Notes: generated from the sequence alone by a model not told the origin. A stretch of DNA of 50,144 nt from Euryarchaeota archaeon UBA19 (GCA_002502175.1 DAPQ01000058.1:1-50144); one strand, 5' to 3'. Numbered from the stretch's first letter, positions 1 through 50,144 are shown. Numbers and translations are program-made.

Positions 1-155
1 TCCTGCATCCTTTGCGTATATCCATCGTAATCATTAGAGGCAAATGGAACAAATACAACTCTTTCACATTCAGCAAAATTTTCTGACATTAAGTCACGGT
101 ACAATTCTCTGCGTTCATCCGTGCCGATTCCGCCACTTCCTAGCAGTGCACGCAT
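1..155 (-). CDS. Peptidase S51 / dipeptidase E-like protein, N-terminal part only (gene runs off the window start)
   Basis: The reverse strand from ATG (CAT at 153-155) reads MRALLGSGGIGTDERRELYRDLMSENFAECERVVFVPFASNDYDGYTQRM. This resembles the PepE N-terminus (FIPFA...DYDxYT). Not in the ORF track because the window truncates it. Confidence 0.45.
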   Translation of the reverse strand, partial: MRALLGSGGIGTDERRELYRDLMSENFAECERVVFVPFASNDYDGYTQRMQ

Positions 156-167
156 TTACTTCACCAT

Positions 168-920
168 TCAGACGTAGAAGTCATCTGCTTCAGCGGGCAT
201 CCCAAGGTGTTCCTCGATAGATCCACTGACTTCGATACTCGCGAGTAATTTCCTTGCGGTTTCTTCAGTCGTGTCTAAGTCGATTCCAAGCGGCAAGCCC
301 AGTGCTTCCTCAATCCAACGCGCAAGTCTGTCCGCGGCAATGACATCTGCTGAAGCACCAACGGTATCAGCAACTAATGCAACTGCTGGAACTTGATGTA
401 TTGAAGACAGTGAGACCAAAAGCCCAGCAACCCCAATCATTCCTGCTTCGGGTTGAGATTTACTAACTTCGATATCATTGGCTTGGAGATTGCTACGTAC
501 CTTTGCATCTGCACAAATCACGTGGATAGCTTTCTCTTCAACTTCAGAAGCTAGACCAGCCAAGACCAGTAGTTGAGGAGTCGATTTTGCCATCTCCAAG
601 ATAGCCTGCGCAACCTCGTGTTGTCCTGTTGCAGTCATTGGTTGTAACTCACCAGTTACCGTCACAACATATCTTCCATCGGACAACATTACTCGATGGA
701 CTAGCATTGATGGTGGAGCGAGTAGTCCATCCTTATCCAAAGTAGAGTGAGGGGGCATATCTGGATGGAGTATTCTCGCAATTAGGGTCGAAGGATTATT
801 TTCTACCAATGCGTCAACAACCAACTTGCCAACATTTCCTACACCTGGTACGGCCTCCAACAAAGCCACATGTTCAGGTAATGAATCCCCAATCAACCAA
901 TGTATCTGTGCACGACTCAC
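168..920 (-). CDS. Proteasome assembly chaperone (PAC2) family protein
   Basis: The motif LLEAVPGVGNVGKLVVDAL is typical of archaeal PAC2/COG1938 proteins. It sits last in the conserved rpl44e-rps27e-eif2a-nop10 cluster. I place the start at GTG 918-920, which is preceded by GGAGGAGGA and overlaps the nop10 TGA (917-919). The track's ATG at 962 would overlap nop10 by 46 nt. Confidence 0.7.
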   Translation of the reverse strand: MSRAQIHWLIGDSLPEHVALLEAVPGVGNVGKLVVDALVENNPSTLIARILHPDMPPHSTLDKDGLLAPPSMLVHRVMLSDGRYVVTVTGELQPMTATGQHEVAQAILEMAKSTPQLLVLAGLASEVEEKAIHVICADAKVRSNLQANDIEVSKSQPEAGMIGVAGLLVSLSSIHQVPAVALVADTVGASADVIAADRLARWIEEALGLPLGIDLDTTEETARKLLASIEVSGSIEEHLGMPAEADDFYV

Positions 921-1129
921 TCGTCCTCCTCCTTTCGAGGAGTAGGCAATGATTCGATCCATTCGTCACTTCCAGCGTCTTCTCGCTGTCTTCGACGTGC
1001 TCCTTGAGCATCTTGTGGCGAGTATTTCATTGGTGCAGCGGAAGTCATTTTTCCTCCGCACTCCTTGCATTTTTCAGCAAGTCCATACTCGCCACAAACG
1101 GTACACCGTTGTAGTCTCGTTCGAGCCAT
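917..1129 (-). CDS. nop10: H/ACA ribonucleoprotein complex subunit Nop10
   Basis: 70 aa. The zinc ribbon CTVCGEYGLAEKCKECGG followed by PMKYSPQD matches the Nop10 pattern (C..CG.YTL...CP.CG......P.RFSPED). Conserved position after aIF2alpha. Confidence 0.85.
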   Translation of the reverse strand: MARTRLQRCTVCGEYGLAEKCKECGGKMTSAAPMKYSPQDAQGARRRQREDAGSDEWIESLPTPRKEEDE

Positions 1130-1195
1130 CCCGATTCCTCAGTAGGCATGTCCGCTTTCAGAGGTCTTTGAAGTTGTAGCATGCATATTGGTGAT

Positions 1196-1984
1196 TTACA
1201 TGCGTTCGATATCGATTGAGCCTTCAACCGAAGCGATTGATTCAGTGGCAGCGGTTTGAGCCCCTTCCCACATTCTTTCGGCAGTCTCGTAATCTGGGGC
1301 TCTGATATCGACCCTATACTCTGGGGCGCCATCGTAATGACAGGTTAGTGTTGCATCTTCTTCGCCTTCAGCAACTGCTTCTGCGGCAAGAAGTGCATCT
1401 CGTATTGCATAAACGCCCTCTGAACCCCAAACTTCGATGTTGAACTGACCACGAATCTCAACAAATGGAGGTATGATATTCTCTACCGCTAATTCGATTA
1501 CCGTGGACATCCAATCTCCGCTAAAGCCATTATCGGATAATGCAGTTTCAGAAATTGCACATTCCTCTAGGGCTCCATACAGGGTTCCAAAAATCTCAGT
1601 CATCTCTTCTGAAATTTCAGTGGTTTTTTCTTCATTCCATCCAGTTCTTTCAGCGACAACACCCATAATTTGGTGAGCACGTTGTTCATTCTTCCAACTC
1701 TGAATAGTGTCTCTTCGTCGTTCTTCTGAGACACTCTTGATTGACAAATCAACTCGTTCTCGATCTTTTTTGACTCCGATTACTTTGGCGACGACTCGCT
1801 GTCCAACTCGAATGTGGTTACGTATATTCTTGACCCATCCAGAAGCCACTTCACCAACGAAAACGAATCCTTCACGGGAACCGTATCCGTCTAGGCTAAG
1901 ATAAGCTCCGTTTTCTCGGACATTACTGACAGTACAAACGAGTAATTCGCCTTCTTCAGGCCAATTATCGTTGGTCTCAGCCAT
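1196..1984 (-). CDS. eif2a: Translation initiation factor aIF2 alpha subunit
   Basis: 262 aa. N-terminal S1 domain (PEEGELLVCTVSNVRENGAYLSLDGY...GFVFVGEVASGWVKNIRNHIRVGQRVVAKVIGVKKD...VDLSIK), then helical and alpha-beta domains. Conserved neighbourhood. Confidence 0.9.
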   Translation of the reverse strand: MAETNDNWPEEGELLVCTVSNVRENGAYLSLDGYGSREGFVFVGEVASGWVKNIRNHIRVGQRVVAKVIGVKKDRERVDLSIKSVSEERRRDTIQSWKNEQRAHQIMGVVAERTGWNEEKTTEISEEMTEIFGTLYGALEECAISETALSDNGFSGDWMSTVIELAVENIIPPFVEIRGQFNIEVWGSEGVYAIRDALLAAEAVAEGEEDATLTCHYDGAPEYRVDIRAPDYETAERMWEGAQTAATESIASVEGSIDIERM

Positions 1985-2000
1985 TCTAACGCAGTCCCCT

Positions 2001-2174
2001 TTACTCGAGGACGTCTGTTATTGTGCTTCCGACAAGTTCTGCTTTACCGCCTGCTGGACGGGCTAATGTAGCACCGCAGACCGAGCAGGGAATATGGGTT
2101 GACGCCCTTTCGAAGATTATAGCCACATGACCGCAGTCTTGGCAAGTTACTCGTAGGAATTTTGCATCTCCCAT
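2001..2174 (-). CDS. rps27e: 30S ribosomal protein S27e
   Basis: Internal ATG (CAT 2172-2174) gives MGDAKFLRVTCQDCGHVAIIFERASTHIPCSVCGATLARPAGGKAEL, with a C4 zinc ribbon typical of S27e. The longer track ORF (to 2288) overlaps rpl44e and is not supported. Confidence 0.9.
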   Translation of the reverse strand: MGDAKFLRVTCQDCGHVAIIFERASTHIPCSVCGATLARPAGGKAELVGSTITDVLE

Positions 2175-2178
2175 GATA

Positions 2179-2460
2179 TCACTTCTCCACGAGTTCAAAC
2201 TTCTTTGCTCTCTGTGCGGCAGGCTGGTGAGCCTTTCCAGTCTCGGAGCAACGGTAGAGTAGGTTGACGCGCTTGGTTGGCTTCTCACCAGAAGGCTTTG
2301 GACGAGGGAAACCTCGGTATCCAGATGTAACCTTACGGAATCTTCGCTGACCCCATTTTAATTCGGAAGCGCGTCGCTTCTTGACTCGCTCGACTGTGTG
2401 CTCAGTATGCTTACCAGCCGACGGGCTGTAGCGCATTACCTTACGTGGCATCTTGACCAT
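2179..2460 (-). CDS. rpl44e: 50S ribosomal protein L44e (variant lacking 3 of 4 zinc-ribbon cysteines)
   Basis: MVKMPRKVMRYSPSAGKHTEHTVERVKK...PTKRVNLLYRCSETGKAH aligns to archaeal L44e (YCPxCxxHxEHxVEKV ... LKYRCxECGKAH). GAGGTG (reverse complement of 2468-2473) lies 7 nt upstream of the ATG at 2460. Confidence 0.85.
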   Translation of the reverse strand: MVKMPRKVMRYSPSAGKHTEHTVERVKKRRASELKWGQRRFRKVTSGYRGFPRPKPSGEKPTKRVNLLYRCSETGKAHQPAAQRAKKFELVEK

Positions 2461-2615
2461 CACTGAGCACCTCAACGTCTTACGACGACGCGCCCACCTA
2501 TGACCCATATTTGATTGTGTCGCGAGAAGGCGGGCGCACTTTAGGGGCGAAGTGTCTTATTTTTGCCTAAATTGAAGATAGTCAATTCAAAGAATCTCCC
2601 CCCGCTCCACCAGCC

Positions 2616-3215
2616 ATGGTCTTCTGGGTGAATCAGGCTATCCTGAGCACCACCCTAATGCTAGCGGCATTCTCTATGTGGAGGATGGGTCCTGCCTTCA
2701 AGCGTAGTAAATTCGCTGGACCTATCGCATTAATCGGACTTGCAGGACTCCTATTTTTGCCTGAACAACCTCTGTATTTTGAGTCGGATTATCATCGCTG
2801 CGAGTTCATTTCATTTTGTAACGACGATGGAAGGGAATCTTATCTCAAAGTGGTTTTTTGGTCGTTACTTTCCATTTCTTCTGCATTTATCGGTTGCCAT
2901 ACGATAATCCGAGGCTCCCGAATATACTCAGAACGAAACCTCCCTGTCTTAGCAATTGGGTGGTTTTTCCTTGGATTGTCCTGGTGGACTATTGCCCAGA
3001 GCTCATGGTTTGCAGACGCATATAGTAGACTAGATGTTCTCGCCTGGATGGTTTGTTTCCTCTTTGGTATCGCTGCCACTGTATACCTATTTTTCCATAT
3101 CATTAGATTTACTGAGAAGATTACTCCAAAAGACCCACCAATTGAGCCACTCGACGATAATGAAAGACGTTTGGTTACTGAAATGATTAGAAGAAATATA
3201 GGAGGTGGAAATTAA
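2616..3215 (+). CDS. Hypothetical polytopic membrane protein
   Basis: 199 aa with about 5 hydrophobic segments. No recognisable family. The stop overlaps the next ORF's start (TAATG at 3213-3217). Confidence 0.5.
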   Translation: MVFWVNQAILSTTLMLAAFSMWRMGPAFKRSKFAGPIALIGLAGLLFLPEQPLYFESDYHRCEFISFCNDDGRESYLKVVFWSLLSISSAFIGCHTIIRGSRIYSERNLPVLAIGWFFLGLSWWTIAQSSWFADAYSRLDVLAWMVCFLFGIAATVYLFFHIIRFTEKITPKDPPIEPLDDNERRLVTEMIRRNIGGGN

Positions 3216-3586
3216 TGGTTAGTTTTGACTTTTCATTTGCTGGTATTGGATCATTAGGAGCAATGACGCTAATCGCACTGGTTTTCCTTTCGTACTGCTT
3301 TGCAATACATCTAATCGTAACTTGGAATCCCTATCATCGTCCAGTTATTCCTCTGGTTTCTTCTCTAATTCTTTGCTTAGGTCCAATGTTAGCAATGTCA
3401 ATGCAGAAAGATGGACACACTTCAATTTCGGAAATCCTAGAGGTAGCCTTCCTCTTTACTTCATTGGGCTTAGGAGTAATCGTGCTTTGGATGCCATTTA
3501 TTCTCGCAATCGTCACTTTTCAAATGATTATTGTATCTAGAAAAAGTCCGTCCGAAGACCCCCTTATGGAGATGTTAGATAACTAA
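3215..3586 (+). CDS. Hypothetical membrane protein
   Basis: 123 aa with 3-4 hydrophobic segments. Translationally coupled to the preceding ORF. Confidence 0.45.
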
Positions 3587-3692
3587 CTCGAGTTTTTGTT
3601 TGCGATATTTTGCTAGCAAACCCGTTGCAATCCTTTGGGTAACGCTCATAACAAGCCCGTCGGTCGCCGCGTTGTCCTCAGAGGTGGTAATC

Positions 3693-3881
3693 GTGTCAAA
3701 GGGAACTCCGAGCATGGGCAAGAAGCAAAAGTCCACGCATATTCGATGCCGACGCTGTGGTCGACATTCCTACCACAAGCAAAAGCGGGTTTGCTCATTC
3801 TGTGGCTATGGCGAATCCGCAAGATGGCGTAAATTCCGCTGGAGCAAGCGAAACCGATCTATGGCCCAGCACAAGAAGTGA
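3693..3881 (+). CDS. rpl37e: 50S ribosomal protein L37e
   Basis: GTG at 3693, preceded by GAGGTG (3681-3686), gives [40 protein letters not shown], the canonical L37e N-terminus and C4 zinc ribbon. The upstream part of track ORF 3600-3881 is not L37e-like. Confidence 0.85.
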
Positions 3882-3937
3882 AGACTTCGCTCCGGAAATG
3901 GCTAAGTCCTTACTGAATCAGCGAGAGACGATTCCCG

Positions 3938-5428
3938 ATGTGTGGCATCATAGGTCTCGTCGGGCACCCAGATAGTCAGGTAGGTTCGGCGCTCTACGAT
4001 GGCTTACTTGTTTTACAGCACCGAGGTCAGGATGCTGCTGGTATAGTAACCAGCGATTCTAGCAATATTTCGCACAGAAGAGCGAACGGTCTGGTCCGAG
4101 ATGTCTTCCGCCTTCGTCATATTCAAGCGCTTGAAGGTTCGATGGGACTAGGGCATGTTCGATACCCGACTGCAGGTTCCGCATCAGCCTCAGAGGCTCA
4201 ACCATTCTATACCAACTCACCATTCGGTGTAAGTCTAGCACACAATGGGAATTTAACAAACCCAGAAGAAATCATTGATACCTTACTTGAAAGAGATCAT
4301 CGCAGAATCAATACTAGTTCCGATTCTGAAGCATTACTGAACCTATTCGCAGCTGAAATTCAGCGTTCAATCAATGGCCGTAGAGGCGGATTAGATGCAC
4401 TTAGTGATGAGGACGTCTTCCGGGCTGTAAGGGCCATTAACGACACTGTCGAAGGCTCATATTCAGTTGTTACAATGATTACTGGATGGGGTATGGTGGC
4501 CTTCCGAGACCCTCACGGGATTAGGCCTCTAAGTATTGGGACTTGTGAAATCGACGGATTTACTGAAACTTTAGTAGCATCTGAATCCGTCGCTATGAAG
4601 GCACTTGGATTCGAAACAGAAAGAGATGTGAAACCAGGGGAAGCAATTGTCGTTAGGATGGATGGAACTAGAAGTACAAGGATTTGTGCAGATTTACCTA
4701 CTCATACTCCTTGTATTTTCGAATATGTTTACTTTGCACGCCCCGATTCTCGCTTGGACGGAGTATCTGTCCATGGGGCGAGGTTAGCCATGGGGGCGAG
4801 GTTGGCGAATCGTATTGCTGAAGAATTTCCAGATCATGCGATTGATTGTGTAATCCCGGTCCCTGATAGTGGCAGAATTGCTGCTCTTGAATTGGCTAGG
4901 GAGTTAGGTGTATCATATAGAGAGGGATTCGTAAAGAATCGATACATTGGTCGAACATTCATTATGCCCGGGCAGGCCATGAGAAAGGATTCTGTACGAA
5001 AGAAACTAAACACGATTAGACATGAATTTGAAGGAAGAAATGTACTAATTGTGGACGATAGCATCGTCAGAGGAAATACTTCCAGAAGGATTGTTGAGAT
5101 GGCTAGAGAAGCAGGCGCAAAAAAGGTCTACTTCGCCTCAGCAGCACCACCTGTGGTTCATCCAAATGTGTATGGAATCGACATGCCTGCAAAGCATGAG
5201 TATGTCGCTCATAATCGCACCTCTGCAGAGGTTGGTGAAGCGATTGGTGCTGATTGGTTAATCTATCAAAAACTCGAGGATTTAGTTGAATCATGTCTGG
5301 GTGCAGGAGATAGTCGTCTTGCAAACTTTGACTGCTCATGTTTCGATGGTCGCTATGTTGCAGGTAGAATCGACCAAGCATATCTGGATTCCTTAGAAAC
5401 CAAGAGAAAAGATTCTGCTAAAGCCTAA
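3938..5428 (+). CDS. purF: Amidophosphoribosyltransferase
   Basis: 496 aa. N-terminal nucleophile MCGIIG, the GHVRYPTAG and HNGNLTN motifs, and a PRTase motif VLIVDDSIVRGNTS. Confidence 0.95.
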   Translation: MCGIIGLVGHPDSQVGSALYDGLLVLQHRGQDAAGIVTSDSSNISHRRANGLVRDVFRLRHIQALEGSMGLGHVRYPTAGSASASEAQPFYTNSPFGVSLAHNGNLTNPEEIIDTLLERDHRRINTSSDSEALLNLFAAEIQRSINGRRGGLDALSDEDVFRAVRAINDTVEGSYSVVTMITGWGMVAFRDPHGIRPLSIGTCEIDGFTETLVASESVAMKALGFETERDVKPGEAIVVRMDGTRSTRICADLPTHTPCIFEYVYFARPDSRLDGVSVHGARLAMGARLANRIAEEFPDHAIDCVIPVPDSGRIAALELARELGVSYREGFVKNRYIGRTFIMPGQAMRKDSVRKKLNTIRHEFEGRNVLIVDDSIVRGNTSRRIVEMAREAGAKKVYFASAAPPVVHPNVYGIDMPAKHEYVAHNRTSAEVGEAIGADWLIYQKLEDLVESCLGAGDSRLANFDCSCFDGRYVAGRIDQAYLDSLETKRKDSAKA

Positions 5429-5494
5429 ATTTGGGTAATTTTCACTCGTCCATTTACCCGGCATTGTGAAAACCACTAACTCTGGGTTGAGGTT

Positions 5495-7003
5495 GTGAAG
5501 ATTGACAGTTTGCCGACAATCGAGGCCTTTGCCGAGATTGAAATGCTTGAGGATGTGATATCTTCCTGTGTGCTCGGCAACTCTCGCTTTGCAGTAGGTA
5601 CTATCAACGGTAAACTGCAAATTTTTGAGATAGATAATCTACTACAGGATGCCGATTTTGATTCGGCAATTATCTCAATAATCGAATCGGATGAGGAAGT
5701 TATCGCAGCATCGACTACAGGTCTAATTAAGTCACTGAATGAATCTCCTAGTTGGCACCATGAAATCCAATCAGGAATTGAACATATGATCTCTTTAGGG
5801 GATATGATCTGTATATCAGACACCTCTGGATCGATTATCTTCCTTAACTCAAAAGGAGATAATGAAAGAACTCAATCTCATGGAGATGTAGATCGCTTGG
5901 CACATTCTGTTGATGGTGGTTATTTTGCAATCGCAAAAACAGATGGGACTTTACTACTATCAAGCAAATCCGGAGAAATTCTACAAGAATCCCTTGCCGA
6001 TTCTGAAGATGTTGAAACTATCTCGCAAATTTGTTTCCGGTCAGATGGTATTCTTCTAGCCTGTCGAGATTCTCTGGGTATGACACTAGACGAACGACCC
6101 GAAAATCGTCTAGAGTGTTGGCACCCTCAGAGGGGACTTCTGCATACCACTGAGTTACCAGCCATGGCAACTAGCATTCTTGCAACCGAGGATGGTGCAA
6201 TAGTCGGTTGTCAAAATGGAGCGATATTACGATTTAGAATTGGTAAGGATGTAGAGGAGTTACTAATTGTTGAAAATTCGGTTTCTTCAATAATCCAGTG
6301 GGATCAAGATTTGATTATTGGTACTTGGTTTAATGCAATGAGGATATCATCTAGTGGTGAACTAATCTGGTCCTATGAGCATGATGGTTTAGTTAGTGAA
6401 GTTCTGGCAATTAGTTCAGATTTAATCACAGTTATTGGTCGATCACCAGCGGGTCAAAACCCCGCATCGGTTGTTTTACTTGAACCGAATTCCGAACCAA
6501 TAATGCCCGAGGACGAGTCATTTGTCTATGAGTTTAGCAAGGATGCCCCAAATCAGTTTGCAGGTGGCTTGAGTGATGAAGAGATTGCCAAAGCAGAAGC
6601 ACCTCCTCTTCCATCCATAGAAACTAATGAATTAATGAATGCACTGGATGAGGAATTAGAGTATATCGAAGAAGAGAAAGTCATTTCTGAGGCTGATTTA
6701 TTAGAAGATTTATCCGCATCTGCAAAAGCGATTAATCTTCCACCTATTGCAGATGCTGGTGAGGATAAAACCATCTCAGCCGAAGAGGACAATACCGCAA
6801 CTATTCTGCTTGATGGTTCGAGATCATACGACCCAGATGGAAAAATTCAGTCTTATGCTTGGCAGGACTCAAAGGGCAATGTAATAGGCGACTCAGCTCA
6901 AGTTAGAGTTCGGCTGCCTTTGGGAACTCATCCGTTTGAACTAACCGTTGTCGACGATAAAGGAGCGGCCACAAAAGCCATGGTTACAATTAGGATTCAA
7001 TAA
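5495..7003 (+). CDS. Beta-propeller repeat protein with acidic linker and C-terminal PKD-like domain
   Basis: 502 aa with a GTG start. Repeated G(S/T)xxG-hydrophobic strand patterns suggest a WD40/PQQ-like propeller. The C-terminus (PIADAGEDKTI...LDGSRSYDPDGKIQSYAWQD...GTHPFELTVVDDKGA) is PKD-like. No obvious signal peptide. Confidence 0.6.
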   Translation: MKIDSLPTIEAFAEIEMLEDVISSCVLGNSRFAVGTINGKLQIFEIDNLLQDADFDSAIISIIESDEEVIAASTTGLIKSLNESPSWHHEIQSGIEHMISLGDMICISDTSGSIIFLNSKGDNERTQSHGDVDRLAHSVDGGYFAIAKTDGTLLLSSKSGEILQESLADSEDVETISQICFRSDGILLACRDSLGMTLDERPENRLECWHPQRGLLHTTELPAMATSILATEDGAIVGCQNGAILRFRIGKDVEELLIVENSVSSIIQWDQDLIIGTWFNAMRISSSGELIWSYEHDGLVSEVLAISSDLITVIGRSPAGQNPASVVLLEPNSEPIMPEDESFVYEFSKDAPNQFAGGLSDEEIAKAEAPPLPSIETNELMNALDEELEYIEEEKVISEADLLEDLSASAKAINLPPIADAGEDKTISAEEDNTATILLDGSRSYDPDGKIQSYAWQDSKGNVIGDSAQVRVRLPLGTHPFELTVVDDKGAATKAMVTIRIQ

Positions 7004-7009
7004 ACCCAT

Positions 7010-7924
7010 TCAAAGCGCCGCTAAGGCTGATTTGAGGGCAGGAACCGCTTCTTCCCAAGTAGCGACGATTCCGTAGTCTGCAACGCCGAAAATAGGTGCG
7101 TCAGGATCCTTATTTATCGCTACGATATACTTTGATGAACGCATTCCTGCGAGATGTTGAATCGCGCCTGAAATACCTACTGCGATGTATAGTGAAGGTG
7201 TAACGGTCTTTCCTGTTTGTCCAACTTGCATACTGTGAGGCATTCCCCACTCGTCAACAACAGCTCTACTCGCTCCAACTGCGGCCCCAATCAAGTCGGC
7301 AACTTCATCAAGATGTGAGAAATTTTCTTTTTGTCCGATACCTCTTCCACCAGAGATAATGATATCAGCTTCTGATACATCGAGTCTTTCGCTAGCCTTC
7401 GAGATGGCCTCTTTGACAGCAATAGAAACATCCGCACTTTGGTCGACGACGTTTACAGAAGCACTGCCGCCCGAACCCGCAGCGTCGAATGCGTTTGCTC
7501 TCAATGTAATCACACAATCACCTGAGACCGTAGAAGTTTCAACTGCCTTTCCAGAATATATTGGGCGAGTGATGGTAATTCCTGAGGCTAGGCCAGTGGC
7601 GTCTTGGATAATTGGAATCCCTTTCTTTGCCGCCACTCTTGAAGCGACTTCACGCCCAATCGATGTAGCTCCAGCAATTACTACTCCAGAGCACTGTGGA
7701 GAAATTGCACTAGCCCATGCACCACCATCGAATGTTGAGAAGCAATCGCCTACTACCGAGACGACCTTTGAGACTCCATCTATGCTTGCTGCATCTTCTG
7801 CCCCTATACCTCCGGGAACTACGACGGTAGGTACGGCTCCGAGCGAACTTGCAGCTCCTACTAGTTGCGCGGTGATTGGGTGGATTGAGTTGCCTGAAGT
7901 TTCTGCGATTATTGTACATTCCAT
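7010..7924 (-). CDS. etfA: Electron transfer flavoprotein alpha subunit
   Basis: 304 aa. The FAD-binding C-terminus (PSLYIAVGISGAIQHLAGMRSSKYIVAINKDPDAPIF) is diagnostic of EtfA. Confidence 0.9.
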   Translation of the reverse strand: MECTIIAETSGNSIHPITAQLVGAASSLGAVPTVVVPGGIGAEDAASIDGVSKVVSVVGDCFSTFDGGAWASAISPQCSGVVIAGATSIGREVASRVAAKKGIPIIQDATGLASGITITRPIYSGKAVETSTVSGDCVITLRANAFDAAGSGGSASVNVVDQSADVSIAVKEAISKASERLDVSEADIIISGGRGIGQKENFSHLDEVADLIGAAVGASRAVVDEWGMPHSMQVGQTGKTVTPSLYIAVGISGAIQHLAGMRSSKYIVAINKDPDAPIFGVADYGIVATWEEAVPALKSALAAL

Positions 7925-7936
7925 ACTTTCTCCTCC

Positions 7937-8698
7937 TCAAATTACGTTTGCCTCATCTCGAAGTTTACCTACTACCGTAGATACCGATTCTGCACCTTCA
8001 AACTTCTGACCAGGTGGTTTTTCCGCTGGTGGAGAATGTGAATCTATGCTAACGCCTGTTGCGCCAATATCAATACCTAAGTCATCGACAGACCATGTTT
8101 CGATGGGTTTTTTCTTCGCCATCATAATGCCTCTGACATTGGGTCTACGCATCTCAGTAATGCCCTTATCGAGAGCAAATACACAAGGAGCAGACACTGC
8201 CACCTTTTCGTGTCCCGCGGAACTTGGGCGAGTAGCTGTATATTCACTTCCATCAGAGGAGACTTCAGACACTAGAGTGACGCAGGATGCTCCGATGAGT
8301 TCTGCGACCCCAGGTCCCGTTGAACCCGCATTGGTATCTGCGGCTTGTTTACCACAGAAAATAACCGAAGCCCCGGATTTTTGAACCGCTGCTGCGAGAA
8401 GATTCTGAACTTGAGTCGAATCAAGATCGTTGATGTTCTCGGCTGAGACATGGACTAAGGTATCTGCTCCAACTGCCGCAGCGTCTCGAAGTAACTTTTC
8501 ACATCGCGCAGGGCCAGCAGTGATAGCAACTAAATCTCCGCCTGCTGATTCCTTCAATTGCAATGCGGCTTCAAGCGCATACTCATCGTATGGGCTGAAA
8601 GACCACTTTGATACGGCATTTTCATCCACACGACCACCGTTAACGGAAATCTTTGCGGTTGTGTCTGGAACTTGCTTGAGTAGTACAGCGATAGTCAT
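7937..8698 (-). CDS. etfB: Electron transfer flavoprotein beta subunit
   Basis: Internal ATG (CAT 8696-8698) gives MTIAVLLKQVPDTTAKISVN...SPYDEYALEAALQLKE, the typical EtfB N-terminus. Lies directly upstream of etfA. Confidence 0.9.
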   Translation of the reverse strand: MTIAVLLKQVPDTTAKISVNGGRVDENAVSKWSFSPYDEYALEAALQLKESAGGDLVAITAGPARCEKLLRDAAAVGADTLVHVSAENINDLDSTQVQNLLAAAVQKSGASVIFCGKQAADTNAGSTGPGVAELIGASCVTLVSEVSSDGSEYTATRPSSAGHEKVAVSAPCVFALDKGITEMRRPNVRGIMMAKKKPIETWSVDDLGIDIGATGVSIDSHSPPAEKPPGQKFEGAESVSTVVGKLRDEANVI

Positions 8699-8779
8699 AT
8701 GATTGCCCCTTGACGTCTCTTCGACCTGTGTCACATCTATGAATATTAGCAACCTCACCGGTGGTGTTTACGATATCAT

Positions 8780-9952
8780 TTACAGTTCTCTGGTGAATGC
8801 CTGTATTCCGGTTATGTGACGACCGAGAATCAGATTGTGAATATCATGGGTTCCCTCGTAGGTCTTTACCGATTCCAGATTTGCCATGTGGCGCATGATA
8901 CAGTATTCGTCTAGAATACCGTTTGCTCCGTGGATGTCCCTTGCCTCTCGAGCGATTTCAAGAGCTATGTCTACGTTGTTCATCTTTGCAAGAGAAATGT
9001 GTTCTGGAATCCATGTACCAGCGTCTTTCTTCTGACCTAGATGGTATGCCAATAGTTGGGCCTTGGTAATCTCCCTAAGCATCCATGCTAATTTGTTTTG
9101 AACCAATTGATAACTTGCAATTGGGTGAGTAAATTGGATTCGACTGAGGGCGTAGTCCTTTGCTGAATCAAAGCAGGCCTGAGCGGCTCCAACCGCGCCC
9201 CAAGATATACCATAACGTGCGTTGTTCAAGCATGAAAACGGTCCACGCAGTCCCTTCACACCCGGAAGAATCCTATCCTTTGGAATCTTACAATCTTGGA
9301 ATACTAATTCGCTTGTTACACTAGCCTTGAGTGAATGCTTTCCTTTCATTTCAGGAGCACTAAATCCTGGGTCGTCTTTCTCAACAATAAATCCACGAAT
9401 AACTCCATCTAATTTAGCCCAAACAACTGCTAATTGTGCGATAGTACCATTTGTAATCCACATTTTGGCACCATTCAATAGATAGTAATCACCCATATCT
9501 TCGGCCTTGGTAATCATATCACCAGGATTTGAACCGTAATCGGGTTCTGTAAGGCCGAAGCACCCAATCCATTCTCCACTTGCCATCTTTGGAAGATAGT
9601 GTTGCTTTTGTTCTTCACTTCCGAAATCCCAAATCGGATACATAGCAAGGCTGCCTTGAACACTAGCAAAAGAGCGCAATCCGCTATCTCCTCTCTCTAG
9701 TTCTCTGCAAATCACACCGTATGCAGTGTAGGAAAGACCAGGACAGTCATAACCCTCTAGTGGAGCGCCGAGAACTCCCATTTCACCAAGGGCAACTCTC
9801 CATTCGTCTGGGAAGACTCCATCTCTGCAAGCATGTTCGATTTTTGGAATCACTTCTTCGTCAACAAAGTCACGGACCATGTCTCGGACCATCCGCTCCT
9901 CATCGGTCAATAGTGAATCCACATCGTAGAAGTCGAGGGCTTCGTATGGCAT
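8780..9952 (-). CDS. Acyl-CoA dehydrogenase, glutaryl-CoA dehydrogenase-like
   Basis: 390 aa. The N-terminus (LDFYDVDSLLTDEERMVRD.VRDF) and CFGLTEPDYGSNP resemble GCDH. The C-terminus has YEGTHDIHNLILGR. Upstream of etfBA on the same strand. Confidence 0.85.
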   Translation of the reverse strand: MPYEALDFYDVDSLLTDEERMVRDMVRDFVDEEVIPKIEHACRDGVFPDEWRVALGEMGVLGAPLEGYDCPGLSYTAYGVICRELERGDSGLRSFASVQGSLAMYPIWDFGSEEQKQHYLPKMASGEWIGCFGLTEPDYGSNPGDMITKAEDMGDYYLLNGAKMWITNGTIAQLAVVWAKLDGVIRGFIVEKDDPGFSAPEMKGKHSLKASVTSELVFQDCKIPKDRILPGVKGLRGPFSCLNNARYGISWGAVGAAQACFDSAKDYALSRIQFTHPIASYQLVQNKLAWMLREITKAQLLAYHLGQKKDAGTWIPEHISLAKMNNVDIALEIAREARDIHGANGILDEYCIMRHMANLESVKTYEGTHDIHNLILGRHITGIQAFTREL

Positions 9953-10029
9953 GATTTTCAGGCCGTTCGCGAAGTCAACCCCTCATGAAGGTTGCCTGCC
10001 TTTGGGATTCGCGCCGTAGGCGCGTAACA

Positions 10030-10037
10030 CAAAAAAA
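10030..10037 (-). terminator. Oligo-T tract (T8 on the minus strand) just after the stop of the 10053-11270 gene; a GC hairpin CGCGCC-gta-GGCGCG follows at about 10008-10022
   Basis: A8 on the plus strand lies 16 nt from the stop codon. Archaeal termination commonly uses oligo-T tracts. Confidence 0.3.
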
Positions 10038-10052
10038 ATCCGAGAGATAATT

Positions 10053-11270
10053 TCAGCGCCGCTTTCTTTGCTGTTTTGCCCTTCGTCGAGCAAGATGATT
10101 TCTTTCATCTTCATTTCCCATCCGTTCAATAATCCTGTCTTTCACTTTTGTAGGAGATGCCAAATATACTAGACACAGAACAACTAGTCCTGTAGCGGCA
10201 GGAATGGCGATTACAATCCACATACTAAGTAGTCCTGCTGAATCCGAGTCGGTTGGGACATATTGGAACAAATATCCACGGCTTGTTACTATCCAACCCG
10301 AATCGGTTCCAGTGGCCCAAGTGCCGACGATTCTATCACTGGAAAGATTGAGATCTTCAATATCTGAATGCTCAAGCCATGGGTATGAGCCATTGAGGCT
10401 AATATCATGCTCCACAAGACTCGTAGGTGTAGTCGCGATTAGGGCGCGGTCGCCTTCCTGCGCCTCTATACCTACGAAGTACAAATCCAAATTCTGAAGT
10501 CGGCTTATGCTCGGAATCGAAGCAGATATGTCTTCTGGATTCAGCTCGATATGTGCGATAATTTGGTTCTCAGCAATTGCGACACAGTAGGGGGTTTCAC
10601 CACTAGGGCACTCAACACCAGTCCAAGGATATCCAGTTCCTCCGACCCAGGTAAAGGTGTGATCTCTTTCGATTACTCCAATACCCTCGACTGTAGCACT
10701 AACAACACACATCATGATAGTGTTATGGCAATCAATTGCTGTAATCTCGCTAGTCCCTGAAGCGGATAGTGCATGCAGTTCCGCCCCTCCGTCTTCGGCG
10801 GCTCTCATCCTCCAAATCTGGCCTTCTTCGGTACCGACATAAGCCCATGATCCTGCGGTATTCCATGCAACTGAGGTAATCTTTGCATAATCAAGGGACA
10901 CATCAGATGCAGCCCGTTCTAGTGATTGGTCTTGCTTTGCATATCGTAGAACAACCCCATGGTCACCCACAATAAGTGCGGTTTGCCCTCCCGGATGGAA
11001 ATCCGCATCATGCAATTCGCTAACGCCATTCCATACCATTTCGACTTGTTGATTAGGGTCCTCTGCATCTAAGACCCGAACGTACCCTTCCTGTCCGTAG
11101 ACCACTGCGGTTGTTGCGGCTGAATCGATAGCAACACCATTCAGTCCAAGGTCTTCTTCGGAAAGGGACAAACTCTCTGTCAGTCCTACTGCCGAGGTTG
11201 CCAGGACATTATGCGAGGCCAACATGATGACCATGACGGATACCAACAAACCGCGTGCAGTCACTCCCAT
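10053..11270 (-). CDS. Exported repeat (propeller-like) protein with C-terminal TM anchor and basic tail
   Basis: 405 aa. N-terminal signal-like segment (LLVSVMVIMLASHNVLATSA), C-terminal hydrophobic helix (MWIVIAIPAATGLVVLCLVYL), then RRRAKQQRKRR. No confident family assignment. Confidence 0.55.
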   Translation of the reverse strand: MGVTARGLLVSVMVIMLASHNVLATSAVGLTESLSLSEEDLGLNGVAIDSAATTAVVYGQEGYVRVLDAEDPNQQVEMVWNGVSELHDADFHPGGQTALIVGDHGVVLRYAKQDQSLERAASDVSLDYAKITSVAWNTAGSWAYVGTEEGQIWRMRAAEDGGAELHALSASGTSEITAIDCHNTIMMCVVSATVEGIGVIERDHTFTWVGGTGYPWTGVECPSGETPYCVAIAENQIIAHIELNPEDISASIPSISRLQNLDLYFVGIEAQEGDRALIATTPTSLVEHDISLNGSYPWLEHSDIEDLNLSSDRIVGTWATGTDSGWIVTSRGYLFQYVPTDSDSAGLLSMWIVIAIPAATGLVVLCLVYLASPTKVKDRIIERMGNEDERNHLARRRAKQQRKRR

Positions 11271-11371
11271 GCTACTCGCAGAGTGGAAGTTGGTTTAGGC
11301 GTGTGGGATGGCTTGCGAGAGTAGGGTTGTCTGAGGCAGTATTGAAGAATAGGTTGGTATCGCAAGCCTTC

Positions 11372-11890
11372 ATGGAGAGATTCGAGGTCAAGCGCGGACT
11401 AGTCAAACAGGTAACAGCAGATGGGGGTCTTGCGGCATTAGCAAGCAAACATTTTGAGATAGTTGAGGCAGATGGAGAAAACTCATTTTCTGCCTCTCAT
11501 GATATTATGACCTCAATTGTTGGTCACTATTCAGATAAAGGGGCCTTAATTGTAGATGTTACGAACGTTCCACCTAATTTCGATGATCCCGATGCAATGG
11601 CCCGTGCTCAAGATACACGAAAGCGTTGGACCACATTCCTAGACGAGTCCACAGGTTACAATTCCAAGCAACGAGGAGACAAGGCAAAGGAATGGGCAAA
11701 GAAGGCATCAAAAGCCAAATCAGCAGTTTCCGCTGCTCGCCATTTCATGGGTATGTCACAGAATCTATCCGATGATGTCAAGGCCCAAGCCGAGGACTTG
11801 ATTGCAGAAATCGAAACTGCTCTCGAGGACAATGATAACACTCGAGCAGCAGGAAGAGGCGAGAAACTCAACAAACTACTAGACTCCTGA
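11372..11890 (+). CDS. Hypothetical cytoplasmic protein (conserved archaeal-type, function unknown)
   Basis: I prefer the ATG at 11372 (MERFEVKRGLVKQV...). The track's upstream extension overlaps the divergent gene's start. The C-terminal half is a charged helix. Confidence 0.45.
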   Translation: MERFEVKRGLVKQVTADGGLAALASKHFEIVEADGENSFSASHDIMTSIVGHYSDKGALIVDVTNVPPNFDDPDAMARAQDTRKRWTTFLDESTGYNSKQRGDKAKEWAKKASKAKSAVSAARHFMGMSQNLSDDVKAQAEDLIAEIETALEDNDNTRAAGRGEKLNKLLDS

Positions 11891-11899
11891 GTGGTACAG

Positions 11900-13021
11900 A
11901 TGACAACCCAAGAGACGCCAAATGACCTCGACCCCGAGGTTCGCGCGTCTATCGACAGAATGTTCGCTAATGTTGAGGAAGTGGTCGGTTTAGACCACCT
12001 CGCAGGGGTGTTATCTGGCTCTAAGAGTCACGGTGGTGACTCAACTGTTAGAGCATACATCGGTTTGGAACCTAGTGGCAAAGCCCACCTAGGATGGGTG
12101 ATTTTGGCAGAAACCATTCGAAACATGCTTTCTGAGGGAGTCAATGTATTGATTTTACTTGCAGATTGGCATGCTTGGGTTAACGATAAGTTTGGTCGAG
12201 ATATGGAGAAAATCTCTGTCGCAGGAGAGTATATGGCTGAAGTTTTCCGTGTATTGGTCGGTTTCCCCGAAGAAGGAGATGGTCCAGGACAGTTGAGATT
12301 TGTAAGTGCTAGCGAGGTCATGGATTCCGGCGCTTACTGGGAGAGGGTTCTACGATGTTCCAAAGGAATGAGTCTAAATCGAGCACGTCGAACATTCAGC
12401 ATAATGGGTAGAAGTGAAGATTCTTCAGATGATGATTTGGCCGCCTTTTTCTATCCTCCAATGCAAGCAGCTGATATTTTCGAATTGAATATCGACATTG
12501 CATTTGGTGGTATGGACCAAAGAAAGGCGCACATGTATATGCGTGAGGTTGCGGATAGAAATGGATGGTCGAAAGCGACTTGTATTCATACTCCAATGTT
12601 ATCTGGCCTGAAAGGACAAGGTGGGGGTAGAATGGACTCATTTGACCACAAGATGTCGAAGTCTGATCCTGGTAACGCGATCTTCGTTCACGACACACCT
12701 AAGCAGATAGAGAAGAAGTTCCGAAAAGCATTCCTTGAGGTAGGTAATCCAGCATCTCCTGTATTCGAAATCGCCCAACATATCGTACTGCCTAACAATG
12801 GTCAATTGCTCGTTGAGCCTAAACCCGAATTTGGAGAACCAAGCACTTGGAACGACCTCGAATCATTTGTTTCTGCAGTAAGTAATGGAGAAATCCATCC
12901 ATTCGACGCGAAAATGGCAGTTGCAAGGGGTCTCAGTGAGGTTCTTTCGCCCGTTGTAGAACATTTTGACGAAAATAGCGGACTCCTTGACGCTGTGAAT
13001 AAGATGACCGGCTCGCAGTAA
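11900..13021 (+). CDS. tyrS: Tyrosine--tRNA ligase, archaeal type
   Basis: Matches archaeal TyrRS blocks: AYIGLEPSGKAHLG, ILLADWHAWVNDKFG, SLNRARRTF, YPPMQAADI...GGMDQRKAHMYMRE, and the KMSKS loop. An alternative GTG start lies at 11891. Confidence 0.9.
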   Translation: MTTQETPNDLDPEVRASIDRMFANVEEVVGLDHLAGVLSGSKSHGGDSTVRAYIGLEPSGKAHLGWVILAETIRNMLSEGVNVLILLADWHAWVNDKFGRDMEKISVAGEYMAEVFRVLVGFPEEGDGPGQLRFVSASEVMDSGAYWERVLRCSKGMSLNRARRTFSIMGRSEDSSDDDLAAFFYPPMQAADIFELNIDIAFGGMDQRKAHMYMREVADRNGWSKATCIHTPMLSGLKGQGGGRMDSFDHKMSKSDPGNAIFVHDTPKQIEKKFRKAFLEVGNPASPVFEIAQHIVLPNNGQLLVEPKPEFGEPSTWNDLESFVSAVSNGEIHPFDAKMAVARGLSEVLSPVVEHFDENSGLLDAVNKMTGSQ

Positions 13022-13110
13022 TGCGATTAGAGTTAGGCGTCCAAAGTTGATTTGACGCCACAGGTATCATAACCCCCCCCTGACGGCGGGCGTGCGAAGG
13101 AGACCGGACT

Positions 13111-14661
13111 ATGGCAGGTGTTGGAATCGATGACATCGCGATTTACTTTCCAAAGTTATACTTCGATATGAAGGACTTTGCAGAATTCCGCGGTGCTGAT
13201 TTTGGTAAACTCAACAAAGGTTTGGGGCTCACCGCTATGGCGATTCCTGACGCCCACGAAGATACTGCTACCATGGGTGCAAATGCCTGTGCTAGGCTAA
13301 TCGATAGAAATCAACTGGACCCTCGGAAAATAGGGCGAATTTATCTCGGGACCGAATCCGCTCTTGACGGTGCTAAGCCAACTGCAACTTACATCATGGA
13401 TATGCTTGAACAACGCTACGATGACACCTATGGCAAGGAATGCTTCAGAAATTGCGATGTTGTCGACCTAACTTTCGCTTGTATTGGCGCGGTCGATGCA
13501 ATGCACAACACTCTCGATTGGGTCGCCAGAGGTGGAGAAGAGCAGGATAGAATTGGAATCGTGGTGTTTGCTGACAATGCAAAGTACGACCTTGGCTCAT
13601 CTGGCGAATATACTCAAGGAGCCGGTGGAGGTGCAATTCTAATTCGTCACAACCCACGACTTATCGAAATCCCCGATAATTGGGGAGTATCTACAATGCC
13701 GGTCCACGACTTCTTCAAACCTCGAAGAGAGGTAGAGATGAAGACCGTAGTTGAGAATGTCCTAGACCTTGCTGAAGAAGCAGGAGAGCCAAAGAAAGAA
13801 GGATTGGTTGAGAAGATATTAGCTATCCTTCCTAAGTCATCCAAGAAAGACGATATTATGTTTGAATCTCATACTCTGAAGATTCACAAAGATACACCCG
13901 TATTTGACGGCGCATTCTCCAATCGATGTTATTCAGAATCAGTAAAGACTGCTTTCGTCGATTTCAGACAAAAGGCAATCAATTCTGGAAGGTATGATCC
14001 AGAAAATGACGAAATCCTGACAGAACAATGGAATCGGATTATCGTTCATTTGCCATACGCATTCCAAGGCAAGCGCATGTTCCCAGACGTTTTCCGACAT
14101 GATAGGCGTCATCTTCCAATGTGGGAAGAGATAGTCTCTGAGATTGGCCCAGAACCTTTCCCCGAAGACTTCGAGGATTCGGCAGAAGGTCTCGAGGAAT
14201 TTGAGAAAGCCAACGATTCTTATCGGCGTTTAATCTCCAAGACCGACGAATTCAAGGAATTCGTCGAAACGAGAATCGAGAAGACCCAAAGGGCTTCGAG
14301 TCTAATTGGAAATCAGTATACTGGTTCCATATTTTTGGCTTTGATGTCAACCGTAGAATCTGATTATTTGGATGGAACAGACATGGAAGGCAAGAGAGTA
14401 GGACTTTGTGGATATGGTTCAGGAGCCAAGGCCAAGGTTTTCGAGGGAATAGTGCAACCCCAATGGAAGGAAATTGCAAGTCGTTTTTCATTGTTTGAAA
14501 GATTGTCCTCAAGAACACCTCTAGACAAGGATGTTTACGAAAGGCTACACCGTGGCTCTCAGAAAGATTCTGTAGTAACTCCAACAAAGGAGTTTGCACT
14601 AGTTGGAATTGGTAGAGAAGGCAATCTTGAGGGTCAACGTGAATATAGTTGGGTGGAATAG
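13111..14661 (+). CDS. Hydroxymethylglutaryl-CoA synthase (long form)
   Basis: 516 aa. Thiolase-fold HMGS motifs are present: GTESALDGAKP, catalytic Cys in DLTFACIGAVDAM, EYTQGAGGGAILI, and GYGSGAKA near the C-terminus. Confidence 0.85.
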   Translation: MAGVGIDDIAIYFPKLYFDMKDFAEFRGADFGKLNKGLGLTAMAIPDAHEDTATMGANACARLIDRNQLDPRKIGRIYLGTESALDGAKPTATYIMDMLEQRYDDTYGKECFRNCDVVDLTFACIGAVDAMHNTLDWVARGGEEQDRIGIVVFADNAKYDLGSSGEYTQGAGGGAILIRHNPRLIEIPDNWGVSTMPVHDFFKPRREVEMKTVVENVLDLAEEAGEPKKEGLVEKILAILPKSSKKDDIMFESHTLKIHKDTPVFDGAFSNRCYSESVKTAFVDFRQKAINSGRYDPENDEILTEQWNRIIVHLPYAFQGKRMFPDVFRHDRRHLPMWEEIVSEIGPEPFPEDFEDSAEGLEEFEKANDSYRRLISKTDEFKEFVETRIEKTQRASSLIGNQYTGSIFLALMSTVESDYLDGTDMEGKRVGLCGYGSGAKAKVFEGIVQPQWKEIASRFSLFERLSSRTPLDKDVYERLHRGSQKDSVVTPTKEFALVGIGREGNLEGQREYSWVE

Positions 14662-14663
14662 AT

Positions 14664-15911
14664 TCACCCTAGTATTCCATCTAGGACTTTTATGAATCTG
14701 TCAACTTCCTCTTTCGTGTTGTAATGCAATAGGCCAACTCGAAGAGCACCTTCTGGCTCCAATCCTAATGCTTCAGATAATTCGAGGGCATAGAAATTAC
14801 CTGCCCAAGCGAAAATTCCTTCCTCGGCCAATGCCGCACCAATTTGCTCAGCCGTCATCGATGGATGGGTGAATGAGACAGTAGGTGCTCTGTGTTTTTT
14901 CATATATGGATCAGTCACTCCCCATATCTTCACTCCATCTATTTCCTGTAGTCCTTGAATCATCCTCCAACACAATTCACTTTCGTGTTCTTCAATTGCT
15001 GAAAACGCGACACTAAGAGCCTCTCTTCTACTCAAATCTTCATTAGAAATATTTCTGCCTAGCCATGCTAAATGGTCTATTGCGGCAAGAGTGCCAGCCA
15101 TAGATTCGTGACTTTGGGTTCCGGTCATCCAACGAAATGGGACCTCCTCGGAAGATACGCGTAACTTTGCTACAGGAAGTTCAGCGAGTCGGTTGTATTT
15201 ACCCCAAAGAATACCTTGGTGGGTTCCGAAGAATTTGTACGATGAACAAGCGAGATAATCACAACCCAATTCCTGTACATCGATTAATGCGTGAGGTGCA
15301 TAATGAACTGCATCTACGAATACCTCTGCACCAAACGAATGAGCTTTCGAGCATATTCCTTTGACGTCATTTATCGTACCTGAGAAGTTTGAGGCAGCAC
15401 CGATAGCAACCATTACGGTATTTTCGTTAATATTATGTTCAATACTATCGATATTGTGAGTACAATCAACGGGATCAATATCAATCCATCTTAACTTAGC
15501 ACCCGACCATTGAGCGGCTAACACCCAAGGTCGGACATTTGCATCATGGTCAGAGCGAGTGACCACAACTTCATCCTCAGGCCTCCAAGTTCGACTCAGT
15601 GCACTTGCTAATTGAATCGTCAGACTAGTCATATTTTGGCCAAAAACAATCTCTCTATGGTCACTACAACCGAGAAAATCAGCGCATGCAATCATTGTCT
15701 GTTCAATTAATTCATCAGTTTCTATTGAGGTGGCAAATGACATTCCAACATTGGAATTTTGATGCAGAAGATAATGTTTCACGGCTTCTCCAACGGATTC
15801 GGGAGATTGGCTACCTCCTGGGCCATCAAAGAAAATCGCTTGATGCCCATTAACTCGGCGAGTTAATCCCGGAAATCGAGAGCGAATTTGCTCTATCGGG
15901 TAATCTGACAT
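14664..15911 (-). CDS. Class V aminotransferase-fold PLP enzyme (cysteine desulfurase-like)
   Basis: 415 aa. N-terminus IRSRFPGL...IFFDGPGGSQSP, a DAVHYAPH motif, and the PLP-lysine context SSYKFFG. Confidence 0.75.
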   Translation of the reverse strand: MSDYPIEQIRSRFPGLTRRVNGHQAIFFDGPGGSQSPESVGEAVKHYLLHQNSNVGMSFATSIETDELIEQTMIACADFLGCSDHREIVFGQNMTSLTIQLASALSRTWRPEDEVVVTRSDHDANVRPWVLAAQWSGAKLRWIDIDPVDCTHNIDSIEHNINENTVMVAIGAASNFSGTINDVKGICSKAHSFGAEVFVDAVHYAPHALIDVQELGCDYLACSSYKFFGTHQGILWGKYNRLAELPVAKLRVSSEEVPFRWMTGTQSHESMAGTLAAIDHLAWLGRNISNEDLSRREALSVAFSAIEEHESELCWRMIQGLQEIDGVKIWGVTDPYMKKHRAPTVSFTHPSMTAEQIGAALAEEGIFAWAGNFYALELSEALGLEPEGALRVGLLHYNTKEEVDRFIKVLDGILG

Positions 15912-15915
15912 ACCA

Positions 15916-17091
15916 TCACTCCGGAGCGATGGAACGGTTGATTACAATTCTTTGAACTTCTTGAGTCCCTTCGTAAATCTGAGTGATTTTGGCATCACGG
16001 AAGAATCTCTCAACCGGGAAATCTGTGGTATATCCATATCCACCGAGAACTTGTACAGCCCTCTCTGACACCCACATTGCGGTATCGCCAGCAAACAACT
16101 TGGCCATGCTTGCTTCCATTGAGTGTCTAGGCCCATCTTCTTCGTAGTGTCGTTGTTTTGCCCATGCTGCCTTGTAGACCATGTGTCGGGCGGCTTCAGT
16201 CTGTGTTGCCATATCAGCGAGGTAGTTTCCAATGCTCTGATGGTGAGCGATTGGCTTGCCGAAGGCTTCTCGTTGATGAGCGTAGTTTAGAGCAGATTCG
16301 TATGCACCTTGAGCAATTCCTAGCGCCTGTGCTGCAATCCCGATTCTTGAGTTATCCAGTGCGTTCATTGCAATAGGGAATCCCTTTCCAGATTCTTTCA
16401 ATACATTCTCAACAGGTACTTTACAGTCTTCTAATAAGAGAGTACAGGTATCCGAGGAACGAATCCCTAACTTGTCCTCTTTCTTACCAACACTGAAGCC
16501 TTCCATGCTTGAATCAACAATGAATGCTGTTGTGCCACCATGTTTTTTCACTCCATAATCTGGATGATCAACGTCCTTTGCGAATAGTACGTAAATGTCG
16601 GCAGAAGCTCCATTTGTGACCCACATTTTTTCGCCATTGAGGATGTAGTGACTTCCATCATCACTGAGTTTTGCCCTGCAGCCTAATGCTGCCGCATCAG
16701 TACCTGCACCCGCCTCGGAAAGTGAATATGCACCAATTTCACCGGCAGCTAATCGAGGAAGGAAACGTTGCTTCTGGTCCTCGTTACCATGTAGAGCAAT
16801 GGTCATTGAACAAAGTCCAACGTGTACACAGAACATGACTGAGAAAGAGGGGTCTACTCTTGCCAACTCTTCTACGATTATCGCTTCTGAAATATCATCG
16901 ATTGGATTGCCGCCAAATTCTTCTGGTATTGTGATGCCTTGTAGTCCATACTCACAGAATGCATTCCATTCATCCAGAGGTGGTTTTTGGTTACGGTCTC
17001 TATCTAGGCATGTAGGCGCTAAAACCTCCTCTGCAAAGTCCCTAACCATCTCTCGAATCATGCTTTGCTCTTCCGTTTCCGCGAAGTCCAT
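15916..17091 (-). CDS. Acyl-CoA dehydrogenase (short/medium-chain type)
   Basis: ATG at 17091 gives MDFAETEEQSMIREMVRDFA. It also has YSLSEAGAGTDAA, IYEGTQEVQR and a catalytic Glu context. The track's TTG at 17103 is less likely. Confidence 0.9.
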   Translation of the reverse strand: MDFAETEEQSMIREMVRDFAEEVLAPTCLDRDRNQKPPLDEWNAFCEYGLQGITIPEEFGGNPIDDISEAIIVEELARVDPSFSVMFCVHVGLCSMTIALHGNEDQKQRFLPRLAAGEIGAYSLSEAGAGTDAAALGCRAKLSDDGSHYILNGEKMWVTNGASADIYVLFAKDVDHPDYGVKKHGGTTAFIVDSSMEGFSVGKKEDKLGIRSSDTCTLLLEDCKVPVENVLKESGKGFPIAMNALDNSRIGIAAQALGIAQGAYESALNYAHQREAFGKPIAHHQSIGNYLADMATQTEAARHMVYKAAWAKQRHYEEDGPRHSMEASMAKLFAGDTAMWVSERAVQVLGGYGYTTDFPVERFFRDAKITQIYEGTQEVQRIVINRSIAPE

Positions 17092-17208
17092 CTCGATTAC
17101 CAATACTACCGAGCAACATCATGTTGTTAATACATCGTAAACGACGATAACACGCTTATTTCAAGAACGAATCATTCAAATTGGAGACTATGGGCGAGCC
17201 CATCGGAG

Positions 17209-17721
17209 ATGAATATGTCAGACTCGGACTACTTCGAATTTGGAGTTGCTCACGACCGCCGCTACACCCTTGAACATCTTTGGCTACAACTGTTAGATGA
17301 AAAGGACGGTACGGTAAAGGTAGGGATGTCAGAATTCCTACGCGCAGATTACGGAGATGTGGTGCGTGTTATCCTTCCTCACCCTCAGGACACAAGTGAA
17401 TTCGTCCTCGATGATGAAGGGACTGCGGGACCACGAGACGATGGTGAGGAAGACTCCAGCCCAGAAACACCCTCGGCTGGTGATGAAATAGGTATAGGAG
17501 AATTACTTGTTACTCTCCGCACTGTATCAGATAGAGTGTTGATTAATTCTCCATTCCCTTGCAAGGTCCTCGAACTTAATGGAGAGGTCGAAGACAATGC
17601 AGACCTTGCAAACGACGATGCTTATGGAGATGGATGGTTCCTTATTGTCAAGCCTCACGAATTTGATGAGGATCAGTTCCTTGATGCAAATGAATACATC
17701 GAATACCTAAACGAATTATGA
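17209..17721 (+). CDS. Glycine-cleavage H-protein-like (lipoyl-domain fold) protein lacking the lipoyl lysine
   Basis: 170 aa. GcvH blocks are present: YTLEHLWL...VKVGMSEFLRADYGDVVRVILP ... SPFPCKVLELNGEV...DAYGDGWFLIVKP. A second ATG at 17215 has better SD spacing. Confidence 0.6.
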   Translation: MNMSDSDYFEFGVAHDRRYTLEHLWLQLLDEKDGTVKVGMSEFLRADYGDVVRVILPHPQDTSEFVLDDEGTAGPRDDGEEDSSPETPSAGDEIGIGELLVTLRTVSDRVLINSPFPCKVLELNGEVEDNADLANDDAYGDGWFLIVKPHEFDEDQFLDANEYIEYLNEL

Positions 17722-18951
17722 TTATGGCCAAGCCAAAGCCGGCCATGATTCAGGATCTTCCGATTCCCAATCAAGTGTATCAAGCATCGAGATTACTTCG
17801 TCCACTCCAGATAGATTTTCTTCAATCTGTCTCCTGTGAAGCCATCCCTTTAGACGCCCAAGTCTGATACCTGCTTCTAAGCCTGTGACCTGCATCAATT
17901 TCTCTCCATCAATCAATGGTTTATTGCCCACGCTATTAGGCTGAACATCAGAAGATGCTTCAATGAACTCAGCCCCTATATCTCCGAAGTATTCCATCAC
18001 TTCTTTCTTCATTGAGTCCGACAGAGCAGCATTAAATCGCCTAAGTGAGCTAATTTCATGGCTTAGGTCTGAAATTTGTAAATCGTGTAAAAACCGAATT
18101 GTAGAAGCCTGTTCATTGGATAACCTTAGGTTTCGCTTGAGATGATTTGCAAGCTCTATTCCCGACCGTTTGTCCTTGGAGCACAAAATCGCTAGATTAA
18201 CCAAGGGTGAACCCGAAAAACGTTCAATTCTAGCAAAATTAGTTTCAGGAATTACTTGGTTCAGGACTCCAAAACTATGCATTAACTGTGTCACTTCTTT
18301 GTTATTGATACCTTGCAGAATTCGCGATAACTCAGCCCACTTGCGCTCTGAGGAAACCTTGCTAAGCATGTGTAGATTTTCTGTTATTGCTACTTGTAAA
18401 TCCTCATCTAAAACTCTAGTTCCTAATTCACCCGAATCTAGGAAGCGAAATGCTCTCATTATTCTCAAACCATCTTCCCTTATTCTATCATGAGATTTTC
18501 CAACAGCGCGGATTATGCCGTCATTCAAGTCTTCCAACCCTCCAAATTCATCAATAATTTCACCAGTTATAGGGTCAACAGCCATGGCATTAATCGTGAA
18601 ATCTCGCCGTGCTAAATCTTCGATTATATCATCGCCAAATTCTACATCATCAGGTCTACGGCCATCTCCGTAGGTGCCGTCACAACGTAATGTGGTTACT
18701 TCCCAAGATTTGTCGGATTCTTCATCCAGTACCAATATGGTTCCAAATGCGGCCCCAACTGGAATTGTTTTGTCAAACAATTGACTAACTATATCCGGGT
18801 GCAAATCCGTTGCAATATCCATTTCAGTTGGATTTAACCCCTGCAATCTATCTCTAACCCAACCACCAACAATCCAGGCCTGACCTTGCTGAGACAGCCG
18901 TTCTAAGACTCGCCTGTCCGAAGCAGCGAGTTGGCTCAATAGGTCGCCCAT
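17722..18951 (-). CDS. cca: Class II (bacterial/eukaryal-type) tRNA nucleotidyltransferase / CCA-adding enzyme family
   Basis: 409 aa. It has GGWVRDRLQG..P.EMDIAT, TLRCDGTYGDGRRPDDVEFG and EDLARRDFTINAMA, the class II head-domain motifs. Confidence 0.8.
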   Translation of the reverse strand: MGDLLSQLAASDRRVLERLSQQGQAWIVGGWVRDRLQGLNPTEMDIATDLHPDIVSQLFDKTIPVGAAFGTILVLDEESDKSWEVTTLRCDGTYGDGRRPDDVEFGDDIIEDLARRDFTINAMAVDPITGEIIDEFGGLEDLNDGIIRAVGKSHDRIREDGLRIMRAFRFLDSGELGTRVLDEDLQVAITENLHMLSKVSSERKWAELSRILQGINNKEVTQLMHSFGVLNQVIPETNFARIERFSGSPLVNLAILCSKDKRSGIELANHLKRNLRLSNEQASTIRFLHDLQISDLSHEISSLRRFNAALSDSMKKEVMEYFGDIGAEFIEASSDVQPNSVGNKPLIDGEKLMQVTGLEAGIRLGRLKGWLHRRQIEENLSGVDEVISMLDTLDWESEDPESWPALAWP

Positions 18952-19025
18952 GACCTGCCTCCTTGAGGTCCAAACATCAACCCGTCGGGCATTATGCCTA
19001 TCTGTAATGCCCGTTTTCGAAGGCC

Positions 19026-19439
19026 ATGGAGGTCGAGTTGGTGCCGTTGGAGGTTCTTCGCCCTCATGAACAAATCATCCATAAAAAGGTGGATCAATTA
19101 GAGCGAATTACCCATCGCTGGAACGCTTACACAAAGCCACTTCTTCTAGATCGTACAACAGGAACAATCCTTGACGGCCATCATCGATATCACGTTGCAC
19201 AAAGGATTGGTTTGCTCTGTGTGCCGTGTGTTTTAATCGATTATTTGGAAGATGACTCTATTGAGTTAGACGTTTGGCCTAATTGTGGGCGAGATTCAAT
19301 CAGCAAACAGGATGTAATCGATGCTGCACTTTCTGGTGATTTGATGAGTCCAAAGACAAGTCGTCATCGTCTATCAGATCATCTTCCGCCAATTGCCGTT
19401 CCTTTGTCTAGATTGAGACAACCTGCGATTGCTGATTGA
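19026..19439 (+). CDS. ParB/sulfiredoxin-fold (ParB N-terminal-like) domain protein
   Basis: 137 aa. LEVLRPHEQI...PLLLDRTTGTILDGHHRYHVAQRIG resembles the ParB-like nuclease/NTPase domain core (L.P.....ILDGHHR). Confidence 0.5.
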   Translation: MEVELVPLEVLRPHEQIIHKKVDQLERITHRWNAYTKPLLLDRTTGTILDGHHRYHVAQRIGLLCVPCVLIDYLEDDSIELDVWPNCGRDSISKQDVIDAALSGDLMSPKTSRHRLSDHLPPIAVPLSRLRQPAIAD

Positions 19440-19445
19440 TTGCAC

Positions 19446-20441
19446 TTATTGATCTGCTAGAAGATTTCTTGCTGAAGATGAAATTAGTTCCAAATCGGAT
19501 TTAGTTAGTTCTTTCACCAAAGAAAGCGTCGATTCTGAGATAGGTCTACCGATCAAATCCTCAATTAGTCGCGAACGCATTTCTTCTGAGCGGGATTCAT
19601 CCATCAACAGGTCGTTCCGTAGAATCGACCCTGATTCACTTCTTTCTCCACGTAATAATCGAATCAATAACATCTCAGAGGCATCGGATTTTAGCATCTC
19701 AGGTAATCCCTCGACAGATGCCCAATCTGTATCTCGTAAGCTTCTCGAGAAGCGATTTACGAAAGCGGTGTTAGAATCTTCAATCCATGAATCTATTTGA
19801 TTTGGTGATAACGCTAGAAGAATGCTAGCAATTCGAGCCTTTACTTCACCTTTTGATTCGGAAATAAGTACGTTTAGTCGTTTTTCAATTTCCTCATTTA
19901 GTGTTGCAGAATCCGCTTCAATTATTCCAATCGCAGAGGCTCTGACTGTTTCTGAATCATCATTGAGAAGTTGCAAAATAATGTTAGAATCTACATTTTC
20001 CAAAGTAGATACTCGTTCTGCAACTGCTCTTCTTACCGCTCTATCCTCGACGATTAAGGCCTCTGAGATCGAGTTTTCATCAATACTTATTCTGGCCTTC
20101 CAAGCGGCCAATCTGATATTTGCTTCACCGTCGGATGAAAGTGTTTCAAGTATTGCCCGACCTGCTCCATCGGCTCTAATCGCAATTCTTGCTGCTAACA
20201 ATCTTCTAGAGTTCTCTCTCGATTTAGATAGTTTTTCAATCAGGGCCAAATCTTTGCTAGCAGCCCACTTTTCTATTGCTTCAAGGGCCTTTTCCCTGAA
20301 CCAAGGGTCAGGATCTTCGAGTAGTTTTTCAAAACCCTCCAATGCCTCTGGGTCATTTAATTCGAAGAGATGTCTGACCGCTCTTCGACGCTGTCTCACA
20401 TCGCTGTGGTTCAACTTAGCCAAGGCAGGCCTAACACTCAT
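19446..20441 (-). CDS. HEAT/armadillo-like repeat protein
   Basis: 331 aa, all-helical. Repeats of about 30 aa contain D..VR..A...L signatures (DVRQRRRAVRHL, DRAVRRAVAERV, SETVRASAIGII). Confidence 0.55.
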   Translation of the reverse strand: MSVRPALAKLNHSDVRQRRRAVRHLFELNDPEALEGFEKLLEDPDPWFREKALEAIEKWAASKDLALIEKLSKSRENSRRLLAARIAIRADGAGRAILETLSSDGEANIRLAAWKARISIDENSISEALIVEDRAVRRAVAERVSTLENVDSNIILQLLNDDSETVRASAIGIIEADSATLNEEIEKRLNVLISESKGEVKARIASILLALSPNQIDSWIEDSNTAFVNRFSRSLRDTDWASVEGLPEMLKSDASEMLLIRLLRGERSESGSILRNDLLMDESRSEEMRSRLIEDLIGRPISESTLSLVKELTKSDLELISSSARNLLADQ

Positions 20442-20512
20442 ACTGTCTGCGAATCAAAAGTATGGCATGAACACTACGCACTTACGAATCGGAAATTATC
20501 GAGGGTATCAGC

Positions 20513-21505
20513 TCATGGAACTAGGTCTTCATGGCCGCCAACCATTGGGGGTTCATCATCGTCCCAATCGGCTGGAGAGTCGATATCAATTGCAAGTAAT
20601 TGTCCAAATAGAGGCCACATAGGTTGTAGCCACTCCATCTCTGCCATTAGTAGCTCAAACACGGGATGCTCGACTAACTCATCTTCGGTCGCATCCTCAT
20701 CTAAGGGTGGTATGTCTGAAGGCATACCACGTAGTGATTCCACTAATTCTTCGATTCTTTCTATGGTTTCACTATCGATTTCAACCAATTCAACAATTAT
20801 GTTCAGAGCATCTTCGATATGGTCCGCTAATGCTTGTGGGTCGAGAGGATCACGTTCGGCCTCAGAAAGGTCCATTGGCCCAAATACAACATTTCCTAGT
20901 TCTGTATCTAACCAATCTTCACCCTGTCTTTCTCTTTTCAGTAAGGTTTGTTGAATGGGGCCACCAAATGGCCCCAAAACAAATCCTCCCTCTTCTACCA
21001 TACCTGCCACGGTAAGAGGGATTTCTCGCACCGCGCCGGTGATTAATACCCGGTCAACACCTCTAGATATCTCATCATTATCCTCTAAGGAGTGAACGGG
21101 TAGTACTCGAATCATTCCTTTTGATTCATGAAATTCTAACCTTTCTTCTGTATGGTATATAACCTCGGGATGAGGTTCGAGAACAGTTACCATTCCATCA
21201 TTTCCAACGATGTGGTCAATTAAGGCCGCTAGATATCCGCCTTTGGCTCCTATCAATAAGACATGTTGACCAACACGCAACTCAAGATGGTGAAGTAGAG
21301 TCGCAATCATGTGAGGCGCCGAGATGGTTTTCGCAGCATCATTTTGAGTAATTAGGAAGGGAACTGGTCTATCGTGCCAGAATGCATCTAATTCGAAGTC
21401 TGTAAACGACCCAATGAAGACGTGCTGCATGGCTTCAGCAACCTCATCTTCGATAGGAATACCACTTTTGCGTAACCTCTCCAAAAGGTCATCTAGGGGC
21501 TTCAT
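20513..21505 (-). CDS. Protein-L-isoaspartate O-methyltransferase-like protein with long acidic C-terminal extension
   Basis: ATG at 21505 is preceded by AGGTGA. ISAPHMIATLLHHLELRVGQHVLLIGAKGGYLAALIDHIV matches PIMT motifs (ISAPHM...; motif I is GAKGGY instead of GTGSGY). About 120 extra acidic residues at the C-terminus. Confidence 0.65.
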   Translation of the reverse strand: MKPLDDLLERLRKSGIPIEDEVAEAMQHVFIGSFTDFELDAFWHDRPVPFLITQNDAAKTISAPHMIATLLHHLELRVGQHVLLIGAKGGYLAALIDHIVGNDGMVTVLEPHPEVIYHTEERLEFHESKGMIRVLPVHSLEDNDEISRGVDRVLITGAVREIPLTVAGMVEEGGFVLGPFGGPIQQTLLKRERQGEDWLDTELGNVVFGPMDLSEAERDPLDPQALADHIEDALNIIVELVEIDSETIERIEELVESLRGMPSDIPPLDEDATEDELVEHPVFELLMAEMEWLQPMWPLFGQLLAIDIDSPADWDDDEPPMVGGHEDLVP

Positions 21506-21573
21506 AGGTTCACCTTTACTCAGATTATTGCACCACCAATCATTTGAACGCATTGCGTCCGCGCTCTCACTAA

Positions 21574-21649
21574 GGGCCCGTGGTCTAGGGGTTATGACGT
21601 CGCTCTTACAAAGCGAAGATCACCGGTTCAATTCCGGTCGGGCCCACCA
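21574..21649 (+). tRNA. tRNA-Val (anticodon TAC), CCA encoded
   Basis: Hand-folded cloverleaf. Acceptor GGGCCCG/CGGGCCC, anticodon stem TCGCT/AGCGA, loop CTTACAA, T-arm ACCGG-TTCAATT-CCGGT, discriminator A, then CCA at 21647-21649. Confidence 0.9.
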
Positions 21650-21706
21650 AAATACTGTCTTTTCCGCTTGTGAAAGAGTCAAGAAGGACGAGGCGAGCGA
21701 AGGGGC

Positions 21707-22393
21707 GTGGTCGAAGAGACTGCAGCGCTCGCCTCGAGGTTGAGCCGGAGACTCCGCAAGAGAGGCTGGAGCATAGCTACTGCCGAATCTTGTACCGGAG
21801 GTTTGCTGGCCTCAACCTTCACCGATATATCCGGTGCAACCAACTGGTTTGACCAAGGTTGGGTAGTATACAATAATGAAGCAAAAATGCGAGAACTTGG
21901 TGTGGAAAAATCCGCATTTGATCAAGGAGAAGCCGGAGCAGTCTCTCACCAAGTCGCATTACAAATGGCTCGAGGAGCACGCTATCGCTCCGATGCCGAG
22001 GTATCGATTGCTATCACTGGCATCGCTGGACCTGGCGGAGCAACACCTAGCAAAGAAGTAGGACTTGTCCACGTTGCCGTAACCGCCGGAGACCAATTCA
22101 TTGTCCGGAGAAGAGATTTCGGGGAAAATGACCGCTTAGATAACAAGAAATCCTTCGTATCATTTGCTCTGAGACTTTCTCTTGAACTTCTAGATCGAGT
22201 TGTAGAAGAAGAAGAACGTATCGCCGCCGTCGAAAGTCGTGTTGAAGGCGGCGAAGAGCAAGAGCCCGAATCAATGGACCCCAAATCAGAGCAATGGCAA
22301 GGTAATCTGTCATGGGCAGATTGGGAAACAGAGACTGTTGCGGATGAGATTCAGAAGGTGGATTTAGCATCCCTGACAGATTGGGATGAGTAA
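21707..22393 (+). CDS. CinA C-terminal domain / nicotinamide-nucleotide amidohydrolase (PncC) family protein
   Basis: GTG start. WSIATAESCTGGLLAS..T.ISGA...F..G.VVY.NE.K...LGV is the PncC/CinA signature. About 70 aa acidic C-terminal tail. Confidence 0.8.
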   Translation: MVEETAALASRLSRRLRKRGWSIATAESCTGGLLASTFTDISGATNWFDQGWVVYNNEAKMRELGVEKSAFDQGEAGAVSHQVALQMARGARYRSDAEVSIAITGIAGPGGATPSKEVGLVHVAVTAGDQFIVRRRDFGENDRLDNKKSFVSFALRLSLELLDRVVEEEERIAAVESRVEGGEEQEPESMDPKSEQWQGNLSWADWETETVADEIQKVDLASLTDWDE

Positions 22394-22465
22394 GATTTCA
22401 TTATTCGGCTCTACGAGCCGCACTAGGCGATATCATCATGAGCGGTCCTGTGTGTCCTTCGACAT

Positions 22466-24100
22466 ATGGCGGATGAGTCTTGGACTGAAAAGAGTCGAGC
22501 CCTCGCTGCCGCAGGCCTCATTGTAATGGGCCGAGATGCTCAAACAAAAATTGAGGAGTTAACCAATCTCGCTCCTTTGATTGAAGCAGCAAACGCGAGT
22601 AATACTCGATTGTTAACTAGTCAAAGTATAGACGAGTTACTAACAATAGTGCCTACAGAGGAAACCCTCACTGAAGAAGAACCTGTAATACAAAGTAATT
22701 CACAAACATTGCAAGCAACGTTGGCAAGACCGGAAACTGGTCAGGCTATTGGAAGGATAATCGCACCAATCACTGCAAATGAGCCCTCACCTGCACCTCG
22801 GCCTCATGGATTAGACCATTATCGGATGCAAGATTTCCCTATGCAGGCTTCAGATATTGATTCTGAGATTGAGATACATTTCGATATTACTGGCTCTTCT
22901 AGAACTGAAGGAAAAATGACTGATATCCAGTCATTTTTTGGAGATAGGTTGAAGCAAATCCGTAATCAATTGATTTCAGGAGCGGCGCTACCTCGTAGAC
23001 CTGTTAGTATTGCAGAAGCATGGAGAAATAGACAAAGACACACCTCAAAAGATTACGAGATTACCCTAGTTGGCCTAGCCTCTGAATCTCGTTTCACTCG
23101 TGCAGGAAACTTGAGTTTTGCTTTTGAAGACGAGACTCAAAACATTCAGTGTTCTCTTCGTCCACCATCAGGAGCAGGTCCACTTCACCCTGCTTTGGAT
23201 GGACTGATGAATGATGATGTAGTTGGAATCAGCGGCCATTTCCTTCTTGGAGAAAGAAGCCCTCTATTCATGGTAAGCAATATCCATCTCCCTCCCATGA
23301 GGCAGCATTCAAAGGCCACTGCGGGAGAAGATCAAGCGGTTTCCGCTGCCTTCCTTTCCGATGTGCACGTCGGCTCCAAGACTTTCTTAGCGCCTCAATG
23401 GGAGAAGATGATTCAGTGGTTCAATTCAGACCCATTAGCTCGGACTGTGAAATATTTCGTACTCAGCGGAGATGGAGTCGATGGAGTTGGAATTTATCCC
23501 GGTCAAGAAAGACACCTAGCGATTACAGACCTATTTGCACAATATGGAGAACTTGCCCGACTTCTCGAGGGTCTTCCAGATTGGGTAGATGTGGTGATTT
23601 TACCTGGAAATCACGATGCGGTTCGTCCTGCTGAACCTCAACCAGCGCTAGACCCAGAAGTACAACAGGACTACTCAGATGCAGTATTTGTTGGCAATCC
23701 GTGCGAATTTAGTCTGCATGGAGTTAGGATATTGTCTTATCATGGGAAAAGTATCGATGACTTTGTCGCAGGCCTACGTTCTGTTACCTATTCGAAACCA
23801 GAAATGGCGATGAGGGCTATGTTAGAAAGAAGGCATCTTGCTCCATCTTGGGGTGGAAAAACCCCTCTATCGCCAGAACCGGAGGATAGGATGGTAATTC
23901 AGCAAACTCCGGACATTTTTGTCACAGGCCACGTCCATGGACATTATGTTGGCAATCACAAGGGTACGACAATTGTCCACTCATCAACTTGGCAAGACCA
24001 AACCGATTACCAAAGGATGTTGGGTTTCCAACCAAAACCATGCATCTTGACTGTGATAAATCTGCATACCCATGAATCGGCTAGCATACCATTTGCCTGA
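22466..24100 (+). CDS. DNA polymerase II (PolD) small subunit DP1
   Basis: 544 aa. Calcineurin-like phosphoesterase motifs are present: FLSDVHVGS, SGDGVDGVGIYPGQ, LPGNHDAVR, GHVH. It also has an OB-like middle region. PolD is archaea-specific. Confidence 0.9.
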   Translation: MADESWTEKSRALAAAGLIVMGRDAQTKIEELTNLAPLIEAANASNTRLLTSQSIDELLTIVPTEETLTEEEPVIQSNSQTLQATLARPETGQAIGRIIAPITANEPSPAPRPHGLDHYRMQDFPMQASDIDSEIEIHFDITGSSRTEGKMTDIQSFFGDRLKQIRNQLISGAALPRRPVSIAEAWRNRQRHTSKDYEITLVGLASESRFTRAGNLSFAFEDETQNIQCSLRPPSGAGPLHPALDGLMNDDVVGISGHFLLGERSPLFMVSNIHLPPMRQHSKATAGEDQAVSAAFLSDVHVGSKTFLAPQWEKMIQWFNSDPLARTVKYFVLSGDGVDGVGIYPGQERHLAITDLFAQYGELARLLEGLPDWVDVVILPGNHDAVRPAEPQPALDPEVQQDYSDAVFVGNPCEFSLHGVRILSYHGKSIDDFVAGLRSVTYSKPEMAMRAMLERRHLAPSWGGKTPLSPEPEDRMVIQQTPDIFVTGHVHGHYVGNHKGTTIVHSSTWQDQTDYQRMLGFQPKPCILTVINLHTHESASIPFA

Positions 24101-24103
24101 CCT

Positions 24104-24778
24104 TCATTCTGGAAAAGGCTCACCAAACATAGGCTGCCAAATGTTTCTCAAATCTTGGCCTTCAATGATAGGAACTCCTGCCTTGACAAAATCTTCTGCG
24201 CCTCTGTTTGGAGCCGGATTAAATCCTATGAATCGAGAACCAGGAATCATCATTGAAAGGTCGGGTCCTGAATCTCCAACCGAAACGATATTTTCCGGGT
24301 CAATGGAATTAATTCTAGCAAATTTTTCTACTGTAATCCCTTTATCATGCGATTGAACTGCAGTGGGCTTCGACCCGATCAACCACCCTTCTTCATCCCA
24401 TTCAAATCCATTTGCAGCCCAATCATCAACCTTGAGCATATTTGCAATCGAACCGATAAGTAGGTCTACGCCTGAAGAGACAATGGCAACCAAAATCCCC
24501 CGATTCTGTAATTCCTCCACAACTTCCCTTGCTCCAGGCATCAACTTGATTCCCGAATAACATCTCATGATATCATCTCGATGTATTTCAGGCTGGACGT
24601 CCCTCCAGAGGCGGATATCGTCGAGAACAAATTCCTCCTCTGTGACTTCTTTACGGATGAATTTGGCAAGCATCTCTTTGTTTTCCGTTCCAAAATAATC
24701 GTGAATATTCTGCCATGATGAAGCATTTGCAGCTAATACCCCATCACAATCGAAGGCCACAGCCTTGACTTCCTTCAT
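24104..24778 (-). CDS. HAD-superfamily hydrolase, phosphoserine phosphatase-like
   Basis: ATG at 24778 gives MKEVKAVAFDCDGVL (motif I, DxDG). Also VSSG (motif II) and VGDSGPDLSMM (motif IV). Confidence 0.7.
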   Translation of the reverse strand: MKEVKAVAFDCDGVLAANASSWQNIHDYFGTENKEMLAKFIRKEVTEEEFVLDDIRLWRDVQPEIHRDDIMRCYSGIKLMPGAREVVEELQNRGILVAIVSSGVDLLIGSIANMLKVDDWAANGFEWDEEGWLIGSKPTAVQSHDKGITVEKFARINSIDPENIVSVGDSGPDLSMMIPGSRFIGFNPAPNRGAEDFVKAGVPIIEGQDLRNIWQPMFGEPFPE

Positions 24779-24861
24779 AATCTGCCCTGCATCAAGCAAG
24801 GTGTTTAGATTCTACGCTGCGATGGGTTGGATATATTGCACACTTACCTCTGGCCTGACAT

Positions 24862-25119
24862 ATGGAAGAGGGCGACCTGGCAATTAAGGTCAAAATGCTA
24901 TTTTTTGGGCCCTTAGCAGAATCCATGGGTCAGCGAGAAATCGAGGTTGCCTTACTTCAGGGTTCTAGTGCTAGAGATTTAATCGATAGATTTCGGTTGA
25001 CTCCGATGCTAGATTCCGGACTTAGAGTTGCGATTGATGGTGTGGTAGGAGCGGATTTAGACGAAAGTCTGTCCGATGCTTCAGAAATTGCATTCTTGCC
25101 TCCGGTTTCCGGTGGTTGA
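24862..25119 (+). CDS. moaD: MoaD/ThiS-family ubiquitin-like sulfur carrier (SAMP-like), C-terminal GG
   Basis: 85 aa. It has KMLFFGPLAE..G and ends ...EIAFLPPVSGG, the MoaD signature. Confidence 0.75.
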   Translation: MEEGDLAIKVKMLFFGPLAESMGQREIEVALLQGSSARDLIDRFRLTPMLDSGLRVAIDGVVGADLDESLSDASEIAFLPPVSGG

Positions 25120-25195
25120 CTAAAAAACCGACAAAATACTGTTTTCTTTGCCGAAGACTTTGAGAGAGGGCTACCACACCCGGTGGTTGAGAAAG

Positions 25196-25402
25196 ATGAT
25201 TGGAAGCACCGAATTAATTATCATCGGGATATTGGCCATATTCCTTTTTGGTGCCAAAAGAATCCCTGAACTGGCTAGAAATTTAGGTAGAGCCAAGGGT
25301 GAATTCCACGCTGGGGTCTCAGATGTCACTTCCCCTTCTAGTGCTGAGATAGATATGGATCGAGGCGGCGTCAGTGACGAAGTTGCTAACGAGAATGAGT
25401 AA
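25196..25402 (+). CDS. tatA: Twin-arginine translocase TatA/E family protein
   Basis: ATG at 25196 gives MIGSTELIIIGILAIFLFGAKRIPELARNLGRAKGEF, the canonical TatA TM helix plus amphipathic helix. Confidence 0.8.
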   Translation: MIGSTELIIIGILAIFLFGAKRIPELARNLGRAKGEFHAGVSDVTSPSSAEIDMDRGGVSDEVANENE

Positions 25403-25409
25403 TTCCGTT

Positions 25410-25907
25410 TCATTTCTTTCTCTTCAATCTAAGTGCTGCACCACAATCGTGGCACTCACCGTAATTTTTCTGTTTTGCAACGGTTGATTCTGGGGCGTCA
25501 TATTCACTTTTACAGCCACTGCAGACCAAGGTCCAAGACCAAACCTCTCTAATCCCCACTTCACTTACTCCTTGCCATTCTATGTCAAGGAAACTTGCGA
25601 TATTTTGCATTCGGTAATCATCAGTAATGAGTAGAGCCGATCTTTCTAATGCCAGCGAGACCAAAGCAAGGTCAGTTTCAGAAATCCCACTGATATCTCC
25701 ACTTTGTTTCGCTGCATCTACTGCCAAATCTATTGAATCTTGATTTGGTTGACAAAATACTAAACCCATGCTATCCAATAATGCTGCTCTATCTGGTGAT
25801 ATTCGCAGTAATTCTTCTTCTTGATGGCGAACTATTAGCCCGCCAGATAATTCAGTCATTGGCCACGCTATCAAGGCGGCAGTGTCAAGCACACGCGCCT
25901 TGGCCAT
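25410..25907 (-). CDS. PIN-domain endonuclease with C-terminal zinc ribbon (Nob1-like)
   Basis: ATG at 25907 gives MAKARVLDTAALIA (PIN Asp). Also LITDDYRMQNIA, and a CSGC...CHDCG zinc ribbon at the C-terminus. Confidence 0.6.
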   Translation of the reverse strand: MAKARVLDTAALIAWPMTELSGGLIVRHQEEELLRISPDRAALLDSMGLVFCQPNQDSIDLAVDAAKQSGDISGISETDLALVSLALERSALLITDDYRMQNIASFLDIEWQGVSEVGIREVWSWTLVCSGCKSEYDAPESTVAKQKNYGECHDCGAALRLKRKK

Positions 25908-26009
25908 GCTAATGGGTAGACGGCACAACCTATCAGGGGTGGGGTAGAGTTGTTGTGTATCGACAACAGGCGGTAACCTTCATCGGGAATCGGTTAGGGG
26001 CTTGGTTTG

Positions 26010-26618
26010 ATGGAGATCCTACCTGAGGGGATTGTCGACTCTGCAATTGAATGGGCAGATGGCCTTGGATACCTCGGCTTGGCAATTCTAACTTCCACTG
26101 AGGCGGCGTTACAACCAATTCCTCCAGATCCTTTAGTTTGGAACATGATTCTAGAAGCAGATAGCGGACTTGTAGTAGCTACCGTAGTCCTAATTGCAAC
26201 GCTATCAAGCGTTCTTGGCGCTCTTGCAGGATATGCAATTGGTATGTACGGCGGAGGTTGGCTGCTGGAGAGATTTGTTTCTCAATCAACTATTGCAAGA
26301 TTGAATGTACTCGTAGATAGATATGGTTCTGCTGGAATATTCATCGCAGCGGTCTCTCCAATTCCATACAAGGCCCTAGCTTGGATAGCAGGAGCCGGGA
26401 GAATGGACTTGCGACTATTTGTTGCAGCAGGAATTGTTGGAAGAGGACTTAGATTTGGCATTCCAGGTGCATTGTTGGGAATTTATGGGGAGTCTATGAA
26501 GTCTTCAATGACCGGTGTAGAGGGTGCGATAACCTTCAGCTTAGTCTCAATTATTGGGCTAATTGTTGTGATTCCTGCTGCTCGCTGGTGGAAAGGTCTA
26601 CTCGATGAAGAAGAATGA
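26010..26618 (+). CDS. DedA/YqaA (VTT domain) family membrane protein
   Basis: About 202 aa. It has EAALQPIPPDPLV, ISPIPYKALAWIAGAGRM and 4-5 TM segments. Confidence 0.7.
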   Translation: MEILPEGIVDSAIEWADGLGYLGLAILTSTEAALQPIPPDPLVWNMILEADSGLVVATVVLIATLSSVLGALAGYAIGMYGGGWLLERFVSQSTIARLNVLVDRYGSAGIFIAAVSPIPYKALAWIAGAGRMDLRLFVAAGIVGRGLRFGIPGALLGIYGESMKSSMTGVEGAITFSLVSIIGLIVVIPAARWWKGLLDEEE

Positions 26619-26664
26619 TTCTAACCAATTCGATTATTTGTGAGTTGTATCTCGGACGGCCACC

Positions 26665-26742
26665 GCTCCTGTGGTGTAGCACGGTCCATCATTCCGGGTT
26701 TTCATCCCGGCGACCCGGGTTCAAATCCCGGCAGGAGCACCA
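26665..26742 (+). tRNA. tRNA-Glu (anticodon TTC), CCA encoded
   Basis: Acceptor GCTCCTG/CAGGAGC, anticodon stem CCGGG/CCCGG, loop TTTTCAT, T-arm CCGGG-TTCAAAT-CCCGG, discriminator A, then CCA. An AT-rich box (GATTATTTG, 26631-26639) lies about 26-34 nt upstream. Confidence 0.9.
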
Positions 26743-26765
26743 GATTATCTAATTCAAGCAATAAT

Positions 26766-27263
26766 TCATCGAGCTAGGTTATCGACCATTGCATCGATAG
26801 TTTCAGGATTTGCTTCTTTATTTCGTCCGGATGTCAATGCTCTACCCATTACATCAGCTCCCAAGAAAGAGAACATACTACGCATTGCCATGATTACATG
26901 AGCACCGCCACCACCGCTGTGAGTGGCAAGACCTACTGGGGTGCCTGTACACATCTTTCGAAAGTTCTGCCAATCGCGAGAAAGCCAAGCGATTGCATTG
27001 TTCAGTGTTGGTGGAAAAGACCCATTGTATTCTGGGGCAACAACAATCCAAGCATCGGCAGCAATCATTTGCTGGGTTAATTCTGAAACATCTGGAGATT
27101 GCTCAGGGTCAGAAGAACGTGCAACTGTAAACATGGGTAAGTCCATTGCAGCCAAATCAACTAAGTCTGCCTCATGCCCTTTGTCTTTCGCAACATTAGC
27201 AAATCTTTCCGCCAATTCTAGGTTGGTACCGGAGGTTGCTGTAATCATCAGGAATTTCGCCAT
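26766..27263 (-). CDS. NAD(P)H-dependent FMN reductase family protein
   Basis: 165 aa. It has a flavodoxin-like fold and the motif WIVVAPEYNGSFPPTLNNAIAWLS. Confidence 0.75.
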   Translation of the reverse strand: MAKFLMITATSGTNLELAERFANVAKDKGHEADLVDLAAMDLPMFTVARSSDPEQSPDVSELTQQMIAADAWIVVAPEYNGSFPPTLNNAIAWLSRDWQNFRKMCTGTPVGLATHSGGGGAHVIMAMRSMFSFLGADVMGRALTSGRNKEANPETIDAMVDNLAR

Positions 27264-27302
27264 GTTGACGCGAGGGGCTATCCATACTTCAACAGAATAG
27301 TA

Positions 27303-27752
27303 TCATTCGACTTCCACAATTGAGGTTGGAATACCTCTTTCGGCAGCTAAATCAATTACTATTCTTGTCCATTTACTGGTCGGTGAAGGCATAGCCAAAA
27401 TATGTGAAGCACCTTTCAATATTTTTTCAGTAAGTGTGTTTGGAGCCTCTGCTCTTCCTTGATCAACCAAACTTCTGGTCGGGTCACTCCATTCTTCTGT
27501 AAACACAGCGATTTCGATTGAACTATTGTCAGCCCATCTTTCTGCCATGTAATCTACTCCGCTTGCTCCACCGACAATAATCAAATCCGGATAACCGTTA
27601 TTTTCAAGCCAATTATCGATTGCTTTTTCAAAGACTTCAAAATCATAAAATCGACTACTTCCGACTATTGCCAAATTAATTACAGAACCATCTTGATTCA
27701 AGTCCCGTCCACCGAGAGAATCGACCACATCTTGTCCAGAGGTTGTTGTCAT
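27303..27752 (-). CDS. SLOG-fold protein (DUF2493/YpsA-like)
   Basis: 149 aa. LAIVGSSRFYDFEVFEKAIDNWL....PDLIIVGGASGVDYMAERWA matches the DUF2493 pattern (GsR.f.d...v...l........iv.GGA.GaD..a..wA). Confidence 0.55.
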   Translation of the reverse strand: MTTTSGQDVVDSLGGRDLNQDGSVINLAIVGSSRFYDFEVFEKAIDNWLENNGYPDLIIVGGASGVDYMAERWADNSSIEIAVFTEEWSDPTRSLVDQGRAEAPNTLTEKILKGASHILAMPSPTSKWTRIVIDLAAERGIPTSIVEVE

Positions 27753-27814
27753 TGTTCACCCGAGTTAGGTCTCCGCGCATAAAGATGGTCATTTTAGTGG
27801 CACTTTTTGAATTG

Positions 27815-27828
27815 TTTAGATATTATAT
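27815..27828 (+). promoter_or_regulatory. Candidate archaeal TATA box for the sufS-sufE-DUF59 unit
   Basis: TTTAGATATTATAT lies about 51-64 nt upstream of the sufS ATG. AGAGGT (SD-like) lies 8 nt upstream of the ATG. Confidence 0.3.
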
Positions 27829-27878
27829 CCCACCTATTGATATCAAGGTATCTTATCGCCTAATCAAGAGGTCAAGCC

Positions 27879-29105
27879 ATGGCTCTGGATATCGAGGCTA
27901 TTCGAGCAGATTTTCCAATCCTTGACAGGGTCTTGCCCAATGGCAAGAAATTGGTCTATTTTGACAACGCTGCTACCTCTCAAAAGCCTCAGGTTGTAAT
28001 CGACGCGATGACTAGATATTACGAGGAATACAATTCCAATGCACATCGCGCTAATCATACCTTGGCCGATGAGGCAACAACTGCACTGGAAGAAGCCAGA
28101 AGCAAGATTTCTCGCTACTTTGGAACTAATCCAGAAAATATGATTTACACCAGTGGAGCGACTGAGGCAATCAACTTGGTTGCCTATGGTTGGGCGAGAT
28201 ATAATCTGCAACAAGATGATGTGGTTGTCATTACAGAAATGGAGCACCATGCGGATATAGTTCCGTGGCAGGAACTCAACAAAGAGAAGGGGGTAGAAGT
28301 TCGTTATGTGCCAATTAACTCCAGAACATTCACCCTCGATATGGAAGCCTTTGAAGTAGCCCTTGAAGGGGCTAAACTAGTCTGTGTCGTTCATACTAGC
28401 AATGTATTAGGAATTCGTAATCCCGTTGAAGAAATCATAGAGAAATCTCAGGCTGTAGGTGCTCGTGTTCTCCTTGATTGTGCTCAAGGTGCACCGCATG
28501 AGAGGATATTCTTCGACAATATGGGTGCAGATTTTGTTGCCATTTCAGCCCACAAAATGGCCGGTCCAACCGGTATCGGCTGTATTTTGGTTAAACCTGA
28601 TGCGATGGCTGAAATGGGACCATTTATGACCGGTGGTTCAATGATCAGAAGAGTTTCAACCGAAGGTACAACCTTCCAAGAAGGTCATGCAATGTTTGAG
28701 ACGGGAACACCTAGAATCGCTGAGGCTATTGGTTGGGGGGCAGCAGTAGAATGGCTAAGTCAATTCGACATGAGGGAGGTTCATGCTCACATACATGATA
28801 TCGCCTCTTGGACTGCCGACCAAATGCTTGAGATTCCGGGCATCCGTATTTTTGGCGACCCCAATCATCCAAACTCAAGCGGGGCGGTATCATTCCTTCA
28901 CGACTCAATTCAATCTCAAGATTTAGCGATTCTACTGGACGAGGGAGGTTTCGCTGTCAGAACTGGTCATCATTGCGCTCAACCTCTAATGGATGCATTA
29001 GGCGTACCTTCGACAAATCGCGCCTCATTTTGGATTTACAACACATTAGATGAGGCGCAGTCCTTTGTTGAGTACTTGAGATATGTATGTGAGCGATTTG
29101 CTTGA
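27879..29105 (+). CDS. sufS: Cysteine desulfurase SufS (group II)
   Basis: 408 aa. It has IRADFPIL, VYFDNAATSQKP, ISAHKMAGPTGIG (PLP Lys) and RTGHHCAQP (catalytic Cys loop). Confidence 0.9.
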   Translation: MALDIEAIRADFPILDRVLPNGKKLVYFDNAATSQKPQVVIDAMTRYYEEYNSNAHRANHTLADEATTALEEARSKISRYFGTNPENMIYTSGATEAINLVAYGWARYNLQQDDVVVITEMEHHADIVPWQELNKEKGVEVRYVPINSRTFTLDMEAFEVALEGAKLVCVVHTSNVLGIRNPVEEIIEKSQAVGARVLLDCAQGAPHERIFFDNMGADFVAISAHKMAGPTGIGCILVKPDAMAEMGPFMTGGSMIRRVSTEGTTFQEGHAMFETGTPRIAEAIGWGAAVEWLSQFDMREVHAHIHDIASWTADQMLEIPGIRIFGDPNHPNSSGAVSFLHDSIQSQDLAILLDEGGFAVRTGHHCAQPLMDALGVPSTNRASFWIYNTLDEAQSFVEYLRYVCERFA

Positions 29106-29157
29106 GGTAGGCAAATACGCTCGTCATATTGAATAGAACCAATCAGTAGGGCTCGTC

Positions 29158-29583
29158 ATGGCGGAGAGGCGATGGCCCGAGCACCTTGATTCAGTTGTCG
29201 AGGAGTTCGATGATTGCTTTGATTCGATGGAACGCTATGAGTTGCTATTTGAGTATGCAAAAAAACACCCAAGCCCATTACCCCCCGATGAATGGAATGA
29301 GGAAAATCAAGTCCATGGCTGTCAATCTAGAGCACACGTAGAATGTGGTCGAGATGAATCGGGTAATTTCCTCATGCGGGGTGGGGCTGATGCGCAGATT
29401 GTTCAGGGATTGATGTCCGTAACCGCAATGGCGGTAAACGGTATGAATCCAAAGGAAGTGGCACAAATGTCCCCTGACTATGCAGATGCAATGGGAATTC
29501 GCAATTCTTTGACTCCGAGTAGGGCCAATGGATTTTTGAATATGTTTGAGAGAGTGCGTTCAGAAGCGGAGAGGATGGCGTAA
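29158..29583 (+). CDS. sufE: Cysteine desulfuration protein SufE
   Basis: 141 aa. It has the active-site context VHGCQSRAHV and the ending NGFLNMFERVR. Confidence 0.8.
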   Translation: MAERRWPEHLDSVVEEFDDCFDSMERYELLFEYAKKHPSPLPPDEWNEENQVHGCQSRAHVECGRDESGNFLMRGGADAQIVQGLMSVTAMAVNGMNPKEVAQMSPDYADAMGIRNSLTPSRANGFLNMFERVRSEAERMA

Positions 29584-29585
29584 TT

Positions 29586-29888
29586 ATGGTCGACGAGGCA
29601 ACGGTTCGTGAATCTCTAATCGAGGTTGAGGATCCAGAAATGAAGATATCAGTTATTGATTTAGGGCTGATTTACGAAGTCAGAATTGATGATGCACATG
29701 CTGAAATCGATATGACTCTGACAAGCCCTGGTTGCCCAGTTGCACCCGAACTTATGGCAGCAGTGCACCGAGCGGCTCTCACTACAGAGGGTATTGATAG
29801 CGTCCACGTTAACCTCACATTTTCTCCGCCTTGGGATCCAAAAATCCATGCTACAGAGGATGGAAAGTTCGAGCTTGGTGTGTTCTAA
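29586..29888 (+). CDS. DUF59 / MIP18-family Fe-S assembly protein (SufT/PaaD-like)
   Basis: 100 aa. V.DPEM.ISVIDLGLIYEV...MTLTSPGCPVAPEL is the DUF59 signature. Confidence 0.8.
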   Translation: MVDEATVRESLIEVEDPEMKISVIDLGLIYEVRIDDAHAEIDMTLTSPGCPVAPELMAAVHRAALTTEGIDSVHVNLTFSPPWDPKIHATEDGKFELGVF

Positions 29889-30760
29889 GCCAGTCGCATT
29901 TCTGCTGCTCTCACCGTATTGCTCATCAACATCGAGATAGTCATTGGTCCAACTCCGCCAGGTACAGGCGTCATATGCCCTGCTACCTCTGCTACCGCGG
30001 GGTCTACATCTCCAGCAAGACGGCTACCACTTTCTCTTGATTCATCGATAACCCGATTGATTCCAACATCGATTACTGTCGCCCCCGGCTTTATCCAATC
30101 TGTTTGGACGGTAGCAGCCCGGCCAATCGCTGCCACAACTAGGTCAGCGCTTCGACAGATTTCCGCAATATCCTGTGTTCTAGAATGAGCAATTGTTACT
30201 GTGGCATCAATCCCTTTCTGAGCCAATAATAGCGCTAAAGGCATCCCAACTATGCGTGAACGACCAATGACTACTGCTTTCTTTCCAGAGAGGTCAATAG
30301 CAGCATCCTCAATCATCTGCATCACGCCGGCAGGGGTACAGGGCAGCAAACCATCTGTTTGACCCATTACCAATCTTCCAAGATTAGTAGGGTGGAATCC
30401 ATCAACATCTTTTGAGGGGTCGATAGCTTCGGTTATGGCCAATTCGTCTGTTCCGTTTGGAGTGGGGCTTTGAACAAGTATTCCATGAACAGAGTCATCA
30501 GAGTTTAGGTTTGCAACAACTTGCATTAATTCCTCTTGAGTAACATCGTTTGGAAGGTCAATTCTAGTGCTTTTTATTCCACATCTTTCACAAGCTCGTT
30601 GTTTGTTTCTAACATAGACATGACTTGCCGGGTCGTCTCCAGCGAGTACAACTGCAAGATGGGGTTCAACTCCCGACTCCTTCAGTGCAGACACCCTCTC
30701 AGCCAGATGCGCCTCAATACGCAATCCTAAGGCCTTACCATCGAGTATAACCGCGCTCAC
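29885..30760 (-). CDS. folD: Bifunctional methylenetetrahydrofolate dehydrogenase/cyclohydrolase
   Basis: 291 aa with a GTG start. It has ILDGKAL, YVRNKQRACE, GILVQSP.P, GFHP.N.GRL, VVIGRS.IVG.P and TPVPGGVGPMT. The stop overlaps the DUF59 stop by 4 nt (convergent). Confidence 0.9.
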   Translation of the reverse strand: MSAVILDGKALGLRIEAHLAERVSALKESGVEPHLAVVLAGDDPASHVYVRNKQRACERCGIKSTRIDLPNDVTQEELMQVVANLNSDDSVHGILVQSPTPNGTDELAITEAIDPSKDVDGFHPTNLGRLVMGQTDGLLPCTPAGVMQMIEDAAIDLSGKKAVVIGRSRIVGMPLALLLAQKGIDATVTIAHSRTQDIAEICRSADLVVAAIGRAATVQTDWIKPGATVIDVGINRVIDESRESGSRLAGDVDPAVAEVAGHMTPVPGGVGPMTISMLMSNTVRAAEMRLA

Positions 30761-30838
30761 GAAGTAACTCCCCTTCTATATCGGACTTGACCTTTTTTCT
30801 AGACACAGTCTAACTTAGTCTAGAAGAGGAAGTAAAAA

Positions 30839-30915
30839 TGGAGCCCCAGGAGGGATTCGAACCCCCGGCCGTCTGATTACAAATCAGATGCTCTACCAGT
30901 CTGAGCTACTGAGGC
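30839..30915 (-). tRNA. tRNA-Thr (anticodon TGT), CCA encoded
   Basis: Reverse complement GCCTCAGTAGCTCAGACTGGTAGAGCATCTGATTTGTAATCAGACGGCCGGGGGTTCGAATCCCTCCTGGGGCTCCA. Anticodon loop TTTGTAA. A T5 tract follows the 3' end, then an 8-bp inverted repeat TTCTAGAC/GTCTAGAA at 30797-30825. Confidence 0.9.
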
Positions 30916-31023
30916 AGCACCCCCCGCTGACCACATTCGATTCTTGAACCCTGCACCTAGAAGGGTAGCCGAAATAGGGCCAAGTTGAATGCCTAATCAC
31001 CCCTCCGAATCTCACGGATTAGT

Positions 31024-31428
31024 ATGGTCAACTCAACTTCCCATAGGAAATTGAACATGGTAATTGCCGCCTGGGCGTGTATACTTCTCGGCGCGGGAAT
31101 TGTCTTTGGCACCGCTGGAAATGCATTTGCAATAGCGGTAGGCGCCCCATTGTCTATTGCCGGTGCTGCATTACTTCTCTTTGGGTTAGGAATGCCTGAT
31201 GAATCATCAGTCGACCCAGATGAATTAGCCGCATGGGCTCCTGAAGCAGTAAAGATGCCCGATGCAGGACGAGCTATGTATCGGGTCGACACATCATTAG
31301 ATCCTCCGATAAAAACCTCGATTCTGTGTGGCCGTTGTGGGCATTTAGAGTGGGTTGATGGCAGGAAACCAGCATTCTACAATTGTCTAAAATGTAAAAC
31401 AGAACTCTGGGTGGCAGAAGAAGAATGA
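31024..31428 (+). CDS. Hypothetical membrane protein with C-terminal zinc ribbon
   Basis: 134 aa. Two hydrophobic helices, then CGRCGH...CLKCK (CxxC...CxxC). I prefer it over the antisense ORF 30993-31292 (low-complexity Ala/Ser/Pro). Confidence 0.45.
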   Translation: MVNSTSHRKLNMVIAAWACILLGAGIVFGTAGNAFAIAVGAPLSIAGAALLLFGLGMPDESSVDPDELAAWAPEAVKMPDAGRAMYRVDTSLDPPIKTSILCGRCGHLEWVDGRKPAFYNCLKCKTELWVAEEE

Positions 31429-31491
31429 ATGGATTATTCCTAAGCAAGCATCAAAGCGAGATGGCATCAGCGAAGAATTCGAGGTGAGGCG

Positions 31492-32985
31492 TTGAGTCTG
31501 GGAAATAACGAGCGAAGAATGCTTGTAGCATTACTTTCCGACACCTCGCGCAATTGGACGCTTTCAGAAATTCTAGAGGCGACGAAATGGACAGATCAAG
31601 TCCATGTTGCAGGTGCTGGCCAGGCGCTAAAAGAGGCGGGACTAGTAGAAATCACCGAGTCCTCATCTCGCACAGTTGCACTTGGTCCAGAAGGACTTAA
31701 CGCTACAAAAAATGGTTTGTTAGAGGGAAGAATTTGGAATTGGTTACTACAATCCAAAGACTCTGAAAGGAATATGCAAGGTTTGTTCTCTGCCGGTTTT
31801 GAACGTCACGAGGCTGGACCTGGGGTTGGACTTCTGAAATCATTAGGAGTTAAGGTCGAATCAGGCTCTTTTGTTTGGCAAGATGAAGAAGAGGTTTCTG
31901 CAACAATAGAAAATCGGACTTCATTCATCAATAGTTTAGCAGAAACCGCTCAAGACGCAGATTCTCTTGACGCAACTCTCATCGACCATTTCCAGAATAG
32001 GAAGGGCTTGATTGAAATCGAGAATAGCATCACTAGGAATTGGACCTTGACTAAGGATGGTGCCGAATACAATGTTGAGGATTTGGAAGAAGTTGAACAA
32101 ATTGGTGAGATTACACCTGAACTTCTTCAAGGTGAATCTTGGAGAGATGCTGAATTCAAACCATTCGATGTCAATGCTCCAGCGCCTATTCCTGCCGGAG
32201 GCAGACCGCATCCTATGCAAGCGCTGATAGAGCGAATTCGTTCGGTTTTCTTGGAAATGGGCTTCTCAGAAATTGAGGGAGATTATGTTCAATCAGCAGG
32301 ATGGAATATGGATGCTTTATTCATCCCTCAATCTCACCCTGCAAGAACCATGCAAGATACATTCTATCTGAACAATCCAGAGAAGGTAGAAGTTGCTCCT
32401 GAAATGCTCGACCTATGGGCTAAGGTGCATGAGCACGGACATGATACAGGAAGCAAAGGATGGGGGGTTAAATTTGACAAAGAAGAAGCTCAAAAGGGCT
32501 TACTAAGGACACATACGACGGTCAATACAATACGTCATATTGCAGAAAACCCACATGTCCCAAGTCGAGTTTTTGGCATCGGCCGTGTATTTAGACAAGA
32601 GACAATTGACCGGACTCATCTGCCTGAGTTCCACCAAATCGAGGGTATCATTCACGAACCTGATGCCAATCTTCCAATGCTAATTTCTACTCTCAAAACC
32701 TTCTATGCAAAGATGGGATATCCCGATGTTCGTGTACGTCCTGCTTACTTCCCTTACACCGAGCCATCGGTAGAGGTCGAAGTTTACTGGCGTGGTGAAT
32801 GGCTAGAACTAGGCGGCTCGGGAATTTTCCGGCCAGAAGTCACTGAACCACTTGGTACCGAATGGCCGGTATGTGCGTGGGGAATGGGCCTAGAGCGTCT
32901 TGCAATGCTTGTACTAGGATTGGATGATATCAGAGAATTATACCAACCGGATCTCGAGCGTCTTTCAAAGATGCCAATTCTATGA
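31492..32985 (+). CDS. pheS: Phenylalanine--tRNA ligase alpha subunit, archaeal/eukaryal type
   Basis: 497 aa. The TTG start is preceded by GAGGTGA. N-terminal winged-helix repeats. Class II core motifs: HPARTMQDTFY, LLRTHTT, RVFR.E..D.THLPEFHQIEG and GMGLERL. Confidence 0.9.
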   Translation: MSLGNNERRMLVALLSDTSRNWTLSEILEATKWTDQVHVAGAGQALKEAGLVEITESSSRTVALGPEGLNATKNGLLEGRIWNWLLQSKDSERNMQGLFSAGFERHEAGPGVGLLKSLGVKVESGSFVWQDEEEVSATIENRTSFINSLAETAQDADSLDATLIDHFQNRKGLIEIENSITRNWTLTKDGAEYNVEDLEEVEQIGEITPELLQGESWRDAEFKPFDVNAPAPIPAGGRPHPMQALIERIRSVFLEMGFSEIEGDYVQSAGWNMDALFIPQSHPARTMQDTFYLNNPEKVEVAPEMLDLWAKVHEHGHDTGSKGWGVKFDKEEAQKGLLRTHTTVNTIRHIAENPHVPSRVFGIGRVFRQETIDRTHLPEFHQIEGIIHEPDANLPMLISTLKTFYAKMGYPDVRVRPAYFPYTEPSVEVEVYWRGEWLELGGSGIFRPEVTEPLGTEWPVCAWGMGLERLAMLVLGLDDIRELYQPDLERLSKMPIL

Positions 32986-33003
32986 TTGGCTATTTTGCTA
33001 ATC

Positions 33004-33693
33004 TTAAGAAGAATTTTCGTCACTCTTTTCGACAATATATTGGATTGTTACCTTATCCGTCGTTGTCACATTTTCGCCGCAATTTGCTTCCATCATGATG
33101 ACTAAATTTTCTTCCAATTCTGTGAACTCCATTGCAAAATGGCCATTTTCATCAATTGCTACATTCAAACTAGATTCATCAATATCAGAATCTGACCAAA
33201 CAAACTCACAAGTTTCAATCGATGTGTGTGATAGATTCCCACTAAGAATAGCGTCACTACCGTGCTCAATAGTGGTTGCAAAATTATCAAGAATAATTTC
33301 AGTAACTCCTTCTTCAGGATATGAAATTGTAAATTCAGTTTCCCAGTTTGTCTCTTGGTTTAGGTAATCTCTTGCTAAAATGCTTAGTGAATGAGTACCC
33401 GTATTTAGTCCGGTAATATCGACTACATATTGTCCGTTTTCATCGAGGTAGGTATCTGGTAATTTTGCATTATTCAAAGATACTTCTAGGTATATGTCAT
33501 CAAGAGATTCGTCATTAACAGATACTGTGATGCTTGTGACCTCGCCTACTAGAAAATCACCAGGTTCTTCTCCGGTTATTGTTGGGGGTTGATCTGAAAC
33601 ATCGGTTTCTACACCAAGAAAGAAAAGCCCTAGCATGACGCTACCAATCATCAAAAAAGCCAATGTCAGGCTTCGGACCTGCTCTTTGTCCAT
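33004..33693 (-). CDS. Exported Ig-like (Big/cadherin-like fold) domain protein, N-terminal signal anchor
   Basis: 229 aa. TM segment LTLAFLMIGSVMLGLFFLGV, then beta-rich acidic repeats (e.g. YVVDITGLNTGTHSLSILARD). GGAGGA lies 7 nt upstream of the ATG. Confidence 0.5.
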   Translation of the reverse strand: MDKEQVRSLTLAFLMIGSVMLGLFFLGVETDVSDQPPTITGEEPGDFLVGEVTSITVSVNDESLDDIYLEVSLNNAKLPDTYLDENGQYVVDITGLNTGTHSLSILARDYLNQETNWETEFTISYPEEGVTEIILDNFATTIEHGSDAILSGNLSHTSIETCEFVWSDSDIDESSLNVAIDENGHFAMEFTELEENLVIMMEANCGENVTTTDKVTIQYIVEKSDENSS

Positions 33694-33741
33694 ACAACTT
33701 CCTCCTATATTGAACGTAAAAAGTCAACTTGCTTTTTTCTT

Positions 33742-33762
33742 ATGTGCACCTAGGATGCACAT
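33742..33762 (-). other. Intercistronic inverted repeat ATGTGCA-N7-TGCACAT between SCO1 paralog B and the Ig-like gene
   Basis: 7-bp perfect arms with a CCTAGG core in the spacer. A T5 tract (minus strand, 33771-33775) follows the upstream stop. Possible terminator, attenuator or operator. Confidence 0.3.
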
Positions 33763-33775
33763 GTTTTCTAAAAAT

Positions 33776-34834
33776 TCACTCATTTGCTAGATTTTGTAAA
33801 TCTTCCATGAAGAGGTCTAAATCCCAAGCGGTACCAGTCCAAGCCAATCTCTTTCTGAGCTGTTTATCTAGGACGAAGGTTACTGTTGAATGTCCTATTT
33901 CGTAATCCCCTAAAGACTCCTCATGAGGATTAGTTTCCTCGCCATCTGTAGAACCTTCTAGGACGCATGATAGGTAATCTCCATTCGGACGCTCATAGCC
34001 TTCATCACACATACAATGAGCACTCGAGCCTTCTCCCATTACCCAGCCGTGGCCATTACAATCAACACCTACTGGAAGCAGAGAAGTGTTTGCTCCTGAC
34101 TCAACCCAAGCCAGGTGGTCATCGTGAGTAGCGAATTCCTCAAGATAGCCTTCTTCTGATTCTTGCCAACTCCAAGATGTATGGTTCCAATTCATCAATG
34201 TCCAGCCTTCGGTGGAGATATTAACTTCTGCAGAATTTCTTGCGCTATTGTCTAAATCAGCGACTGTGTCAGAGACCTGTAATTTTGAATTTAGATAATC
34301 CACAACTATTGTCTCGTTGCTTGAATTTAGGAACACTAATCGATTCATAGCACCTTCAGGAGGAGCGCTGGCGGCAATGTGCTCGTCGTCAACAATTACA
34401 TTCCATGAGGAGTAAACTTCCATCAGAGTACTTGGCCTTTCAGCGGTTAGATGTGTCCAATTATATCCTCTAGATTCAGTCCATTCAGATAGATGTTCTA
34501 CTGTATCCCTTGCAGGATCAATTGTAACCGATACGAATACAACATCATCACTTGCATCGCCCAGATTTGCTTGAGCCCATGCCATATTTGCTGAAATTGC
34601 CAGGCAAATATCAGGGCAACTTGTGTATACAAACGCCACAACAACAACCTTTCCATCTAGGTCAGAGAGTGTGAATTCCTGGCCATTTTGGTCAATCAAA
34701 GTAAAATCAGGTGCATCAGGTGGTTCTCGATATTCTATTCCATTGAATTCCATATCGTTGTCATCTTGGCCTAAACACCCAGATAACAAAATCGAAACAA
34801 GTAGAATTGCGAATATTTTCCGAAGCATATTCAT
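33776..34834 (-). CDS. SCO1/SenC-family thioredoxin-fold copper chaperone (paralog B) with a ~150-aa insertion containing an EGF-like Cys module
   Basis: 352 aa. Lipobox-like LLSGC. It has FTLIDQNGQEFTLSDLDGKVVVVAFVYTSCPDIC (CxxxC), VTIDPARDT and a distal His in YEIGHSTVTFVLD. The insertion carries CNGHGWVMGEGSSAHCMCDEGYERPNGDYLSC. Confidence 0.75.
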   Translation of the reverse strand: MNMLRKIFAILLVSILLSGCLGQDDNDMEFNGIEYREPPDAPDFTLIDQNGQEFTLSDLDGKVVVVAFVYTSCPDICLAISANMAWAQANLGDASDDVVFVSVTIDPARDTVEHLSEWTESRGYNWTHLTAERPSTLMEVYSSWNVIVDDEHIAASAPPEGAMNRLVFLNSSNETIVVDYLNSKLQVSDTVADLDNSARNSAEVNISTEGWTLMNWNHTSWSWQESEEGYLEEFATHDDHLAWVESGANTSLLPVGVDCNGHGWVMGEGSSAHCMCDEGYERPNGDYLSCVLEGSTDGEETNPHEESLGDYEIGHSTVTFVLDKQLRKRLAWTGTAWDLDLFMEDLQNLANE

Positions 34835-35562
34835 TCCTCAAGTAGATACAGTATGTCTTCTAGGACCATTTCTGCATTCCAATCAGTGTCTCCCCACCAA
34901 ACTCTTTGATTGAAATTCTTGTCAACGATGATTGTTCCCGTAGTATGGTCTACCCAGTAACTTAGTGGATGATGCTTGACGGTAACTGCCGAGTCCTCAG
35001 ACTGTTGTGTATCAACTCCACACCCCTCGTCGTCGACTTCTTCGCCTTCAGGTGTATCAGCACAGAGGTCAAATCCATCAGCTACTCCATCCCCGTCTTG
35101 ATCAGAATCATAGGTGGTTAATCCAACGTCAAAGTTAATCCATACCGGTTGTAATTCTTCCAAACTTCCTGTGAGGTGTGGCCAATGGAATCCTCGGTCA
35201 TCCGAGTATTGCTTCAGTACAGTAGAGTTGTCAGTCCATGGGTCTACGGTGATTGATAGGATTGCCACTTCTTCACCATATGCATCTCCCAATTGCTCAG
35301 CGACGTAGTGCAAGTTAGCACTTACAATTGGGCATATGTCGGGGCAACGAGTGAATAAGAAAGCGATAACGATGACTTTTCCTTCTAGTTCGCTCAAGGC
35401 GTAAGGCTCACCATCTTCATCGAGTAAAACAAAGTCCTCAACAGCTACTGCCGGCTTTATTTCTTCACCGTAAAATGGGCTTTCTTCCTGACCCATACAT
35501 CCTGCTGTAAGTAGGCCTAGAGTAACAAGAATTACCGATAGTAGGCGCGAGTTGATTCTCAT
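34831..35562 (-). CDS. SCO1/SenC-family thioredoxin-fold copper chaperone (paralog A) with TSP3-like Asp-rich insertion
   Basis: 243 aa. Lipobox-like LTAGC. It has FVLLDEDGEPYALSELEGKVIVIAFLFTRCPDIC, ITVDPWTDN and YWVDHTTGTIIVD. The insertion is DSDQDGDGVADGFDLCADTPEGEEVDDEGCGVD. ATGA overlaps occur at both ends. Confidence 0.8.
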   Translation of the reverse strand: MRINSRLLSVILVTLGLLTAGCMGQEESPFYGEEIKPAVAVEDFVLLDEDGEPYALSELEGKVIVIAFLFTRCPDICPIVSANLHYVAEQLGDAYGEEVAILSITVDPWTDNSTVLKQYSDDRGFHWPHLTGSLEELQPVWINFDVGLTTYDSDQDGDGVADGFDLCADTPEGEEVDDEGCGVDTQQSEDSAVTVKHHPLSYWVDHTTGTIIVDKNFNQRVWWGDTDWNAEMVLEDILYLLEE

Positions 35563-36161
35563 TCTTCTTCTTCCTCCCTTGCTATGTTATTCGAATCTTC
35601 TCTGACATTGTTCCTCATTACCCAAATACAGGCTGCGACTACAAATGATATGATTGCACCAATAAGGAATATGTTTTGTAATTCCATCTCATCATTTGTT
35701 TCGGAAGGTTCTTGTCCACCTCCAGGCAATGTAAAACCACCTACTGGAGGTCCATTTTCTGTATGGTTATCCAATAGTACGGTTACATTGACGATATGCC
35801 ATAGTGACCCATTGTTGAAAATCTGTATCTCCAATATTGTAGGCTTGTAGTACTCAGGGTCAAGCCATACTCGACATTCATCATCAGTAGTAAGCGAATT
35901 CGAAGGTCCTGTTTCACACTCCCATTCTATTGTGCCATTTTTTCCTTCGGTAGAAAATGTAAGGGTTCGATTCCTATCTACTACATTGTAAAAAATCAAG
36001 GTATCATTTTGTTGAACGGAGGCTTCGTCTGGCTGAACTGAATTATTTCTCATTATGAAAGCGAATGTGTTTGCTCCGTGAGCGGATGCAGTTGGAGCCA
36101 TCAATAACACCGCTGCCATTACCAATGCGATTCTGACGCGCATTAGTTCCACCTCATTCAT
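35559..36161 (-). CDS. Exported cupredoxin-like protein with predicted mature N-terminal His and C-terminal TM anchor (paralog of 40028-40633)
   Basis: 200 aa. Signal peptide ...LLMAPTASA|HGANTF. The strand pattern VQPDEASVQQNDTLIFYNVVD is cupredoxin-like. It has a Cys pair (CETGPSNSLTTDDEC), a Gly/Pro linker, a TM segment (FLIGAIISFVVAACIWV) and an acidic tail. Confidence 0.5.
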   Translation of the reverse strand: MNEVELMRVRIALVMAAVLLMAPTASAHGANTFAFIMRNNSVQPDEASVQQNDTLIFYNVVDRNRTLTFSTEGKNGTIEWECETGPSNSLTTDDECRVWLDPEYYKPTILEIQIFNNGSLWHIVNVTVLLDNHTENGPPVGGFTLPGGGQEPSETNDEMELQNIFLIGAIISFVVAACIWVMRNNVREDSNNIAREEEEE

Positions 36162-38115
36162 CAGATGCCTCTACTGACCATAGGGCGGGGTAATCATATC
36201 TTGAATCATAATCTTCGTCAAACTGAACGACGTATACACCACTGACCATTTCCGAGATGAAAACGAATCCTCTTGGATCATATTGTAGACCCCAGTCGAA
36301 TGGAATCATACAAGATGCCCAACAATCAGCCATGTCGTATCCTAGGGTGTTTGTCGGGTCATCTATCCAATCTGGCCCCGCAGGCAAGTAATAACCGAGG
36401 GTATGTGAAGGGGCCAGTTGAGTTATTGCCTGAAATCCTCTATCTGGTTCAGGGTAGCCGTTTTCCCAAACTAGCTCATCCCAAATATGGCCGTGGTCGG
36501 TAATCCAAACACCCGCATGGTAGTGAGTCCAATAGACGTGACCGCTCAATCCAGTATCTCCATTGTGGGGGCTGAATATGTACCCTCCTGGGATGTAGTG
36601 GTGAGGGTGTGTTGACCCATCTGCAAGAGTGCTTTCTCCCGGCAACTTCCACTTGGAAACTAAGAATGGCTTGGTTGGATCAGTTGTGTCGATGGTCCAT
36701 ATGTATCCTGTGTGGTTTGCGTTAGATCCGTATTCTGGAGCGATGTATGTGTAATGCCTCCAATTTTCACTGTAGGTAGCGTCATCTGGTCCAGTTCCAC
36801 AATGTTCAGGCCAGGTCTCTACAGGGTCATACTCACTGATTCCTGAACAAATCAGATTGTCTTGAGGGACTGCGTAGTGGATGTTGTCATTTCCATCATT
36901 TGCGTCCAACCAAACATCAGGGTCCATGTTTGCATGGCCGCCGCCATCAGGTCCGTACCATCCTGCATCATCTGTAGGACAACCAAGCCAGCGACCGGTT
37001 TCTGGTGGCCAGGAAATACCAAGTGGGTCTGCAATTTGAGGAGGTTCAGAGACATCAACAAGTCTCAATCCAGCACCCCAATAGGAGACAGCCAACATCT
37101 TTTGCTTAGTTATCGGGTGAATGAAGAACACGTTATCATGATTGAAAATAGATCCTCCACAAGTTGTCTGTGGTTCAGGGGTATAGCCACCCCAACGGAT
37201 GATTTCTCTGCTTGCATTTTGTTGCTCATTGTTGTTTGTGGGATTTAGTCCTTCGAAATCAATCAGAGCATAGAAAATTTGAGTCCCTTTGTAGAACGTT
37301 CCACTAGATCCCTCAACCATTTCAGGATAAGGGTCTGCACCGAATAGGAATAGGTGGCAATCATCTTGCCATAGGGCCGTTGGATTTGCAGGTTCCCAAT
37401 CGCAATAGACATGCAAGTCTTGGTTGTGGAATCCTGCAGGTGGGTTATCCCATTCCGCGACCTTGATTGGACTTGTCTTATCTCCAACATAAATCAGGTC
37501 AAGCCGGTTTGCCCCGCTATTAGCATCGTCATCATTTGGAATCGGGTCTAGTTCTGAATTGGTTAATTCGTGATTTACCAAAACCCAATTATTGTCCGAG
37601 GTCACTTTGATGTCAATCATTCTGGCTATTTCTGCATAGTAAGTTGATAGTAGTCGAATGTCATTAGGTCGGCTGATATCAAGAATTTCGAATTGGTTGT
37701 AGGAAGATACGTATGCGTAGCATCCGCCTGTGCCATCTCCATAAATTTCGCAATCATCTAAGAAATTCCCTTCAATTGCGATTTCTGAATTATCTCCAGG
37801 AGTTGGTCCTGTATTCTTGAATTCATCAAAACAAGGCCTTCCAGCCACGTTATCCAATTCCGCTGGTGGTTTGACATTTCCATCACAATTCAGATTGTGA
37901 TAATCAATAAGTTGAGCATTTGGTGTTGCAAGCCTGTGTGCAAGCAAATCATTGTGTGAGTGATTACCATCTTCGATTTCGGTTACTGGGTCAATCCATT
38001 CCCAACTATCTGAATCGTCTGCATCCGGTTCGAATACACCAATGCATCCACTCAGAGGTGCTGCAAGCATAAGGAAAGTCATTAGAATCATGGGGGTCAG
38101 AAAACTACGAGTCAT
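36154..38115 (-). CDS. Exported LVIVD-repeat-type beta-propeller lipoprotein, His-rich (paralog 1)
   Basis: 653 aa. Lipobox LAAPLSGC. LVIVD-like blades: FEILDISRPNDIRLL, GLRLVDVSEPP, IWTIDTTDPTKPFLV, VYVVQFDED. Shares motifs with 38222-39997. Confidence 0.6.
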   Translation of the reverse strand: MTRSFLTPMILMTFLMLAAPLSGCIGVFEPDADDSDSWEWIDPVTEIEDGNHSHNDLLAHRLATPNAQLIDYHNLNCDGNVKPPAELDNVAGRPCFDEFKNTGPTPGDNSEIAIEGNFLDDCEIYGDGTGGCYAYVSSYNQFEILDISRPNDIRLLSTYYAEIARMIDIKVTSDNNWVLVNHELTNSELDPIPNDDDANSGANRLDLIYVGDKTSPIKVAEWDNPPAGFHNQDLHVYCDWEPANPTALWQDDCHLFLFGADPYPEMVEGSSGTFYKGTQIFYALIDFEGLNPTNNNEQQNASREIIRWGGYTPEPQTTCGGSIFNHDNVFFIHPITKQKMLAVSYWGAGLRLVDVSEPPQIADPLGISWPPETGRWLGCPTDDAGWYGPDGGGHANMDPDVWLDANDGNDNIHYAVPQDNLICSGISEYDPVETWPEHCGTGPDDATYSENWRHYTYIAPEYGSNANHTGYIWTIDTTDPTKPFLVSKWKLPGESTLADGSTHPHHYIPGGYIFSPHNGDTGLSGHVYWTHYHAGVWITDHGHIWDELVWENGYPEPDRGFQAITQLAPSHTLGYYLPAGPDWIDDPTNTLGYDMADCWASCMIPFDWGLQYDPRGFVFISEMVSGVYVVQFDEDYDSRYDYPALWSVEASDE

Positions 38116-38178
38116 GGTCTCACCATTGGCTATGGCTTTGGCGGTATTCGTTCAGCAATTGAATGCAACGGTCCTAAG

Positions 38179-38202
38179 CGCCCTCTAAGAGAGGGCGTTT
38201 TT
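38179..38202. terminator. GC-rich hairpin CGCCCTCT-aag-AGAGGGCG flanked by T5 (plus strand) / A5 (minus strand), between the two propeller genes
   Basis: 8-bp perfect stem seen directly. It lies 20 nt downstream of the stop of the 38222-39997 gene. On the minus strand the U-tract is missing, so terminator function is uncertain. Confidence 0.3.
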
Positions 38203-38221
38203 GGTAACCATATTCGTCTGA

Positions 38222-39997
38222 TTACGTTTCTAGAGGGATACCATACGGTGCATCAATATCGAGTTGCACGATGTACAATCCAGTTGTAATGCAGGAAAGA
38301 TAGGTGTATCCTTCATGGTATTCTGCAGCCCATAGGAAAGGTGTCCATCCGAAGTCGTAGTATGAACTGTCAAGAGGAACTCCATCTTGACCGTGAGGTA
38401 AGTGATAACCGATGGTAGCTTCCATATGAGCCACGGAACGATTCTTTCCTTCTTCTAGTCCTAAAACCATCAGAGTTTCAATATCTACAACCCACAATCC
38501 TGCGTGGTAACTTGAGAGGTATATTCGTCCATCCCAAGCACCCCCGTGGCTATGGTCTGGCATATTTGGTAGACCCGTTTGGAAGATTTCATGGTCAGCA
38601 TTGTGAGGGCTGAAGAGTAACCATTCTTCTCCAGATGGGATGAAATGATCATCAGCAAAAGGAATCTCATATCCATGAATTAACTTCGGTAAGAAGGTGA
38701 CTTTTCCGTTCAATACTTCGTAATCTGTGGTGTCCAGCAAATACCCCATGCCGGTTCCAATCTCAGTCGAAAGCACCTCGGTCGCTAGGAAGGTCATGTG
38801 CATTTTTCCAGCAGGATAACCTAGGTGACTTGCATCAACCATCTTGTCAATCGGTTCTGCGTAGTGGATGTAGGAGGCGCGACCACCATTTTCATTGCTG
38901 GTGCAACCACAATCCATCTCTCCGTCTCCATCAAGATCGGCAAATTCCATCCAAGCCCCAACTTCAGGTGCTCTCCATGTGCAACCGGCTTGAGTTCCAC
39001 CGGACATACGACATAGCGAACCGTGCCAGAGATATTGTTCTGGACTATTTTGGGGGTGAGGGACATCGCTAACATCGAAGAGCCTCAGGCCAGCTTCCCA
39101 GTACGCTCCATAGACGTAGGTTCGGCCATAGCGCGGGTCGCTCTGGTCCTCACCAGGCCAAGTCTGAACGGTCATATCGTGAATGTAGATCCAACCTCCA
39201 AGGGTAGTTTCCCAACTTACTTCTGCTTCGCCAACCTTGACTATTCTAGGTAAGTCGCCCCAAAGTCCGAAGTTAAGATGGGCGATGGTAATTCCACCAC
39301 AGGCATCTCCCTGGCCAACGTCACATGCTTCATAGTCTGGATTAGCCACGAAAATGTACCACTCTCCATCTATCATGTGAGTGTAGAGATTATGAGGTCC
39401 ACTTGGATGATCAGCATCATACCAAGCATCGACAAAGGTAGGGTCGGTCTTGTCGGTGACATCGACTAAAGTCACGGTAACTTGAGCAGGGTCTCCCCAC
39501 TGGCCAACATTAGGGTCAGCATTACCTGCATCTACCAATTGATTCTGAACAATAATGTATTCTCGACCATTATATTCTAGATATTTCACATCCAGGACTT
39601 GGGTATTTGGATCGATATATACACCTGTTACAGTAGTATTTGCAGGATTTGTAACATCGACAATATGCATTTCGGACCATCCGGCAAGATAGGCATAGGT
39701 TCTGCCATCTGGAGAATCGGCTACTTGCACTTCGGCATTCCCTGGAGCCGTTAATGGGTTGAATGAAACAGGTTGGATATTGTCTGTATAGAAGATGTGT
39801 TGACTCGCGTTTCTGTGATCATGCCCCTCATCATATTGAATCAATGGATCAATCATTGAAGACGGACCATCCGAGGTCAAAGATTCTCCATCTTCGAGCA
39901 TCATTATCGCCGCTCCTCCAATTAGAAGAGTAACCGCTAATCCACCTGCGATAAGCAGCCGCTGGGTGTCCATCATTCGCCCGAAGGTCCGAGTCAT
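38222..39997 (-). CDS. Exported LVIVD-repeat-type beta-propeller protein, His-rich, N-terminal signal anchor (paralog 2)
   Basis: 591 aa. TM segment LLIAGGLAVTLLIGGAAIMML. Blades: MHIVDVTNPANTT, VTLVDVTDKTDPTFV, GLRLFDVSDVPHP, LWVVDIETL, LYIVQLDID. Confidence 0.6.
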   Translation of the reverse strand: MTRTFGRMMDTQRLLIAGGLAVTLLIGGAAIMMLEDGESLTSDGPSSMIDPLIQYDEGHDHRNASQHIFYTDNIQPVSFNPLTAPGNAEVQVADSPDGRTYAYLAGWSEMHIVDVTNPANTTVTGVYIDPNTQVLDVKYLEYNGREYIIVQNQLVDAGNADPNVGQWGDPAQVTVTLVDVTDKTDPTFVDAWYDADHPSGPHNLYTHMIDGEWYIFVANPDYEACDVGQGDACGGITIAHLNFGLWGDLPRIVKVGEAEVSWETTLGGWIYIHDMTVQTWPGEDQSDPRYGRTYVYGAYWEAGLRLFDVSDVPHPQNSPEQYLWHGSLCRMSGGTQAGCTWRAPEVGAWMEFADLDGDGEMDCGCTSNENGGRASYIHYAEPIDKMVDASHLGYPAGKMHMTFLATEVLSTEIGTGMGYLLDTTDYEVLNGKVTFLPKLIHGYEIPFADDHFIPSGEEWLLFSPHNADHEIFQTGLPNMPDHSHGGAWDGRIYLSSYHAGLWVVDIETLMVLGLEEGKNRSVAHMEATIGYHLPHGQDGVPLDSSYYDFGWTPFLWAAEYHEGYTYLSCITTGLYIVQLDIDAPYGIPLET

Positions 39998-40027
39998 GTT
40001 GAAGTCTTTGCCGCAGTACGGAGAGTC

Positions 40028-40633
40028 GTGAAGCGTACTGGCTGGTTGCTTGTAGTGGTGACATTGAGCATTCTAGTAAGCTCATCTGTAACTGCTCATG
40101 ACCAAAAGGAGTACACAGTAATCCTTGGCTCGGAAGGCGCCAGACCTTCATCGATTGATGCTGGCATACTCGTCGAAACCGATTCAATTTTCTTTCGCAA
40201 TCATGATTCTAGAGAAAATGCCACTCACAGAATTCTAATCGATGCTGACTCTGATGGTTCATTCGATTCTATAGATGATATCTACACTGATTGGATGTAT
40301 ACTTCATGCGAATTAAATGAGACCGGCCATAAGGTCGACGAGAGTTGTAACACCTCTGCAACCGTTCTTTTGGCTCCTGAAAATGGCCTACTCCCTGGAA
40401 ACATATCAATGATTCATCAGGTCAAGTATTACGAACAAGTAACAAATACTCCATTTTATGCTGTATTCTCAATTGACGACCATAGTCAACAAAACACACT
40501 CGGCTCACAAGGGCCGCATACCCATACTGAACCACAGGACTCAGAATCTCTATTGAGAGGTATTGTGGTGATTACAGCAGGAGTTTCCATCTTTCTCGTC
40601 TCGCTATTGATTTCTCCTCGAAGCAACGACTGA
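40028..40633 (+). CDS. Exported cupredoxin-like protein with predicted mature N-terminal His and C-terminal TM anchor (paralog of 35559-36161)
   Basis: 201 aa. GTG start preceded by GGAGAG. Signal peptide LLVVVTLSILVSSSVTA|HDQKEY. It has ARPSSIDAGILVETDSIFFRNHDSRENATHRI (cupredoxin-like), a Cys pair (CELNETGHKVDESC) and a C-terminal TM segment (IVVITAGVSIFLVSLLI). Confidence 0.5.
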   Translation: MKRTGWLLVVVTLSILVSSSVTAHDQKEYTVILGSEGARPSSIDAGILVETDSIFFRNHDSRENATHRILIDADSDGSFDSIDDIYTDWMYTSCELNETGHKVDESCNTSATVLLAPENGLLPGNISMIHQVKYYEQVTNTPFYAVFSIDDHSQQNTLGSQGPHTHTEPQDSESLLRGIVVITAGVSIFLVSLLISPRSND

Positions 40634-40688
40634 GGCTTACTTTCTAACGGTCGAACTCAAGAACCCCTGCTTGGTCGGCAGGCTCACG

Positions 40689-40765
40689 GGGCGCTTAGCT
40701 CAGCTTGGAAGAGCACCTGGTTTGCAACCAGGGGGCCGGGGGTTCAAATCCCCCAGCGTCCACCA
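40689..40765 (+). tRNA. tRNA-Ala (anticodon TGC), CCA encoded
   Basis: Acceptor GGGCGCT/AGCGTCC with the G3:U70 Ala identity pair. Anticodon stem CCTGG/CCAGG, loop TTTGCAA, T-arm GGGGG-TTCAAAT-CCCCC, discriminator A, then CCA. Confidence 0.9.
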
Positions 40766-40795
40766 CTTTAGCGGCATTATTGTCGAAAAGTACGA

Positions 40796-41617
40796 TCAAT
40801 CCATTTTTCTCGCTTTCTTAACAAGAGCGACTATTTCCTTTCTGGCTTCATCGCTGTCAATTGCCTGATTCTCAAATGCAATTCTAATTGGCCTAGATCC
40901 GTCGTTAGTCATTGCAGACATTTCAAATCCATATCTATCTATACCGGTCATTGTAGCCTCAGAGGTATCGATGGCTTTACTCATCTTCTGACAAATAATA
41001 ATCATGGCATCCTCGTGATCATCATTCATGTGTTCTATGATGTCGTCAGAATAAGCATTCAAAGGATCCGGTTCAGCCCCACCCCAATCATCACCTTCAA
41101 TCCAAGACATTCTTCCAAAGCCCCCGATATATCGAACAGATGTGACCGACAAACGGAAGAAATGAAAATCACCAAAATCAGCGTAGAACTTTGCGCTTTC
41201 GTGTCTTGATATGAATATCTCTTTCATGCGTGAACGTTCTTCATCAGGCACCTTGGAACAATTCCCAATTAGAGTTACTCTGCCCAAGGCTAATGGGTTA
41301 TCGTCACCTCCTTCAGCTATCAACAGTGAAGACTTAGAATCCCTCATCAGATTTTTTGTATGTTCGGCCAATCCACTGATCAGAAAGATTGGGTCTCCGT
41401 CATCCAATGCATATGTGACAAAAGATCCGTATGGAAAACCACCTTCATCTGCTGAGATAGTGCATAACGTGGCGGTTCCTATTCTTTCAGCCAATGTCCT
41501 AGCCTGTTCAGCATGAGTTGGAGTAGCAACATTAGCGTCATACAACAACTCCTGCCGCTGCGGAGAGCTCCCTTTGGGTAGTTGATGTCTCGGCGTCGAA
41601 TTATTTTTCTCAGACAC
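40796..41617 (-). CDS. HugZ-like protein: PNPOx-like split-barrel domain plus DUF2470 (putative haem utilisation / haem oxygenase-like)
   Basis: 273 aa. The GTG start shares one base with the flavodoxin stop (TAGTG). It has LCTISADEGGFPYGSFVTYALDD.GDPIFLISGLAEHTKNL, LGRVTLIG and a C-terminal IIEHMNDDHEDAM (DUF2470-like). Confidence 0.65.
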   Translation of the reverse strand: MSEKNNSTPRHQLPKGSSPQRQELLYDANVATPTHAEQARTLAERIGTATLCTISADEGGFPYGSFVTYALDDGDPIFLISGLAEHTKNLMRDSKSSLLIAEGGDDNPLALGRVTLIGNCSKVPDEERSRMKEIFISRHESAKFYADFGDFHFFRLSVTSVRYIGGFGRMSWIEGDDWGGAEPDPLNAYSDDIIEHMNDDHEDAMIIICQKMSKAIDTSEATMTGIDRYGFEMSAMTNDGSRPIRIAFENQAIDSDEARKEIVALVKKARKMD

Positions 41618-42093
41618 TATGCTTCCCCCAGAATCATCTGACTGAATTTCTGCAATGTTTCCTCAATCCAATCTTCACATTCAGTAGTATCTTCATAGTC
41701 TACATCACAATCTATGCGTTCGTTAATACGATTACCACCCTTTTCCTCTAACACTCTATCCCATTCTTTTCCTGATTCACAGAAAAATTCGTAACTAGTA
41801 TCTCCCAAGGCTAGAACCGCGAAATTAACGCCATCCATACTATTGTCATCACAATCACATGATGCCTGATACAGGTCTTCTGCATTCATCGGCTGTTCGC
41901 CCTCTCCCCAAGTGCTACAACAAATCAGAAGGAATTCTGAATCCGATAACTCATCTACGGAAATATCATCCATATCCATTACCCTAGACTTCAAATTCAT
42001 TTTTTTGGCTAATATGCCCGCATCATCTGCTAACGCCTCCGCATTACCGGTTTCACTTCCATAAACTATCAATATCTCTTTTTCTTCACTCAT
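41617..42093 (-). CDS. Flavodoxin
   Basis: 158 aa. ILIVYGSETGNAEALA (FMN phosphate loop), STWGEGE and ALGDTSYEFFC. ATGA overlap with the upstream ABC ATPase. Confidence 0.8.
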   Translation of the reverse strand: MSEEKEILIVYGSETGNAEALADDAGILAKKMNLKSRVMDMDDISVDELSDSEFLLICCSTWGEGEQPMNAEDLYQASCDCDDNSMDGVNFAVLALGDTSYEFFCESGKEWDRVLEEKGGNRINERIDCDVDYEDTTECEDWIEETLQKFSQMILGEA

Positions 42094-42905
42094 AATATCA
42101 CTGTCCTATTTGTTTTTTTTTCGTTAATTTCGTCTTTAATAATTATACGAATGTAATTTGGATGCATGTTCACTATTTCTGAAGTCACATTGAAAACTTC
42201 AGCAATATTCTTTGTGGTTAGAACTTCTTGAGGCGTTCCATCTGCAATAATTCTTCCCTCATGTAAAAGGAGTATTCTATCTGAGAACCGAGCAGCTATG
42301 TTGATGTCATGTATTGCAATTAACGCGGACTTAGGAGATTCTGGAACAGAAATTAATTCCTTGATTCGCTTCATTATTTCAATCTGATTCTTCAGGTCTA
42401 GATCACTAGTAGGTTCATCGAAAAGGTATACTGCTGGGTCTTGTGCTACAGCTTTGGCTATTATTACTCGCTGTCTTTCACCGCCTGATAATTGATCAAA
42501 TCTCCTGAATGCGAATTCTTCAAGATTTAGATACCTCAATGTTTTACTGACTTTTTCTCTATCTTCGCCTGCTATCATCCATTGGATGTGTGGTCGGCGA
42601 CCCAGTAATACGACGTCGAATACATCCATCGAGAAGTTACTACGTATCGATTGTGGTACGTATGAGATATGTTTTGAGAGTTCTATTAAATCCACATCCG
42701 AGAGTTCCTCGCCAAATATTGAAATTTCGCCGGAATCGGGTTTTAAAATTCTATTAAGACATTTCAAAAGAGTGGATTTACCGGCGCCATTTATTCCAAT
42801 AATTGATACTAATTCATTTTCTTTAAGATTGAGATTGAGGTCTTTTAGAACGTGATTATTGCCCCAACTAAAATTCAAATTAGTAACGTCAATAATTTCC
42901 TTCAT
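42090..42905 (-). CDS. ABC transporter ATP-binding protein, FecE/FepC/HmuV (iron-chelate/haem/cobalamin) type
   Basis: 271 aa. Walker A GINGAGKST, signature LSGGERQR, Walker B VYLFDEPTSDLD, and H-loop IHD. Confidence 0.9.
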   Translation of the reverse strand: MKEIIDVTNLNFSWGNNHVLKDLNLNLKENELVSIIGINGAGKSTLLKCLNRILKPDSGEISIFGEELSDVDLIELSKHISYVPQSIRSNFSMDVFDVVLLGRRPHIQWMIAGEDREKVSKTLRYLNLEEFAFRRFDQLSGGERQRVIIAKAVAQDPAVYLFDEPTSDLDLKNQIEIMKRIKELISVPESPKSALIAIHDINIAARFSDRILLLHEGRIIADGTPQEVLTTKNIAEVFNVTSEIVNMHPNYIRIIIKDEINEKKTNRTVIL

Positions 42906-43945
42906 TTTTTACCCCCCCTATTTGCTAATAACAAATACATGAAGAAAGGCCCACCAATTATTGAGAGCATTATTCCCACTGGAATTACTATCGGAGCAAA
43001 CAAAGTCCTCCCCAATGTATCTGCAAAAACCATCAAAAAAGCTCCAAAAATCGCTGAACAAGGGATCAGTTTCCTGTAGTCATTACCGATAATTAGACGA
43101 CTCATGTGAGGCGCGGCGAGCCCCACGAATCCAATTAGTCCAGTAAATGCAATTACTACTGATGTCATGAATGCCGAGAGAATCAGCATATTTCTCCTGG
43201 TTTCTGCCGGATTAACTCCGGTCGAAATAGCAAATTCATCGCCCCCAATTGATAATGCATTCAGATCCCATGACCACTTCATTGCTGTTGGCATAAGTCC
43301 CAAGACCGCAATTGATATTGCAAGAACTTGAATCAAATCAGGCCTTGAAAGACTTCCAAAAGACCAATGGGCCAATTGGGATAATTGAGCATCCGTTGCA
43401 AAATATTGCATGGTAGAAACAACCGCTCCTGAAATGAATGTAATAGCTATGCCAACTAAGATGTATGATTCAGCCGAAATCGATCTCAAACTTCCTAATT
43501 GAATAATAATCGCGACTACAATTAATGAGAAAAAGAAAGCATTGGCAACTATTGCAAGATTCGAATAGGGTAGTACCGAAACCCCGAGAACTATAGCAAA
43601 TGCTGCTCCGAGTGCAGCTCCTGATGCAACGCCCAGAGTTAATGGCGAAACGAGAGGGTTTCCGAGACAACCCTGCATCAATGAACCTGCAACAGCCAAA
43701 GCCGCTCCGCCAATTATGGCCATCAATATTCTAGGAAATCTCAATTTCCAAATAATATCCGATTGTAATTCAGTCGCTGCCTCTAATCCCAAGATTATAT
43801 TGATGGTAGACATCATATCCAAATTAGATGATGAACCCTGGCCCATAGCAAAGAGGGATAAAAAGACGGTTATAATTCCGAGAATCAAGACCATAAGAAA
43901 TTGAGTCTTTCCATTCTCAATGTGCTTTTCAGATATAGAGTCCAT
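42902..43945 (-). CDS. FecCD/BtuC-family ABC permease
   Basis: ATG at 43945 (MDSISEKH...) lies 1 nt after the upstream stop. It has RFPRILMAIIGGAALAVAGSLMQ, GIMLSIIGGPFFMYLL and about 9-10 TM segments. The track's upstream extension overlaps the binding-protein gene. Confidence 0.85.
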   Translation of the reverse strand: MDSISEKHIENGKTQFLMVLILGIITVFLSLFAMGQGSSSNLDMMSTINIILGLEAATELQSDIIWKLRFPRILMAIIGGAALAVAGSLMQGCLGNPLVSPLTLGVASGAALGAAFAIVLGVSVLPYSNLAIVANAFFFSLIVVAIIIQLGSLRSISAESYILVGIAITFISGAVVSTMQYFATDAQLSQLAHWSFGSLSRPDLIQVLAISIAVLGLMPTAMKWSWDLNALSIGGDEFAISTGVNPAETRRNMLILSAFMTSVVIAFTGLIGFVGLAAPHMSRLIIGNDYRKLIPCSAIFGAFLMVFADTLGRTLFAPIVIPVGIMLSIIGGPFFMYLLLANRGGKK

Positions 43946-43946
43946 A

Positions 43947-45053
43947 TTACACCCTTTCAAATTCACAAACAAATTTCCCAACCCTGTCAATGTCGTGATA
44001 TTTGATGAAATAATTGTCCAAATAATATTCCGTATCGATATCCTCGAATAAACTCGGATGTAGTAATTTTGCAAGAGTGGGTAGCCCATGAATCATCATA
44101 GGTCCGGCGAACTCTCCAGACATGATCACCATACTACCGGATTGCACCGCTTTGACTTCATCAAATCCCGGCCTTTCAGCTATAAAATTCATGTGAGTCT
44201 GGCAATCATTTCCTTCATCAAAAGCATTGAATCCTATGTCAAAGGTTATCCCATCGAACATAAGAACATCCGGATTGCCATCAAGGATTGCCTCCATATC
44301 GACGTGTGTGGTATGTCCCGGCAGATCGGCAAAAATATTCTTACCACCCGCCTTTTGTATCAAATCTGTCCATTGCGAAGTACCGGTAAGTACTACCGGG
44401 TCACGTGTTAGCGAAGCATGATGTTCCATTACCACCGTTGGCCTGGAGGTTTCTGAAATCCGACCAATCCTATCTTCAACTAGGGATTCAATTTCATCAA
44501 ATTCCACGAATAGATCATCTGCCTCCTTCTCCTTGGAGAATAGTTTAGCAATCACATTAATTTCATACCTCAAATTGTCGTACTTGTAGAAATCTAGAGC
44601 TAGAACCCTGATTCCAACCGGCTCTAGTTTTTCTCGGATAGCGTTGGTATCCACCATACCATTTGTTGCGAATACAATGTATACTTCTGGTCGAGCATCT
44701 AACAAAGCCTCAAAATCAATTTCTGAATGTGCTGACTGTTGTATAATTGGCGTGTCAATAAATTCGGGCCAAAGTGAACTATCGGAAAAATCCCCAGATA
44801 TTCCTACTATCACATCTGATTCTACATCAAGCATCCTTATGACTGTAGCAGCATAAGTATTCGTTATTGCCACCCTAGTAGGAGATTCCGCGAAGCTATG
44901 TTCGACTCCATTGGAATCAATGACAATAATCGCTCCCCTATCGGCGTCGTTTTCTTCTTGAACAGAATATTGGTAAACGCCAAATGAACAAAATAGTATT
45001 AACGCCGCTTGGAACACGGCTAATTTTGATATATTCATAGGCACCAAATCCAT
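43947..45053 (-). CDS. Class III (Peripla_BP_2, FhuD/BtuF/HmuT-like) substrate-binding protein
   Basis: 368 aa. Signal anchor, P.RVA....YAATVIRMLD, DFEALLDARPEVYIV and DVLMFDG. First gene of the transporter. Confidence 0.75.
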   Translation of the reverse strand: MDLVPMNISKLAVFQAALILFCSFGVYQYSVQEENDADRGAIIVIDSNGVEHSFAESPTRVAITNTYAATVIRMLDVESDVIVGISGDFSDSSLWPEFIDTPIIQQSAHSEIDFEALLDARPEVYIVFATNGMVDTNAIREKLEPVGIRVLALDFYKYDNLRYEINVIAKLFSKEKEADDLFVEFDEIESLVEDRIGRISETSRPTVVMEHHASLTRDPVVLTGTSQWTDLIQKAGGKNIFADLPGHTTHVDMEAILDGNPDVLMFDGITFDIGFNAFDEGNDCQTHMNFIAERPGFDEVKAVQSGSMVIMSGEFAGPMMIHGLPTLAKLLHPSLFEDIDTEYYLDNYFIKYHDIDRVGKFVCEFERV

Positions 45054-45070
45054 TCAAAATGACTCTAAAG

Positions 45071-47470
45071 TTATTCAATATATTTTCTGGTTCTCAAACC
45101 AAAAATCATTAACCCCACCAAACAAATCGTTGAAATCAATAAATATTCTGAGGAACCCCAGTCTTCAGATTCTTCAACTGTGATAAAAATGGAATCTGAA
45201 TATTCTGATATTTTGCCATAAACCATACTATTTACTCTGATACGATTTTGTCCAATATCCAAGTCTTCCAAAGTTATTTCATTTTCTTGACCCTTGTATA
45301 CCTCTAAGGTATTTCCAGATTCATCTTCGACAATTACTGAGTACCAATCAGAATCTTCTATTGGTGTCCAATTTATTGTAATTGAATTACCTTCTTCTAT
45401 TGTTCTTTCCGGAGAATATACAATTGGCTTTGGAGGAATAAAATTAACGCTGAGAACTAAACTTGCACCATCAATCATGTAACCATCCATTACAGCTCTT
45501 AACACATATGTGTATTCGCCATCCTCTCTATTTAGTACTTCAAAAGAGACCTCTTCTCCCTCGAAAATTATCTCTCCATTTTCTACTAATTGATAGTTGG
45601 ACGAACCTGCATAATCCCCCCACTCAATTAGATAATCATTCGTATTAATTTCAGCTTCTTGGGTAATGAACTGAGGAGTTGTTGGAGCATCATAAGACAA
45701 TAATTCGTACTCGACCTTATCTGAATGGGATCCGGATAAACGATCTACTATCTTCACCCAATTCCTAACTGTCTCATTATACCATAATTCCCATGAAATA
45801 ACCTGATCATTATTGTCTGTAATTTTGATATATTTTGTGGAGAAATTACCGGCAGGAGTTGCTATCTGCACATCATCCTCTATAGTTACAATATTGTAAG
45901 TATCAGCGTACCCGTCAGGATGACCCGGGACCCCTATCACATTTGTTCGATTGAAGTGCAGACTCAAATCCGATGAAGCTACGAGAGGATTAACGGAGTC
46001 ACCATTATTATCTGTAAAGTCCCACCCTAATGTGCCTTCTTGGAAGTAGGATGAGGAAGTAGGGTCGTCGACCCAGTAGGTGTGAACATTGAGAAGATTT
46101 TCACTATCAACCCATCTAAACGACCTTTCTTCTGGGAGCTGATAATCCCCACTAAGTCTGAGTAAGAAAGAGTCCCTTTCCACCCCAAAAGCATCTTCAA
46201 TTAATTCAGACCCAATCATGGTCATTGTGACATTTCTGATTGTTCCACTTGGTGCATAAGATACTCGATAATCCCAAGTCATGCCCACATTCCATTTATC
46301 ATCATTCGATTGAGAGGGTAGGAAAATTATTCTTAGTGAGTTAATATTTTCAGTAGATCCGTTTGAATTATTGGCGACTACATTGAAATCAATCATTCCT
46401 GCATCCTCAGGTTCGAAAGTTAGTGATTTTGAGTAGCCTCTGTAAATCAGATTCTCTTCATAAATATCCCCTGCATAAACAGAAAAATAATCAGTAAACT
46501 CAGAACCTTCCCATCTCAGTTCTAAGGGAGATAAAGGCATAGTCTGCATAGGGGTGGAAAAGCTAACATTTCCTGGTAGATTGACCTCGATTTCAAGAGA
46601 TTTATTCAACCAGCCTTCGCCAATAGTGATTATCTCTTGAATCGGTTCAGAAACTTGATTCCCAGATTGGTGAAATGTCAATGTCTGTTGACTTCCAACC
46701 TCTAAGCTCTGGAGCAGATAGAAACCATCGGAATTAGTTAGAGTGGCTTTTGCCCCATTGCTTACTGTAATCCCTTCAATTGGAGCGCCCACAACATTGG
46801 TAATGAAACCATATCGACTGTTCATTCCGTGATTGAAATCAAAATCATTCAAGTGTGGATATTTATCCCCCGAATTAGATCCTCTTTCCAATTTGAAATG
46901 CACATATTGGGTTGAGTGGTCAATGTCGCCATAGTAAGCACGCATTGAGTAATATTCACCCGTTTTGTAAGGGCCAAACTCGGTACGGCCGTCATCTAAG
47001 GAATGCGTTTCACTTGTTTGTACCAATTCAACCGACGTCATTGGCGAACTTTGTGCCATTTCTCCATTTTCATCAAATACCTCTGCCGTTATCCAGTTAT
47101 GTCCGACATACCAGTCAAGTTCGATATCGCCAGAAAAGAATATGGTGCGATATGCCACGGTGTGCCCATCATTCATGAAATAGGCTCGAACTATATGTTC
47201 TCCTGGAGTAATTCCTGAGTACTCATAGTAACCGTTTTGAGACCAACCAGAAGCCATCGAATCGACTTTAATTGAAGTAGTATTTGCCAACTGTCCGTCT
47301 GCTGTATAGATGTGACCAGAAAGTGTGTAAGTCACATCTTCATGGTTATCTGCAGATGCGATATTCAGAGGTACAGTTATTGATAGCATGAATATCGAAA
47401 ATAAAAATATTCCCGAACTCATATCGGAGAGGGCAATTCGGTAGTTCTCCATACTGTCGGACATTTTCAT
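45071..47470 (-). CDS. Large exported surface protein: CarboxypepD_reg-like and FN3-like beta-sandwich domains, C-terminal TM anchor
   Basis: 799 aa. Signal peptide ...LNIASA. GFITNVVGAPIEGITVSNGAKATLTNSDGFYLLQSLEVG is a CarboxypepD_reg-like motif. Two C-terminal FN3-like modules (YLIEWGDY..., ITINWTPIEDSDWYSVIV). TM segment LLISTICLVGLMIFGL. Confidence 0.55.
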   Translation of the reverse strand: MKMSDSMENYRIALSDMSSGIFLFSIFMLSITVPLNIASADNHEDVTYTLSGHIYTADGQLANTTSIKVDSMASGWSQNGYYEYSGITPGEHIVRAYFMNDGHTVAYRTIFFSGDIELDWYVGHNWITAEVFDENGEMAQSSPMTSVELVQTSETHSLDDGRTEFGPYKTGEYYSMRAYYGDIDHSTQYVHFKLERGSNSGDKYPHLNDFDFNHGMNSRYGFITNVVGAPIEGITVSNGAKATLTNSDGFYLLQSLEVGSQQTLTFHQSGNQVSEPIQEIITIGEGWLNKSLEIEVNLPGNVSFSTPMQTMPLSPLELRWEGSEFTDYFSVYAGDIYEENLIYRGYSKSLTFEPEDAGMIDFNVVANNSNGSTENINSLRIIFLPSQSNDDKWNVGMTWDYRVSYAPSGTIRNVTMTMIGSELIEDAFGVERDSFLLRLSGDYQLPEERSFRWVDSENLLNVHTYWVDDPTSSSYFQEGTLGWDFTDNNGDSVNPLVASSDLSLHFNRTNVIGVPGHPDGYADTYNIVTIEDDVQIATPAGNFSTKYIKITDNNDQVISWELWYNETVRNWVKIVDRLSGSHSDKVEYELLSYDAPTTPQFITQEAEINTNDYLIEWGDYAGSSNYQLVENGEIIFEGEEVSFEVLNREDGEYTYVLRAVMDGYMIDGASLVLSVNFIPPKPIVYSPERTIEEGNSITINWTPIEDSDWYSVIVEDESGNTLEVYKGQENEITLEDLDIGQNRIRVNSMVYGKISEYSDSIFITVEESEDWGSSEYLLISTICLVGLMIFGLRTRKYIE

Positions 47471-47500
47471 TTCCTGCGGACAGAGAGCGGTATTTCAAAA

Positions 47501-47516
47501 TTTAGGGAGCCCTAAA
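47501..47516 (+). promoter_or_regulatory. Perfect palindrome TTTAGGG-AG-CCCTAAA immediately upstream of the M28-ZIP gene, in the 49-bp divergent intergenic region
   Basis: Seen directly. It ends 4 nt before the ATG at 47520 and follows an AT-rich TATA-like TATTTCAAAA (47491-47500). It contains GGGAG (SD-like). Confidence 0.35.
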
Positions 47517-47519
47517 CTT

Positions 47520-49823
47520 ATGAAGAATAGCCTCACAACATACAACATGGACTTGTCATCAGACCGAGTACTTACTCTGGTTGGTGTTGTTTCCGCCATT
47601 GTTTTGTTATCTAGTTTGACGTATGAGTTTCTTCTTCATGATGAGGAAGAGGTGGCCTTTGTAATAGATGATTCAAGATTGATGGAGGATATCAATAGTA
47701 TAGCATCATTTGGACCGAGGGTTGCTGGTTCAATGGAAGAGTCGCTTGCTTCGGACTACATCAGTCAGCGTTTCACGGAAATAGGCTTAGAGAATGTCAA
47801 AGTTGAGGAATTTCAAGTGACAGGAGCATGGTTTGTTGACGCGGAACCAGAAGATCATCAAATTTTGATGCATGCACAATTGGAGCAAGGCGTTCAAAAT
47901 GCCCCAGGATTGCCAGATGGTACGGCTGGCGCGGCGCGGGTCGCAATTGACGAAACAGGGGACTTGAATCACGTTGAGAGTTTCACTTACATGGGATATT
48001 CGGGTTCAATTCACAAGCACGATAACATGCTCACCTTCATCGGTAACGGATCTGGTGAGGATTTTGAAAACATTGGCGATATGACCGACCTTGCTGTAAT
48101 GATTAACTATGACAATAGCCGTAGTCTCGCTGATATCTACAAAGATGCCATTGATAGAAACGCAGGCGTTGTAATGATCTACACCGAGGGAGTCGAAACA
48201 CCGCCCTTCCGCTCCGTAACGGTCCAAGAAAACGGTGCAACTGTTCCGTTTCCTGATGCCTATGAGGGTCAATACGCTGATGCATTGATTCCTTACATCT
48301 ACATCGCTGAAAGTGTTGCTTTGAAGTTCCATGATTACATCGAACAGGCTGCAAGCGATCCCACATTGTATGCCTCTCTGGACGGATTTTGGGAAGGAAA
48401 CAACGTGGGGACTAGAAGCGTAAAAGTCGTGACGGGGGAAATTCCTGGCCACGGGGAAGGGGAGATATTGGTTGGCGCGCATCATGATTCCGTATACATC
48501 AGTCCTGGCGCCGTGGACAACGCCGTCGGTGTCGCCCAACTTCTCGAGGTCGCCACTCAATTGAGTGAACTAAATCTTGAGTCAACCGTCACCTTCGCCA
48601 CATGGGGCGGTGAAGAGCTAGGATTGTTGGGGAGTCAAGCCTATATCCAATCGTATAAGGAAGAAGTTGATGACCTCGACTTGTACATTAACCTTGACTC
48701 AACTAACCTCAATCCCTCAATAGGACTAGGAACGCTTGGCATTGAAACCTCAGAGCAACATCTTATCGAGTCAATTTCCAAGATTCAACGTACGGTGTTG
48801 GGACATGAAGCGTGGGAGGATTATGACACCAACCTTCAACTGAACAATCTCGATGGAAACAGCGACCACCGTTCGTTCAATCAATACGGGACGCCTACAA
48901 TCGGGTTTTATGGGTGGGAATACGAACAATACCACCGTACAACCGATGTTCCAGATGTGGTTCATCAGGAAGGATTAGCGTTGACAGTGGAAATCGTTCT
49001 CCAAATCCTTGTTGCTCAGGGAGGTCATGAGAGCATTGAGGAACCACTCGTCCAAATTTCAGGATTGGAAGGCGAATCTGAATCTTGGGTCTTTCCATTT
49101 GTTCTCGCATTGCTCGCAGGCCTTGCTACTGGAATTGGTGGTCTGATCGTGTTTCTTGTAAAAGAAATCAGTCAGGAAATGATGGCATTTTTACTTGCTA
49201 TGGCTGCTGGCGTGATGCTCTTGGTTTCGGTGCTTGATTTGTGGTTCGGCCAAGCTATGGAGAATGGTTTCCTCCCCATCACGCTCTCGTTTGGTGTGGG
49301 CTTAGGCATCGTTTATGCCGTGAGCATGTACACCAACAAGGGCGAGGATCTTTCCGCCATGTCTAAGGAGCGGAAATTGTACAAATCTGGCATTCTTACA
49401 GCTATCGCCCTTGCAATTCACAATTTCCCCGAAGGTTTGGCCATGGGAGTGGCTGTTCTCGAATCAGCTCAGTATGGTATCGTGCTCATGGCGGCAATCG
49501 CGCTTCACAACATCCCAGAAGGCATTGCGGTGGCTGCACCAATACAAGCAGGCGGAGGTGGTCGTCTGAAAGCGACGCTTATCGCAATGGCTACTGGCTT
49601 TACAGAACCACTTGGGGCCTTATTCGCCTTGTTAATTCTTGGACCGATTTTAACACCATTCATGGTGGGCTGCTCACTTGCGTTTGTCGGAGGAATCATG
49701 ACAGTGGTGGCATACAACGAGTTGATTCCTCAAGCGATGGAACAAAACCGCCCGAAACATCTGCTCGTTGGTGCAATCTTTGGAGCTGCTGTAATGCAGC
49801 TAAGCCTACTTCTTCTTGGATGA
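47520..49823 (+). CDS. Fusion protein: N-terminal signal anchor + M28-family zinc aminopeptidase domain + C-terminal ZIP (ZupT-like) metal transporter
   Basis: 767 aa. M28 motifs: VGAHHDSVYISPGAVDNAVG, WGGEELGLLGS, YINLDS, SDHRSF. ZIP motifs: AIHNFPEGLAMGVAV and ALHNIPEGIAVAAP, within about 8 TM segments. Confidence 0.8.
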   Translation: MKNSLTTYNMDLSSDRVLTLVGVVSAIVLLSSLTYEFLLHDEEEVAFVIDDSRLMEDINSIASFGPRVAGSMEESLASDYISQRFTEIGLENVKVEEFQVTGAWFVDAEPEDHQILMHAQLEQGVQNAPGLPDGTAGAARVAIDETGDLNHVESFTYMGYSGSIHKHDNMLTFIGNGSGEDFENIGDMTDLAVMINYDNSRSLADIYKDAIDRNAGVVMIYTEGVETPPFRSVTVQENGATVPFPDAYEGQYADALIPYIYIAESVALKFHDYIEQAASDPTLYASLDGFWEGNNVGTRSVKVVTGEIPGHGEGEILVGAHHDSVYISPGAVDNAVGVAQLLEVATQLSELNLESTVTFATWGGEELGLLGSQAYIQSYKEEVDDLDLYINLDSTNLNPSIGLGTLGIETSEQHLIESISKIQRTVLGHEAWEDYDTNLQLNNLDGNSDHRSFNQYGTPTIGFYGWEYEQYHRTTDVPDVVHQEGLALTVEIVLQILVAQGGHESIEEPLVQISGLEGESESWVFPFVLALLAGLATGIGGLIVFLVKEISQEMMAFLLAMAAGVMLLVSVLDLWFGQAMENGFLPITLSFGVGLGIVYAVSMYTNKGEDLSAMSKERKLYKSGILTAIALAIHNFPEGLAMGVAVLESAQYGIVLMAAIALHNIPEGIAVAAPIQAGGGGRLKATLIAMATGFTEPLGALFALLILGPILTPFMVGCSLAFVGGIMTVVAYNELIPQAMEQNRPKHLLVGAIFGAAVMQLSLLLLG

Positions 49824-49827
49824 TAAA

Positions 49828-50144
49828 ATGGTGAATCCGACGCAAAAATTGACCAATACCAGACCTAAATTTTGCATTTTTATTCTCTTCATGATACTAA
49901 TTTGGAGCGTTTCTCCCCTTAAGTCCATTCAGATCGAATCCGAAGGCTTCGATGAGGATTCAAAATTCTTGGCGTATGAAAAAGATGACGACGACGATGA
50001 GGATGATGACGACGACGATGAGGATGATGACGATGACGAGGATGACGAAGACGAGGATGAAGACGACGACGATGACGAGGATGACGAAGACGAGGATGAA
50101 GACGACGACGATGAGGATGAAGACGACGACGACGAGGATGATGA
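49828..50144 (+). CDS. Secreted or membrane-anchored poly-Asp/Glu protein (5' part; runs off the window end)
   Basis: ATG at 49828. MVNPTQKLTNTRPKFCIFILFMILIWSVSPL (hydrophobic signal), then more than 55 consecutive residues almost all D/E. No stop codon before the window end, so it is absent from the ORF track. Confidence 0.55.
   Translation, partial: MVNPTQKLTNTRPKFCIFILFMILIWSVSPLKSIQIESEGFDEDSKFLAYEKDDDDDEDDDDDDEDDDDDEDDEDEDEDDDDDEDDEDEDEDDDDEDEDDDDEDD
49990..50130 (+). repeat. In-frame tandem repeats inside the poly-D/E coding region
   Basis: A 21-nt unit GACGACGATGAGGATGATGAC occurs twice (49990-50031). A 39-nt unit GATGACGAGGATGACGAAGACGAGGATGAAGACGACGAC occurs twice, perfectly (50032-50109). 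A shortened third copy follows. Confidence 0.85.

Follow-up and report, generated by a model that had tools for sequence, protein, structure and literature searches.

Bacterial haem uptake-degradation systems pair a type II ABC importer with a cytoplasmic haem degrader under iron control, as in HmuTUV, ChuTUV and PhuTUV with HugZ, ChuZ or HutZ, and in systems with the anaerobic enzymes ChuW or HutW. Bacterial genes for HOZ-like proteins, in which a split barrel with haem-site histidines is followed by a DRI/DUF2470 domain, also adjoin genes for iron transporters, FecCD among them (Grosjean et al. 2024, J Biol Chem, PMC11602992), and a Myxococcota locus was found to show the order SBP-permease-ATPase-HOZ. 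Such systems are familiar in bacteria, but no archaeal example was found in the literature searched, and the text of PMC11602992 makes no mention of archaea. We analysed a 50,144 nt stretch of DNA (the window) from Euryarchaeota archaeon UBA19, a Marine Group II marine planktonic archaeon, and describe an operon whose most likely role is the import of haem, or of an iron compound like it, and its breakdown to obtain the iron. The preferred reading, haem import plus degradation (or the same for a closely related iron tetrapyrrole) in response to iron starvation, is given a probability of roughly 0.55. The locus resembles the HOZ-like neighbourhoods in the domain order and haem-site histidines of its split-barrel protein, and in the adjoining FecCD-family transporter. 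It differs in its archaeal host, in a flavodoxin gene translationally coupled directly upstream of the HOZ-type gene, and in a large anchored surface protein encoded first in the operon, behind a candidate TroR-type operator. In contrast to the bacterial haem systems, no outer-membrane receptor is present here.

An earlier note on this DNA had described five tightly packed genes, and all five ORFs were found in that order and with those junctions on the minus strand, each domain call being backed by Pfam. The gene for the membrane-anchored, cluster A-II binding protein (43947-45053; Peripla_BP_2, 3.6e-23) is followed by that for the FecCD-family permease (42902-43945; FecCD, 2.9e-78), whose ATG at 43945 lies 1 nt past the binding-protein TAA, a longer ORF from 44089 being an upstream extension. 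ATGA overlaps join the permease gene to the ABC ATPase gene (42090-42905; ABC_tran, 1.6e-33), and the latter to the gene for a 158-residue flavodoxin (41617-42093; Flavodoxin_1, 4e-30). The 273-residue HOZ-type protein, consisting of a split barrel and DUF2470, is encoded at 40796-41617, with a GTG start in a TAGTG overlap. The presence of Peripla_BP_2, FecCD and ABC ATPase components in one operon places the transporter in the type II importer class that comprises FecBCD, BtuFCD and HmuTUV. The operon does not, however, begin where the note had placed its start: a 799-residue surface-protein gene (45071-47470, minus strand) precedes the binding-protein gene by 17 nt and is syntenic in every locus that reaches that far. 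Junctions across the six genes range from -4 to 17 nt. About 15 Marine Group II/III (MGII/MGIII) genomes share this six-gene order, with protein identities of 34-94%, and the arrangement is therefore not due to chance. Each of the six genes is covered by metatranscriptome contigs, which come from three studies, and single contigs bridge the HOZ/flavodoxin and flavodoxin/ATPase junctions. Outside the operon, a divergent plus-strand gene (47520..49823) encodes a fusion of an M28 peptidase and a ZIP metal transporter according to Pfam.

A 16-bp palindrome, TTTAGGGAGCCCTAAA (47501..47516), is located 43 nt upstream of the operon's first ATG and 4 nt upstream of the divergent M28-ZIP ATG. Its form, TTTAGG-N4-CCTAAA, makes it a candidate DtxR/TroR-type iron operator. 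A preprint on Haloferax volcanii (bioRxiv 10.1101/2023.08.16.553580) gives TTTAGGC-NNN-CCTAAA as the TroR ChIP-seq motif and places it about 100 nt upstream of the start codons of its targets, compared with 28-43 nt for the site described here. The two organisms belong to different archaeal classes; in both, this form lies upstream of iron-uptake genes and DtxR-family regulators are encoded, with two such genes in the present genome. Exact TTTAGG-N4-CCTAAA sites occur five times in the 1.39-Mb genome versus 0.10 expected, and the other four copies flank iron-uptake genes (transferrin-like, FEA1-like and Fe-ABC). Of 11 loci, 6, MGIII included, keep the operator in front of the operon; it stands upstream of the first gene in loci L002, L006 (with one mismatch), L010, L012 and L026. 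Where the M28-ZIP gene occurs elsewhere it retains its own copy (L008:8232, L012:10179), and the gene is predicted to belong to the same regulon as the operon.

By its sequence, the 273-residue protein is a HOZ-type (C-extension) member of the HugZ superfamily. Pfam assigns residues 34-178 to a CREG_beta-barrel/PNPOx_N domain and residues 190-265 to DUF2470 (1.5e-19). The closest solved relatives are MSMEG_6519 (5BNC; 8.6e-45 over residues 28-270) and AtHOZ1 (6M09; 5.7e-33), with PtHOZ1 (9BL1) matching at 1.7e-30. Across 20 sequences, including a divergent paralogue, H86, R113 and the motif H196-M-N-x-D-H201 are invariant. H86 aligns with the propionate-contacting histidine (AtHOZ1 H135, HugZ H136, PtHOZ1B H90), and H196/H201 align with the DRI histidine pair of PtHOZ1B, H201/H206, which overlays the extra haem of ChuZ. 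The earlier description of the protein as HugZ-like needs correcting in the domain order, as the barrel comes first. HugZ proper, which has DUF2470 first and an axial histidine in a C-terminal loop, was rejected on the same grounds: TIGR04109 scores 73 bits against a cut-off of 240 bits, matching the DUF2470 part alone. Lack of an axial haem ligand, which the earlier note would have held against a role in haem degradation, is non-diagnostic for a protein of this type, since C-extension members degrade haem in vitro despite having no canonical axial histidine (PMC13715372; PMC11602992). Both MSMEG_6519 and AtHOZ1 are described as haem-degrading in vitro (PMC11602992). The protein is therefore probably a cytoplasmic haem-binding and haem-degrading enzyme.

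The top Foldseek match of the binding protein's AF2 model (pLDDT 82) is YiuA 9IF3 (E 4e-23, TM 0.76), and YiuA is also nearest by sequence, with a profile E of 4e-24 at about 20% identity. YiuA, a ferric-catecholate binder of Yersinia pestis and Y. ruckeri (6B2X, 9HRJ, 9HRP, 9HT5, 9IF3), was solved with Fe plus DHB-L-Arg-L-Ser, with Fe-NTA and with iron, and the basic triad R64/R165/R223 is taken in the YiuA paper as defining catecholate/chelate binding. Despite the close fold, this triad is not conserved here: its positions are occupied by Y67 (Y/F), Y156 and H212, and YiuA H331 and Y334 are likewise not kept, the aligned residues being S and F. Judged by the triad, the protein does not belong with the YiuA-type ferric-catecholate/chelate binders. 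The grouping with siderophore binders that the earlier note had weighed against haem consequently stands for the fold and fails for the ligand site, while Tyr and His, which that note had proposed to look for in the pocket, are found at the triad positions. The protein also carries many invariant histidines. By sequence and fold rank it lies outside the HmuT/ShuT/PhuT/IsdE groups of the bacterial haem systems; as candidates for its identity, the known haem binders (IsdE, PhuT/ShuT/HmuT, BhuT) were rejected, with PhuT at Foldseek rank 32, BhuT at rank 45, and the IsdE model at 35 bits against a 299-bit cut-off.

None of the transporter components reaches an NCBIfam equivalog cut-off. The best model for the ATPase is the haem ABC ATPase PRK13548 (225 bits versus a 261-bit cut-off), a match that does not discriminate between substrates because corrinoid and FecE models score almost equally. 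For the permease, the BtuC, FhuB and FecD models all fall under their cut-offs, with BtuC scoring best. In the gene contexts of binding-protein relatives, tetrapyrrole enzymes are present in only 2 of the 7 non-MGII cases examined. Among the non-MGII relatives, the best full-length one (29% identity) has Y156 and an HH motif in common with the protein described here and heads the cluster SBP-FecCD-ATPase-ChuW/HutW-like radical SAM-flavodoxin, and another heads SBP-FecCD-ATPase-NirJ1-NirJ2.

It is possible, though in our view unlikely, that the operon instead imports a ferric siderophore or other ferric chelate, as YiuA would, and that the iron is then freed by reduction in the cytoplasm through the flavodoxin, perhaps acting together with the split-barrel protein. 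Split-barrel flavin reductases can serve as ferric reductases, and the iron-box regulon is equally compatible with such a route. In addition to the relationship with YiuA, the gene for one binding-protein relative (P0132) follows a DtxR gene, and that for another follows a TonB-dependent receptor gene in a context that lacks a haem enzyme. However, the replacement of all three YiuA arginines (R64 by Y/F, R165 by Y, R223 by H), the pairing of other relatives with ChuW-like and NirJ-like enzymes, and the placement of the split-barrel protein, its haem-site histidines retained, in the haem-binding HOZ clade argue against a chelate.

The module is accessory, occurring in 14 of 121 Poseidoniales genomes. 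Among these 121, matches above cut-off were obtained for FecCD in 12 genomes and for DUF2470 in 14; both lie on one contig in all 12 FecCD-positive genomes, and the two extra DUF2470 matches are at contig ends. The source genome encodes its own haem synthesis, and module genomes are more often ALAD-positive (9 of 14) than others (12 of 107; Fisher p = 3e-5, uncorrected for phylogeny). This haem prototrophy and association with haem synthesis are compatible both with uptake and with a role in managing the cell's own haem or iron. The HOZ-type protein could accordingly act on the cell's own haem, whether recycling iron under starvation or serving as a chaperone or sensor linked to ferrochelatase, while the transporter brings in another form of iron. 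In L002, 39 nt separate the HOZ stop codon from the ferrochelatase gene of a haem-synthesis cluster, such a cluster is found within 5 kb of the module in L008 and L012/G059, and non-enzymatic haem sensors, GBP for example, belong to the HOZ family. The closeness of haem-synthesis genes also speaks for the preferred reading. Nevertheless, we consider this arrangement improbable: the HOZ gene accompanies the transporter in all 12 of 12 genomes but haem synthesis in no more than 9 of 14, no ALAD match was obtained in five module-bearing genomes that are 84-94% complete, and translational coupling links the HOZ gene with the transporter genes and not with those for haem synthesis, which occupy the other strand and in whose cluster no iron box was found when searched for.

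A BtuFCD-like corrinoid importer, with the flavodoxin and HOZ-type protein processing cobalamin, is very improbable: although this permease gene is the sole FecCD gene of the genome (80% complete, with B12-binding-domain proteins present and CobS not found) and BtuC is its best, sub-threshold model, the best BtuF chain (5YSC) matches the binding protein at only E 0.25, the operator and its iron-gene regulon indicate iron, no HOZ-family member was linked to corrinoids in the literature searched, and about 90% of sampled Poseidoniales genomes lack any FecCD transporter, so that any general B12 need is presumably met by another route.

The 799-residue surface protein is a candidate cell-surface capture protein. 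It begins with a signal/anchor helix, continues as a chain of beta-sandwich domains and is anchored at its C-terminus by a TM segment; its central all-beta region (about residues 390-600) is highly conserved. The AF2 model is all-beta (pLDDT 75), and Foldseek matched only generic Ig/FN3 strings; no ligand-binding domain was recognised by Pfam or Foldseek. The gene also occurs on another contig beside a 41%-identical binding protein, where neighbours carry HTH_10 / HVO_2525_N regulator domains. The flavodoxin is of the short-chain type, with an invariant phosphate loop, GxETGN (T/SxTGN), and invariant STWGEG and LGDT motifs, all of which bind FMN. Among NCBIfam models it best matches the CysJ FMN domain, and the FMN domain in this genome's CysJ/CPR-like diflavin reductase shares 47% identity with it. 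No physiological reductant for the HOZ family was named in the literature searched; the flavodoxin may serve as electron donor to the HOZ-type protein and/or as an iron-sparing ferredoxin substitute. Its gene is missing from loci L010 and L027.

The iron operator, the strict co-occurrence of HOZ and transporter genes, and the tetrapyrrole-linked relatives bear out the earlier proposal of a haem/iron acquisition module in which other substrates were kept open; that the ligand is haem itself we infer. In iron-replete cells, a DtxR-family repressor would bind the palindrome over the promoter region and shut off both the six-gene operon and the M28-ZIP gene. When iron is poor, the anchored surface protein and the membrane-anchored binding protein would gather the ligand outside the cell, and the FecCD permease and ATPase would carry it inward. 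In the cytoplasm, the HOZ-type protein would bind the ligand, open its ring oxidatively and free the iron, with electrons supplied by the co-translated flavodoxin, itself reduced by, for example, the CysJ/CPR-like diflavin enzyme. As the organism is a haem prototroph, haem would be taken up for its iron, not to cover an auxotrophy.

The five closely packed genes described in the earlier note, encoding a binding protein (SBP, 43947-45053), a FecCD permease (42902-43945), an ATPase (42090-42905), a flavodoxin (41617-42093) and a split-barrel + DUF2470 protein (40796-41617), were found on the minus strand with the junctions and Pfam domains claimed. The permease ATG is located 1 nt past the TAA of the preceding gene, ATGA overlaps link both the ATPase and flavodoxin genes to their predecessors, and the last gene uses a GTG start within TAGTG. 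A plus-strand tRNA-Ala gene (40689-40765) forms the downstream boundary of the cluster. A further minus-strand gene, encoding a surface protein of 799 aa (45071-47470), lies 17 nt upstream of the binding-protein gene and is a member of the operon, as the six-gene order surface protein-binding protein-permease-ATPase-flavodoxin-HOZ recurs in approximately 15 MGII and MGIII genomes with 34-94% protein identity. Apparent flavodoxin-HOZ fusions in three related loci (ORFs of 428-431 aa, L002-L004) were rejected, a stop being present between the two genes (TAA at 6989-6991 in L002).

Contigs from the RNA libraries of three metatranscriptome studies matched parts of all six genes at at least 95% identity, and single contigs bridge the HOZ/flavodoxin (41325-41898) and flavodoxin/ATPase (41904-42285) junctions. 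These matches are compatible with co-transcription in the sea as well as with DNA carry-over, and carry no information on strand, ends, level or iron response. One RNA-library contig (X14, depth ~9) contains a one-base insertion in an A run at 42105-42113 (minus strand), near the ATPase 3' end and just upstream of the flavodoxin start, which may reflect sequencing error, strain variation or slippage. A scan for sigma-70 promoters and terminators, inapplicable to archaea, gave no information on the operon.

A perfect palindrome, TTTAGGGAGCCCTAAA, is located at 47501-47516, upstream of both the operon (43 nt from its first ATG) and the divergent M28-ZIP gene (4 nt). Its form is that of the operator of TroR, the DtxR-family master iron regulator of Haloferax volcanii, given by ChIP-seq as TTTAGGC-NNN-CCTAAAANAN (bioRxiv 10.1101/2023.08.16.553580). 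The element TTTAGG-N4-CCTAAA is found 39-84 nt upstream of the surface-protein gene in four related loci (L002, L010 from MGIII, L012 and L026), and with one mismatch upstream of the same gene in L006. Across the 1.39-Mb own genome, five exact sites were observed against 0.10 expected. The other four are all on one contig (C48), before two transferrin-like binding proteins, a FEA1-like low-iron protein and an ABC ATPase/permease pair. A further site, with one mismatch, is found before a 4Fe-4S ferredoxin gene. The genome has genes for two complete DtxR-family regulators, and where M28-ZIP is located away from the operon it has its own operator copy. The conservation and TroR form of the operator, the excess of sites, their iron-gene neighbours and the presence of DtxR-family regulators thus place the operon very probably in an iron-starvation regulon, for which we infer repressor binding and repression.

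The M28-ZIP gene (47520-49823, plus strand) is a single ORF in which an M28 aminopeptidase domain is fused to a ZIP metal transporter; at L008:8232 and L012:10179 it is found downstream of HOZ and keeps its own operator copy. The C48 contig carries a second iron island (L045:3360-10605) with four exact TTTAGG-N4-CCTAAA sites, comprising two transferrin/phosphonate-binding-like binding proteins (356 and 698 aa), an FEA1/ISIP2a-like low-iron protein and an ABC ATPase with a BPD permease. This ATPase-permease pair directly follows HOZ in L004, L005, L025 and L027.

The product of the last gene had been described as HugZ-like. While the PNPOx/split-barrel and DUF2470 domains are present, it is not a HugZ proper: the HugZ equivalog model scored 73 bits against a cut-off of 240, with only the DUF2470 part matched, and the domain order is the reverse of that in HugZ. 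Full-length relatives are MSMEG_6519 (5BNC, 8.6e-45), Arabidopsis HOZ1 (6M09, 5.7e-33) and poplar HOZ1 (9BL1, 1.7e-30), and the protein is, as judged by sequence, a HOZ-type or "C-extension" member of the haem-binding split-barrel family. In vitro, HOZ-type members bind haem and, given ascorbate, degrade it (PMC11602992). We aligned 20 sequences, including a 34-37%-identical paralogue that fills the HOZ slot in three MGII genomes, and found H86, R113 and H196-M-N-x-D-H201 to be invariant. H86 aligns with AtHOZ1 H135, HugZ H136 and PtHOZ1B H90, a His at the haem propionates, and the H196/H201 pair aligns with PtHOZ1B H201/H206, which overlay the DRI-bound haem of ChuZ. According to a 2026 paper (PMC13715372), C-extension enzymes lack the canonical axial His, so the axial-ligand test proposed in the earlier note has no refuting power. 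The HOZ-slot paralogue (L025:6902-7762, L026:6926-7792 and L027:1664-2542) has a 20-aa barrel insertion and keeps H86, R113 and HMNDDH.

The survey covered 121 species genomes of Poseidoniales, each at least 80% complete. Of these, 12 have a FecCD permease above cut-off and 14 have DUF2470; all 12 FecCD genomes contain DUF2470 on the same contig, and the two extra DUF2470 genes are located at contig ends. The module is hence accessory, being present in about a tenth of Poseidoniales species, and HOZ and transporter are gained and lost together.

A preprint (10.1101/2021.01.11.426183) has put forward haem auxotrophy for the larger part of MGII and MGIII. In agreement with auxotrophy of most MGII, ALAD was detected in only 21 of the 121 genomes, and haem prototrophy is a patchy trait in Poseidoniales. 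The own genome contains a complete bacterial-type haem pathway from HemA to ferrochelatase, and haem auxotrophy was therefore rejected as the reason for the module in this genome. A single cluster on contig C14 (L035:3848-12487) encodes HemA, a HemC-HemD fusion (561 aa), HemB, HemL, HemE, HemF and a HemY-like oxidase, with ferrochelatase on contig C7 (L036); the C14 pathway is of the bacterial, protoporphyrin-dependent type, in an archaeon. Given the complete pathway, imported haem, if any, would be an iron source rather than a cofactor supply. As approximately 90% of genomes do not have the transporter, it cannot be the haem source of MGII auxotrophs, and the auxotrophic majority must obtain haem by another route.

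Module and haem synthesis are linked. ALAD is present in 9 of 14 module-bearing genomes versus 12 of 107 others (Fisher p = 3e-5, uncorrected for phylogeny). In UBA89 (L002), 39 nt separate the HOZ stop from the end of the ferrochelatase gene, beyond which lie HemY-like, HemF, HemE, HemL, HemB and HemCD genes; in UBA182 (L008) and UBA558 (L012/G059) the hem cluster is ~5 kb from the module, and the S15 peptidase gene that flanks the hem cluster in the own genome directly follows HOZ in six other loci. This physical proximity and the enrichment in ALAD-positive genomes make a role of HOZ in the endogenous haem economy a real rival to haem import. This rival is weakened in that HOZ occurs with the transporter in 12 of 12 genomes and with haem synthesis in only 9 of 14, and in that its gene is translationally coupled to those of the transporter.

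None of the NCBIfam models for haem, siderophore or B12 transport scored the transporter above cut-off, and the best 120 matches listed for the binding protein were MGII/III relatives with generic names. A profile search of the PDB placed YiuA first (9HRJ 4e-24, 6B2X 3e-21), followed by 4MO9 and MolA, with IsdE at 8e-7 and BtuF at 0.25. A fold search with the AF2 model (pLDDT 82) also returned Y. ruckeri YiuA first (E 4e-23, TM 0.76), with PhuT ranked 32nd and BhuT 45th. Y. ruckeri YiuA has been solved with Fe and DHB-L-Arg-L-Ser, with Fe-NTA and with iron, and on the modelled fold alone the MGII protein looks like a ferric-chelate binder. However, the YiuA site, consisting of the basic triad R64/R165/R223 and H331/Y334 (PMC5683015), is not kept. 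HMMER alignments show the triad replaced by Y67 (Y/F), an invariant Y156 and an invariant H212, with S312 and F315 at the remaining positions, and many further His and Met residues are invariant in MGII binding proteins. In known haem-binding SBPs, the iron of haem is coordinated by residues of these types (Tyr, His and Met). Of the BtuF or siderophore-binder affiliations that the earlier note had set against haem, BtuF lacks a significant match, and the siderophore side holds for the nearest fold and not for the triad. In two MGII genomes (L004:3286-4560, L005:3284-4552) the binding protein is extended at its C terminus by an acidic linker and a TM helix (~60 aa), and would be anchored at both ends.

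An exhaustive relative search showed the MGII clade of the binding protein to be compact, with one relative at 41% identity, again preceded by a CarboxypepD_reg-like protein (784 aa), and the rest at 35% or below. The best full-length non-MGII relative (29%) heads an SBP-FecCD-ATPase-radical SAM-flavodoxin operon. The best match of the radical SAM protein is the ChuW/HutW anaerobic haem-degradation model (227 bits against a 400-bit cut-off, spanning nearly the full model), that of the flavodoxin is BilS, and Y156 and an HH motif are common to this ChuW-linked relative and the MGII binding proteins. This operon, which belongs to a non-MGII genome (L048:8001-12856, L049:784-5639), resembles an anaerobic version of the MGII module. 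Another relative heads SBP-FecCD-ATPase-NirJ1-NirJ2 (L053:7001-12095), with NirJ2 above its cut-off and NirJ1 at 623 bits versus 650, an operon that pairs the ABC importer with AhbC/AhbD-like tetrapyrrole radical SAM enzymes. The remaining relatives are located behind a DtxR gene, behind a TonB-dependent receptor, or have no informative neighbour. The HOZ, ChuW/HutW-like and NirJ contexts mean that this binding-protein subfamily is paired with three unrelated tetrapyrrole enzymes. Of the arguments for a haem-like ligand this is the strongest we have, and it draws on two of seven contexts. A general B12 importer, in line with the presence of B12-binding proteins in the own genome and with CobS not being found there, is argued against by the module distribution, ~90% of Poseidoniales being devoid of any FecCD system.

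The surface protein carries a signal/anchor helix at the N terminus and a TM helix at the C terminus. Its AF2 model is all-beta, with sandwich domains in a chain and strong conservation of the central region. Foldseek against the PDB returned generic Ig/FN3 strings only (TM 0.1-0.19), a protein-atlas search with residues 385-605 gave leads all below 0.85 and no family match, and Pfam yielded only a sub-threshold CarboxypepD_reg match and no ligand domain. Its gene takes the slot of the TonB-dependent receptor in a bacterial relative, and by this positional analogy it may have a capture or receptor role.

The operon flavodoxin is short-chain with intact FMN motifs, and its nearest match is the CysJ FMN domain. 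Since canonical eukaryotic haem oxygenase draws its electrons from the FMN domain of cytochrome P450 reductase, a flavodoxin-HOZ pairing is chemically sensible. However, the flavodoxin gene is missing in L010 and L027, and flavodoxin is a classic iron-sparing replacement for ferredoxin; we therefore only infer that it acts as the HOZ reductant. Two paralogues in the own genome (L038:5201-7066, L037:4049-6211) are possible upstream electron sources: a CysJ/CPR-like diflavin reductase with flavodoxin, FAD and NAD domains, to whose FMN domain the operon flavodoxin is 47% identical, and a protein of 720 aa that combines two flavodoxin domains with one of the 2Fe-2S type and adjoins a CCG-domain protein.

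We consider the operon to be an iron-regulated uptake operon for an iron compound, with a probability of about 0.85. The iron operator, the HOZ-transporter co-occurrence and the tetrapyrrole-enzyme contexts of the binding-protein relatives lend support to the haem/iron acquisition reading first put forward from the sequence, and we lean slightly towards the compound being haem or a close iron tetrapyrrole that HOZ degrades. Much more tentative is the joint proposal of a first archaeal haem capture-import-degradation system with three features undescribed in bacteria: a dedicated flavodoxin that serves a HOZ-type haem oxygenase as physiological reductant, a new anchored surface-protein family as the haem receptor of an S-layer-bounded cell, and YiuA-like SBPs that ligate haem iron via Tyr/His.

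The general design is already known in bacteria, where HOZ-like genes adjoining FecCD and other iron transporters have been published (PMC11602992), and a Myxococcota locus has the order SBP-permease-ATPase-HOZ. New elements are an archaeal host, an inserted flavodoxin, a surface protein at the head of the operon and a TroR-type operator, as well as a Tyr/His site on a YiuA-like scaffold and linkage with a haem-synthesis cluster that is horizontally patchy. Within the literature covered, which is incomplete, we found no description of an archaeal haem uptake/degradation system, nor of this operon in Poseidoniales/MGII.

Marine Group II archaea, which remain uncultured, rank among the most abundant surface-ocean heterotrophs, and to our knowledge their route of iron acquisition is not established. 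The co-translated flavodoxin is a candidate physiological electron donor for the HOZ family, where in vitro assays use ascorbate. If true, iron acquisition from haem in about a tenth of species would matter for niche partitioning and for the cycling of haem and iron in the sea.
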